Source: a virus (taxonomy: Duplodnaviria > Heunggongvirae > Uroviricota > Caudoviricetes). Taken from it: a stretch of 32,124 nucleotides of DNA. The notes under the pieces are model-generated. The model saw only the letters and a program-made list of their open reading frames with translations, did not search any database and was not told the DNA's origin. The stretch covers positions 1 to 32,124 of the IMG/VR virus record IMGVR_UViG_2877953467_000004; one strand, 5' to 3'. This document shows positions 1 through 32,124 of this stretch, in pieces. A program made the position numbers and the translations under genes. Position 1 is the stretch's first letter; every line of letters starts with the position of its first letter.

Positions 1-483
1 ATGACGAAGAAAAAAGCACATAAACCTGGTTCAGCGACCATCGCGCTTAACAAGCGCGCCCGTCACGAATACTTTATCGAAGAAGAGTTCGAAGCGGGAC
101 TTGCCCTGCAAGGCTGGGAAGTTAAATCCCTGCGCGCAGGAAAAGCCAATATCAGCGACAGCTACGTCCTTCTGCGTGACGGAGAGGCATTTCTGTTTGG
201 CGCTAACATCACGCCAATGGCCGTGGCCTCCACGCATGTGGTGTGCGATCCTACCCGTACCCGCAAGTTACTTCTCAACCAGCGCGAACTGGACTCATTG
301 TACGGTCGCGTCAATCGAGAAGGCTATACCGTAGTGGCGCTCTCCCTGTACTGGAAAAATGCCTGGTGCAAAGTGAAAATCGGCGTCGCCAAAGGTAAGA
401 AACAGCACGATAAACGTTCAGATATCAAAGAGCGCGAATGGCAGGTGGATAAAGCACGTATCATGAAAAACGCCCACCGTTAA
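1..483 (+). CDS. smpB: SsrA-binding protein SmpB
   Basis: 160-aa ORF whose translation I recognise as enterobacterial SmpB; sits immediately upstream of tmRNA as in E. coli. Confidence 0.95.
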
Positions 484-702
484 ACCTGCACTCCAATTAT
501 TGACCAGTTCCTCACCGCGCCTCCCTCTCCGGCGGCGCGAATGAACATCTTATTGGCTATCACATCCGACACAAATGTTGCCATCCCATTGCTTAATCGA
601 ATAAAAATCAGATCAGGCTACATGGGTGCTAAATCTTTAACGATAACGCCATTGAGGCTGGTCATGGCGCTCATAAATCTGGTATACTTACCTTTACACA
701 TT

Positions 703-1065
703 GGGGCTGATTCTGGATTCGACGGGATTTGCGAAACCCAAGGTGCATGCCGAGGGGCGGTTGGCCTCGTAAAAAGCCGCAAAAAATAGTCGCAAACGAC
801 GAAAACTACGCTTTAGCAGCTTAATAACCTGCTTAGAGCCCTCTCTCCCTAGCCTCCGCTCTTAGGACGGGGATCAAGAGAGGTCAAACCCAAAAGAGAT
901 CGCGTGGAAGCCCTGCCTGGGGTTGAAGCGTTAAAACTTAATCAGGCTAGTTTGTTAGTGGCGTGTCCGTCCGCAGCTGGCAAGCGAATGTAAAGACTGA
1001 CTAAGCATGTAGTACCGAGGATGTAGGAATTTCGGACGCGGGTTCAACTCCCGCCAGCTCCACCA
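703..1065 (+). ncRNA. ssrA: tmRNA (transfer-messenger RNA, SsrA)
   Basis: Begins GGGGCTGATTCTGGATTCGACGGG, contains the tag-reading-frame region (GCAAACGACGAAAACTACGCTTTAGCAGCTTAA) and ends with the T-arm GGTTCAACTCCCGCCAGCTCCACCA; 363 nt. Confidence 0.93.
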
Positions 1066-1075
1066 AATAAATCAA

Positions 1076-1108
1076 GGGGTTACGTGAAAGCGTAGCCCCT
1101 TTTTCTTT
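1076..1108 (+). terminator. Intrinsic terminator downstream of ssrA
   Basis: Hairpin GGGGTTACG-tgaaag-CGTAGCCCC followed by TTTTTCTTT. Confidence 0.5.
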
Positions 1109-1124
1109 GGTAGTGGCGGCAAAA

Positions 1125-1162
1125 TGGCGACAGACTTTTGCGTCCATCTTGCCTGTCGCCAT
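1125..1162. promoter_or_regulatory. Perfect 10-bp inverted repeat (ATGGCGACAG / CTGTCGCCAT, 18-bp spacer) upstream of the 1189 gene; candidate operator
   Basis: Seen directly in sequence; lies between the ssrA terminator and the RBS (AGAGG) of the 1189..1671 ORF. Confidence 0.25.
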
Positions 1163-1188
1163 CTTGAAATCATGCAAAGAGGTTTCAC

Positions 1189-1671
1189 ATGGAAGAACTT
1201 CACTTTGTTTACATCAATGCAAATGGTCGTATCGGTGTTCACTCTATACAGAGCATCAGTTATAGCGAAAATCATATACAGGGCATTTGTAAGAACACCG
1301 ATCGAATAAAAACCTTCCGAAAAGACCGCATTCTTAAACAGTACGATTCACCAGAACAAGCCATTCAGGAGTGCGCGTCATTCCTCCCCGAAAACTACTC
1401 ACATCTCACCAAGCAGTCTGGTCCGAAAAAAAATACATTCGATGTATGTTTCACCGGATTTAAGAAAGCAGATAAAGAAAGATTGGTTGATAAGGCGAAT
1501 GAACAAGGATTAACGGTAAGAACCTCTGTAACCCAAAGCCTTCAGATGCTCTGTTGCGGTTACAATGCAGGCCCATCAAAAGTATCGGCAGCCCGGATGA
1601 AAGGCACAATCATCATAGATGAGCCTGGCTTTATACATTTTCTTGAAACGGGTGAGATCCCAGATGAATAA
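1189..1671 (+). CDS. Small two-domain protein with C-terminal BRCT-like domain; prophage cargo (moron) candidate
   Basis: 160-aa ORF with good RBS; C-terminal half (DVCFTGF...GPSKVSAARMKGTIIIDEPGFIHFLETGE) matches the BRCT pattern of NAD-ligase-type BRCT domains; visibly A+T-richer than neighbouring phage core genes. Confidence 0.7.
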   Translation: MEELHFVYINANGRIGVHSIQSISYSENHIQGICKNTDRIKTFRKDRILKQYDSPEQAIQECASFLPENYSHLTKQSGPKKNTFDVCFTGFKKADKERLVDKANEQGLTVRTSVTQSLQMLCCGYNAGPSKVSAARMKGTIIIDEPGFIHFLETGEIPDE

Positions 1672-1690
1672 AAACCTGCCGTAGCAGGTT
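1669..1690 (-). terminator. Hairpin terminator shared by convergent genes (ogr on - strand, 1189 gene on + strand)
   Basis: ACCTGC-CGTA-GCAGGT hairpin with an A-run on + strand (T-run on - strand) immediately downstream of the ogr stop. Confidence 0.5.
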
Positions 1691-1697
1691 CTCTTTC

Positions 1698-1916
1698 TCA
1701 AAAATTCATATGCCCCTGACCACCTGGCAATGGATGTGGAGGAGCAGTAGCAATCAGTGCGGGTGTCACAATAAACCGGACCACTGTTTCATGGGTAACA
1801 AAAGTGCTCCCGCAGTTAATATTTTGGCACTGGCAGTAACGCTCTTTGGTGCTTTCAGTTACTTGAAAACTGCTCCTTGTGTGTGCCGCATGACCACACT
1901 TTGGACAATTCATCAT
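1698..1916 (-). CDS. ogr: Late-gene transcription activator, Ogr/Delta zinc-finger family
   Basis: MMNCPKCGHAAHTRSS...KERYCQCQNINCGSTF...PHPLPGGQ closely parallels P2 Ogr (C-x2-C...C-x4-C zinc finger); start set at the internal Met pair rather than the longest ORF. Confidence 0.85.
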   Translation of the reverse strand: MMNCPKCGHAAHTRSSFQVTESTKERYCQCQNINCGSTFVTHETVVRFIVTPALIATAPPHPLPGGQGHMNF

Positions 1917-1984
1917 ATCCAGATCCCTACCTTTGCTATCAGAATCATTGTAATGATACACAAAATATCAATATTGAGAACACT

Positions 1985-3085
1985 TTATTCCATTTCAAGA
2001 TCATCAATCTTCACTTCGAGTTCAATACTGGTTGTAAAACCGTTATCCGGGCTGACGGTATGTGTCAGAGTCGTAATGGTCCATTCCGCATCATCTATCG
2101 GCTGTTTAAAACCACTGACCTTCACAGGCATTTCCGTGTAGAGATCTGCCCGCCCTTCCGCCAGTTGTAGCGAGAATGACGCAACGCCACGTTGCAGGCG
2201 TTCCCACTGCATTTTCGCTGCCCGTTCAGCGTTGCTCCGGTTGGCATAAGTGCGATTAAGTACCAGCACGTTTTCATCCGTCCCCACCAGGTAATCGCCC
2301 TGCTTCGCTTCCGGCTCTTTCTTCTGCTTCTTAGTCCTGCGCTTACGCTTCACCGTAGTGCTTTCTTTCTTCGCGGGTTCGCGGGTATGCAACCAGCTGG
2401 CAATTACCCCCGTGTAAGCTCCGCGATCTGCCAGGGTAAAGCGGTGACTGTCGCCGTCCTTACGTGTGATAGTAATCACCGGCAGTGGTTTACCGCTGGC
2501 GCTTTTGCCCTGTCCCTGCCGGATGAATAACAGATTGCCATTTTTCACCGATGCAATGGCACCGTACTGGCGCGCCAGCCGCATCAAAAAACTGCCGTCA
2601 CTCTCATTAGTCTGGTCTATATGCTCCACGGGCTTATCCGACAGGTCTTTACCCAGTGCCATCTTCAGCTTGTGCCGCGCGGCTATTTCCTTCACCACTT
2701 CCCCGATGGTGGTGTTATGCCACGATTTTTCACGGCGGGTATTCAGCGTTTCCCGAAAATCAGCACTTCGCGCCCGGATAGTCAGGCGGTCCGGTGCGCC
2801 AGTGTGTTCAATCTCGTCCACCGTGAATGCCCCTTTCGGGAAAAGCGGCTGCCCCTTCCAGCCCAGCGCCAGCGTAATGACCGCACCACGGCGCGGCAGC
2901 ACGATTTTTCCGTCGGCGTCGTCCAGCTCCAGATCAAGCTGGTCCGCTTCAAAGCCCCGGTTATCCGTCAGCGTAAGCCCCATCAGGCGTTTGTCCAGCA
3001 CAGTGGTGATATCCTTCCCCTCAATACTGATGCTGAATGCGGGAGTTTTGTTGCCTTTGTTAAGCAGTTCAGAGCTGAAATTCAC
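1985..3085 (-). CDS. D: Tail protein D (late control gene D homolog)
   Basis: 366-aa ORF at the position of gpD in the P2 tail cluster, adjacent to ogr; start (GTG) overlaps the U stop. Confidence 0.85.
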   Translation of the reverse strand: MNFSSELLNKGNKTPAFSISIEGKDITTVLDKRLMGLTLTDNRGFEADQLDLELDDADGKIVLPRRGAVITLALGWKGQPLFPKGAFTVDEIEHTGAPDRLTIRARSADFRETLNTRREKSWHNTTIGEVVKEIAARHKLKMALGKDLSDKPVEHIDQTNESDGSFLMRLARQYGAIASVKNGNLLFIRQGQGKSASGKPLPVITITRKDGDSHRFTLADRGAYTGVIASWLHTREPAKKESTTVKRKRRTKKQKKEPEAKQGDYLVGTDENVLVLNRTYANRSNAERAAKMQWERLQRGVASFSLQLAEGRADLYTEMPVKVSGFKQPIDDAEWTITTLTHTVSPDNGFTTSIELEVKIDDLEME

Positions 3086-3567
3086 GACAGCAGCCCTCCC
3101 ACCGTTTTACTGATATCGCTTAAGGCAGACGTTGCCGTATCCTGCAAATTATTCAGCTGCGCACTGAGATCACCGAACATATCGGACAGGGATTCATCCA
3201 CCCGTTTGAGCGACAGGGTAAACTCAATCCGGCGCGGCATACCATCGCGGAAAAACTCCGTTTTAGTCTGATTCAGTCCCTCAATCACATACATGCCGTA
3301 AATCGTGCCGCTGCCTTCAATCAGGGGCCATGCTTTTCCCTGTTCTGCCATCTGCTCCAGAGCCAGCAACGACAGCCTGCCGCCCGTTATCTCCGGCATA
3401 AGAACACCAGAAAGCGTCAGCATGTCGTTGTCCGGTCCCAGAAACTGCGTGGACGGACGACGGTTTACCCGGCTGTTTGCCGCATGTCGCCAGCTGCGTT
3501 GATACTGCAGTTCCTGATACGGAACGGTGCGCAGCATAAACACGTACAATCCCAGCACCATCATCAT
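3082..3567 (-). CDS. U: Tail protein U
   Basis: 161-aa ORF between the tape measure and D, conserved P2 order; overlapping stop/start junctions. Confidence 0.85.
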   Translation of the reverse strand: MMMVLGLYVFMLRTVPYQELQYQRSWRHAANSRVNRRPSTQFLGPDNDMLTLSGVLMPEITGGRLSLLALEQMAEQGKAWPLIEGSGTIYGMYVIEGLNQTKTEFFRDGMPRRIEFTLSLKRVDESLSDMFGDLSAQLNNLQDTATSALSDISKTVGGLLS

Positions 3568-6500
3568 GCGTCGTATCCCCCCTGATCGCTGTAGTTACTC
3601 CTGGCTTTTGCCTTCAGCCTGCGTTCACGTTCATCAAGCTGGCGTGCCACCTCCCGCGCAATATCCTGCGCACTTTGTCCTGGCTGCGTCTGAATGATGA
3701 TCTGCGTCGGTGCCTCAATCCGGTGAACGGGCGGCACAGTGGCTACACGACTCACCATCGCTTCGCCGCCTTTCGCGGGAAGTGCCAAAGGATGCAACGG
3801 TGGAAGCTCTGCAGGCGCGGCAGCAACGCCCATCATTCCGGCAACAACGGCAGCCAGTGCAGCTGTATTTCTCCGGCTGGTCACATTTGCCGGGCCGTTA
3901 ACAATTTCCGGCCCGTTTTCACCGACGATGCCAAACTGCCCACGCGGGATATAGCCGCCGCTGTCATACATCCCCGCAAAGCCATATCCCCATGACGGAA
4001 CCCCCCCCGATGGCATCATCACTTTACCGTCTGCATTCACCGTCGCAGGTTGCTGACGCGTCACTCTTTCCGGCAGTTTCGCCTTTGCAGCCTCTTTACT
4101 GACAATGCCGAGTTTCTCCAGCAACCAGGAAACGCCGGATTTCAGGGAGTCCAGCGGATGCATGACCATATTCAGCCCTTCCGCCAGTGCCTCCCCGAAT
4201 CGCCGCCCCATTGCCGCTGCACTCTGCAGTTCGGCAGAGGTCGACTTAACGGGCGTCAGCAGATCAGTAAACCAGCCCCACAGCGCCTGTACTTTGTCGC
4301 CAATCCACTGGAACACGGGCTTAAGCGGTTCGAATGCTGCACTGACGGGACCTGCCGCCGCTTTGAATCCTTCCACCACGCCACCAAGAAATGCGGTGAT
4401 GGGTTGCCAGTATTTCCAGACAACCAGCGCCACGCCCGCCAGTGCAGTAACCACAAGACCTATCGGACTGAGCAGAGCACCTAACAGACCAGATACGGCA
4501 TACAGGGCAACGCGCAGCATCGCCAGTGGACCAGATGCCAGTACTCGCAGCACCGTGCCTGCGGAGGCCAGTCCACCGCGCAGTACCGCCAGAGGATTCA
4601 TAAACATCACAGCAACAGCACGTAAACCGGATAATCCAGACCGCAAAAGTGCAACCGGCGCACCTGCTACAGTTTTCAGGACATTTCCCGTCAGTGATGC
4701 CGTGCGGCGCAAAGACGACAACGGCGCAGTAAGTAAACCTGCGGCGTTGCCCGATGAAGCAAGCCCGCGTCGCAGCAGTGCAAGTGGTGCGCCAGCCAGC
4801 CAGGACAACGCGCTGCTGGTTCGCGTTACTGCTGCCGTAACGGAAGGTAACGTTTTGATACCCAGCACAGAGAATCCCAGACGGATCACTGCCAGCGGCC
4901 CCAGCACTGCAGCCAGCGCCACCGCTAAGGTGCCGAGGCCGACGGTAACCGCAGCCACAACGGCCGACGCTTTCATCAGTGTGCCTGTCAGTTCCGGGTT
5001 AGCTTCCACCCAGCGACGCAACGCCCCCGTGACGCTTTTCACCGTGTACAGAATATCCATCAGCGGCTGGCGCAGCGTTTCGCCCAGGCTGCTGAAGGTG
5101 TTCTGCGCTCCGGTTTTGACCAGCAACCACTGCGCAGAAAGTGAATCCTTGTTAATGTCGGATTCTTTCTGCATGGAGCCGAGCGCATCATTGCCCGCTG
5201 TCAGTTTTAACTGACGCTGCAGTTCCGGCAGGTTATTTGCCAGTTTCGCCGCGTCATCGCCAAACTCTTTACCAAACAACATAGTCATGGCAGACAGGCG
5301 CTTGTCCTGCGGCAGCGCGTTTACCTTCTCCAGCACGCGCTGGATGGTTCCCATCGCATCCTTCGTCATCTGCTTTTCAATCACTTCAGGATTGAGTTTC
5401 AGCAGATTCATCCCTTCAAAGAAACTCTTGCTTTGCATGGTGGCAATGGACAATTCACGCACCATCGCGTTTGCTGCACTGGCTGCAACCTCCGGCGCAG
5501 CGCCCAGTGTCAGGAAGGTGGAACCCAGCGCCGCCGCTTTACGATAATCCAGACGGTCAGCCACACCGCCCAGACGTTGCATCACATCAATGATGTCTGC
5601 CCCTTTCGACATGGCGTTATCATCCAGATAGTTCAGCGCATCACCGAGCTGTTCAATATTGCGGGTGGGGATTTTGTAGAGCTGGGCGATTTTCCCCAGA
5701 CTTTCTGACAGTTCATCCGCTGGCAGCTCAAAGGCTGTTGCCGCCTTTGCTGCCGTACTGGCGAAGGCCAGCAGGTCACGTTTCTGATCTTCCCAGCTGT
5801 CGTCAGGGTTTGCGACGTTCATGCGCGCACCACCTTCAACCAGTGCAGCGAAGTCCACCGCACCGTTTTCCATCGGCAACTGTTCGCTGGCAGCCTTGAT
5901 GGCATCCTGCATTTGATAAAAACGTGCAGTGCGGTTGCCATTATCGTCACGCAGACCATTGACCTGCTTTGCCACACCTTTCATGGCATCTTCCATGCTG
6001 GTATAGCTTTTTACTGCCGCCATCACTGGCGCACCCATTGCCAGCCCTGCAGCCGTGGTGGTGGCTCCGGCACCTGCAATACGATCACGCACCTCCAGCG
6101 AGCTGACATAACTGGCACGCGCTGCATTCATCCTGCGCTGAGCTTCCCCCAGTCGCTTCAGCCGCGCCTCCTGTTTCGAAAGTTCCTGGTTATAACGTGA
6201 TGTTTCACGGGCTAAACGGGCAGTTGCTCCCGCATCGTCTTTCGCAGAAATTCCCGCCCGGTACAGTTCAGCACGCACAAGCGCCGTCTGCTGCTGCAGC
6301 TTTTTCTGGCGTTCTTCCAGGCGCTGAACAGCCAGCCGTTGACGGCCCAGAGCAACAACCTGACGTTGCGAAGGCGGCCCCATCGCTCCCAGTTCCTGAC
6401 TGAGCAAATTTGCACGCTGGCGGGCATAGTTCAGCCTGTCGCCTAATTTCTGATTTTCTGCCTGCAGCTTTCGGAAGCTGTCCAGACTGCTCCCGGCCTG

Positions 6501-6641
6501 ATCAAGCTGCTTTATTGCATCGCGGGATTTTTTGACAGCAGCAGCCAGTTCTCTTGAACTGGCCTGCGCAGATCGAAATGGGCGGGTGAGCTTGTCAACC
6601 GCATTAAGAATGACCTGCAGACGCAGGTTGTTATCACTCAT
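3564..6641 (-). CDS. T: Tail tape measure protein
   Basis: 1025-aa ORF, coiled-coil-rich N-terminus, Ala/Gly-rich hydrophobic repeats, conserved position after E/E'. Confidence 0.9.
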   Translation of the reverse strand: MSDNNLRLQVILNAVDKLTRPFRSAQASSRELAAAVKKSRDAIKQLDQAGSSLDSFRKLQAENQKLGDRLNYARQRANLLSQELGAMGPPSQRQVVALGRQRLAVQRLEERQKKLQQQTALVRAELYRAGISAKDDAGATARLARETSRYNQELSKQEARLKRLGEAQRRMNAARASYVSSLEVRDRIAGAGATTTAAGLAMGAPVMAAVKSYTSMEDAMKGVAKQVNGLRDDNGNRTARFYQMQDAIKAASEQLPMENGAVDFAALVEGGARMNVANPDDSWEDQKRDLLAFASTAAKAATAFELPADELSESLGKIAQLYKIPTRNIEQLGDALNYLDDNAMSKGADIIDVMQRLGGVADRLDYRKAAALGSTFLTLGAAPEVAASAANAMVRELSIATMQSKSFFEGMNLLKLNPEVIEKQMTKDAMGTIQRVLEKVNALPQDKRLSAMTMLFGKEFGDDAAKLANNLPELQRQLKLTAGNDALGSMQKESDINKDSLSAQWLLVKTGAQNTFSSLGETLRQPLMDILYTVKSVTGALRRWVEANPELTGTLMKASAVVAAVTVGLGTLAVALAAVLGPLAVIRLGFSVLGIKTLPSVTAAVTRTSSALSWLAGAPLALLRRGLASSGNAAGLLTAPLSSLRRTASLTGNVLKTVAGAPVALLRSGLSGLRAVAVMFMNPLAVLRGGLASAGTVLRVLASGPLAMLRVALYAVSGLLGALLSPIGLVVTALAGVALVVWKYWQPITAFLGGVVEGFKAAAGPVSAAFEPLKPVFQWIGDKVQALWGWFTDLLTPVKSTSAELQSAAAMGRRFGEALAEGLNMVMHPLDSLKSGVSWLLEKLGIVSKEAAKAKLPERVTRQQPATVNADGKVMMPSGGVPSWGYGFAGMYDSGGYIPRGQFGIVGENGPEIVNGPANVTSRRNTAALAAVVAGMMGVAAAPAELPPLHPLALPAKGGEAMVSRVATVPPVHRIEAPTQIIIQTQPGQSAQDIAREVARQLDERERRLKAKARSNYSDQGGYDA

Positions 6642-7070
6642 CGTTGGCCCCGCTTCTCTGAATCGCTTTATACCGCCATTCCAGCACTTCGGTCAGCGGC
6701 ATAACGTCAGTAACGGATGGCGGCCAGTGAAAAATGGTGGCGATATCTGCCACCAGATCGTCAACCGTCAGGCTGTCGGTAAACCGGCAAGCACCGACTT
6801 CTTCAACAAAAAAGTGACAACCTCAACCGACATGGCAGTGAGATCTGCCGGGTCCATCTCTGCAATTTCCTGTGCAGTCAGTGCCGGACTGGAGATGCGG
6901 GGGATCACGGTCATCATCGCGTTTACATCCATATCCATAATGGCCTGCAGGCGTGTACCGCGCAGCGCACCGGACTGCGGCTTACGCAGCACAATTTCGG
7001 TGATTTCCGTTTTACCGCGCTTGATAGGGGTATCCAGTTGAATGGTCTTTTCAGTCTGCTTATCGCTCAT
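6634..7070 (-). CDS. E': E+E' tail chaperone fusion made by programmed -1 ribosomal frameshift
   Basis: Slippery heptamer TTTTTTG on the - strand (+ coords 6807-6813) near the end of E; my manual translation of the -1 frame stays open to a stop at 6634-6636, overlapping the T start codon. Confidence 0.5.
6768..7070 (-). CDS. E: Tail assembly chaperone E
   Basis: 100-aa ORF immediately upstream of T, ending ...VVTFLLKKSV with the slippery site in the FLL codons. Confidence 0.85.
   Translation of the reverse strand: MSDKQTEKTIQLDTPIKRGKTEITEIVLRKPQSGALRGTRLQAIMDMDVNAMMTVIPRISSPALTAQEIAEMDPADLTAMSVEVVTFLLKKSVLAGLPTA
6807..6813 (-). promoter_or_regulatory. -1 frameshift slippery site (T6G)
   Basis: CAAAAAA on + strand = TTTTTTG on the coding strand, positioned as in P2 E/E'. 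Confidence 0.55.
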
Positions 7071-7124
7071 TTTGTTGTCCTGTAAATTGGGTTCTGGCGC
7101 GGTATCCCGCGCCGTTCAGATACA

Positions 7125-7640
7125 TCAGAGGCCGAGGGCGTTGCGGTGCGCTTCCATCAGGTCCACACCGTCCACAATTTCCACCATGTTGATAAGGTCC
7201 ACTTCATAGAGCACCTCACCATTGATGGTCAGCTTCGCGTAGCTGTTGGTACTGGTCACTTTGGTGGTGTTGCTTTCGCCCGTCTTCCACTCGCCGGAAT
7301 CCACTTCTTTGTGACGTCCACGCACCACAAGCTCCACGGCCTGCACTTCCCCGGTATCGTCACGCTGGATAGAGCCGGTAAAGCGCAACTGGATGCCATC
7401 CACCGTGGATTTGCCCATCTGCTTAAACAGCAGCAGTTCGGTACCACCAATAGAAAATTCTGTATCCAGTGCACTGTCATCCAGTCCCAGATCCACATCC
7501 ACCGCCCCCGGCATACCGCCGCCGCGATACTTCTCATATTTGCGGGTGAATTTCGGCAGCGTCAGCGACTCAACGATTCCCTGCCAGTTGTTCCCGTCGT
7601 TAAACAGGTTCAGATGTTTTAATTTGCGTGGTAAAGCCAT
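7125..7640 (-). CDS. FII: Tail tube protein FII
   Basis: 171-aa ORF downstream of the sheath gene; conserved order. Confidence 0.9.
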   Translation of the reverse strand: MALPRKLKHLNLFNDGNNWQGIVESLTLPKFTRKYEKYRGGGMPGAVDVDLGLDDSALDTEFSIGGTELLLFKQMGKSTVDGIQLRFTGSIQRDDTGEVQAVELVVRGRHKEVDSGEWKTGESNTTKVTSTNSYAKLTINGEVLYEVDLINMVEIVDGVDLMEAHRNALGL

Positions 7641-7649
7641 GTTGTCCCC

Positions 7650-8822
7650 TTACGCGCTGACCTGGCTGGCGAAATTCACCAGGTACTGATCGGTGATGCG
7701 CTGGCGCAGCATCAGATTTTCAAGTGGCGGCACTGGCGTGTAGTCGTAGTCGATGGTGAGTTTTCCGGCTTTAAGCGTGTCTTTGTCGTTCACCGACTCG
7801 TCCAGCCAGCAATCACCACCAATGAGATAGCCCTGACTGACCAGGCTGCGCATTTTGGCGCGGATACCTTCGATAATGTCGCGGGCCAGCGACGGGTTCA
7901 GCGGTTTGTCCACCGCCCACATGTGTGCTTCTGCCATCGTGTCCGTCAGCACCTGCGCCGTGCGGGTGTAGTTTTCGAAAGCAAAAAGCGGATCATCGCT
8001 CAGACAGCGGGAACCCCAGAAGCGGAAACCATCCTTGCGCACAAGCGTGGTGACGTCGTTCTGGTTCAGCAGACCTGCATCGGTTGCCGGGTCCTGCAGA
8101 TCCCAGAACACATCAGCAGAAATTCCGGTGACACCGTTCACGCCCACGTTGGACAGGCTTTTGTGCCATCCGGTCTGCTCATCAATTTTGGCGCGCAGAC
8201 CGAGCGCACGGGCGGTGGCATAAGCCGTTGCTTCGGCATTCAGCACCGTGTCCCAGCCAGTAAAGTCGGGCCAGATCAGCATTCCTTCACGCTGACTGAA
8301 GTTTTCACGGTAAGTGATTGCTTCCTGCACCGTCTTGCAACCATACGCTGACAGGTAAGCAAACCCACGCAGGCTTTGCGCCACGCTCAGCAACTCAGTA
8401 GCTACCGCCTTCGTGTCGTGACCTGGCACGCCGAGAATGCGCGGTTTAACGCCGAGCTGTGACTGGGCAGATAACAGGGCTTTCATGCCTGTTTTTTTAC
8501 CTTCAGCAGTCACTGCGCCGATGATATTGGTCGTGGTTTCTTCTTCCGTTTCACCCTGCGGCACACGCACAACAACGGTCACGGGTTTTGCCTGGTCAGC
8601 GATGGCATCCAGCGAACGGGCCAGCGTGCCGGACTCACCCGCTTTACCGCTGGCAGTCAGCACATCAGTGATCAGCACGGGTTTATTAAGAGGAAACATT
8701 TTTGCATCGGCATCATCGCCCGTGCAGACCATACCCACGATGGCGGTGCTCACCGTGGTAATGGATCGGGTGCCTTCGTTAACTTCAACAACGCGCACCC
8801 CGTGGTGGTAATCCTGAGCCAT
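7650..8822 (-). CDS. FI: Contractile tail sheath protein FI
   Basis: 390-aa ORF, first gene of the tail operon, good RBS. Confidence 0.9.
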
Positions 8823-8898
8823 AGTGGCGAACCTCCTGATTGGATTAGGCTTCGCCCTATGTTGAAGTGATTGTGCCTGACAAACAGCTAAGCGCAGT

Positions 8899-8916
8899 TG
8901 TACCGTTATTCACACA
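8899..8916. promoter_or_regulatory. TGT-N12-ACA dyad (Ogr-type late-promoter activator site) upstream of FI
   Basis: TGTACCGTTATTCACACA seen in sequence, centred about 85 bp upstream of the FI start codon. Confidence 0.4.
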
Positions 8917-8956
8917 AAATAACGGTATTTGTCCGCTTGCAGGAAAAATCTCTGCA

Positions 8957-8982
8957 TTTTTATAAACGTTGGTTTTGGAAGT
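8957..8982. other. Candidate Gin/Cin/Hin-type 26-bp inversion crossover site (left boundary of tail-fibre invertible segment)
   Basis: TTTTTATAAACG-TT-GGTTTTGGAAGT resembles gix/hix half-sites around a 2-bp core. Confidence 0.3.
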
Positions 8983-9267
8983 TTCCCTCAATACCAGACT
9001 TTAGGTGATGGCCAGCATATTTTTCAGCACGGCTCTGGCGCTGCGAACAGTTCCGGAATAGCCGATATCGTATTCCCTAAAGCGTTCACCACGACTAACA
9101 ATCTCACCGTAACGGCGACGCCAACATCTCAGCAACCCGCAAACTACATCGTGTCTGTAGGAACCGCTACAACAACCGGAGTGCGTTTATATCTGACGGG
9201 GGCAAATGCAGGATCAACCCCTGTCGCTGCTGCCATTGGATTTCACTGGAAAGCAGAAGGAAGATAA
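8971..9267 (+). CDS. Silent alternative tail-fibre C-terminal (receptor-binding) domain cassette, no own start
   Basis: Open frame ending 3 nt before the + strand tfa start; Thr/Asn/Ala/Gly-rich sequence typical of fibre tips; opposite strand to the expressed fibre gene. Confidence 0.55.
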   Translation, partial: GFGSFPQYQTLGDGQHIFQHGSGAANSSGIADIVFPKAFTTTNNLTVTATPTSQQPANYIVSVGTATTTGVRLYLTGANAGSTPVAAAIGFHWKAEGR

Positions 9268-9269
9268 AT

Positions 9270-9683
9270 ATGAAAGTTTTTTACAGTGCCAGCCAGAACG
9301 GTTTTTATGATGATAACCAGACTCTTCCTGCAGATGCGGTCGAAATTGCTGAGTCGCTCCGAACTGAGTTAATTAGCGCCCAGAACATAGGTGGCGTAAT
9401 TAGGCCGGGAAGTGATGGGATGCCAGTGATCATCCCATCCGCAGATTATGTCCCAGAATTAACTGAAGAAGAGCAGCGGTGGTTTGCTGAATCCAAAAAA
9501 CAGTCACTGTTGTCAGAGGCAACCAATCGAATTGGACCTCTACAGTACGCGGTCGATGCAGGCAAAGCGACGGCTGAAGAGGCCGCCGACCTGATAAACT
9601 GGCAGGACTACCGGCTGGATTTGATGCGGGTTGATACGTCAAAACCTGTCTGGCCTACGCCTCCGGGGGAACAGGCCAGTTGA
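9270..9683 (+). CDS. Tail fibre assembly chaperone (alternative, silent-orientation copy)
   Basis: 137-aa ORF starting MKVFYSASQNGFYDDN... and ending ...VWPTPPGEQ, the typical Tfa shape; convergent with and overlapping the - strand tfa by about 29 nt. Confidence 0.8.
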   Translation: MKVFYSASQNGFYDDNQTLPADAVEIAESLRTELISAQNIGGVIRPGSDGMPVIIPSADYVPELTEEEQRWFAESKKQSLLSEATNRIGPLQYAVDAGKATAEEAADLINWQDYRLDLMRVDTSKPVWPTPPGEQAS

Positions 9684-10059
9684 TATCCGGTTCGGTGCTG
9701 GTATCTATTGCTGTCACCGCATCAATATAGTCTATCCAGGCGTTAAGGCTGACGGATTCAGCATCCGTTAGCTTACGCCCCATCAGCAGCTTGGTTTGCC
9801 AGACGACAATTCGGCTGGTCGCCGCATCAATACGGGCGCGTTTTTCCGCTTCAGCCTCTGCGACTAATTCATCGTGAGATTTTACCGGCTCGGGAATATC
9901 AGGAGCAGTGAAAGTGCCATCAGCATATAACCAGCCAATTCCTACACCATCAGCAGCCGGTATTGCAACGCCATTATCAGGCGACCATTCTGATTCACCA
10001 TCCCATAAGACGACGTTCACGACGGTGTTATTTTCAATTACTGCGTATGTTTTGCTCAT
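9655..10059 (-). CDS. G: Tail fibre assembly chaperone (expressed orientation)
   Basis: ORF immediately downstream of the H stop; Tfa-like C-terminus (...INWPVPPEA); ATG at 10059 preferred over the TTG at 10074. Confidence 0.8.
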   Translation of the reverse strand: MSKTYAVIENNTVVNVVLWDGESEWSPDNGVAIPAADGVGIGWLYADGTFTAPDIPEPVKSHDELVAEAEAEKRARIDAATSRIVVWQTKLLMGRKLTDAESVSLNAWIDYIDAVTAIDTSTEPDINWPVPPEA

Positions 10060-10063
10060 CGCA

Positions 10064-11767
10064 TCACCACTCAATCATCACAATACCAGGCGCACCGTTA
10101 CCGCCATTTCCACCGCGAGCAGTTAAGGTGGCAGTACCATATTTACCACCGCCTGATCCACCACCGGAGCCGTACCCGGAACCCGCCGTGCCGTCAGTTC
10201 CCTGATCCGTTCCCGCACGACCAGCACCACCACCGCCCCCGAACGGCGACGATGCTCCAGGTGCTCCGTTACCCGAACCGACACTTAAATTTCCATCACC
10301 ACCATAGCTTCCGGTCGGGAAACCCTGCCCGTAACCGCCTCCTGGGGCAGTATTCTGTCCGTTACCGGCATTTACTCCAGGCTGGCCACCATGCAACCTA
10401 ATCAGGTCTCCAATAACCGTATCACCTCCAGCGGTAGGTGCTGACCCGGTTGCGATACTGGCAATTGAACCAATCCCGCCAGCGCCAATTGATATGTCAA
10501 TAACACTACCAGGCACAACAGTGAATTTCCTTTTTACAATGGATTCGCCGGCCCCACCCGAACCACCGCCGCCACCAAAGAATGATGAGTCACCGCCACC
10601 ACCAGAACCACCACCACCTCCACCTGCAACAGCGGAGATCCACAGTTCAGTAACGCCCGCAGGAACAATGAATCTTCCACTTGATGTAAAGGTGGCAAAT
10701 CCGGTTTCGTGCAAACCAAGGTATGCGAGAAGACCAGCTACATCCTTTCCACTCAAATTAGTCAGCGTATTGTCCAGCGGTTGTTTACCTGCCAGCGCAT
10801 TAAGCATTGTCGTGGCAAAGTTCGGATCATTCCCCAGTGCCGCCGCCAGTTCGTTCAGTGTATCCAGTGCAGCAGGTGCAGAACCCACCATTCCTGCAAT
10901 CGCCGATTTCACAAAAGCCGTAGTGGCAATCTGTGTATTGTTGACCGACTGCGCCGCCGTGGGGGCTGTTGGCGTTCCGGTGAGTGCCGGACTCGACAAC
11001 GGTGCTTTTAGTGCCAGCGCATTGTTAATGGTGGTACTGAAATTCGGATCATTGTTAATGGCTGCGGCTATTTCTTTCAGCGTGTCCAGCGTGGCTGGCG
11101 CACCATTAATAAGGGCCGTCAGTGCCGCCTGTACAAACGCAGTGGTCGCAACCTGCGTGGTATTATTCCCCGCCGCTGGCGTTGGCGCTTTGGGGGTTCC
11201 GGTAAATGTCGGGCTGGCTTTTGGCGCGTACTGTGAATGCGGGTCCGGTGCGGCAAGATGTTTTGCCATCTGATCATCCGCGTACACCTTCAGCTCCAGT
11301 GCCTTGTCATCCACATACTTGCGGGTTGCCAGCACTACAGCAGGGTCGATTTTCAGGGTGATATTGTCCGTACTGCTGGTAATCAGCACCATGCGCACGG
11401 TCTGAGTGCGCCCGCTACCTTCAGCCAGTTGCGGCTTATAGCTTTCCGGGCAGTTGCCCACGGCAATCAATGCCCCGGACTCATCAAACAAGCCCACTTC
11501 ACGTATCCACCAACCGCCCTCGTTTTCAGGGATCACCTGTTCGGCAATAATCTGGCTGCTGTTCTGCGGGTCGATATAAAGCATATTCAGCGCAGCCCGG
11601 CGTTTCTCATTTACCAGTGCCGTCTGCTTTGCGTCCGGCGTTGGCAATACTCCACCGCCATCGCCCACCGCCATATGGGTAATTTTTAGCGGCACACCGA
11701 GCGCGGCGGCGCTGGCAAGTTTCGCCGCGCCAATATCCGTCAGCAGGGTATAAAATTTTGTGCTCAT
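10064..11767 (-). CDS. H: Tail fibre protein H with internal tandem repeat and glycine-rich C-terminal domain
   Basis: 567-aa ORF; N-terminus resembles P2 gpH; two copies of a roughly 55-aa repeat (TTAFV...NDPNF); C-terminal third is Gly-rich. Confidence 0.9.
   Translation of the reverse strand: MSTKFYTLLTDIGAAKLASAAALGVPLKITHMAVGDGGGVLPTPDAKQTALVNEKRRAALNMLYIDPQNSSQIIAEQVIPENEGGWWIREVGLFDESGALIAVGNCPESYKPQLAEGSGRTQTVRMVLITSSTDNITLKIDPAVVLATRKYVDDKALELKVYADDQMAKHLAAPDPHSQYAPKASPTFTGTPKAPTPAAGNNTTQVATTAFVQAALTALINGAPATLDTLKEIAAAINNDPNFSTTINNALALKAPLSSPALTGTPTAPTAAQSVNNTQIATTAFVKSAIAGMVGSAPAALDTLNELAAALGNDPNFATTMLNALAGKQPLDNTLTNLSGKDVAGLLAYLGLHETGFATFTSSGRFIVPAGVTELWISAVAGGGGGGSGGGGDSSFFGGGGGSGGAGESIVKRKFTVVPGSVIDISIGAGGIGSIASIATGSAPTAGGDTVIGDLIRLHGGQPGVNAGNGQNTAPGGGYGQGFPTGSYGGDGNLSVGSGNGAPGASSPFGGGGGAGRAGTDQGTDGTAGSGYGSGGGSGGGKYGTATLTARGGNGGNGAPGIVMIEW
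10706..10731. other. Candidate inversion crossover site inside H (right boundary of invertible segment)
   Basis: TTCGTGCAAACC-AA-GGTATGCGAGAA; left half matches the gix-type half-site; core dinucleotide complementary to the left site core and in the same codon phase. Confidence 0.25.
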
Positions 11768-12369
11768 GGATTCACTCTCATTGTGTCAATAACATGGACC
11801 GCCCCGCCTTCATGCGCGGTGCCACCGGAAATAATCGTTTCGTTGATATACGGATAGATCGTGATTTCTTCGCCAAGATAGCTGGCGGCTCCCACCCAAT
11901 GCGGGCCGCTGGTCTGCAGATTGATGGACATGCCGATCATGTGGCGGCTACATGGTTTGGCATCGCTTATCAGTCGCTCAAGTTCCAGATAGGTATCTTC
12001 AGTGATGCCCTGGTCCTGCACGCCGATATCCAGGCGAAACGTGCCCGGTGTTTCTCCGGTCTGCCACCACTCAATAATGCGGATCAGGAATCCGAACGGT
12101 TCCACCACCCGCCGCACGGCACTGGTGGTTCCTTTATGCTGATGAATATAAAAAGCATCCTTCACTACCTGGCGTTTGACGCTTTCTGTCCAGCCCTCGT
12201 CCCAGCGATCCACAGAGAACGCCCAGGCGAGATAAGGCAGGAAGCTGACCGGACAGGTAGCCGGATTCCACAAGTCACGCAGCGGCACCTGCAAATCAGA
12301 AATCCCGCTACAGGTTTGCGCCAGTCGGCGCTCCAGTGAAGTTGAACCCGGTGGCAGCAGACTATTCAT
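11764..12369 (-). CDS. I: Baseplate protein I
   Basis: 201-aa ORF between J and H; conserved order; start overlaps the H start region. Confidence 0.88.
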   Translation of the reverse strand: MNSLLPPGSTSLERRLAQTCSGISDLQVPLRDLWNPATCPVSFLPYLAWAFSVDRWDEGWTESVKRQVVKDAFYIHQHKGTTSAVRRVVEPFGFLIRIIEWWQTGETPGTFRLDIGVQDQGITEDTYLELERLISDAKPCSRHMIGMSINLQTSGPHWVGAASYLGEEITIYPYINETIISGGTAHEGGAVHVIDTMRVNP

Positions 12370-13270
12370 CCGTTCCTCCGTTGGTTACGCTCCACTGCGT
12401 ACATGATGCCGCCTGTGTTTTGTTCAGGACCACATCCGCCAGAGGAGAAGCCAGCTCCACACGCTGCACACCCTCAACATGCAGGGCGGCAAAGATGGCG
12501 CTACGGCGAATATCCCGACCAAGACGCGTCTGACTGGCAATGTACCTCTGCAGGCTGGCTTTTGCCGCTGCCATTACCGGCTCTGCTTCCGGTCCCGGAT
12601 AGAGAAAAATGGTGGCTTCCACGTGGTACGGGATGATTTCCGCGCTGCGAACCGTCAGACGGTCAGCCACCGGGCGGACATTCTCACTGTTCAGTGCTTT
12701 CTCCACCACATCCAGCAGGTCTTTTTCTGCTGTTCCGTCTCCTTCGCGGCTAAGGACTGTCAGCACCACCTCTGCAGGTGCCGGACTGGTTGCACTGGCA
12801 TCCGCCACCCGACCGTCGGCGCTTCGGGCATGAAATTCATAAGCGGCAGTTGGTCCCGCAACTGAAAGCCCCTCAAAGGCTGCAGGCACACGCAGGCGTA
12901 ACGCTTCATCGCTTTCCATCACAGCTGCAACGGGCGGCACAGCATCATTATCAGCAGGCGTCACCGTCAGGCGTGTCACGTTGTAGTTAGCAGCGAGCTG
13001 GTCAAGATCGCCGCCCATCGCGTAAGCCACCATCACCGCCTGCGCGGCTTCGTTAATGCGCTGGCGCAGAAGCAACTCACGGTAAGCGTTCTCCTGCAAC
13101 AATTTAGTGACGGGTTCAGATTCCAGTTCCAGCGTGCGGATCACTGCTTCCTGCTCATCTTTCGGATGAAGCGCCACAAATTCTGCCTTGCGTTCGGCAA
13201 GCAGCGTCTCAAAGTCCGGCACATCCACAATCTGCGGTGCAGGCAACTGCGAAAGGTCAATCACTGCCAT
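12362..13270 (-). CDS. J: Baseplate protein J
   Basis: Start moved to ATG at 13270 (MAVIDLSQLP...) with AGGAG RBS. Confidence 0.88.
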   Translation of the reverse strand: MAVIDLSQLPAPQIVDVPDFETLLAERKAEFVALHPKDEQEAVIRTLELESEPVTKLLQENAYRELLLRQRINEAAQAVMVAYAMGGDLDQLAANYNVTRLTVTPADNDAVPPVAAVMESDEALRLRVPAAFEGLSVAGPTAAYEFHARSADGRVADASATSPAPAEVVLTVLSREGDGTAEKDLLDVVEKALNSENVRPVADRLTVRSAEIIPYHVEATIFLYPGPEAEPVMAAAKASLQRYIASQTRLGRDIRRSAIFAALHVEGVQRVELASPLADVVLNKTQAASCTQWSVTNGGTDE

Positions 13271-13616
13271 TCTCTGCTCCTGTTGATACGGAAAGGGACA
13301 CAGGCACACCGTTATTCCGCCGCCCGGTCAGCTCCACCACCATTGAACCGTCAAAATTGCTGTTGATGGTGATGGAATCCAGCGTCAACCGTGGCTCCCA
13401 GCGACTCAGCGCCACATACACTGCCGACATGACCTGCAGGCGTAATGCCGGATTTTGTGGCTGATCTATCAGTGCCGACAGCAGGGAACCATATTCCCGG
13501 CGGGCAATACGGCTACCCTGCGGTGTCAGCAGAATGTCCCGCACCGACTGGCGCAGATGGTCAATATCAGTAATGGCTTTACCGCTGGTATTGTTCATCC
13601 CGCTATAAAGCGTCAT
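13257..13616 (-). CDS. W: Baseplate protein W (gp25-like)
   Basis: 119-aa ORF; its ATG overlaps the V stop (ATGA). Confidence 0.85.
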   Translation of the reverse strand: MTLYSGMNNTSGKAITDIDHLRQSVRDILLTPQGSRIARREYGSLLSALIDQPQNPALRLQVMSAVYVALSRWEPRLTLDSITINSNFDGSMVVELTGRRNNGVPVSLSVSTGAENGSD

Positions 13617-14191
13617 ACCGGGCCTCCGGTTGTGTCGCCGCCTTTCAGGACGCCAGTATGCTGATGCGCATCAACCACAATTCCGTTAGAACTCATTGCA
13701 CCGCCGCCCTGGGTAACACCTCCATTGATCACTACTTCGCTGTTAATGCGTGTGCGGTCAGCCTCCAGTACAAACTCACTGGTTTTCAGGGTGATGTTGT
13801 CAGCAGCCTCAATGACCATTGATTTGATGCCCCTGACATACCAGCGCCCGGTGGCGGGTTCGTATTCAAACCAGCCACCGTCAGGATGTTCTGTCACGCA
13901 GGCGTCCGCCGACGTCGACGGTGGTGCGAACTGATTCGAATAGACAGCGGGCAGCGCAAAGGCGGTTTCCAGATTGCCGCCCAGACTCAGCAGCACCACC
14001 TGCTCACCTTCCGATGGTCGCCACCATGTACGGGCATTCCCGGCACGCAGCGTCAGCCAGCTGATCCAGTTGGTTTCAAGCTCGCCCGTTTTCACCCGGC
14101 AAAGCCAGTTTTCCCTGTCCACTTCGGTGACTACCCCTGTGCGGATCAGGTTGGTGATAAGGCGCATGATTTCGGTTAATTGTGCGTTCAT
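13613..14191 (-). CDS. V: Baseplate spike/assembly protein V
   Basis: N-terminus MNAQLTEIMRLITNLIRTG parallels P2 gpV. Confidence 0.88.
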   Translation of the reverse strand: MNAQLTEIMRLITNLIRTGVVTEVDRENWLCRVKTGELETNWISWLTLRAGNARTWWRPSEGEQVVLLSLGGNLETAFALPAVYSNQFAPPSTSADACVTEHPDGGWFEYEPATGRWYVRGIKSMVIEAADNITLKTSEFVLEADRTRINSEVVINGGVTQGGGAMSSNGIVVDAHQHTGVLKGGDTTGGPV

Positions 14192-14237
14192 AGGGAAAGG
14201 TTGCCATCAGGGGAAGAAAGGCGGCAGTGCTGCAACT

Positions 14238-14255
14238 TGTATCAGTGCTGATACA
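14238..14255. promoter_or_regulatory. Palindromic TGT-N12-ACA dyad (Ogr-type site) upstream of V
   Basis: TGTATCAGTGCTGATACA, perfect palindrome, centred about 55 bp upstream of the V ATG. Confidence 0.4.
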
Positions 14256-14259
14256 AAGA

Positions 14260-14706
14260 TCACCCCGCCAGCCATTGCAGAATCATGTCGCGGGTCATTG
14301 CCTCAACATCATCATTTACACCCAGCAGGCGGCGCTCTGCGTAACGGACCTCCGGTCCTTTGCGACTGACGCGATCACGCAGGCCGTAATGGTGAACACG
14401 GGCAATACGCTGCACCTTGCCTTCAAACTGTACGCTGGCAGAGTCGGCGCTGGCGGCAGTTTTCAGGTATTTTGTGGTGCGCAACTTTGCAAACATCTGA
14501 CGTTTGATGCGGCCTTTTTTGCTGCGTGCTGTTACCCTGCGCGGTTCATAACTGCTGCCATCTGGATTGCGCTGCATCCTGATATTCTGCTGCTGTGTCC
14601 GGCGCAGTTCCTGCGCCAGCTGGCGCATCATGCGGCTTCTCGTGGCTGGTTCCAGATTCGCCAGCAAGGCACTCAGCCAGTCGTCCACCTTCTGCAGTTC
14701 AGCCAC
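14260..14706 (-). CDS. S: Tail completion protein S
   Basis: 148-aa ORF; GTG start overlapping the R stop; conserved order. Confidence 0.85.
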   Translation of the reverse strand: MAELQKVDDWLSALLANLEPATRSRMMRQLAQELRRTQQQNIRMQRNPDGSSYEPRRVTARSKKGRIKRQMFAKLRTTKYLKTAASADSASVQFEGKVQRIARVHHYGLRDRVSRKGPEVRYAERRLLGVNDDVEAMTRDMILQWLAG

Positions 14707-15130
14707 GTTTCACCGTCCACATTTCTTCAGGTTCATCGGGTTCTGCTACAGCTTCAACGCTCGACACACTGCCGTCAGTGCTGACCAGCACACGTTCCGT
14801 CAGTTGCAGGTTAAGGCTGATATCACAGACATCGTTGCGCAGAATATCCACCTCAAAGGTAAATAGTTTTTCCCGTAACGCCGGGTTATTGATGGCATCG
14901 GGCTGGTTATCCCGCAGCCACAGCAAAACCGGGGCCATCAGCAGATTCTGGTCGCCGCTGAAATCCTCAATCACCGCGTTCAGGGTGTAACGGTACTCCC
15001 ACGACATGGAGCTGGCCCCCGTGGCAACCAGCGAACCGTTATCCACAAACAGATGCAGTTTGTCCGGGTTATTGCGGACATAAGGCACAGCTTTATTGAG
15101 GGCGTGGCGCAGGGATTGTGGTTTGTTCAC
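14699..15130 (-). CDS. R: Tail completion protein R
   Basis: Conserved position; start placed at GTG 15130 (GGAG RBS) rather than the TTG at 15151. Confidence 0.8.
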   Translation of the reverse strand: MNKPQSLRHALNKAVPYVRNNPDKLHLFVDNGSLVATGASSMSWEYRYTLNAVIEDFSGDQNLLMAPVLLWLRDNQPDAINNPALREKLFTFEVDILRNDVCDISLNLQLTERVLVSTDGSVSSVEAVAEPDEPEEMWTVKRG

Positions 15131-15383
15131 TGTTTCGCTCCTGACACGCAATAATCATGTCCACTTTGTCTGCACAGACCGCCCAGGCGGCCTCCGTTTC
15201 ATCCAGCAACGCGTTCAGATCACCGTTAGTGCGCGGCGTTGCCTGATCCAGCCGACACGGCGTCACTCGCGGACAACCACTGACGGTAAGCTGCACCTCC
15301 GGTGAGTGCCGGACGTTCCCGCAGCCGGATAATGTCAACAGGCAAAGGAGTATCAGCCCAGTGGCGTAAATCCTCGTTCTCAC
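15093..15383 (-). CDS. lysC: Outer-membrane lipoprotein spanin (LysC/Rz1-like), overlapping lysB and R in another frame
   Basis: Signal peptide plus lipobox LTLSGC and a Pro-rich C-terminus; start codon uncertain. Confidence 0.5.
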   Translation of the reverse strand: MRTRIYATGLILLCLLTLSGCGNVRHSPEVQLTVSGCPRVTPCRLDQATPRTNGDLNALLDETEAAWAVCADKVDMIIACQERNSEQTTIPAPRPQ

Positions 15384-15654
15384 GTTTCAGTTCCTCAATC
15401 CGGCGTTGTCGTTGTCTCAGCAGTGCGCTGGTCTGTTCTGCTTCGGCATAGAGCCGCGCCTGCTCCCGGTTATTGGTTTCAGTCAGAATGGACAGGCTGA
15501 TAAGCTGGCTGTTGCTCTTTGCCAGTGCCTGGCTTTTGCTCTGCAGCTCGTCCGCCTGCGTGCTGATGGTCCGGCTGGCATCAGCCAGCCGCCACGTCTG
15601 CCAGCCCAGCGCCACCAGTAATAACGCCAGCACAACCAGCAGCAACCGGTTCAT
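15226..15654 (-). CDS. lysB: Inner-membrane spanin (LysB/Rz-like)
   Basis: N-terminal transmembrane helix, coiled-coil periplasmic domain; ATG overlaps the lysA stop. Confidence 0.8.
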   Translation of the reverse strand: MNRLLLVVLALLLVALGWQTWRLADASRTISTQADELQSKSQALAKSNSQLISLSILTETNNREQARLYAEAEQTSALLRQRQRRIEELKRENEDLRHWADTPLPVDIIRLRERPALTGGAAYRQWLSASDAVSAGSGNAAH

Positions 15655-16028
15655 GCTGCTACCTGTTGCGCCATCTGGTTACGGGTGATCCAGAAGGCAA
15701 TAACGGTCAGCAGATAAAGGACCAGGGTAATGGTCCACCCCGTCCAGGCGAGACTGACAACAATCAGCAATCGCATCACCCAGCTGATAAATACGTTTTC
15801 TTTTCGGGTAATGGTCTTCAGCAAAGATGCCCTCAACTCCTGCCAGAGCGGGCCGTTCTTAATTAACGCAGCCAGTGCTACCGGAATTGCCACCCATGTC
15901 AGCAGACAGGCTACCCAGACACCGGACGCTGCCAGTACCGGAAAAATCCCCTGCGGATACACCATTGCTGCGATCAACAGCGCCATCCATAACATCAGAA
16001 ACAGCCCGCTGATTAATTTCTTTTTCAT
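15651..16028 (-). CDS. lysA: Lysis-associated membrane protein (LysA-like)
   Basis: Multi-pass hydrophobic protein directly after the endolysin; start chosen at MKKKLIS (16028). Confidence 0.7.
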   Translation of the reverse strand: MKKKLISGLFLMLWMALLIAAMVYPQGIFPVLAASGVWVACLLTWVAIPVALAALIKNGPLWQELRASLLKTITRKENVFISWVMRLLIVVSLAWTGWTITLVLYLLTVIAFWITRNQMAQQVAA

Positions 16029-16029
16029 T

Positions 16030-16542
16030 TCAGTTTGCTCCCTGTAAGCACCAGGCCATCTCCCGCGCACGGCGGTTATCCAGCCCCTGATTAAAAATAC
16101 CTTTCACATAAACCCAGCGCGGCAACTGTCGGCACGCATCCGCCCAGCGCCGCTGGTTGAGTAATTTCACCAGCGTGGAACTGCAGGCATTGCCCGTTCC
16201 CACGTTGAAGGCAAACGACACCGCAGCGTCATACACCTTCTGCGGCGGCTGTTGCTTCACACACCTTTCCAGCGCCCGCTCCACACGCAGCACGTTAGAG
16301 ATCAGCCCTTCCGCTGCCAGTCGTTCCGTAATGGTTTTGCCGGGAATGACGCCAGACGTATTACCAATGCCGTCGGTCCAGACACCCGCGCTGCACTGAT
16401 ACGGCTGCAGACGACAGCCTTCGTAATCGGCAATCAGTTTCAGCCCCTCCACGGAGGTGTGAAGCTGCTGAAAACCCGGCAGCGTGGCAGCAATAGCCAG
16501 CACGGCCCCGACAAGGCAGCGTTTAACGATTGATGGATTCAT
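16030..16542 (-). CDS. K: Endolysin, lysozyme (GH24-like) with N-terminal signal-anchor-like segment
   Basis: 170-aa ORF with GGGAGG RBS; lysozyme-like catalytic region (EGxxL...Y...DxxGxxTxGxG); N-terminus LVGAVLAIAATLPG is weakly hydrophobic. Confidence 0.88.
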   Translation of the reverse strand: MNPSIVKRCLVGAVLAIAATLPGFQQLHTSVEGLKLIADYEGCRLQPYQCSAGVWTDGIGNTSGVIPGKTITERLAAEGLISNVLRVERALERCVKQQPPQKVYDAAVSFAFNVGTGNACSSTLVKLLNQRRWADACRQLPRWVYVKGIFNQGLDNRRAREMAWCLQGAN

Positions 16543-16738
16543 AGTCCTCCCGCGAGATCTGCCCGTCGCGCAGAAGCTGGTAGGCTTTGTGTTTGTAGTA
16601 CCAGTTGATAGCCAGCATCAGCACACCAATCATCAGGCCGCCCAGCGTTGAGGCATCCTTGATGGACAAATCGCCCAGCCAGGCCAGCACGACGGCGATG
16701 CAATACGTGATAAAGGCGCTGATTCGCTCAAGCGTCAT
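16523..16738 (-). CDS. Y: Holin (small two-TM membrane protein)
   Basis: 71-aa ORF with two hydrophobic helices and a charged C-terminus, immediately upstream of the endolysin. Confidence 0.7.
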   Translation of the reverse strand: MTLERISAFITYCIAVVLAWLGDLSIKDASTLGGLMIGVLMLAINWYYKHKAYQLLRDGQISREDYESINR

Positions 16739-16741
16739 AAT

Positions 16742-16945
16742 TCAGTCCCATAGCTGGACGGTCTGCACGGTGGTGGTTGTCGGAATGTCCGGCAGCTCCA
16801 CCTGCAGCCCGTGAGGTAAAAAGGGGCCGTATTCGGCAAGCCCCGGATTTGCCTTCAGTACCTGCTCCGTGACACCCTGCGTGCGCCCGTAATGACGCCA
16901 GCAAAGTGCGTCCACCGTGTCATACTGATGCGCACGCACTTTCAT
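16742..16945 (-). CDS. X: Tail protein X
   Basis: 67-aa ORF between L and the holin; resembles P2 gpX. Confidence 0.85.
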   Translation of the reverse strand: MKVRAHQYDTVDALCWRHYGRTQGVTEQVLKANPGLAEYGPFLPHGLQVELPDIPTTTTVQTVQLWD

Positions 16946-17409
16946 CAGATAAGCTCCACTGTGCAGTGCGGCGCATCCTGCACCCGGCTGATGGCCCAGC
17001 GGGCGTCACGCCATAAATCACCGCTTGCTTCCGCCAGTTCCTCGCCTCGCTTCGCACCGGATGCCGTGGCGTCATAGTCCTGGTAACGTTCGTTGAGCAT
17101 GGCGCGTGCCCAGCAGTAAACCGCGTTGAAATAGTGCTGAATGCGCTCGCTTTTGCCGTCCAGCTGCTCCGCCGGGACTTCTGCCAGCGAGGCATACCCC
17201 AGCATCTGCTGGCGTCTGCGAAACTCATACAGCTCTGCGTTGACCTCCGAAATTGCCGACAGGGCAACCTGTTTTAAACGCGGCTGCGTCACCGTGCCGT
17301 CAGTGCGCATCACACTGCGAAACTCCGACAGGTCCACATCAGGCCAGAACGGCGTATTCCTGATGATTTCCGCCTGTTCCGGTGCCTGTTCTGGCGCAAC
17401 AAACTTCAT
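16945..17409 (-). CDS. L: Head completion/stabilisation protein L
   Basis: Start set at ATG 17409 (MKFVAPEQ...) with AGGAG RBS; stop overlaps the X start. Confidence 0.85.
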   Translation of the reverse strand: MKFVAPEQAPEQAEIIRNTPFWPDVDLSEFRSVMRTDGTVTQPRLKQVALSAISEVNAELYEFRRRQQMLGYASLAEVPAEQLDGKSERIQHYFNAVYCWARAMLNERYQDYDATASGAKRGEELAEASGDLWRDARWAISRVQDAPHCTVELI

Positions 17410-17504
17410 GCTGCTTTCTCCTGAAATAGAGGGCGGTGGACGGGGTTTTGATGTGGCAGTGCCTTTCGCCACCCCGTGCCGCCCGTGCGCGGGGGCACGT
17501 TCTG

Positions 17505-18155
17505 TCAGCGGCTGTCATTGCGCAGTCTGCGCTCCAGCTGCTGTTTGTCTTTTTTCACGCCACAGCGGGGATCGAGCTGTAACGCATGGTTGAGATGATT
17601 AAGGGCAGACGCCGGATTTCTTTCACTCAGGACAGCGCCAATCGCTTTATGCAGACGCGCCCGTGACTGGTCCGGCATATCCATACCGTCTGTCAGCTCC
17701 AGGGTCTGCAGCAACAGATCGGCATCAAAGCCGGTGGCGGCAAGCATTGCGCTCTGGGCTGCATCTGCCATTTCCTCTGCCAGCACGGTCTGCACGTTGC
17801 GGTTACCTAACGGCATCACCCAGCCATGACGCAGGGCGTGACGCCCGATCTCCAGCGCCCCGGCATAATCTCCGGCATCAATGCGCCACAGCATCACGTA
17901 CATCAGCACGTCATCCTGTTGAGCGCCTCCGGCAGCCAGGACACCCTCCGCCCAGGCGGCGTACTTCGGCAGCAGCTCCACCTTGATTTCCGCTTTTTTG
18001 ACCGTGGACTGAACGCCCTTGAGACGGCGGCGGTCTTCCGCCAGTTGCAGCAGCATCAGGTCATAGCCCGACGCGTGGCGAACGCTGCCGCCCTCGCGGG
18101 CGGCCTGTTCAGCCTGAACGCGCAGGCGATGCTGCCGTGCGGGACTCAGGCTCAT
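17505..18155 (-). CDS. M: Terminase small (endonuclease) subunit M
   Basis: 216-aa ORF after the capsid gene; conserved order. Confidence 0.85.
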   Translation of the reverse strand: MSLSPARQHRLRVQAEQAAREGGSVRHASGYDLMLLQLAEDRRRLKGVQSTVKKAEIKVELLPKYAAWAEGVLAAGGAQQDDVLMYVMLWRIDAGDYAGALEIGRHALRHGWVMPLGNRNVQTVLAEEMADAAQSAMLAATGFDADLLLQTLELTDGMDMPDQSRARLHKAIGAVLSERNPASALNHLNHALQLDPRCGVKKDKQQLERRLRNDSR

Positions 18156-18158
18156 GAA

Positions 18159-19217
18159 TTACGCTCCGGTTTCTGCTGCTGCGGCGCTGAAGTCGCCAAT
18201 CTGGATGTTTTCCACCAGTGCGGCGCAGCGGTAGTCCTCAACCACATAGGCTTCGTTAACGGATTCAAAGTTTTCAATCCGGTCACGTTTCGGGTTGTCG
18301 ATAACTGAGCGGCGGCGGGTGTCTTCCTGCCAGTAGATGGACAGGTTATCCAGACGGGTGATCAGCAGTGCATTCGGCGGGAAGAACGGCGCACGCACGG
18401 CCTGCAGGCCACCCATGCGTTTCTGACTGATGATCATATCGGCAGCCAGTTTTTCACTGTTTTCCTGCTCTTTGTTGACCAGCGGGAAATACTTGTCAGA
18501 CAGCAGTTCACGACCGCAAATCACCACCAGATCGTCATCGTCCTGGTAGACCACATCGATAAGCTCATTGACGGCATCCATCACCACGGCGTCCAGGTTG
18601 GCATATTCGCCACCTTTCCCGACTTTCACCGCACCCGGTGTGGTTTCACCGCCCGTGGTGGTGCTGCCCATGACGTGATCCGGTGCATCTTCACGGATTT
18701 TCTGCAGCCAGCCTTTGTTCACATCCTGCAGCAGCGGGTTTTCGCTACGGTTGGAGGTTTTCGCACGCTTCACGCCGTTAAAGCCGATCATGATGCGGTC
18801 CAGAGCCTGACGTTTCACGATGGCGTCACGGATGCGCACCTGGAAATCCTGAAACTTCGCCCACAGGTCCAGCTTCGCGTAGGTCAGCACCGTGTCAAAG
18901 TTGGTCTGCTCGCATTTGTATTCCACATCGACCATCAGCGTCGGATCGACAGGTTCACGCTCTTTCGCGGTGGTGTCAGTGGTTCCGGCAATGGTGCTGC
19001 CAACTCCCAGCCCCAGCAGCTGACCGGACTGCTCAGTCACTGGCGTGACGTTAATCAGCGTCAGGAAAGCGGCGGACTGCTGGATCTGGTCTTCCAGCGT
19101 CTGCTGCACAGACGGCTCCACGGTGAACTTGCTGGACAGTTCTTCAACTGCCACACCGTTCAGACGCGCCAGCTGCTGCAGGTAAGCGTTAAAAGCAAAG
19201 CGGGTATTCTTCTTCAT
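18159..19217 (-). CDS. N: Major capsid protein N
   Basis: N-terminus MKKNTRFAFNAYLQQLARLNGV...FTVEPSVQQTL parallels P2 gpN. Confidence 0.92.
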   Translation of the reverse strand: MKKNTRFAFNAYLQQLARLNGVAVEELSSKFTVEPSVQQTLEDQIQQSAAFLTLINVTPVTEQSGQLLGLGVGSTIAGTTDTTAKEREPVDPTLMVDVEYKCEQTNFDTVLTYAKLDLWAKFQDFQVRIRDAIVKRQALDRIMIGFNGVKRAKTSNRSENPLLQDVNKGWLQKIREDAPDHVMGSTTTGGETTPGAVKVGKGGEYANLDAVVMDAVNELIDVVYQDDDDLVVICGRELLSDKYFPLVNKEQENSEKLAADMIISQKRMGGLQAVRAPFFPPNALLITRLDNLSIYWQEDTRRRSVIDNPKRDRIENFESVNEAYVVEDYRCAALVENIQIGDFSAAAAETGA

Positions 19218-19233
19218 CGGGTTTTGTGCTCCA

Positions 19234-20067
19234 TCAGCAATTGGTCAGAGTGTCAGCGGGGGCGTTACCGCCTGTTGCACGCTGGCGGTAGTCCTGGCGA
19301 CTGTCTTCATGACTCAGCTTGTCCACCAGTTCGTTAAAGGCGGTTTGCTGTGCCTGCAGGGCAGTCTCCAGCTCAGACAGGCGTTCTTCCTGCTCAGACA
19401 GGGATTTTTCGGTGCGTGCGCTCAGGTTCTGCTGCTCAGTGGCGACCAGCTCCACGGCCTTATGCACATCAGAGAACCGGGCGTCATCGGACTGCTCTTT
19501 TTTGGTAAACAGCGCCGTGACGCGGGCAAACAGGGATGGTTTGTCGTCCTGGATTTCTTCCAGTTCGATCACCGTTTCCTCTGCAGCGGTAAAGAGATTG
19601 GCAGGATTCTGCTTGCGGTTTGCCAACGGGTTATGGGCTGCACTGGCGCTGAATGTCAGCATTTCAGTGCCCAGACTGGCAGGGTCATCAGTTGCAGCCA
19701 GGCCGACCAGATAGGCTTTGCCCGTATCAGCGAACTTCGGGCTGACTTCCATAGAGGTGAATAATTTCTGGCCTTTTTTCACCAGTTCCACCAGGGACTC
19801 CGTTGGCTCAACGTCGGCATACAGCGCCATCTTGCCTGCCAGCGGACCTTCCGTGATTTCTTCAGCAAACAGCGCCGTCACCTTGCCGTAGCGGTTAAAG
19901 GTGCTGTCCGGCAGATAAGACTTGATGTGCTCAAGGTTAATCAGCGCGGTATACACCGCCGGGTTGTAGCTGGCTGCCATCTGTTCCAGCCATTCACGCT
20001 GGATTTCGCGTCCGTCGGTGGTGGCACCTTCCACCCCGATGCGAAAACGCTTTGCTTTCACTGTCAT
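19234..20067 (-). CDS. O: Capsid scaffolding protein O
   Basis: 277-aa ORF, first gene of the leftward head operon; C-terminal coiled coil. Confidence 0.9.
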   Translation of the reverse strand: MTVKAKRFRIGVEGATTDGREIQREWLEQMAASYNPAVYTALINLEHIKSYLPDSTFNRYGKVTALFAEEITEGPLAGKMALYADVEPTESLVELVKKGQKLFTSMEVSPKFADTGKAYLVGLAATDDPASLGTEMLTFSASAAHNPLANRKQNPANLFTAAEETVIELEEIQDDKPSLFARVTALFTKKEQSDDARFSDVHKAVELVATEQQNLSARTEKSLSEQEERLSELETALQAQQTAFNELVDKLSHEDSRQDYRQRATGGNAPADTLTNC

Positions 20068-20145
20068 GAGCCGTGCTCCGTTAGAAAAAACTTACTGGAG
20101 CCTTATGGTTGCGGTGATGGGGGCAGTGAAACAATGCGCGGTATT

Positions 20146-20163
20146 TGTACCGACAGCCACACA
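20146..20163. promoter_or_regulatory. TGT-N12-ACA dyad (Ogr-type site) in the divergent O/P late promoter region
   Basis: TGTACCGACAGCCACACA, the only such dyad in the 142-bp intergenic region; about 55 bp from the P ATG and about 87 bp from the O ATG. Confidence 0.45.
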
Positions 20164-20209
20164 AACCGCAGGCGGGGAAAGCCTTCATTCAAGGCTGTAG
20201 GTTTGTGCC

Positions 20210-21976
20210 ATGAACACCACACTGACACCCGCAGATCTCGATCCCCGTCGGCAGGCCATGCTGCTGTACTTTCAGGGATACCGCGTAGCCCGCATTGCTG
20301 AAATGCTGGGCGAGAAAGTTGCAACCGTTCACAGCTGGAAAAAACGCGACAAGTGGGGTGACTATGGGCCGCTGGATCAGATGCAGCTCACCACCGCCGC
20401 ACGCTACTGCCAGCTCATTATGAAGGAGCACAAAGAAGGGAAAGATTTCAAAGAGATTGACCTGCTGGCGCGCCAGTCGGAGCGCCATGCGCGGATCGGC
20501 AAGTTTAACAATGGCGGCAACGAAGCCGACTTAAACCCTAACGTCGCCAACCGAAACAAAGGCCCGCGTCGTCAGCCGGAAAAGAACGTTTTCACCGATG
20601 AACAGATTGAGAAGCTGGAAGAAATCTTCCATTCCTCCATGTTCAACTATCAGCGCCACTGGTGGGAAGCCGGAAAAACCAACCGCATCCGCAACCTGCT
20701 GAAGTCACGCCAGATCGGTGCGACCTTTTACTTTGCCCGTGAAGCCCTGATTGACGCCCTGCTTACCGGACGTAACCAGATTTTCCTTTCTGCCAGTAAG
20801 GCACAGGCTCACGTCTTTAAGCAGTACATCATCGACTTCGCCAAAGAAGTGGAGGTGGAGCTGAAAGGCGATCCGATGGTGCTTCCCAACGGGGCCACAC
20901 TGTATTTCCTCGGCACCAATGCCCGCACGGCCCAGAGTTACCACGGCAACCTGTATCTGGATGAATATTTCTGGATACCGAAATTCCAGGAGCTGCGCAA
21001 AGTGGCTTCCGGTATGGCTATTCACAAGAAATGGCGACAGACCTATTTTTCCACGCCATCCAGCCTGACACACAGTGCTTATCCGTTCTGGTCCGGTGCG
21101 CTGTTCAACCGTGGGCGCAACAAAGCCGACAAGGTGGACATCGACCTGTCCCACAGCAATCTGGCCCCCGGCCTGCTGTGCGCAGACGGGCAATACCGCC
21201 AGATAGTCACCGTGGAAGATGCGGTGCGCGGCGGCTGTAACCTGTTCGACCTCGACCAGTTGCGCATGGAGTACAGCCCGGACGAATACCAGAACCTGCT
21301 GATGTGCGAGTTCGTTGACGATCTCGCATCTGTGTTCCCGCTCAGCGAATTGCAGGCGTGCATGGTGGACAGCTGGGAAGTCTGGACCGACTTTCATGCA
21401 CTGGCCCTGCGCCCGTTTGGCTGGCGCGAAGTGTGGATCGGTTATGACCCGGCAAAAGGTACGCAGAACGGCGACAGCGCCGGATGCGTGGTGGTGGCTC
21501 CGCCAGCCGTGCCGGGCGGTAAGTTTCGCATTCTTGAGCGTCACCAGTGGCGCGGGATGGACTTCCGCGCCCAGGCGGACGCCATCAAAAAACTGACTGA
21601 ACAGTACAACGTGACCTATATCGGTATCGACTCAACCGGCGTCGGTCACGGGGTTTACGAGAACGTGAAAGCGTTCTTTCCTGCCGTCCGGGAGTTTGTC
21701 TACAACCCCAACGTTAAAAACGCCCTGGTACTCAAGGCCTACGACATTATCAGCCACCGCCGTCTGGAGTTTGACGCCGGACATACCGACATTGCGCAGT
21801 CATTCATGGCAATCCGTCGCGCCACCACCGCCAGTGGCAACCGCCCGACCTACGAAGCCAGCCGCAGCGAAGAAGCCAGCCATGCCGATCTGGCATGGGC
21901 AACCATGCACGCACTGTTTAACGAACCGCTGCAGGGCGAGTCCGCCAATACCAGCAATATTGTGGAGATTTTTTGA
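20210..21976 (+). CDS. P: Terminase large (ATPase) subunit P
   Basis: 588-aa ORF, terminase-like, divergent from O as in P2. Confidence 0.93.
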   Translation: MNTTLTPADLDPRRQAMLLYFQGYRVARIAEMLGEKVATVHSWKKRDKWGDYGPLDQMQLTTAARYCQLIMKEHKEGKDFKEIDLLARQSERHARIGKFNNGGNEADLNPNVANRNKGPRRQPEKNVFTDEQIEKLEEIFHSSMFNYQRHWWEAGKTNRIRNLLKSRQIGATFYFAREALIDALLTGRNQIFLSASKAQAHVFKQYIIDFAKEVEVELKGDPMVLPNGATLYFLGTNARTAQSYHGNLYLDEYFWIPKFQELRKVASGMAIHKKWRQTYFSTPSSLTHSAYPFWSGALFNRGRNKADKVDIDLSHSNLAPGLLCADGQYRQIVTVEDAVRGGCNLFDLDQLRMEYSPDEYQNLLMCEFVDDLASVFPLSELQACMVDSWEVWTDFHALALRPFGWREVWIGYDPAKGTQNGDSAGCVVVAPPAVPGGKFRILERHQWRGMDFRAQADAIKKLTEQYNVTYIGIDSTGVGHGVYENVKAFFPAVREFVYNPNVKNALVLKAYDIISHRRLEFDAGHTDIAQSFMAIRRATTASGNRPTYEASRSEEASHADLAWATMHALFNEPLQGESANTSNIVEIF

Positions 21977-23016
21977 TGAAAGAACATATCGCGCCAGGCG
22001 AAACCGTAACTGCAGAAGAAACTAAAAAACCCGTTGCTGAGGCTTTCAGCTTTGGTGATCCCATTCCTGTACTGGACCGCCGCGAACTGCTGGACTATGT
22101 GGAATGCGTACAGATGGATCGCTGGTATGAGCCGCCCGTCAGTTTTGACGGACTGGCACGAACCTTCCGCGCCGCCGTGCACCACAGCTCCCCGATCAGT
22201 GTTAAACGTGACATCATCAGCAGTACCTATATTCCACATCGCCTTCTCAGCCAGCAGGCATTTACCCGTTTTGTGCAGGACTATCTGGTTTTTGGTAACG
22301 CCTATCTGGAGAAGCGCACGAATCGCTTTGGTGAAGTTATTTCGCTGGAGCCTGCACTGGCAAAATACACCCGGCGCGGGCTTGACCTTGAAACATACTG
22401 GTTTGTGCAATACAGCCTGACGACACAGCCGTATCAGTTCACAAAAGGTAACGTCTTCCACCTGATGGAGCCGGATATCAACCAGGAGATTTATGGTCTG
22501 CCGGGTTACCTTTCTGCCATTCCGTCAGCTCTGCTCAACGAATCCGCCACGCTGTTCCGCCGCAAGTATTACATTAACGGCAGCCACGCAGGCTTCATCA
22601 TGTACATGACCGACGCCGCGCAGAACCAGGAGGATGTGAACAACATCCGCAAGGCAATGAAAAGTGCTAAAGGGCCGGGCAACTTCCGCAACCTGTTTAT
22701 GTACTCGCCTAACGGCAAAAAAGATGGCATTCAGATTATCCCGTTGTCGGAAGTCGCGGCGAAGGATGAATTTCTGAACATCAAGAACGTCAGCCGCGAT
22801 GACATGATGGCGGCTCACCGCGTACCGCCGCAAATGATGGGCATCATTCCCAACAACACTGGCGGCTTTGGTGATGTGGAAAAAGCGAGCCGTGTCTTCG
22901 TCCGCAATGAACTGATGCCACTGCAAAAGCGACTGCAGGAGCTGAATGACTGGCTGAATGAAGAGGTGATCCGTTTTGAAGCTTATGACTTAGGGCTTAA
23001 GGGCAAACGAGGCTGA
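21976..23016 (+). CDS. Q: Portal (capsid vertex) protein Q
   Basis: ATG at 21976 overlapping the P stop; conserved position before cos. Confidence 0.9.
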   Translation: MKEHIAPGETVTAEETKKPVAEAFSFGDPIPVLDRRELLDYVECVQMDRWYEPPVSFDGLARTFRAAVHHSSPISVKRDIISSTYIPHRLLSQQAFTRFVQDYLVFGNAYLEKRTNRFGEVISLEPALAKYTRRGLDLETYWFVQYSLTTQPYQFTKGNVFHLMEPDINQEIYGLPGYLSAIPSALLNESATLFRRKYYINGSHAGFIMYMTDAAQNQEDVNNIRKAMKSAKGPGNFRNLFMYSPNGKKDGIQIIPLSEVAAKDEFLNIKNVSRDDMMAAHRVPPQMMGIIPNNTGGFGDVEKASRVFVRNELMPLQKRLQELNDWLNEEVIRFEAYDLGLKGKRG

Positions 23017-23051
23017 CATACTCATAACATCAAAACCCGACCAACTCTCAC

Positions 23052-23087
23052 AACGCCTCAGCAGCATTCTGCGGGGCGTTTCTTTTT
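23052..23087 (+). terminator. Putative intrinsic terminator downstream of Q
   Basis: GC-rich imperfect hairpin followed by TCTTTTT. Confidence 0.3.
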
Positions 23088-23177
23088 GCCCTGAATCTCC
23101 CCCCCCCTCCACTAAATGAGGCCGCCAGCGGGCCAGAGGCTGTGCCGGATTTTGGCCATTTTACCCCGTTGCGCGCG

Positions 23178-23196
23178 CTCGTATCCCCGCCACGCC
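23178..23196. other. Candidate cos cohesive-end site
   Basis: Reverse complement reads GGCGTGGCGGGGATACGAG, resembling the 19-nt cohesive ends of P2/186 as I recall them (GGCG(A/T)GGCGGGGAAAGCA-); correct position between Q and the early region. Confidence 0.35.
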
Positions 23197-23245
23197 TGCC
23201 CGCTTTGTGTAGTGGTTTTCATGCACCTGCATGACATAAGCAAAA

Positions 23246-23267
23246 GCCCGCCAGTTCTGGCGGGCCT
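23246..23267 (-). terminator. Hairpin terminator downstream of the tum/dinI operon
   Basis: Perfect 9-bp stem GCCCGCCAG-ttct-CTGGCGGGC followed by a short T-run on the - strand. Confidence 0.4.
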
Positions 23268-23399
23268 GAGCAAAAACGATCCTCAAACGATCATGCGATT
23301 TCATGCGGCATAGACATGCACAACAGCACTAACGCCTCGCGTGGCTCGTTGTTCAACCTTGCGGACGGTAAAAACCAGTTTTATCGTCCGCAACGTTCG

Positions 23400-23633
23400 C
23401 TAATGTAACCAGCTGTCGTCCTCCCAGACCTGCTGCATTATTTCCATCACTCGCTTTTTATCTTCATCCAGTTTTAACCCGCTCAGCTCAACGCCGTTGG
23501 CACTGCCCTTACGGATACGAATTGCTGTTTTGGGATACAGAGGGCGCAAATTACGGTAAAGCTCGGATTCAAGGGCGTCCAGTGTAGCCTGGCTAATCTT
23601 CTGCTCTTTATCGATCATTATTTCAATGCGCAT
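23400..23633 (-). CDS. dinI: DinI-family protein
   Basis: 77-aa ORF MRIEIMIDKEQ...EIMQQVWEDDSWL resembles E. coli DinI in length and pattern. Confidence 0.8.
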   Translation of the reverse strand: MRIEIMIDKEQKISQATLDALESELYRNLRPLYPKTAIRIRKGSANGVELSGLKLDEDKKRVMEIMQQVWEDDSWLH

Positions 23634-23644
23634 ACAGATTTCCC

Positions 23645-23833
23645 TTAACTGGTTACGTCCATTGACCGGCAGTATTCATGGCTGCGGATTTTCGCCATCA
23701 GCTCGTCGGTCAATTCAGACACCCACTGGATAGCCAGCCGCTTTTCTTCGTCGCTGCACTCACTAGCCGCTACAAGCTTAATAAAAAAATCAATGCGCTG
23801 GAGCTTCAACGACTCCAAAAGATAGTCCTGCAT
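23645..23833 (-). CDS. Small SOS-regulated protein, putative Tum-like antirepressor N-module
   Basis: 62-aa ORF with GGAGG RBS, directly downstream of a LexA box and upstream of the dinI-like gene, as in the 186 tum operon. Confidence 0.5.
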   Translation of the reverse strand: MQDYLLESLKLQRIDFFIKLVAASECSDEEKRLAIQWVSELTDELMAKIRSHEYCRSMDVTS

Positions 23834-23880
23834 CTTCCCTCCTATCACGACCCCGGACATGCGTTAACTGCATGCATATC

Positions 23881-23900
23881 CACTGTTTATATATACAGTA
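23881..23900. promoter_or_regulatory. LexA operator (SOS box)
   Basis: cACTGTttATATATACAGTA matches the consensus TACTGT-N8-ACAGTA almost perfectly. Confidence 0.75.
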
Positions 23901-23994
23901 TACCCCTGATATCCAAAAGTAAAATATTTTTTATCCGTCAATGAGAACGTTCTTACGAGGGTCGTTAAGAGCATGAATTGTTAAAGCCTTGCCG

Positions 23995-26388
23995 TCAGTA
24001 CCACTGGCGCCATTTGTCATCTTCCTGCAGTCGATGGTTGCGGTAAAAAATCCGTAGCCCGGCACCTGACGGAATGCTGCCACCACGCAGAAGCAAATCA
24101 ATCTCAGATGCACTACCTTCAAACCCTCTGGCAGTCAGTTCTGCCTCAAGCTGCAGGCGCTGCTGCTCCGAAATACTCTGTTTGAATGCTTTTTTCCGCT
24201 TCGGTTTTACCAGTCTTAACCTGGCTGTCAGCTCCCGGCGTTCCTTCTGGCCCATATTGTGGAGGTAATCGTGCAGTTCCTGCTCATTCATGGTTTTAAT
24301 ATCGGGCAAATCACCCCCTGATTTGTTCAGATTTTCAACAGGGGGACAGTTATTGCCACGAGTCCAAGGGGCGCAAGCGCCCTGGTCGGCTGCCGCCTCC
24401 TGAACGTCAACGGCTTTACGAACCATTTTCCACTTCACTGCATGAGTGCAGATCTTGCCCTCTGCAATGGGTGACCAGATGCCATAAATACGAATGCCGT
24501 GATCGCCATAGGCGGTCGGCTCTTCGTTGATTTCATAAGCGGTTCTGATGAGGTGATATTTACGGGGAACCAGTACGCCGCCCTGCTTCATGATGTAGGT
24601 GGCAAAACAACCAGCATCAGCAGCAGCCAGAATGGCATCAAGACGCGGGTTATCCAGTACCGGCGCACCTGCATTTTTGTCCCCCTGTTGCCTTGCCGCC
24701 TGACCAGCCAACAATCGCAGTTCACGGTAAGCCTGACGCCCCGGAATGCCAAAGAAGCGGAATTGCTGAACACGATGCAAAGACGCCCAGGCATTCACGT
24801 ATTCAGCGTTATCACGCAGAGATTTACCCGTTTCCTTGCTGATCTCGCCAGCCAGACCACGACCGTCAATGTTCTTACTGATATATTTCGCGATGTAGCT
24901 TGTCGGCGTTCCTTTGCGCGGGTTAATCAACTCAGACTTAAAGCGCGGCCCAGTGTTATTGCCCAGCTCCTCGCGGTCTTCACGGATGGCAAACTTACGC
25001 AGTAATGCAGTGATGGCACGGCGGTCTTTTTTGCGCATGAAACACAACAGGTGCCAGTGAACTGTGCCATCATGATGCGGCTCAGCCACCCGCACGCCAT
25101 ACCAGCGCAACCCGGCTTTGTGCATCGCCTTACGAAATGCAGCAAACATGCCGACCAGATAATCGCTGCTTTGTCTTACCGTCGCGTTTGTCCAGGTCGG
25201 GTTTGGTCTGCCGTTATTTAGCGTGGAATGGAAACGCGACGGACAGGTGATAGTGTAGAAAACGGCGCAGTCACCGCGCATTTCCGCGATAAGCTCCAGA
25301 CCTTTAACACAGGCCATCATCTCATTGCGGCGATGCGCAGGGTTGCTGCTGCTGGCGTTTACCACATCCTCCATGTCCAGCGTGTCGCCGTCTTCGTTCA
25401 CCAGTTCATGAGAACGGAAAAACTCCAGCGACTTACGGCGCTGCTCACGTTTATGCATCACGGCTTCATAGCTGACATAAGGAGATGCTTTTTTGCTGAC
25501 CAGGCAAACAGCGCGCAACTGCTCTTCCCGCCATTCGCAACGCATCTTCCATAATTTCCGATACCACCAGTCGGCGCACAACATACGCGCCAGCGAACCC
25601 GGAATGAGTTCATAGGGCACGGGTTTACGGCGGTTTCTTTTCCGACGGAGTTGCTCAAACGCAGGTGGGATGACATCCAGACGCAGGGTTTCCGCTGCCA
25701 CCTTTTCCCATGTCTTGCGGATTTCTTCTGGCTTAACGTCATCGGTGGCATACAAATCACCACAAGCTGCATCAAGGCACATACTCATATGCGCAGCTAC
25801 CAGGGTGGACAGGCGTTTCACCTGATCCTGACTCATTTCAGGCAGGATCAGCAGGCCGTCCAGCCCTTCATGGCTTGCCATAAAGCGAAAAGATGCAGAT
25901 AGCTGACTGTCGCGTACATGCTCCAGTCGTTCCAGACATGGCTTAATCGTCTCACGTAAATAGCGGGAATAAGCCTTTGGCCTGCCCAGGCTGCTGAAGT
26001 ATTCAATACGTTGCATCAGCGGCTTGCTGATATGGGAAGGCTGGGCGTTGACGTCCGCCAGAATGACCATGTCTGAATTAAAACGCTGCTGCTCATGCGC
26101 CAGCTTTGCCCGGCTAATGAGCTTATCCTGCTCCATTTCGCGCTGGACAGGATCACGTGATTCATTAAAGAAATAACGCTCCCAGACCTGATCACTCAGT
26201 GCCTCGCGGCGCAACTGTTCCTGCTCGTTATCGGCAGCGTACAGAGTGATCAGGTTTGAAAGCGTAGAAACCGGCGCAACTTCCGCCGGGTCCAGATAAG
26301 GGTTAATGGCCTTTTTCGGGCTGTTCCATGAGAATGCTGCGGCAGCCTCGTTAAAGCCGCAGCAGTTGTTCATATCGGCATGAGTCAT
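23995..26388 (-). CDS. A: Replication initiation endonuclease A (rolling-circle initiator)
   Basis: 797-aa ORF at the P2 gene A position with the expected size. Confidence 0.9.
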
Positions 26389-27242
26389 GCACGTACTCCG
26401 TACACGGCAGAACTATCCACGCCACGCGAATAATCAAATCCCATCCAGCAGCACGGCCCGGAAACAGCAATGATTTCTGTTGCTGATTTACCCTCGCCAG
26501 CTGCCACACCGATGCTGCGTTTTACCTTGATATAGTGGTGAGTAAAATTGCGATACAGCGAACGGATCAGGGATGTGTCACTGTTAGAAACAATGACTGG
26601 ATGTCCTTCTGATGACCGATGTTCAAGAACGGATGCCAGGTGATACTGGTCATCTTCAGTGAAACCATCAGTGTGATAGCCGGAAAACGTACCGTCATAC
26701 GGCGGATCGCAATACACCACATCTCCCGCGTGCAACATTGCCAGCGTTTCATCGAAGCTGGCGCAGATAAATGTTGCCCGCTGGGCTTTTTCTGCAAATG
26801 CACGAATTTCTTTTTCAGGGAAATACGGATTTTTATAATTACCGTAGGGAATGTTGAAATGCCCGCTCTTGTTATAGCGACATAAACCACGGTAACCGTG
26901 ACGATTGAGATACAGGAAATATACCGCTTTCATGAAATCAGTAATTTCAGTGGAGTAATTAAACTCCTGCCTTATGTTGTAATAAGCCACCTCCCTGTTT
27001 GCGATCTCAAATAAAACTCTGGCGCGAGATATAAACGATTCACAATCAGCGGCAACCTTTTTATAGAGGTTGATTAAATCAGGATTAATATCCGCAACCA
27101 AATAGCTGGGGTAATCCGTCTCCATCATCACAGCACAAGAACCCGCGAAAGGTTCAACCAGTCGCGGGCCAGCAGGAAGGTGTTTTTTCAGTTCGGACAT
27201 AATGGCGGTTTTATTACCCGCCCATTTCAGGATGGTGCTCAT
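26385..27242 (-). CDS. dam: Orphan DNA adenine methyltransferase, Dam family
   Basis: 285-aa ORF with FAGSC (AdoMet-binding) and DPPY catalytic motifs; no adjacent restriction endonuclease gene. Confidence 0.9.
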
Positions 27243-27466
27243 ACAGCACCTCCGTTGTAATGTTTACCTTTCAGCTCTGCGATTTCCTGACAGGTAATGC
27301 AAAGCTGCACTCCCGGAATGGCGCAGCGGCGTGCTGGCGGAATTGGCGCTTCACACTCAATGCAAAGCACGCGAGACACGCCCGGTGTTTTGGCACGGGC
27401 AGCACGGATGTGGCGCTGGCGTTCTTCTTCAACGCGCTGCTGTACGAGATCCATTGCATCAGCCAT
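27239..27466 (-). CDS. TraR/DksA-type C4 zinc-finger protein
   Basis: C-x2-C...C-x2-C motif (CIECEAPIP...CITCQ). Confidence 0.75.
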   Translation of the reverse strand: MADAMDLVQQRVEEERQRHIRAARAKTPGVSRVLCIECEAPIPPARRCAIPGVQLCITCQEIAELKGKHYNGGAV

Positions 27467-27699
27467 TAGTGGATCTCCTGCGCTTCGTTCTGGATTGCTT
27501 CAGCAGTCACACGCAGCAGTTCTGCCGCTTCGACGTGGTTTAGCTGGCGGGATGTAATATGACACGCCAGACTATCAAGGCGAGCTGCCATTGCTTCAGC
27601 CCTTGCTCGGCGTTCTTCCAGACGAGCCTCTGTCAGTAAAATATTAAGCCCTGCGTCATCCGGTCCGGTTTTGGTCGTGAGGGTTTCAATATTACGCAT
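27466..27699 (-). CDS. Small early protein of unknown function
   Basis: ATG at 27699 with AGGAG RBS; helical, Ala/Arg-rich. Confidence 0.6.
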   Translation of the reverse strand: MRNIETLTTKTGPDDAGLNILLTEARLEERRARAEAMAARLDSLACHITSRQLNHVEAAELLRVTAEAIQNEAQEIH

Positions 27700-27766
27700 A
27701 ATCAATTCTCCTGAATTTAGATAAAGGGATGCCTGGCGGGTTTACGCCATTAATTTCATTAGTTGG

Positions 27767-28108
27767 TTAATTCGGCATGGTTAGCCGTCTGGGAAATAAG
27801 CTCACCACTGCACGAAAATGATTCATTGCTTTAATCAACTCCCGCTTTTCGTCAGTGGTCAGCTCATTAATGCTGATGCTATGACGTTCAGCTGGAATTT
27901 TTGCCATAAAGAATATGGCAGCCAGTGCCCGTTTATTTTGTTCGCTATTAATATCCCGTGAATCACGCATATCTTTAATAAACCGCTCAAGCTCTGACTC
28001 AATATTCAGGCCAAAAACTTTCGCCCTTAACTCCGCAATGTGATTAAGTCCATTCAGGCGTTCACCGGGGCTTAATGGAACAGTCGCCGCAGTGCAATTA
28101 ATTGCCAT
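27767..28108 (-). CDS. Hypothetical early protein
   Basis: 113-aa ORF in the early leftward operon. Confidence 0.6.
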   Translation of the reverse strand: MAINCTAATVPLSPGERLNGLNHIAELRAKVFGLNIESELERFIKDMRDSRDINSEQNKRALAAIFFMAKIPAERHSISINELTTDEKRELIKAMNHFRAVVSLFPRRLTMPN

Positions 28109-28130
28109 AATTCATATCCCCAAAACGCAA

Positions 28131-28355
28131 CTATCGTTGTTTGTTATTACGGTAACGTTCAAGAGGAGATACATTTTTTCGTATCGTCTCTTTAACCTGC
28201 TCTCCCCGTAAAAACGTCCCATCCTTTAGCGTGAAAAAGTAACTGCCATCGCCCGACAACGACGGATAACAACAGAGCAAATCATCTTCAGGTACTGAAT
28301 AACTCTCCCCTCTGTAACGAAACTGATAAACCACTTCACCTTCCGCTGCATACAT
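28131..28355 (-). CDS. Hypothetical early protein (Cys-containing, possible Fil/Dhr-region gene)
   Basis: 74-aa ORF; overlaps the preceding ORF in a different frame. Confidence 0.45.
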   Translation of the reverse strand: MYAAEGEVVYQFRYRGESYSVPEDDLLCCYPSLSGDGSYFFTLKDGTFLRGEQVKETIRKNVSPLERYRNNKQR

Positions 28356-28522
28356 TTTGACTTTCTCTGTTTCCTCGTGGTCAATTCAGACAGCAATTCG
28401 TCTTGTGAATGACATGGATGCCAGCGTTTTCCATCCTCACCCATGATCCAGCCGTGACCGTAGTGCATTGCCGGGCTTTGCTTTACCAGCAGCGATGCAA
28501 ATGATGGTTCTTTCGTCAGCAT
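28226..28522 (-). CDS. Hypothetical early protein; C-terminal part overlaps the next ORF, possible frameshift
   Basis: ATG at 28522 with GAGG RBS just after the cII stop; the last ~40 codons look low-complexity and overlap 28131..28355. Confidence 0.4.
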   Translation of the reverse strand: MLTKEPSFASLLVKQSPAMHYGHGWIMGEDGKRWHPCHSQDELLSELTTRKQRKSKCMQRKVKWFISFVTEGRVIQYLKMICSVVIRRCRAMAVTFSR

Positions 28523-28529
28523 AAGCACC

Positions 28530-29039
28530 TCACAGCAACCCGAATGAAGCACCGAGACCAGTTACGGTATCAACTGCACTTGCCATCGCAGGATTAGCCT
28601 GTAAACGGGCCTGCAATGAAACAGCAGCCAGCGCCATCAGTCGTGTAACAGAGTTAATGCTGCTGATCGCATCACGACGGCCTGCACTGGTTTTTACATC
28701 GCCAGAAACCGCACCAGCCGCGACACGCCCTATCTCTGCAGTTGCACTCATGACGTAATGCGGTAGTTTCTCTTTTGCCACCTCATTAATCGGAACACAT
28801 GGCAGACAATGAATCTGTGCCAGAAAACCATCTACCAGCGTTGAATCTTCAGTCAGATCGGTAAGTAGCCAGATATCTCGTGCAGTGAGCTGATGCGGTT
28901 GTTCCGGGTTCAGCTTGTTACGCAGCGTCTGGACGTTCATTCCCGCGAGTTCTGCTAGCTTCGCCATATTGTGACGTAGTGCAAAAGCTCTACAGGCTTC
29001 ATCAAAATGCGGATGTTTGGAAATCTTGTAATCAAACAT
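28530..29039 (-). CDS. cII: CII-like lysogeny-establishment regulator
   Basis: 169-aa protein (same length as 186 CII) with an N-terminal HTH (KLAELAGMNVQTLRNKL), directly downstream of apl. Confidence 0.8.
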   Translation of the reverse strand: MFDYKISKHPHFDEACRAFALRHNMAKLAELAGMNVQTLRNKLNPEQPHQLTARDIWLLTDLTEDSTLVDGFLAQIHCLPCVPINEVAKEKLPHYVMSATAEIGRVAAGAVSGDVKTSAGRRDAISSINSVTRLMALAAVSLQARLQANPAMASAVDTVTGLGASFGLL

Positions 29040-29071
29040 GGTGCTCCCTTAGAAAGTTCCCATAATTGAAA

Positions 29072-29314
29072 TTACTTACCAACAATGACGCGGAAGTTGG
29101 AATGACCGAGGGATTCACGGACCTGATCAGTTTTGTACATCAGATAACGCAGGCTTACGCGGCCTTTGTTTTTTTCTTTCTTGACCATGTACTTAGCGAG
29201 TTGACCATGGTGAATTTTTTGGTAAACAGACCCGCGGGAAATCCCTTCCCATTCAGCGAATTCAGCAGGCGTAGCCATCTCTTTTGGTACACGAATTGAA
29301 ATATCTGTGCTCAT
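29072..29314 (-). CDS. apl: Apl/Cox-like excisionase and repressor of the lysogenic promoter
   Basis: 80-aa HTH protein (ATPAEFAEWEGISRGSVYQKIHHGQL), first gene of the lytic operon, divergent from cI. Confidence 0.8.
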   Translation of the reverse strand: MSTDISIRVPKEMATPAEFAEWEGISRGSVYQKIHHGQLAKYMVKKEKNKGRVSLRYLMYKTDQVRESLGHSNFRVIVGK

Positions 29315-29350
29315 AGTGCAGTATCTCTTGGTTTAAGCTCGTTTTATGAT

Positions 29351-29390
29351 GTTTAACCCCAACTTCTAAACTCTCATATTAGAAGTTAAA
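29351..29390. promoter_or_regulatory. Switch-region operator-like palindrome between apl and cI
   Basis: GTTTAAC-ccc-AACTTCTAA ... TTAGAAGTTAAAC, an imperfect inverted repeat with a perfect 9-bp core. Confidence 0.35.
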
Positions 29391-29491
29391 CACAAAAATA
29401 CGATCTCGTTATTGGATTGTCAAATGGAGAGTTCATCTTGAAGATTAGTACAGGTGCAAATACGGGAGGGAGAGAGACCATCAAAAGGCTG

Positions 29492-30067
29492 ATGACAGCC
29501 TATGGTTTCAACACTCAGATAGCGTTGGTTGAACACCTCGAAGCATCAAAAAGCACCATGGCAAACAGGATGTTACGTGATAGCTTCCCTGCTGACTGGG
29601 TTATTCAATGTGCCCTTGAAACAGGTATTTCTCTTCTTTGGCTGACAACGGGCCAAGGGGAAATGTATCCTCAAACAGAAGAAAAAAATAAGTTCAAAAA
29701 CGAGAGTTCACCTATAGTTCGCCCCCTTTCAAAGATAGTTATCCCATCAGTAAGGCAGGCAACCATTGAGAACGGAACGCTCGAAGAGATGGGGGATGTT
29801 TTCCTTGATCAGACTTTGATACCCGGAAAAGCCGAATATTGTTTGTACGTCAAAGCTAACGACGGCAATTACATTGTTGATACATCAACAAAACAGCTTA
29901 GTAACGGAATTTGGCTCATAGACATCGACGGTATGAAAAACATCGTCAAAATTGCGCGCATACCTGGAAACAAAATAGTAGTTAACCAAGATGACACTTC
30001 ATTTGAATGTTCTGTAGATGATGTGGAAGTCGTAGGACGTGCAGTCAAAGTAATCAAGAACCTCTAA
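29492..30067 (+). CDS. cI: Immunity repressor CI (186-type)
   Basis: N-terminal HTH (FNTQIALVEHLEASKSTMANRM); ATG at 29492 gives 191 aa, close to the 192-aa size of 186 CI as I recall it; immediately upstream of int. Confidence 0.8.
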   Translation: MTAYGFNTQIALVEHLEASKSTMANRMLRDSFPADWVIQCALETGISLLWLTTGQGEMYPQTEEKNKFKNESSPIVRPLSKIVIPSVRQATIENGTLEEMGDVFLDQTLIPGKAEYCLYVKANDGNYIVDTSTKQLSNGIWLIDIDGMKNIVKIARIPGNKIVVNQDDTSFECSVDDVEVVGRAVKVIKNL

Positions 30068-30070
30068 CTT

Positions 30071-31090
30071 ATGACCATCAGAAAACAGCCGAACGGAAAA
30101 TGGTTGTGTGAGTGCTATCCCAATGGACGCAATGGTAAGCGCGTGCGTAAGCAATTTGCTACCAAAGGCGAAGCTATTGCATTTGAAAGCTTCACAATGG
30201 AAGAAGTGAACAAAAAACCATGGCTGGGGGAAAAGGAAGATCGGCGACATTTATCAGAATTAATTGAGCTGTGGTATTCCCTGTATGGTCAAACACTCAC
30301 AGACCCCAAGCGCCTCATGGCGAAACTTAGTATTATCTGTAATGGTCTAGGCGATCCCATCGCTTCAGAACTGACAGCCGGTGACTTTACGAAATACCGC
30401 GAAGCACGGTTAAAAGGTGAAGTACGAAATGAAGATGGCACGCTTATGTCGCCCGTTAAGCCCCGCACGGTAAACCTTGAACAGCGCAATCTATCATCTG
30501 TTTTTGGTACACTGAAAAAGCTGGGCCACTGGTCAGCCCCCAACCCGCTTGCCGGGCTGCCAACATTTAAAATTGCTGAGAGTGAATTGGCGTTCCTGAC
30601 CCCGGAAGAAATTAAACGTCTGCTGGATGCCTGTGCTGATTCTCAAAACTCTAGTCTGCTGACGGTTGCAAAAATATGTCTGGCCACCGGCGCGAGATGG
30701 AGTGAAGCCGAAAACCTGCAGGGCCATCAATTATCAAAATACCGGATCACCTACACCAAAACTAAAGGCAAGAAAAACCGAACCGTACCGATATCTCAGG
30801 AGCTATATGAAGAACTCCCCAAAAACAGAGGGAAACTATTCACGCCCTGCAGAAAAGCTTTTGAGCGCGCAGTAAAACGAGCCGGTATAGACCTGCCTGA
30901 AGGCCAGTGCACACACGTGTTGCGCCATACATTCGCCAGTCACTTCATGATGAATGGCGGAAACATATTGGTACTACGCGATATTCTTGGTCACTCTGAT
31001 ATAAAAATGACGATGGTTTATGCTCATTTTTCGCCAGATCATTTAGAAGATGCTGTAACAAAAAATCCACTGGCTATGTTGGGATACTGA
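30071..31090 (+). CDS. int: Tyrosine integrase (P2/186 family)
   Basis: 339-aa ORF with the catalytic-box pattern R...HxxRH...Y (HVLRHTFASH...VYAHF). Confidence 0.93.
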   Translation: MTIRKQPNGKWLCECYPNGRNGKRVRKQFATKGEAIAFESFTMEEVNKKPWLGEKEDRRHLSELIELWYSLYGQTLTDPKRLMAKLSIICNGLGDPIASELTAGDFTKYREARLKGEVRNEDGTLMSPVKPRTVNLEQRNLSSVFGTLKKLGHWSAPNPLAGLPTFKIAESELAFLTPEEIKRLLDACADSQNSSLLTVAKICLATGARWSEAENLQGHQLSKYRITYTKTKGKKNRTVPISQELYEELPKNRGKLFTPCRKAFERAVKRAGIDLPEGQCTHVLRHTFASHFMMNGGNILVLRDILGHSDIKMTMVYAHFSPDHLEDAVTKNPLAMLGY

Positions 31091-31092
31091 TA

Positions 31093-32124
31093 ATGGAAAA
31101 AAGCATTAGCACATTTATGTACCTATCCGTTTTATTAGGTTGTATATTCTTATTTATAAAATATCGACTTTATGTTCTCGATCATAGAAGCCTGTTCCAA
31201 CAACCCTTGTTCTGGGCTGCAATAGGCCTACCTTTATTCACCAGCCTTTACTTTGGTTCTTTTGTCTGGATAGATAAAATACACTCTTTTAGTCTTACAA
31301 GTCACGGTTATGAGAGATTTTTAGATATCTCGAAATTACCATTACTCATCCTTGCATCTGCAGTACCTTTAGTTTCAATAGTAAACAACCTACACAGAAC
31401 CAAACAAACAGAAAAACAGATCTCAGAGGCAGAAAGGAAAAACAGGGTAGATTTATATTACAACCACATGAAATTTCATCTTGATTTATATAAAAAAATC
31501 GAAGGAAAAAGAATAGGCAGCTACTACCCGGTTCAGGAAGCTCAAGCTGAAGCAATCTACCAACATTTTATAAAACATCCACAAGAACTATATAGAAAAG
31601 CATACCCACAATCTACGCCTGATGATTCTCAACAATTAGATATTAATGAGCAATTTGTTATTGATTTACACAAATGTTGGGTAGAAATCAACGCAAGACT
31701 CAAGCAATTATCCGAGAGTGAAAATCAAATACATCCTACAGAGGAACTTTGCACAACAAAGATGAGAATATTTGTAGGAGTTATGATTATTTATGAAAAA
31801 ACTTGTAAACTGTTGTGTTTAGGTGGATTTCATTATAAAAAGTCATTTGTAATAAATGATAGTTATAATAAATACCAAGTTTATTCACCATTTTATGATT
31901 TTGGCACTCTGTACGAATCACTGCAATCCTTAGAAGAGATAACCTACGCCTTCTTGGATACTTGCAGAAATGAAGTGGTAAACTTGTACTTCCCTATAGA
32001 AGATAAAATTTTGATATATGGTGAAGGGATTCTAGAGAATTGGTTCAAGTATTCTCAGTTCTTGATCACTATAGCTTATCAACCCGCCAAGATGTCTCGC
32101 TTACCCCAGCTGAGACGCGATTGA
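31093..32124 (+). CDS. A+T-rich membrane-anchored protein of unknown function; prophage-end cargo candidate
   Basis: 343-aa ORF starting 2 nt after the int stop; three predicted N-terminal TM helices then a helical soluble domain; abrupt drop in G+C at the int stop. Confidence 0.65.
   Translation: MEKSISTFMYLSVLLGCIFLFIKYRLYVLDHRSLFQQPLFWAAIGLPLFTSLYFGSFVWIDKIHSFSLTSHGYERFLDISKLPLLILASAVPLVSIVNNLHRTKQTEKQISEAERKNRVDLYYNHMKFHLDLYKKIEGKRIGSYYPVQEAQAEAIYQHFIKHPQELYRKAYPQSTPDDSQQLDINEQFVIDLHKCWVEINARLKQLSESENQIHPTEELCTTKMRIFVGVMIIYEKTCKLLCLGGFHYKKSFVINDSYNKYQVYSPFYDFGTLYESLQSLEEITYAFLDTCRNEVVNLYFPIEDKILIYGEGILENWFKYSQFLITIAYQPAKMSRLPQLRRD

Follow-up and report, generated by a model that had tools for sequence, protein, structure and literature searches.

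The gene found at positions 1189..1671 (+ strand) of the stretch of viral DNA analysed here, 32,124 nucleotides long and hereafter called the window, encodes a protein of 160 amino acids (aa) built of two modules, namely an N-terminal WYL domain and a C-terminal BRCT domain, and is a genuine accessory gene of P2-like prophages. The coding sequence (CDS) begins with an ATG and its product, of ~18 kDa and pI ~7, matches phrog_2561 at E=2e-77. The analysis shows that this WYL-BRCT protein belongs to the lysogenic side of P2-like phages as well as to other mobile islands. As for its role, we infer a ligand, expression in the lysogen and an anti-phage function, i.e., it would be a putative non-enzymatic sensor or binder of single-stranded DNA (ssDNA) and 5'-phosphate DNA, produced in the lysogen for superinfection exclusion or defence, a proposal to which we attach a probability somewhat short of even.

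The original prediction had recognised a BRCT fold pattern in the C-terminal half of the protein, which is confirmed by the homologues, by a family profile and by an AlphaFold model. This domain, delimited from Pfam, the alignment and the model, extends over aa 84-154 (1438..1650, + strand). In the window protein, Pfam BRCT (PF00533) matches aa 84-145 at 19.5 bits (E=1.1e-3), slightly under the gathering score of 21.3, and a match at E<=0.1 is present in 45 of 51 homologues, the best reaching 2e-6. A search of the PDB with the family profile gives E-values of 4.5e-5 to 6e-5 for BRCT domains from LigA (Thermus) and from RFC1 (human and yeast), and the AlphaFold model of the 160-aa protein (pLDDT 91.8) displays the BRCT beta-alpha pattern. 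The phosphate pocket of BRCT domains is formed by S/T-G after strand beta1 and by a Lys at the start of helix alpha2 (PMC10386641). Both elements are found here, as T89-G90 and K131, which are invariant among 51 sequences, with K92, K93 and K96 conserved at >=90%. From the family-profile alignment, K96 would be the equivalent of an RFC1 arginine. Judged from sequence conservation, the pocket would fit the binding of nicks, of 5'-phosphate DNA or of a phospho-ligand. The best sequence matches (E about 5e-5) are the BRCT domains of LigA, of subunit B of a phage heterodimeric ligase and of RFC1, and those of the LigA/RFC1 type, which contact nicked or 5'-recessed DNA in their own proteins, have both the fold and the T-G...G-x-S-K phosphate pocket in common with the WYL-BRCT protein. 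Unlike LigA and RFC1, the latter carries its BRCT domain without a catalytic or AAA+ partner, has a near-neutral charge and adds a conserved C-terminal motif, ETGE-I/V-P, after the BRCT domain. In bacteria, BRCT domains have been known chiefly as part of LigA.

The family is already catalogued, yet mislabelled: phrog_2561 and RefSeq phage records bear the name "DNA ligase" and the record of phage Cartapus the name "putative exonuclease". Apart from these names, standing in all three sources, the evidence runs against the gene encoding either enzyme, the probability of which we consider virtually nil. LigA models match aa 42-151 alone, against their last ~100 positions (TIGR00575 at 19.6 bits for a cut-off of 444), and the DEDDh model NF004719 matches at its positions 229-307 of 331 alone, i.e., its BRCT tail (26 bits for a cut-off of 389). 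With WYL and BRCT folds occupying its 160 aa, the protein is too short to include an adenylation, OB or exonuclease domain as well, and profile search of the WYL-BRCT protein found none of the adenylation, OB, zinc-finger and HhH domains of NAD+-dependent ligases. Ligase and exonuclease identities are rejected, since those models match by the BRCT tail alone; both labels are over-annotations, they are wrong and they need correction in databases, whichever function proves true. A closely related C-terminal BRCT domain also occurs in the PADLOC candidate system PDC-S48, with E=1.8e-7 for the window protein and values reaching 1e-44 in a multi-BRCT relative, but the PDC-S48 profile matches at positions about 321-406, or 335-406, of 411 alone, the remainder being unrelated. 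With the match restricted to the BRCT part instead of the full length of the profile, membership of PDC-S48 is rejected. No PADLOC model spans the whole WYL-BRCT protein, and this, along with the BRCT-limited PDC-S48 match, counts against a defensive role.

The N-terminal ~80 residues had been held to be unassignable, a view that does not stand: the fold, together with profile matches of the homologues, identifies a WYL domain. It covers aa 3-52 (1195..1344, + strand), adopts a five-stranded Sm-like barrel and bears the motif K41-T-F-R-K-D-R47, and is followed by two short helices (aa 55-73) and a low-confidence linker (aa 74-83), both within 1351..1437 (+ strand) and delineated by DSSP and model pLDDT. 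When aa 1-76 were modelled alone, the five-stranded barrel and the two helices after it were obtained at pLDDT 92.5. A fold search with the N-terminal domain returned WYL domains as best matches, two of them solved with ssDNA bound, so that the closest structural relatives of this Sm-like barrel are WYL domains. For the window protein, Pfam WYL (PF13280) gives no match at E<=10, and sequence-only comparison of its N-terminal domain with solved WYL structures is not significant (E=0.44 for PafBC). Among the homologues, PF13280 matches 8 of 51 close ones and 23 of 55 longer ones (best 1.2e-8), while 30 of the 55 longer ones are matched by the PADLOC WYL profile (best 7.9e-11). Because the window protein is itself without a Pfam WYL match, its WYL membership rests on these clear homologues and on the fold.

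The sequence pattern of the N-terminal domain reads F-x-Y...H-I-Q-G-I-C...K-T-F-R-K-D-R-I, in which the WYL strand motif R-x-F-R-x-D-R-I is present as K41-T42-F43-R44-K45-D46-R47-I48. Within it, T42 is invariant, F43, R44 and D46 are conserved at >=90%, and the whole of K41-I48 aligns to "RNFRLDRV" of PafBC. In CapW, the WYL triad is flanked by arginines contacting ssDNA, as RWHVR (PMC11662680). Such arginines are absent from the WYL-BRCT protein, where the aligned strand reads N28-H-I-Q-G32, and therefore the ligand of its WYL domain may differ; the same absence argues against the protein sensing DNA in defence. The H-I-Q strand aligns weakly with the "WYF" triad of PafBC. The W-Y-L triad also varies among accepted WYL domains. 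CapW, BrxR, DriD and PafBC possess WYL domains of the class that binds ssDNA or nucleotides, the class of the N-terminal domain described here. To our knowledge, almost all WYL domains studied are sensors on transcription factors. Regulators of the HTH-WYL-WCX type have a winged-HTH and a WCX domain, whereas in the WYL-BRCT protein the triad reads H-I-Q, the output module is a BRCT domain, no HTH family is matched and the WYL barrel begins at residue 3. The lack of both a winged-HTH and a full WCX domain precludes its acting as a transcription factor of this kind. The WYL assignment turns the picture from that of a plain BRCT adaptor into that of a two-module sensor. By analogy with the known properties of each domain, the WYL module is predicted to take an ssDNA or nucleotide ligand and the BRCT module a phosphate, typically the 5'-phosphate at a nick or recessed end. 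The WYL-BRCT fusion was already listed as an existing architecture in 2014, in a work linking WYL domains in general to defence regulation (PMC4012209), a link that favours a role in defence. Literature searches on WYL-BRCT fusions, on BRCT domains in P2-like prophages or anti-phage systems and on PDC-S48 found no functional study, and no mention other than that listing of 2014, which weighs on the other side.

In the window, the gene lies next to a prophage junction. Following smpB at the start of the window (1-483, from the list of open reading frames), the tmRNA gene ssrA was located at 703-1065 by ARAGORN and Rfam, and from this placement its 3' end (1041..1065, + strand) sits at the junction. 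The window contains no second copy of this 3'-end sequence, and attR is not inside it. The adjoining segment, 1066..1135 (+ strand), is a phage-derived att flank identified by similarity to P2-like phages: it is 92-98% identical to Fels-2, RE2010, SopEPhi and Klebsiella P2-like phages, is common to P2-like phages integrating at ssrA and has a counterpart in Fels-2 annotated as part of attP. It includes a terminator hairpin for ssrA at 1074-1101 (12-bp stem, then a T-run), and upon integration this phage hairpin replaces the native ssrA terminator. The prophage is of P2/186-like type, family Peduoviridae, and its WYL-BRCT region is 98-100% identical to E. coli chromosomal prophages, 98.3% to phage 500465-1 and 97.6% to the free phage Cartapus. 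In the integrated state, the WYL-BRCT gene is downstream of ssrA and on the same strand; it faces a convergent gene for a 72-aa late activator of the ogr/Delta type (1698..1916, - strand).

At the far end of the window, a lysogeny operon (29417..32124, + strand) comprises cI of the 186 type, int and an open reading frame for a 343-aa cargo protein, as identified by Pfam Phage_CI_repr and Phage_CI_C on the cI frame and by the annotation of near-identical prophages and of Cartapus. In the circular phage genome, this operon is directly upstream of the WYL-BRCT CDS, on the same strand, across attP. The genome of Cartapus gives the order cox (leftward), then rightward cI, int, cargo, a gap of 287 bp and the WYL-BRCT gene, with ogr convergent, and the gap between cargo and WYL-BRCT gene must hold attP. 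From this order, synteny with the lysogeny operon is kept, and integration cuts between the cargo gene and the WYL-BRCT gene, which in the lineage of the window seems displaced to the ssrA junction. The original prediction was right in placing the gene at that junction, not in its isolation there: it is a conserved gene downstream of cI, parted from cI-int by attP alone. If the above is true, the upstream source of transcription would change with integration, the host tmRNA gene taking over from the cI-int operon of the phage. Across three near-identical relatives, the cargo between int and attP varies: it encodes a 343-aa membrane protein in the window, a protein of 222 aa in strain 2012EL-2448 and one of 401 aa, with the annotation "RES", in Cartapus. 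The WYL-BRCT gene stays 97-100% identical. Its vicinity to attP and int, and the action of LigA/RFC1-class BRCT domains at nicks and 5' recessed ends, would suit a helper of phage DNA transactions, whether in integration and excision at attP, at the nick made by protein A in rolling-circle replication or at cos ends. Tyrosine integrases, though, leave no 5'-phosphate ends, homologues exist in islands without nearby phage replication or integration genes, and most P2-like phages, close E. coli relatives included, do without the gene, for which last reason above all a helper role appears highly unlikely.

The accessory status suggested at the outset agrees with the distribution. Of 5426 complete E. 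coli genomes, 171 have the WYL-BRCT gene, in every case together with this prophage, so that a conserved host gene at ssrA is rejected, and its G+C content of 41.8% against 53.9% for the prophage (GC3 of 0.41 vs 0.62 for gene D) verifies the A+T-richness that had been noticed. The ogr allele of the window co-occurs with it, in 185 genomes vs 171. A survey of the slot between ogr and att, as had been advised, showed that in other P2-like prophages of E. coli ogr borders directly on host DNA; one relative integrated at ssrA has a reverse-transcriptase gene and an IS element there. Beyond E. coli, a word-indexed search yielded 122 proteins of the family, and an exhaustive search, counted in representatives at 50% identity, at least 200 clusters at E<=1e-30. 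They are found in phages of Yersinia, Vibrio, Mannheimia, Burkholderia and Pseudomonas, and in many Gammaproteobacteria as well as some other phyla. Were the protein a defence or exclusion factor, it would represent a new type of sensor in phage immunity and would explain the presence of the gene in about 3% of complete E. coli genomes.

The genomic context was sampled at 65 loci, using our own open reading frame calls and clustering. P2-like marker genes are present at 38 of them, and cI lies within three genes upstream and on the same strand at 28, being the adjacent gene at 23; most of these cI-linked loci have a gap of 5-78 bp between cI and the WYL-BRCT gene. The upstream repressor is, according to Pfam, either of two types differing at the C-terminus, namely HTH-S24 peptidase or 186-type CI. 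The WYL-BRCT gene is followed by int, either directly or after variable cargo, or else by the convergent tail gene D. In the PHL101 record, CI precedes ORF34, in the PV94 record the repressor precedes the WYL-BRCT gene with int further downstream, and further contigs with precomputed Pfam hits show the same cI-linked arrangement. The position after cI is kept across phages of Enterobacterales, Pasteurellaceae, Vibrio, Aeromonas, Pseudomonas and Burkholderia, and the adjoining cargo varies. A WYL and a BRCT domain joined in a stand-alone protein beside the immunity repressor, often with a predicted membrane anchor, would represent a means, so far unexplored, by which a prophage reads DNA structure.

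Such a setting invites another explanation, in which the protein is a DNA-damage-sensing modulator of lysogeny or induction: bound to ssDNA gaps or 5'-phosphate junctions in the lysogen, it would tune the SOS signal, the repressor or the integrase and the prophage would be stabilised or triggered. Gaps and junctions of this kind are the structures where RecFOR loads RecA. The fixed place after cI and before int/attP in many genera, amid varying cargo, suits a modulator better than a swappable defence cargo and tells to that extent against a defensive role; moreover, the WYL domains of DriD, PafBC and CapW sense ssDNA as a DNA-damage signal, and one homologue adjoins a DNA-alkylation repair gene. 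On the other hand, a specific partnership with the repressor is unlikely because the gene goes with two types of cI having different C-terminal domains. The protein is also without HTH or other output domain, most P2-like prophages lack the gene, and the membrane-anchored forms, as well as the loci on prophage-free islands with Abi, Mrr or HNH genes, fit poorly. We consider this modulator role unlikely; an induction tuner of this sort would tie ssDNA sensing to lysogeny control without RecA-mediated cleavage.

Neighbouring genes would argue for defence. Outside P2-like prophages, homologues are found beside AbiGi and AbiTii, beside an MrcB_N-HNH nuclease and, twice, beside Mrr; a DNA methylase gene shares the integrative island on which one of the two Mrr loci lies. 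The remaining neighbours examined are housekeeping genes or the repair gene cited above. Within P2-like prophages, the cI-int interval that holds the WYL-BRCT gene can also contain genes for SEFIR/TIR proteins, a KAP NTPase and DUF7380/DUF4209 proteins. The intervals between integrase and att and between integrase and primase are listed as minor defence hotspots of P2-like phages (preprint 10.64898/2026.02.27.708500), and the WYL-BRCT gene lies in or beside them, outside the two main hotspots. Like old, tin and fun of P2 and the hotspot systems (Rousset et al. 2022, PMC9122126), it is an A+T-rich accessory gene of P2-like phages, but it has no sequence relation to any of them and, in contrast with typical hotspot cargo, does not change its position beside cI from one distant genus to another.

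The top 150 representatives of the family divide into 85 stand-alone forms (<=200 aa) and 65 longer ones. Transmembrane segments are predicted in 47 of the 150, i.e., ~30% (Kyte-Doolittle, 19-residue window), and all lie N-terminal to the WYL motif in 34 of these predicted membrane forms and C-terminal to it in 3. At seven loci there is a domain of ~190 aa, here called domain X (phrog_36782, phrog_31886), either as an N- or C-terminal fusion or as the product of an adjacent gene. No Pfam or PADLOC family matches domain X or the N- and C-terminal extensions. The 343-aa open reading frame of the window was considered as a possible domain X partner and rejected, showing no similarity to it. By analogy, a constant sensor-like module combined with variable membrane or other modules would resemble the way in which many abortive-infection proteins combine a sensor with an effector.

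Conversely, the WYL-BRCT protein, being small and without enzymatic activity like known sponges and decoys, might serve anti-defence, by masking phage DNA ends and nicks, by mimicking the BRCT domain of LigA or by sequestering a nucleotide immune signal. Nucleotides or phosphorylated ligands can be bound by the BRCT pocket as well as by the WYL domain: sensing of c-di-GMP is reported for a WYL regulator (PMC11880434), and BRCT domains binding poly(ADP-ribose) or NAD+ have been reviewed (PMC10386641). The near-neutral pI would fit a binder of small ligands, and one homologue is in an operon with a TIR protein. Nevertheless, the gene runs with the lysogenic operon and against the early lytic one, the predicted membrane anchoring of ~30% of the representatives would be unusual for sponges, and some homologues reside within chromosomal or island defence clusters instead of phage early regions. 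An anti-defence role appears decidedly unlikely, and the context favours defence.

For the defensive function, the WYL-BRCT gene would be transcribed in the lysogenic direction, i.e., after cI-int when the genome is circular and after ssrA when it is integrated, and in the lysogen its product would recognise abnormal DNA, for example a nick, a gap or ssDNA adjoining a 5'-phosphate end. These arise as foreign phage DNA enters or replicates, and the protein would block or sequester this DNA, leading to superinfection exclusion or defence; relatives would have this sensor module coupled to a membrane anchor or to the ~190-aa domain, a possible effector. The fold matches to LigA/RFC1-type BRCT domains and to WYL domains, two with ssDNA bound, argue for this proposal, as do the conserved pocket and motif residues (T89, G90, K131, K92, K93, K96, F43, R44 and D46) and the same-strand synteny with cI. 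So do the A+T-rich accessory status, with the minor-hotspot intervals and the reverse-transcriptase gene in the slot of one relative, the Abi, MrcB_N-HNH and Mrr neighbours, the SEFIR/TIR and KAP NTPase genes in the cI-int slot, and the sensor-plus-effector architectures (47/150 with transmembrane segments, others with the ~190-aa domain). Against it, the 160-aa form has no effector or enzymatic domain, the family median pI of about 7 is unlike that of a generic DNA binder, and the unvarying position after cI looks more like that of a component of the lysogeny module. Possible though doubtful is a more specific version, in which the WYL-BRCT protein would be a hitherto unrecognised, non-enzymatic prophage immunity sensor reading ssDNA beside a 5'-phosphate end, sequestering when alone and acting as a single-protein device for abortive infection or exclusion when fused. 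The fusion partners would there be 1-4 transmembrane helices or the ~190-aa domain. If true, it would give BRCT domains their first function in the defence of bacteria against viruses.

The sequences bordering the CDS contain the elements that the original prediction had listed, namely a ribosome-binding site of its own, a perfect inverted repeat upstream and a terminator shared with ogr. As read from the sequence, the ribosome-binding site AGAGG (1178..1182, + strand) is 6 nt 5' of the ATG and partly paired in a predicted small hairpin at 1165-1187. A consensus scan of the + strand within 1000-2100 found no sigma-70-like promoter, which counts against a defensive role. The leader inverted repeat or hairpin (1113..1166, + strand; leader folding z-score -4.4) has a perfect 10-bp core made of ATGGCGACAG (1124-1133) and CTGTCGCCAT (1153-1162), with extended arms of 14 nt at 93%. 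Of the two arms, relatives conserve only the left one, so that the repeat is probably an attP-arm element rather than a conserved operator; the candidate identity of conserved operator or RNA element is likewise unsupported by Rfam, which matches the tmRNA alone. The terminator common to the WYL-BRCT gene and the convergent ogr, obtained by repeat and hairpin search and given no strand, is a hairpin with a 7-bp stem at 1673..1690, between the WYL-BRCT stop codon and the ogr stop at 1698, and its T-run is good on the minus strand and weaker on the plus strand.

In the WYL-BRCT family, to which the 160-aa protein encoded at window 1189-1671 (+ strand) belongs, 1-4 transmembrane helices, mostly N-terminal, were predicted in 47 of the best 150 family representatives, e.g., in the members at comparison loci L052 (5536-6492), L057 (5719-6519), and L075 (6001-7248), each in its own coordinates. 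Some of the members with predicted helices sit at the same position, downstream of the immunity repressor gene cI, in P2-like prophages. In one such prophage (L075), a gene for a SEFIR/TIR_2-domain protein (8114-9544) lies two genes past the membrane-anchored WYL-BRCT gene, within the same cI-int operon.

Other members are joined, at either end, to a domain of unknown function of ~190 aa corresponding to phrog_36782 and phrog_31886 (L029 5989-7116; L038 5974-7164; L016 5443-6489; L018 5242-6456), and at three further loci (L020, L044, and L065) this domain is encoded by the gene adjoining the WYL-BRCT gene. The domain matches neither Pfam nor PADLOC; it may serve WYL-BRCT as a partner or as an effector. 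At L026, the gene at 6601-7206, located 3' of the WYL-BRCT homologue, appears to open with a further, second WYL-like sequence (…HYKDSSGDISERL…RRTFKLANI…); its product had no Pfam match. As for database labels, the terms "DNA ligase" and "putative exonuclease protein" attached to family members in public records (NC_049342.1, NC_008201.1, and NC_070909.1) are errors, which have propagated through the shared BRCT domain.

The interval between ssrA and ogr has another content in a related prophage of E. coli strain 5735 (L073 3609-4524), where, in place of the WYL-BRCT gene, there is a gene for a reverse transcriptase of 256 aa (Pfam RVT_1, E=1.9e-21), accompanied by an ORF of 57 aa and by an IS421 element. 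This could be a system of the retron, DRT or Abi type. At the far end of the window, 3' of the integrase gene, the int-att slot is occupied by a 343-aa ORF (window 31093-32124, + strand) of very low G+C content (34.2%), with hydrophobic segments at its N-terminal end and a full-length match to phrog_17460 (unknown function), and with neither a Pfam nor a PADLOC match. The gene content of this slot differs in each of three near-identical relatives, the occupant being of 222 aa in the E. coli 2012EL-2448 prophage and a 401-aa "RES" protein in the free phage Cartapus; because the occupant changes in this way, the slot has the look of a hotspot for cargo. From the portal gene to gpA (window ~23000-23995, compared with L006 2840-5189), where P2-like phages have their main defence hotspot, the window is almost empty, comprising small ORFs only, one of which occupies the position of the relative's DinI-like gene. 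There, the otherwise near-identical 2012EL-2448 prophage carries three extra genes, one for a TIGR04255 family protein, one for a regulator, and one for a hypothetical protein.

The leader of the WYL-BRCT gene, taken as a whole (window 1066-1200), has a much stronger fold than its shuffled counterparts (z = -4.4), and in a small hairpin predicted at 1165-1187 (arms TGAAATC/GGTTTCA) the gene's ribosome-binding site is partly paired; this folding may reflect translational control, or simply the structure of an attP arm. The stretch immediately 3' of ssrA (window 1066-1135) is supplied by the prophage, contains a strong hairpin terminator (1074-1101), and is 92-98% conserved in Fels-2, RE2010, SopEPhi, and Klebsiella P2-like phages. 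It also has matches in ~820 E. coli genomes, some of them located at remnant att sites near ypjA.

Follow-up and report, generated by a model that had tools for sequence, protein, structure and literature searches.

A tail-fibre inversion cassette without its invertase in a P2-type prophage of Escherichia coli: most likely a locked, deletion-derived relic of a Gin-type switch

Introduction

Invertible tail-fibre segments are textbook knowledge from Mu, P1, e14 and P2-like prophages, and one more example has little discovery value in itself. The G segment of Mu with its invertase Gin, the C segment of P1 with Cin and the P segment of e14 with Pin each lie between a pair of inverted 26-bp sites that have a core of 2 bp. 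One site of the pair is located at the junction between the constant and the variable part of the fibre gene, and between the sites are two opposed sets of tip and assembly (U/Tfa-type) genes. Wild-type invertases additionally require an enhancer in cis that is bound by Fis (PMC2724282, PMC3798978). This enhancer is found about 100 bp away from a hix site, although it can work over many kilobases (PMC3798978), and in the hin system it is situated in that region of the invertase gene (PMC2724282) which is missing at the locus described here.

Also close to our locus are the P2-like prophages of E. coli, such as Escherichia phage 500465-1 (NC_049342), which has the same locus between H and FI, the same gene order and the same site sequences and positions. 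P2-like prophages of EPEC E2348/69 were shown to phase-vary (PMC4272514). These invertible segments carry the invertase gene between the segment and FI, and their two assembly genes overlap tail to tail by the same 29 bp as in our case.

Here we describe a cassette that shares the sites, the site placement and the opposed gene sets with the Mu, P1 and e14 segments. It differs from them in that it has no invertase gene and, as we infer, no cis enhancer. The core is TT/AA instead of the TC/GA of Mu, the segment measures 1.75 kb compared to about 3 kb in Mu, and the tips are a Gly_rich_2 and a Gp53-like_C domain. Additionally, the inner half-sites are unlike each other (6/12), because the two modules have different origins. 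Relative to the P2-like segments, what sets it apart is an apparently clean deletion of 626-630 bp exactly where these have the invertase.

Results and Discussion

The window, by which we mean the whole analysed stretch of 32,124 nucleotides, contains an entire prophage, from smpB and ssrA (tmRNA at 703-1065) through to the integrase end. It is a P2-type (Peduoviridae) prophage of E. coli integrated at ssrA, with the late gene order V-W-J-I-H-G ... FI-FII-E-T-U-D, P2 capsid and terminase genes, an integrase and a CI repressor. This assignment is based on Pfam families of the neighbouring genes in the relatives L006 and L013 (L numbers denote the sequences used for comparison), on the RefSeq annotation of near-identical prophages and on a GPD family match. 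The features of the cassette are collected in Table 1. The dyad upstream of FI is a candidate for an Ogr-dependent P2 late-promoter element, presumably P_F, judging from what is known about P2 late promoters.

Table 1. Features of the tail-fibre cassette and its left neighbourhood (window coordinates).
Feature	Position	Strand	Basis and remarks
Tail sheath gene FI (390-aa ORF)	7650-8822	-	left neighbour of the cassette; Pfam sheath families for the identical L006 gene
TGT-N12-ACA dyad	8899-8916	.	upstream of FI; read from the sequence; spared by the presumed deletion
Putative deletion junction (AATC microhomology, 3-5 bp direct repeat)	8947-8950	.	alignments to relatives
Left (invertase-proximal) 26-bp gix-like site	8957-8982	+	core TT at 8969-8970; half-site matrix; identity to the L024/L025 sites
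Invertible segment, core to core (~1.75 kb)	8969-10719	.	L020 alignment in reverse orientation
Silent alternative tip (Gp53-like_C, 98 aa)	8971-9267	+	Pfam PF21882, E 1.5e-6
Silent tail-fibre assembly gene Tfa' (137 aa)	9270-9683	+	Caudo_TAP, E 1.2e-20; partner of the alternative tip
Expressed tail-fibre assembly gene Tfa (134 aa)	9655-10059	-	Caudo_TAP, E 2.5e-20; gene call in L006 and L013
Fibre gene H	10064-11767	-	Phage_tail_fib at the N-terminus, Gly_rich_2 tip
Expressed variable H tip (217 aa, glycine-rich)	10064-10717	-	PF21722 Gly_rich_2, E 4.4e-11
Right 26-bp gix-like site	10706-10731	+	core AA at 10718-10719; inside H, at the constant/variable junction
Constant N-terminal part of H (350 aa)	10720-11767	-	PF12571, E 8e-65

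Two modules of tip and assembly gene oppose each other, Gp53-like_C with Caudo_TAP on the plus strand and Gly_rich_2 with Caudo_TAP on the minus strand, so that Tfa and Tfa' converge in the 29-bp tail-to-tail overlap. The first-pass annotation of this DNA had described the plus-strand module as a promoterless fibre tip followed by an opposed assembly gene, and the open reading frames and Pfam domains bear this out. Indeed, the alternative tip has neither a start codon nor a promoter of its own, and no sigma-70-like site was found between 8600 and 10900. Gene callers place a free-standing 112-aa "gp53-like" protein here, which is an artefact of the orphan tip.

The silent module is free of stop codons and frameshifts. 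An identical Tfa' protein recurs in 35 blocks of the assembly collection, where its gene follows an expressed fibre gene in Mu-like and P2-like prophages. The module is mosaic, with 99.4-99.6% identity to modules in unrelated prophages and a mosaic boundary at 8964-8966, within the left site. The constant part of H is 94-97% identical to the H of L001, L002 and L020, with the homology to L001 and L002 beginning at 10712, and the glycine-rich tip is 98.6% identical to a silent copy in L020. When clustered at 90% identity, each H form is a singleton.

The left site reads TTTTTATAAACG-TT-GGTTTTGGAAGT and the right site TTCGTGCAAACC-AA-GGTATGCGAGAA. A generic inverted-repeat search did not report the two sites, the arms being only 14/26 alike, and their recognition hence rests on the half-site consensus and on homology with relatives. 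With up to 2 mismatches allowed, the 12-bp core pattern AAACCWWGGTTT matches the window 3 times, no more often than expected (4.2), and we therefore used a half-site matrix instead, which was built from Mu gix and the sites of invertase-bearing cassettes and from which L020, our main evidence, was left out. This matrix ranked the two sites first and second in the 32-kb window with 23.1 and 19.5 bits, while the next best site reached 7.9 bits and the best sites in 30 shuffled sequences gave a mean of 9.5 and a maximum of 15.5 bits. Compared with Mu gix, the half-sites match at 8 to 10 of 12 positions. The TT/AA cores occupy codon positions 2-3 in both reading frames. As the annotation had predicted, inversion at these cores is in frame, and in silico it creates an uninterrupted H of 448 aa.

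The flipped counterpart exists in nature. E. coli GCA_014858085.1 (L020) carries the same P2-type prophage, with flanks that are 96.5-96.8% identical and align in forward direction, while window positions 8966-10722 align to it without gaps, at 95.7% identity, in reverse orientation. The breakpoints of this inversion are the predicted TT/AA cores, and the sites of L020, TTTTCTTAAACG-TT-GGTTTGCACGAA and ACTTCCAAAACC-AA-GGTATGCGAGAA, are the exact recombinant products. Its H protein (P0002) agrees over the full length, with 98% identity, with the 448-aa fusion predicted from the window and ends in the Gp53-like tip. L020 also has an invertase gene, located between the segment and the sheath gene, and the 188-aa product matches the Mu Gin structure 3UJ3 over residues 1-184 with an E value of 6e-92. 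The window's pair of tips was otherwise seen only in L020. Between them, the two isolates show both orientations. The proposal of a cassette like the Mu G segment is upheld by this segment, flipped at the predicted cores beside a Gin orthologue. The comparison supports assignment of the window's cassette as a true invertible fibre segment of the Gin/Cin/Pin type that has no invertase in cis.

Three of the four half-sites are identical to those of L020. The fourth together with the core (window 8948-8979) agrees at 32/32 positions with the sites of L024 and L025, where the neighbouring invertase genes are intact. Position 5 of the outer half-site on the left is a T, which we considered as a single-origin mark of the deletion allele or as damage to the site. 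We rejected this, given that the same 32 bp stand beside the intact invertases of L024 and L025.

No serine recombinase was detected in the window, neither by tblastn with a Gin-like invertase (best E 2.5) nor by a six-frame profile search with 8 invertases (best E 0.73). The claim that no serine invertase is present in the window holds, and it extends to the whole prophage, which the window covers. An invertase is found at the homologous position in L020, L018, L014, L016 and L002, and relative to L020, L018, L002 and L014 the window is shorter by 626-630 bp, which is exactly the invertase block, the coding sequence plus flanks of 14 bp and 45-49 bp. In L020rc the block corresponds to positions 2901-3526, with the invertase coding sequence at 2915-3481. 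The repeats on either side of it read TAATC...TAATC in L020 and ATC...ATC in L018. We infer that the invertase block was lost here rather than gained by the relatives. The first-pass annotation had named a deletion remnant devoid of site homology as the finding that would speak against a switch. A deletion remnant is indeed what the region appears to be, yet neither site is damaged, the left one being identical at all 32 positions to sites beside live invertase genes.

The same deletion probably also removed the Fis-dependent enhancer, which normally is located in the 5' coding part of the invertase gene. In Mu gin and in the invertase genes of intact P2-type relatives alike, a crude scan with a degenerate Fis motif did not pick out a consistent pair of sites at a spacing of 48 bp. 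Since an enhancer can act from many kilobases away, an unrecognised pair of Fis sites nearby could substitute for it.

Taken together, we consider the cassette to be a deletion-derived relic of a Gin-type switch, most likely locked with the glycine-rich tip expressed, and put the probability of this reading at roughly three in four. The ancestral cassette would have been a host-range switch of the Mu-G, P1-C or e14-P type, with two modules of tip and chaperone between inverted 26-bp Gin-type sites. The segment would have been flipped by a Gin orthologue whose gene lay between it and the sheath gene, so that H ended either in the glycine-rich tip, together with Tfa, or in the Gp53-like tip, together with Tfa'. 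A deletion of 626-630 bp between the 3-5 bp direct repeats would then have taken the whole invertase gene and its upstream region and, by analogy to hin and gin, the Fis-bound enhancer along with it. A segment that lacks both the recombinase and a cis enhancer most likely cannot flip any more: the late operon would express the glycine-rich tip and Tfa, while the Gp53-like tip and Tfa' would stay silent. The annotation had left the choice between an invertase acting in trans and a frozen relic. The likely deletion together with the probable loss of the enhancer, whose requirement in cis had not been considered there, tips the balance towards the relic. Inversion at low frequency may still occur in the source strain. 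The intact silent module and a Tfa' protein identical to copies in active use fit a recent deletion or continued use.

In a rival reading the switch would still work, with a Gin/Pin/Cin-family invertase supplied in trans by another prophage in the same cell, be it e14-, Mu-, P1-like or a second P2-like one. Invertases of the Din family cross-complement one another, and both modules as well as both sites are intact here, the sites matching those beside live invertases. A trans source is plausible, as 3,017 of 5,426 complete E. coli genomes, more than half, match at least some part of the Gin-like invertase query. In strain NCTC11023 an invertase-less P2-type cassette even coexists with another prophage in which the same segment is accompanied by an invertase. 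However, the invertase-less cassette of this strain is oriented as in the four other carriers. Furthermore, the Fis-bound enhancer is needed in cis (PMC2724282, PMC3798978) and its usual region is deleted here, whereas the targets in the known trans cases retained their own enhancer. The clean invertase-less junction, finally, is rare (6 of the 5,426 genomes), as one would expect of a dead end and not of a maintained strategy. We therefore regard a working trans switch as unlikely.

The orientations among genomes, which come from very few and possibly clonal isolates, do not indicate flipping without an invertase in cis. The window's configuration has one orientation in both available copies, the source genome CP023201.1, assembly GCA_002290265.1, and the metagenome contig L027, which is 100% identical to the window over 9111-10766. 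Searched against the 5,426 complete genomes of E. coli and against 50,697 phage records, which do not include the source genome, the cassette matched only with its flanks and short pieces of the assembly genes, and exact-pattern scans for the invertase-less junction gave no match in IMG/VR or JGI metagenome contigs. The related invertase-less cassette of L001 shows a single orientation in all five complete genomes that carry it, and its flipped form, made in silico, is absent from the 5,426 genomes. The best matches to this flipped form, H125 and H126, are the same segment in other contexts; H125 (L016) and H127 (L017) were inspected and are invertase-bearing prophages.

A dependent switch would be a weaker variant, in which a co-resident Gin/Pin-family invertase flips the segment at low frequency by enhancer-independent synapsis or with the help of an unrecognised Fis pair, and in which the gix-like sites also serve as portable points of tip exchange among prophages that are not related. 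The mosaic boundary inside the left site supports such a role as crossover point for tip modules; as a whole, we consider this proposal rather improbable.

Alternatively, the invertase-less state could be ancestral. L020, L018 and others would then have gained the invertase by insertion, and the window would hold a spare module that was acquired by recombination and never was a switch. The indel could in principle have run in this direction, and a mosaic module that is almost identical to those of unrelated prophages would fit. Against this stand the left site, which is functionless without an invertase and still fully conserved, and the alternative tip, which has no start codon and lies exactly in frame for fusion. 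The invertase-bearing state is also about 140 times commoner at this locus (846 of the 5,426 genomes, about one in six) and is common to Mu as well, and the short direct repeats around the missing block are typical of slippage deletion. No independent transposition of invertase genes is known. We judge this reading very improbable. Still another reading takes the sites as a chance resemblance or a by-product of the peptide motif ..YLG(L/F)G.., and the opposed genes as a mosaic of the ordinary kind that never inverted. It might draw on the unenriched 12-bp core pattern and on fibres of invertase-free prophages that also encode AAACCTTGGTTTTGG at the same junction, but is scarcely credible, as L020 with its breakpoints at the cores already contradicts it, the outer half of the left site is non-coding yet conserved, and shuffled sequence falls far short of the matrix scores.

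A locked relic of a Gin-type switch would also not be alone. Other decayed P2-like cassettes, namely the EC11 type (L015), WEC (L002), L001 and L019, represent partial losses of the same switch at the same locus. The L001 and L019 types have an invertase-less junction identical to that of the window. In EC11 the deletion also removed the alternative tip and part of Tfa', and of the invertase only a remnant of the HTH domain is kept. In WEC the invertase is retained, while the H and Tfa genes are truncated. The cassette of the window differs from these in that everything except the invertase block is preserved.

Conclusion

In summary, the cassette is most likely a rare decay product of a very common and well-understood phage device. 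The window and L020 form a natural matched pair, in which the same segment is present with and without the invertase block and in opposite orientations. This pair could be used to gauge how far an orphan segment without enhancer is flipped in trans. The two tips predict two host ranges, of which the prophage can probably display only the one given by the glycine-rich tip. If the cassette were instead a working trans switch, the host-range variation of the prophage would depend on a co-resident element, and if the dependent switch were true, the host range of one prophage would be controlled by another.

Results and Discussion

The window comes from an E. coli chromosome and holds a complete P2-type prophage, whose far end carries the CI repressor, the integrase and then a 343-aa cargo gene adjoining the duplicated ssrA end. 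Hundreds of complete E. coli genomes have P2-like prophages that match 93% of the first 25 kb at 96-98% identity, and the non-matching part is the fibre cassette; CP023201.1 (GCA_002290265.1), the source or a relative identical to it, matches the window with 100% identity over 8700-11800. The first-pass annotation had described a Mu G-segment-like inversion cassette here, and ORF and family matches support its layout, with the Gp53-like tip, its assembly gene Tfa' and the assembly gene Tfa as the three features between FI and H (Table). As to the cargo ORFs at the two ends, the 160-aa one gave a weak BRCT match that falls short of the Pfam cut-off (E 1e-3) and a PADLOC PDC-S48 match (E 2e-7), while the 343-aa one belongs to no family in Pfam or PADLOC; both are possibly accessory or defence genes.

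Table. Features of the prophage and its fibre cassette
Feature	Position	Strand	Remarks
smpB	1-483		chromosomal start of the window
ssrA (tmRNA)	703-1065		after smpB
Cargo ORF	1189-1671	+	160 aa; adjoins ssrA
Sheath gene FI	7650-8822	-
TGT-N12-ACA dyad	8899-8916
Annotated "gp53-like domain-containing protein"	8929-9267	+	112 aa; TTG start at 8929
Junction hairpin and T-run	8938-8956	+
Deletion junction	8947-8950		AATC
Left crossover site	8957-8982		TTTTTATAAACG-TT-GGTTTTGGAAGT
Gp53-like_C fibre tip	8971-9267	+	98 aa; without own start codon
Tfa'	9270-9683	+	Caudo_TAP assembly gene, 137 aa
Tfa	9655-10059	-	Caudo_TAP gene, 134 aa; convergent with Tfa'
Fibre gene H	10064-11767	-	567 aa; Phage_tail_fib N-terminus, Gly_rich_2 C-terminal tip
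Right crossover site	10706-10731		TTCGTGCAAACC-AA-GGTATGCGAGAA
Cargo ORF	31093-32124	+	343 aa; beyond the integrase

In-silico inversion between the two cores gives an uninterrupted 448-aa H, and querying a protein collection with this hypothetical fusion returned P0002, an E. coli protein of the same length (448 aa) with 98% identity from end to end. Its genomic context, L020 (E. coli GCA_014858085.1), is a prophage of the same type, in which the order runs H (448 aa), Tfa' (137 aa), then, on the opposite strand, Tfa (134 aa) and a glycine-rich tip fragment, followed by a 188-aa resolvase-family gene and the sheath gene. The DNA flanks of both loci align in forward orientation with 96.5-96.8% identity, and window positions 8966-10722 align in reverse orientation, ungapped, with 95.7% identity. 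A match to the Mu Gin structure 3UJ3 over residues 1-184 (E 6e-92) was obtained with the L020 recombinase, whose N-terminus, MLIGYVRVSTNDQ, includes the catalytic serine. Both L020 sites are the exact recombinant products predicted for a crossover at the window's cores. The segment is thus a real invertible segment of which both orientations exist in nature, and judged by this alignment the crossover points that had been proposed are correct to the base.

As inverted repeats of each other the two sites are poor (14/26); a generic repeat finder did not report them in the window, and the bare 12-bp core pattern is not enriched there. With a half-site matrix derived from Mu gix (from NC_000929) and cassettes with an invertase, they rank first (23.1 bits) and second (19.5 bits) over all window positions, the next best position scoring 7.9 and the maximum over 30 shuffles being 15.5. 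The core dinucleotides fall at codon positions 2-3 in both frames, as had been claimed, and the 448-aa product and P0002 confirm that inversion is in frame. The left site is undamaged, window positions 8948-8979 being identical (32/32) to the sites of two IMG/VR contigs in which the adjacent invertase gene is intact, and the remaining three half-sites are identical to those of L020. The silent tip and Tfa' module (8964-9681; to 9749 against L007) is 99.4-99.6% identical to modules of unrelated prophages (Mu-like L003, L010 and L011, the P2-like element L007 and the invertase-bearing cassette L009) but only 92% identical to the L020 allele. This homology begins at 8964, inside the left site, so a mosaic boundary falls at the gix-like site, where modules may be exchanged.

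The 3' ends of the convergent genes Tfa and Tfa' share 29 bp (9655-9683). The W-P-x-P-P motif conserved at the C-terminus of each protein is thus read from one strand of this stretch for Tfa and from the other for Tfa'. The identical overlap occurs in L001, a related cassette without invertase, and in L014 and L016; in Mu, by contrast, U and U' lie ~28 bp apart without it. In H, the constant region is a common one and is followed by the Gly_rich_2 tip (PF21722). The exact 567-aa protein is found in one genome only, and when ~15 billion proteins are clustered at 90% identity, full-length H and the flipped 448-aa form each stand as singletons; the tip pair is very rare although the locus is common. 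No sigma-70-like promoter was found upstream of the silent module. Gene callers annotate a free-standing 112-aa protein at this place, as seen in L006 and, for L001, in RefSeq; this is an artefact of the orphan gene fragment, since codons 1-14 correspond to the outer, non-coding half of the crossover site.

No serine recombinase was found in the window by tblastn or by a profile search of all six frames, run with eight invertases (best E 0.73), in agreement with the first-pass annotation, whose observation was accurately read and is confirmed in full. The missing block amounts to 626 bp against L020 (L020rc 2901-3526) and 630 bp against L018 (Ecol_542), whose sheath-side flank is identical to the window up to 8950. 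It comprises the invertase coding sequence, 14 bp past the stop and 45-49 bp upstream of the start, with short direct repeats at its two ends (L020, TAATC...TAATC; L018, ATC...ATC), where the window has AATC. The deletion ends 6 bp from the left site and ~30 bp from the TGT-N12-ACA dyad; by analogy with P2, this dyad is the putative Ogr element in the late promoter of FI. The junction creates a small, weak hairpin of six pairs (TGCAG...CTGCA) followed by TTTTTAT, called terminator-like by a scan.

Gin-type DNA invertases require Fis and a cis-acting recombinational enhancer (PMC2724282, PMC3798978); in hin this enhancer lies in the 5' part of the invertase gene (PMC2724282). The P2-type Gin orthologue gene shares 70% nucleotide identity with Mu gin over positions 2-462 and, if it is organised likewise, enzyme and enhancer would have been lost together. 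We infer the enhancer loss in this way because a degenerate Fis-motif scan, which failed in Mu gin too, located no Fis sites directly. From this joint loss it would follow that the segment is most likely locked in its present orientation: the late operon would express H with the glycine-rich tip, plus Tfa, and the Gp53-like tip and Tfa' would be silent passengers. The few available data on orientation are consistent with a locked segment. A metagenome contig is 100% identical over 9111-10766 with the same junction, the L001-type cassette without invertase has one orientation in 5/5 complete genomes carrying it, and a flipped copy without invertase occurs in 0/5,426 genomes.

An invertase acting in trans might still flip the segment, which we consider unlikely. 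It would find the sites and both modules intact, and a Tfa' protein identical to copies in use in Mu-like and P2-like prophages; moreover, the invertase query finds matching DNA in over half of the complete E. coli genomes, and enhancers are able to act over many kb (PMC3798978). Somewhat less probable again is a dependent switch, flipped by the invertase of a co-resident prophage, which would be of moderate interest if true. NCTC11023 (NZ_LS483297.1), one of the five L001-cassette genomes, provides a natural experiment on flipping in trans: it carries the same segment twice (99.6% and 99.9% identical), once in a P2-like prophage without invertase (near 1,177,787-1,179,784) and once, in opposite orientation, in a different prophage near tonB with its own invertase (L017).

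Conclusion

In summary, the cassette is the device known from Mu G/Gin, P1 C/Cin and e14 P/Pin, and from invertible fibre segments in P2-like prophages; phase variation of such segments has been demonstrated by experiment in EPEC E2348/69 (PMC4272514), and one is annotated in Escherichia phage 500465-1. Apart from the adjacent invertase and, probably, the enhancer, the window has all structural features of the family. The invertase-bearing allele occupies this locus in 846 of 5,426 complete E. coli genomes, and six have a clean junction without invertase, with two different segment contents (L001, L019), to which the window adds a third. Decay takes other forms as well: in L015 (EC11) the deleted stretch starts within the invertase gene, of which an HTH remnant is left, takes in the alternative tip and ends within Tfa', and L002 (WEC) keeps the invertase with H and Tfa truncated. 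The feature is real; it represents a rare form, most likely derived by deletion, of a switch that is very common and well understood.

Follow-up and report, generated by a model that had tools for sequence, protein, structure and literature searches.

Positions 23400-23900 of the window (the whole 32,124-nt stretch of DNA analysed here) very probably hold a split tumA/tumB version of the p95-tum system of phage 186, serving as the SOS operon of an inducible, ssrA-integrated P2-family prophage of the Fels-2/SopEΦ type. The operon is encoded on the minus strand and is made up of a LexA box, a tumA-like gene of 62 codons and a DinI-family gene of 77 codons. Every feature of a Tum system that we checked in the sequence was found, except the fusion of the two parts into one polypeptide. 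The split LexA-tumA-dinI(tumB) module has already been published and annotated (PsP3, Fels-2) and genetically tested in close relatives. As a member of this described variant, the window copy is therefore already known, and it is an ordinary one.

Prophage context and gene order

Judged from its sequence, the window is a segment of an E. coli chromosome harbouring a P2-family prophage of the Fels-2/SopEΦ type. Its flank (1-1100) contains smpB followed by the tmRNA gene (703-1065, plus strand; tag ANDENYALAA), and sequence identity of this smpB-ssrA flank to E. coli is 100%. In this E. coli chromosome the prophage thus occupies ssrA, where SopEΦ and Fels-2 also integrate.

Immediately upstream of the module, the ORF list contains a gene for a gpA-like rolling-circle replication endonuclease (23995..26388, minus strand), whose homologue in relatives is annotated as P2 gpA or 186 A. 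On the other side, 133 nt past the stop codon of the dinI-like gene, a terminator scan yielded a G+C-rich hairpin with a T-rich tail (23244..23267, minus strand; 10 pairs, 7 of them G-C), which is the likely end of the operon. It is followed by the cos-like cohesive-end sequence GGCGTGGCGGGGATACGAG (23178..23196, minus strand), which marks the right end of the phage genome and shares its first 13 nt with the annotated 19-nt cos of phage 186. Beyond cos lies the portal gene (21973..23016), on the plus strand and hence opposite to the module. Phage 186 shows the same succession (A - LexA box - tum - terminator - cos - portal), and there too the module is the last transcription unit ahead of cos.

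Between the dinI-like gene and cos/portal (23017-23399) we found only the terminator-like hairpin and cos, i.e. the cargo slot is empty. The equivalent slot is occupied by an orf97 homologue and a gene for a 565-aa protein in Fels-2, by orf12-15 in SopEΦ, by a gene for a TIR-domain protein in phage 500465-1 and by a DNA methylase gene in the related locus L017. In such cargo-bearing relatives, read-through from the LexA-controlled promoter could bring the cargo under SOS control. Just upstream of gpA, and overlapping it, the window encodes a Dam-like D12-class N6-adenine DNA methyltransferase (26385-27242, minus strand; Pfam PF02086, 3.6e-76); the same arrangement is present in Fels-2 and SopEΦ ('retron Ec67 Dam-like').

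LexA box and promoter

The LexA (SOS) box TACTGTATATATAAACAGTG is located at 23881..23900 on the minus strand (plus-strand 20-mer CACTGTTTATATATACAGTA). Of its 20 positions, 18 agree with the consensus TACTGTATATATATACAGTA; CTGT and ACAG are both intact, and no other site in the 32-kb window has three or fewer mismatches; none of 100 shuffled sequences contained any. Within it, CTGTTTATATATACAG at 23883-23898 forms a CTGT-N8-ACAG palindrome with an A/T-rich spacer that lies over the promoter, as is characteristic of the E. coli LexA regulon. By these features 23881-23900 is a candidate LexA operator of the E. coli SOS-box type, to which LexA is predicted to bind. The distance from the box to the ATG at 23833 is 47 nt, in agreement with the preliminary description, which had reported a near-consensus LexA box about 50 bp upstream of a 62-aa ORF.

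The box has been kept in all ten relatives inspected (186, PsP3, Fels-2, SopEΦ and six more phages of Yersinia, Klebsiella, E. coli and Cronobacter). In these ten, a CTG-N10-CAG box is positioned 38-68 nt ahead of the start codon of the homologous gene, with divergent flanking intergenic sequence.

The intergenic region from gpA to the module comprises 94 nt and carries a -35-like hexamer TTTACT, a 17-nt spacer and the LexA box. The hexamer (23918..23923, minus strand), read from the sequence, would belong to a promoter equivalent to p95. A TTTAC(A/T) hexamer exactly 17 nt upstream of TACTGT recurs in the window, Fels-2, SopEΦ, Yersinia MLG42 and Klebsiella ST437phi4.1, the spacer sequence being variable. 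TACTGT (23900..23895) represents the first six bases of the box and is the counterpart of the -10 element of 186 p95, which in the annotation of the 186 record coincides with the six leading bases of its LexA site; an alternative -10 element is TATACT at 23902..23897. As a generic sigma-70 promoter scan called no promoter here, we based the assignment on conservation and on the p95 annotation of 186. With this promoter geometry, LexA bound to the box would occlude the -10 element and the start region.

The dinI-like ORF contains a second exact CTGT-N8-ACAG match (CTGTTTTGGGATACAG, 23525-23540), with a G-rich spacer and with the conserved LYPKT motif as its translation. We rejected this match as an operator because one extra occurrence fits the chance expectation (mean 0.42). 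In several relatives (L002, L004, L006, L007 and L008), the LexA box is directly followed by GGTTAT(A/G)T(A/G)TACAGT, which adds an ACAGT half-site about 12 nt downstream at a non-canonical spacing; the window counterpart at 23861-23880 on the minus strand (GGATATGCATGCAGT) is degenerate.

The tumA-like gene

The tumA-like gene (23645..23833, minus strand; 62 aa plus stop) starts with the ATG at 23833 and ends with a TAA stop codon at 23645. Its Shine-Dalgarno sequence AGGAGGG (23837..23843, minus strand) was read from the sequence, and the motif AGGAGG(A/G)AA(A/G) immediately ahead of the ATG is kept in relatives. A 71-aa version starting from an upstream ATG at 23860 was rejected, as it is devoid of a Shine-Dalgarno sequence and relatives have not conserved the additional stretch. 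ORFs on the plus strand of this region (e.g. 23678..23944, 88 aa) overlap the conserved minus-strand genes and were treated as spurious.

The encoded protein has the same sequence as SopEΦ orf10 (100% identity), shares 87% identity with Fels-2 STM2728 and matches phrog_698 (function unknown; E 2.8e-36). No credible match was obtained in Pfam, NCBIfam or PADLOC, and none among PDB sequences. A phmmer search against 1.84 billion representatives returned 58 matches, nearly all of about 50-130 aa; as none of the 58 was fused to DinI, this search alone gave no link to Tum. Likewise, pairwise BLASTP produced no alignment between the 62-aa ORF and 186 Tum. The link emerged from a family HMM built from 24 diverse members, which matched residues 5-48 of 186 Tum with 35.4 bits (E 4.7e-11) and other Tum-N proteins with 36-43 bits; the best score among 6100 shuffled controls was 11.9 bits. 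PsP3 TumA reached only 4 bits with the same profile. In a joint alignment with Tum-N the core is gap-free, and E7, R13, C26, A34 and E40 are nearly invariant. On this profile evidence, the 62-aa ORF is homologous to the N-terminal (non-DinI) half of 186 Tum.

An AlphaFold2 model confidently predicts a helical hairpin (H2-23, H28-61; pLDDT 86.5), for which a Foldseek search of the PDB returned generic hairpins only (E ≥ 0.9) and thus no informative neighbour.

The dinI-like gene

The tumA-like stop codon and the start codon of the dinI-like gene (tumB; 23400..23633, minus strand; 77 aa plus stop) are separated by 11 nt (23644..23634). The protein matches the Pfam DinI family (PF06183) with 84.1 bits at a cut-off of 24.2 (E 8.8e-24; positions 2-63 of the 63-position model), so that the DinI-family gene noticed earlier 11 nt behind the 62-aa ORF is indeed a member of this family. 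It also matches the structure of E. coli DinI (1ghh; E 6.5e-9) over its full length, including the acidic C-terminal W-E-x-x-D-W region, and 70 of its 77 residues are identical to PsP3 TumB. With the NCBIfam equivalog for chromosomal DinI (NF007893) it scores 51.7 bits, below the cut-off of 111, and is thus a phage DinI paralogue of the TumB type and not the product of host dinI.

The dinI-like ORF aligns to residues 71-145 of 186 Tum with 41% identity (E 1e-24). This bears out the view, put forward in the preliminary description, that 186 Tum is a single protein with a DinI-like C-terminal part, and together with the profile match of the 62-aa family to Tum 5-48 (35 bits) it substantiates the proposal that Tum is divided here into two ORFs. 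Aligned to 186 Tum as had been suggested, the dinI-like ORF matched pairwise, and the 62-aa ORF by family profile but not by pairwise BLASTP. In the window the two parts are encoded by two cistrons, each with its own ribosome-binding site, with the TAA stop and the 11-nt spacer between them. As separate cistrons, they correspond to the split tumA/tumB variant (PsP3, Fels-2) and not to the fused form of 186.

CI repressor and proposed mechanism

The presumed target of the antirepressor is a 186-type CI immunity repressor (29417..30067, plus strand; Pfam PF07022 and PF16452), 32% identical to 186 CI over 193 residues (E 6e-35). CII and Apl are 70% and 30% identical, respectively, to their 186 counterparts. 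Pfam detected only the Phage_CI_repr and Phage_CI_C domains in the window CI and no S24 peptidase (autocleavage) domain. A CI that is devoid of the autocleavage domain implies that SOS induction needs an antirepressor. The 186-type CI is not directly RecA-responsive, hence a LexA-controlled antirepressor is required (PMC7708051).

We propose that in the lysogen host LexA would sit on 23881-23900, covering the -10/start region of a sigma-70 promoter and keeping this promoter shut. Upon DNA damage, activated RecA would elicit self-cleavage of LexA and the promoter would fire, giving rise to a short bicistronic mRNA that would extend to the hairpin before cos. The 62-aa helical-hairpin protein would bind the RecA-uncleavable CI and block its operator occupancy, resulting in derepression of the lytic promoter (pR). 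The DinI paralogue, as the counterpart of the C-terminal Tum half, would most likely bind RecA filaments and tune the strength or duration of the SOS response, being accessory to derepression. We consider it accessory because Tum-N genes occur without dinI, because 186 has a separate DinI-like product and because dinI deletions in Gifsy prophages are harmless to induction (see below).

Of this scheme, the sequence anatomy, the homologies, the conserved LexA box and the type of CI were established here; we infer the binding of TumA to the window CI and the role of the DinI protein, and we take the dependence on LexA and tum from published work on near-identical orthologues. Identity between the window CI and those of SopEΦ and Fels-2 is no higher than 53-60%, so that the genetics of the orthologues can be extended to the window CI only by inference.

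Related systems and published genetics

The module of PsP3 (NC_005340, PSP3p39/p40) resembles that of the window in having a LexA box (TACTGTATAAATATACAGTA), a gene of about 60 codons and a 77-aa DinI-like gene, which together lie behind gene A, close to the right end of the genome. The GenBank record describes tumA as 'similar to 5' end 186 tum; UV induction of prophage' and tumB as 'similar to dinI and 3' end of 186 tum'. In contrast to the window, PsP3 has a divergent TumA allele, a gap of 3 nt instead of 11 nt between the two genes, and a CI that is only 33% identical to the window CI. SopEΦ (orf10/orf11), Fels-2 (STM2728/STM2726.1) and the tum-carrying prophage of E. coli HS belong to the same family, share the architecture and the integration at ssrA, and have conserved the LexA box and its -35 spacing. 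They differ from the window in their CI allele and in the cargo genes between dinI and cos.

Phage 186 itself has the LexA-repressed promoter with the box over the -10 element, the location after gene A and before cos and the 186-type CI target in common with the window, whereas its two Tum halves form one polypeptide of 146 aa and orf97, which is missing in the window, lies behind a partial terminator. A more distant parallel is provided by the dinI-gfoA/gftA operons of the Gifsy prophages, in which a LexA box drives a transcript encoding both a small antirepressor and a DinI homologue, and whose repressors are not cleaved; in these operons, however, dinI comes first, the phages are lambdoid, and antirepressor and repressor belong to unrelated families (PMC3121763).

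LexA-controlled Tum thus occurs in three architectures: fused, split and N-domain only. Examples of the last type are L017 (1960-2195), in which a gene for a 186-type 63-aa 'Tum protein' with an intact LexA box is followed by the DNA methylase gene, and the ESSI-2-type phages L010 and L011 (around 1460-1715), which have an intact LexA box and no dinI thereafter.

The genetics published for these relatives concern mainly the upstream gene. Lemire 2011, citing Bunny 2002, stated that a stop codon splits tum in Fels-2 and PSP3, and attributed the antirepressor activity of PSP3 to the upstream gene alone on the basis of a personal communication (PMC3121763). In the P2-like prophage of E. coli HS, an in-frame Δtum deletion or lexA(Ind-) each abolishes lysis by mitomycin C (Phollow preprint; PMC11195241). 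In Fels-2 and phage 500465-1, the primers published for this Δtum deletion fall precisely on the start and the stop of the 62-aa ORF, 189 nt apart, and leave dinI intact. For SopEΦ, reviews report that deletion of tum blocks phage transfer (PMC8710666, PMC9827884). In Gifsy prophages, non-polar dinI deletions left induction unchanged (PMC3121763).

Alternative explanations

The preliminary description had offered two functional readings, a two-component antirepressor or a DinI moron that also modulates host RecA. According to the former, the 62-aa and DinI-like proteins must act jointly on CI, as a non-covalent equivalent of full-length Tum. The two halves are indeed one polypeptide in 186, the two ORFs lie 11 nt apart and are predicted to be co-transcribed in the window as well as in dozens of relatives, and the Δtum deletion in HS shows the small ORF to be necessary, not sufficient (PMC11195241). 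We nevertheless regard such joint action as very improbable: Tum-N genes with the same LexA box but lacking dinI exist in ESSI-2-type phages and as stand-alone genes of the 186-type 63-aa kind, and the activity in PSP3 was ascribed to the upstream gene alone (PMC3121763). Phage 186, moreover, uses an internal GTG to produce a DinI-like protein of 77 aa separately, which is annotated as a modulator, and the Gifsy deletions mentioned above also speak against a requirement for the DinI protein. Of the options originally put forward, an antirepressor with an accessory DinI protein is favoured, and the two-component version is disfavoured by the dinI-less Tum-N genes and the PSP3 attribution.

Slightly less probable still is that the operon serves the host as an SOS-regulated moron, with DinI damping RecA, the small protein fulfilling another role and the prophage being induced otherwise or never. 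The absence of a curated family for the 62-aa ORF in Pfam, NCBIfam and PADLOC leaves room for this idea, and DinI homologues are common SOS-controlled prophage cargo (PMC3121763). On the other hand, the 62-aa ORF is homologous to the Tum N-domain and occupies the position that tum has in 186, orthologues that are 87-100% identical are needed for induction, and no other SOS route is apparent for a CI without an autocleavage domain. It is also conceivable, if extremely unlikely, that box and ORFs are intact but reside in a defective prophage, where the module would be without consequence at the level of the phage. Some P2-like prophages carrying tum, such as BTP5, yield no infectious phage (PMC7067206), but gpA, CI, CII, Apl, Int, cos and portal are all represented by intact frames or sites in the window, and near-identical copies of the module (99.7-99.8%) are found in several unrelated E. 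coli strains. A defective prophage would, in any case, leave the identity of the module unchanged as a split Tum system.

Prevalence and a possible breadth of TumA action

At an identity of at least 80%, the module is present in 1201 of 5426 complete E. coli genomes, and throughout these PGAP calls the small ORF a 'hypothetical protein'. A literature search on TumA/TumB returned unrelated papers only. There is an annotation gap in that none of Pfam, NCBIfam and PADLOC offers a model for a 62-aa antirepressor encoded in about one fifth of complete E. coli genomes. With a curated model for Tum-N/TumA, one could directly flag SOS-inducible P2-like prophages, including carriers of virulence genes such as SopEΦ. 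Beyond this, the scientific weight of the window copy is small, as it is a near-identical instance of the established induction switch of P2-family prophages of the 186/Fels-2 type.

TumA is conserved where CI diverges, which gives a modest, testable lead concerning cross-induction between prophages. In phages with a CI just 33-82% identical to that of the window, TumA identity still amounts to 81-100%; in SopEΦ, for example, TumA is 100% and CI 53% identical, and in Klebsiella 4LV2017 the values are 89% and 33-36%. Within CI, residues 44-80 (SKSTMANRMLRDSFPADWVIQCALETGISLLWLTTGQ in the window) are 68-92% identical in those phages, compared to 43% in 186, whereas identity in the C-terminal domain drops to 25-55%; this correlation covers six sequences, and 186 has a different Tum-N type. 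A tentative explanation, which we consider possible but rather doubtful, would be that the TumA family acts as a broad-spectrum antirepressor recognizing the conserved N-terminal patch of CI (44-80) and not an allele-specific surface. If so, one SOS-induced TumA could cross-induce co-resident P2-family prophages with other CI alleles, as shown for the Gifsy antirepressors.

Finally, a 343-aa ORF (31093-32124, plus strand) with hydrophobic N-terminal segments begins 2 nt past the integrase stop codon, on the same strand as cI-int. Searches of Pfam, NCBIfam and PADLOC gave no match for it, and SopEΦ has at the corresponding place 'orfY', which looks unrelated. The 343-aa ORF may represent an accessory or exclusion gene expressed during lysogeny.

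Follow-up and report, generated by a model that had tools for sequence, protein, structure and literature searches.

A gene located between int and att in a prophage of the P2 family belongs to a widespread family of membrane proteins and is a candidate phage-exclusion or abortive-infection factor

The stretch of DNA analyzed here (the window, 32,124 nucleotides in full) ends with an open reading frame (ORF) for a 343-aa protein directly behind the integrase gene of a prophage. Its position raises two questions: whether this ORF, hereafter gene X, is part of the prophage, and what it does for a lysogen. The sequence-only reading had regarded it as a candidate single-gene defense or exclusion module. 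The window represents the E. coli chromosome with smpB and ssrA, followed by a Fels-2/186-type prophage of the P2 family. The early region of the prophage is encoded on the minus strand and includes genes for an Apl/Rha-like protein, CII, a Fil remnant, DUF5347, DUF2732, TraR/DksA, Dam, and a replication endonuclease. The cI and int genes are encoded on the plus strand, and X is co-oriented with them. The features of the locus are as follows.

1–483, smpB, E. coli chromosome
703–1065, plus strand, intact ssrA (tmRNA; ARAGORN, tag ANDENYALAA), target of integration, marking the opposite end of the prophage
1021–1065, plus strand, 45-bp att core at the 3' end of ssrA, direct repeat with L001 8842–8886 (see below)
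1114–1161, no strand assigned, three TGGCGRCA repeats (1114–1121, 1125–1132, and 1154–1161), putative Int arm-type sites of the other att arm
29417–30067, plus strand, CI repressor, first gene in the co-oriented cI-int-X block (Pfam Phage_CI_repr 1.5e-28 and Phage_CI_C 2.1e-30; PGAP 'phage repressor protein CI')
30071–31090, plus strand, tyrosine integrase of the P2/186 type (Pfam Int_N 3.6e-29 and Phage_integrase 7.1e-25)
31088–31095, plus strand, junction of the int stop and the X start (TGA-TA-ATG, from the sequence), with probable translational coupling
31093–32124, plus strand, cargo gene X, ORF for a 343-aa inner-membrane protein (WP_001676483.1; PHROG 17460)

Gene X starts with ATG, and the last base of its TGA stop codon is the final base of the window. 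The int stop TGA at 31088–31090 is followed by TA and then by the ATG of X at 31093. The placement of a 343-aa ORF 2 nt past the int stop on the same strand was thus read correctly from the sequence, whereas the description of X as "fused" to int does not hold; it is a separate ORF adjoining int, and it is probably translationally coupled to int. The abrupt shift to A+T-rich composition noted in that reading is also real. The G+C content of X is 34.2%; that of int is 46.8%, that of cI is 42.2%, and the remaining prophage has 53.5%. The sliding G+C profile falls from 0.49 to 0.31–0.36 around positions 30950–31100.

The chance of an open frame of 343 codons is about 1e-11, as estimated from the base composition of X with about 0.07 stops per codon. 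The dN/dS of X is 0.11 against an allele of 97% identity and 0.04–0.07 against alleles of about 80% identity (overall range 0.04–0.13), and it is alike in both halves of the gene. Because such a long open frame is improbable and the sequence is under purifying selection, X is a real, conserved gene and not a chance ORF. The exact X protein is found on at least 1000 contigs. Of 5426 complete E. coli genomes, 20 carry the cI-int-X segment with 99.3–100% identity, and X is annotated as 'hypothetical protein' in these 20.

The att core is a 45-nt sequence, ATGTAGGAATTTCGGACGCGGGTTCAACTCCCGCCAGCTCCACCA, at 1021–1065 of the window. For the sequence past the window end, an identical E. coli genome was used, designated L001, in which position 8725 corresponds to window position 32124. 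Extending the sequence rightwards in this way, as had been proposed, revealed a second copy of the core at L001 8842–8886, that is, 117–161 bp past the X stop in the identical E. coli genomes, and a second integrase island is present downstream of it in L001. Since the second core lies 117 bp beyond the X stop in genomes of 100% identity, X is located within the prophage, between int and the att core, as had been supposed; the core is not found between int and the ORF. The motif TGGCGRCA has 11 matches in the window against 3.7 expected. Two further repeats are located past the X stop (L001 8729–8736 and 8740–8747), the first of which begins 4 nt after the stop. These repeats are interpreted as putative Int arm-type sites. 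The approximately 115 bp from the X stop to the att core are conserved in Fels-2 and in four other E. coli prophages. A PGAP 'ssrA' feature that overlaps the last 16 nt of X was rejected as a marginal Infernal alignment (52 bits versus GA 47), and only the last 45 nt of this feature are ssrA sequence.

An alternative that would account for the abrupt compositional shift is that X lies outside the prophage, as unrelated host DNA or a chance ORF separated from int by att. This explanation is refuted by the att core downstream of X, by the conserved attP arm that follows the X stop, by purifying selection, and by the association of the gene with int: a family member follows an int homologue in 63 of the 67 viral contigs found with the family profile.

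Between int and X, no consensus for a sigma-70-like promoter or an intrinsic terminator was found. Past the X stop, the plus strand has its first terminator consensus at the native ssrA terminator, and a weaker match is located within X at 31213–31230 (6 pairs, 3 of them G-C). The lysogenic promoter of phage 186 drives cI and int. X is probably the last gene of a cI-int-X transcript in lysogens, and given this transcription in phage 186, it would be made at a low level in lysogens.

The slot between int and att is a hotspot of presence/absence and of replacement. A comparison of related prophages at this exact position had been suggested together with the defense proposal, and it was performed on 80 viral contigs with the closest int homologues (75–100% identity). 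The slot could be resolved in 58 of them, and its states were as follows.

Family X, 24 of 58 resolvable loci
Other cargo, 20 of 58 resolvable loci
Empty, 14 of 58 resolvable loci

Family X is therefore the commonest slot cargo. The slot of Fels-2 is empty, and its arm begins 5 nt past the int stop. At the left edge, prophages are homologous up to the int codons for ...AVTKNPL, about 20 nt short of the stop. The variable segment thus extends from the final few codons of int to the first arm repeat. The flanks are 88–93% identical between prophages, while X alleles share less than 40% amino acid identity, and the replacement of X between prophages appears to be cassette-like. Cargo other than family X consists of the following proteins; the counts include some loci where the arm was not found.

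RES-like family of about 400 aa, 19 loci
Membrane protein of 207–222 aa, 4 loci
Family of 503–521 aa, 3 loci
Pair resembling dCTP deaminase and ThyX by eye, 1 locus

The family of about 400 aa is annotated as 'putative RES protein' in phage Cartapus, and RE-2010 has a protein of about 400 aa at the same slot position. The second gene at the locus of strain C2 encodes a protein with 49% identity to that of Cartapus. In Klebsiella phage ST437-OXA245phi4.1, the slot encodes a 516-aa protein of the GapS1 antiphage family (NF047931, E 1.7e-117, above the cut-off); GAPS1 was described in 10.1101/2023.03.28.534373. The viral-contig family of 503–521 aa is assumed to be GapS1 from its size and position. 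AbiTii (E 4e-31) is encoded directly behind a family X member at one locus only. The expectation that genes between int and att include defense cargo is thus supported by GapS1 and, once, by AbiTii. Several unrelated slot cargo ORFs also read into the arm repeats.

The int-att position was reported as a minor P2 defense hotspot with 3% of P2 systems (10.64898/2026.02.27.708500, a 2026 preprint), and a third P2 hotspot was reported between a tail gene and cI (10.1101/2024.10.15.618418). In the literature, no paper was found to mention WP_001676483.1 or PHROG 17460. The hotspot as such has been noted already, and family X appears not to have been. PD-T7-4 of Vassallo et al., which 'often overlaps an integrase', was considered as a possible relative and rejected; it is a 220-aa Zn-finger-HEPN protein and not a member of family X.

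The profile phrog_17460 matches X with E 5.1e-203 over its entire length (residues 1–343 against profile positions 1–343), and this PHROG has no assigned function. The genes behind int in ECCNB20-2 (353 aa), C2 (375 aa), and ACN001 (309 aa) show BLASTP E-values of 1e-35 to 1e-41 against X. The similarity between X alleles mainly covers the first 200 or so residues and reaches approximately residue 293 in the comparison with the ACN001 allele. By these sequence comparisons, most of the seemingly different int-adjacent genes in related E. coli prophages belong to family X as divergent members. Among phage records, a megablast search with X gave no match, and tblastn gave only 5 records. A word-indexed search detected 48 family X clusters, all 'hypothetical' and enterobacterial wherever the source was named. 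An exhaustive profile search of 1.84 billion representatives yielded 955 family representatives, clustered at 50% identity, at E≤1e-3, of which 488 were at ≤1e-10 and 197 at ≤1e-30.

In the viral-contig loci, the gap between int and the family X gene is mostly -4, -1, +1, or +2 nt, and the G+C content of family X is 26–36% versus 40–51% for int. The int-X arrangement is also present on contigs from Enterobacter and another genome. The family is spread across unrelated mobile elements. Distant members occur in the Vibrio filamentous phage (inovirus) VALG_phi6; in the Vibrio element 10N.239.312.A01_PE001, directly behind its LexA-like repressor; in the chromosome-2 superintegron of V. cholerae, as a cassette to judge by the gene neighborhood; at one end of a Janthinobacterium prophage, next to lysis and tail genes; and in Shewanella, as a small insertion. 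The profile of the N-terminal module, which the distant members retain, reaches Photobacterium, Pseudoalteromonas, Pseudomonas, and Thiodiazotropha. The presence of family X in non-P2 elements makes a function tied to the life cycle of P2 less likely.

The coding sequence of X can be divided into two parts, the first of which contains the signature motif of the family.

31093–31497, plus strand, conserved N-terminal module, aa 1–135: TM1, cytoplasmic loop, TM2-TM3 hairpin, and juxtamembrane stalk helix (alignments and AlphaFold2)
31381–31473, plus strand, coding region of the signature motif, aa 97–127, VNNLHRTKQTEKQISEAERKNRVDLYYNHMK (alignments of 40 and 88 members)
31498–32121, plus strand, divergent alpha/beta domain, aa 136–343, predicted to be cytoplasmic (alignment and AlphaFold2)

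The juxtamembrane motif, N-x-HRT-x-QTE-x-QI...KN..D....H.K, is near-invariant in family X. In an alignment of 40 sequences, N99, H101, R102, T103, Q105, T106, E107, K108, Q109, I110, K116, N117, and D120 are invariant. Among 88 diverse members, H101 and Q105 remain invariant, and R102, T103, T106, Q109, I110, K116, N117, D120, H125, and K127 are conserved in at least 90%. The membrane helices carry conserved prolines and glycines (40 sequences), and G72 and F76 in the periplasmic loop of the membrane hairpin are conserved in both the 40- and the 88-member alignments. Past approximately residue 135, few columns are conserved in the 40 sequences (P163, L166, Y167, W196, I199, C238, and D289).

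The AlphaFold2 model of X, based on the 40-sequence alignment, has a pLDDT of 90.2 and a pTM of 0.71. It shows N-terminal helices at residues 2–23 and 38–61, short helices at 70–79 and 81–88, and a 46-residue helix at 90–135, which represents TM3 continuing into the motif-bearing stalk. The soluble domain consists of a long beta-hairpin (137–160), strands at 250–265 and 321–336, and helices at 163–170, 186–208, 217–240, 270–290, and 294–299. In the Kyte-Doolittle scan, segments 1 and 3 of X pass the value of 1.6, and segment 2 passes it in homologues (1.84 and 2.02). The three N-terminal transmembrane helices proposed earlier are supported by the model and, with homologues included for segment 2, by the hydropathy scan. 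The soluble domain had been described as helical and without a family; it is still unassigned, but the model indicates a mixed alpha/beta domain rather than a purely helical one.

Two, three, or four hydrophobic segments are found per family member, and the TM2-TM3 hairpin is constant. Among the 88 members, loop 1 has on average 3.25 Lys and Arg residues in 15.7 residues, versus 2.03 in 19.1 for loop 2. The C-terminal domain is predicted to be cytoplasmic because loop 1 is richer in Lys and Arg than loop 2, and the two-, three-, and four-helix variants all hold this domain on the loop-1 side.

Profile and structure searches, which had also been proposed as a check, assigned no family to X. X has no significant match to Pfam, PADLOC, or NCBIfam models (PADLOC 2023 and NCBIfam 2026 copies, and a local Pfam library that lacks PF28197). 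For PADLOC, no family was hit by X at E≤10, and only scattered hits at E>4e-5 were obtained among the 88 members. The three libraries gave nothing consistent for X, the E. coli alleles, and the sets of 40 and 88 members. Pfam offers a single trace of the family, PF28197, which is precomputed on three of its distant members. Sequence-profile searches of PDB with two family alignments gave best E-values of 0.51 and 0.35, which represent coiled-coil or membrane noise. Structure searches of PDB and BFVD with the confident AlphaFold2 model gave no match, and the predicted fold is apparently new. Without a fold match, nothing identifies the effector chemistry of X.

As part of a Fels-2/186-like prophage of the P2 family, X is an accessory gene, or moron. 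The reading preferred here is that it encodes a single-protein phage-exclusion or abortive-infection factor expressed in lysogeny, for which the chances are considered about even. In its favor are the location of X, the hotspot behavior of the slot, the cassette-like replacement, the occurrence of the family outside P2 elements, the low dN/dS, the co-orientation with cI and int, and the charge difference between the loops. According to this reading, the cI-int-X transcript would yield X in lysogens, coupled to the translation of int. The protein would sit at the inner membrane with its hairpin and motif-bearing stalk, and the divergent domain would be exposed to the cytoplasm, where it may recognize a phage component or a cue of infection. 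The conserved membrane module would then compromise the membrane or block a step at the membrane. The infection would be aborted or excluded, and the lysogen, and hence the prophage, would be protected from other phages. The C-terminal domain is under purifying, not diversifying, selection within a subtype by a positive-selection test, which counts against this reading, as does the lack of a match of X to curated family models and to folds in PDB and BFVD. Guilt by association with a hotspot is weak as an argument for defense, and such slots also carry non-defense morons.

A constitutive form of superinfection exclusion, in which X blocks the entry of an incoming genome at the inner membrane without cell killing, in the manner of P22 SieA, T4 Imm, or HK97 gp15, is rather unlikely. 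It would suit an inner-membrane protein that occupies a prophage cargo slot and is placed for expression from the lysogenic operon, and the conserved part of X is a membrane hairpin with a periplasmic loop containing G72 and F76. The large domain of X is, however, predicted to be cytoplasmic, X has no homology to annotated Sie PHROGs and matches only PHROGs without function, and with 343 aa it is, to our knowledge, much larger than known injection blockers. A role outside defense, such as envelope lysogenic conversion, prophage maintenance or addiction, or modulation of induction, is likewise doubtful. It would be compatible with the lack of a defense-family match and with the non-defense cargo that hotspots and integron cassettes also carry, and the tight coupling to int could reflect a lysogeny-linked role. 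On the other hand, about a quarter of related phages have no gene in the slot and others hold recognized defense genes instead, and family X is also present in mobile elements without a P2-type int.

It is very improbable that X is a membrane-anchored HEPN RNase whose cytoplasmic helical core cleaves RNA on activation. Sub-threshold matches to Pfam HEPN_RiboL-PSP were obtained in 3 of 40 members, the best of which was P0016 (residues 92–241, E 2e-5, 25.1 bits versus a cut-off of 28.4), and one member matched HEPN_Apea at E 0.14. X itself, however, has no Pfam HEPN match, no R-x4-6-H pair is found among the invariant or at least 90% conserved columns of the 40 and 88 members, and a four-helix fold was not detected by the structure search. 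Given the missing motif and the low scores of the hits, X was not classified as HEPN.

Returning to the exclusion or abortive-infection factor, a broader proposal concerns the family as a whole and is offered only tentatively. Family X may represent a new and widespread class of membrane-anchored single-protein immune sensor-effectors without a fold counterpart in PDB or BFVD, in which the 2TM hairpin and the HRT-x-QTE motif would be the effector. The int-attP slot of P2-family phages would be its preferred location, with inoviruses, other prophages, and integron cassettes as further carriers. Should X prove to be anti-phage, PADLOC 2023 and NCBIfam 2026 would be missing the most frequent cargo of a hotspot in very common enterobacterial prophages, and prophage immunity would be under-counted in E. 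coli, Salmonella, Klebsiella, Enterobacter, and Vibrio. The 955 clusters, with a fixed membrane module and diverse cytoplasmic domains, constitute a natural domain-swap series for sensor-effector coupling.

Among known systems, RexB of phage lambda is a polytopic inner-membrane component of an abortive-infection system, encoded in the same transcription unit as the repressor and hence present in lysogens. X would resemble RexB as an inner-membrane protein encoded in a repressor unit, and the expression logic of rexAB, with the repressor in lysogens, is like that proposed for X. There is no similarity in sequence or fold between X and rexAB, and X has no separate sensor partner in the window but carries a large cytoplasmic domain of its own.

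The 2TM effectors of CBASS and retron Ec48 also have a conserved two-helix hairpin as a putative effector. Weak hits to 2TM models were observed for PDLC00691 (E 8e-5 to the ACN001 allele), 2TM_IV (4.4e-5 in 1 of 88 members), and retron_Ec48_2TM (E 0.006, 16.2 bits versus a cut-off of 65, only in a distant Vibrio homologue). These resemblances are sporadic and far below threshold, and the composition of membrane helices could explain them. Unlike CBASS and retron Ec48, X has int and attP as its neighbors and no cyclase or reverse-transcriptase partner, and it adds the HRT-x-QTE stalk motif and a fused domain of about 200 aa to the hairpin.

The hotspots of P2-like phages (old/tin, Z/fun, and the minor int-att position) share with this locus a variable slot, conserved phage flanks, and alternative, often A+T-rich, defense genes. 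Here, in contrast, the commonest cargo, family X, is not recognized by the defense HMMs of PADLOC and NCBIfam, and the slot edges are unusually tight, from the last 20 or so nt of int to the first Int arm-type repeat. Together with one recombination scar, these tight edges hint at the way in which such cassettes are exchanged and stacked. GapS1, the RES-like 400-aa family, and AbiTii share the position, orientation, A+T richness, and tight packing against int with X, but the proteins are unrelated to X, and BLASTP of X against the RES-like protein was non-significant.

Many members of family X, the homologues of the 343-aa membrane-protein ORF (X) that starts 2 nt after the int stop, extend into the first TGGCGRCA octamers beside the att core, the putative Int arm-type sites. 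Thus, these members have an arm-encoded C-terminal tail, G-[GD]-T-L-A-A-E-[HRQ], followed by the stop codon. It was found in the following loci:

L002 6229-6255, X member with arm-encoded tail
L003 6289-6315, X member with arm-encoded tail
L004 5701-5727, X member with arm-encoded tail
IMG/VR loci, X members with arm-encoded tail, arm offset -27

The tail is also present in unrelated cargo ORFs, a 222-aa membrane protein (L090) and a 317-aa protein (L099). X in the window ends 3 nt short of the arm repeats.

A recombination scar was recognized in one locus:

L168 6040-6130 and 7330-7481, recombination scar, Logan contig SRR31312990_5824

Here, the 3' end of the X member is the arm-repeat sequence GGCGACACTTTAGCGGCAGAGCAT, fused directly to a remnant of the int 3' end. 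This remnant begins with TTAGAAGATGTAGTTACTAAAAACCC and codes for LEDVVTKNPLFNL and a stop, and it is followed by a 403-aa RES-like gene, the real arm and the core, in this order. The int codons for ...HxxPEHLED are similar to the arm repeats. The scar and this similarity suggest that the cassettes were stacked through recombination between an arm and the int 3' end.

The RES-like family, proteins of ~400 aa annotated as "putative RES protein" in phage Cartapus, is the second commonest cargo between int and the arm repeats, with 19 IMG/VR loci, and occurs alone or 3' of X. Examples are:

L003 6370-7563; L082 4141-5346; L081 3641-4846; L096 6025-7212 (IMG/VR), RES-like family

No match was obtained in PADLOC or NCBIfam, and the sole Pfam match was RES (E-value 0.052). 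The family is a further uncharacterised defence candidate. Another slot contains two genes:

L106 6044-7611, two-gene cargo

By eye, one protein looks like a dCTP deaminase with a C-terminal membrane helix, and the other looks like ThyX, with an RHRxxS motif; PADLOC found nothing in this pair.

RefSeq annotates a 177-nt "ssrA tmRNA" just past the window end (8710-8886 of L001, an E. coli genome identical at cI-int-X), a feature that shares 16 nt with the 3' end of X. Its Infernal score is marginal (52 bits against the GA of 47), and it was rejected as a true tmRNA: apart from the terminal 45 nt, which are the att core, it contains no ssrA sequence. Beyond the window, the displaced ssrA 3' end is directly followed by a second integrase island, which is CP4-57-like (L001 9052-10281); thus, ssrA in these strains is the site of a tandem array of integrated elements. 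At the other end of the prophage, the interval from attP to ogr contains one ORF, immediately inside the att junction:

window 1189-1671, +, 160-aa ORF

It shows 99% identity to Cartapus gp32, annotated as "putative exonuclease protein", and may be a conserved gene rather than variable cargo.

In the window, the classical old/tin hotspot, from the portal gene to the DinI-like gene, has essentially no cargo (23017-23399). The cI-int-X module of E. coli WP3-S18-ESBL-09 is identical, yet the old/tin hotspot of this strain (L167 9317-12937) encodes a 433-aa hypothetical protein and the retron Ec67 RT/endonuclease. The old/tin and int-att hotspots therefore vary independently of each other.

In one genome, a 309-aa gene without a Pfam match lies between cI and int (L011 4070-4999), and an X member is also present after int. 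This gene is reminiscent of the cI-int hotspot reported in K139-like Vibrio phages (Rousset et al. 2022).
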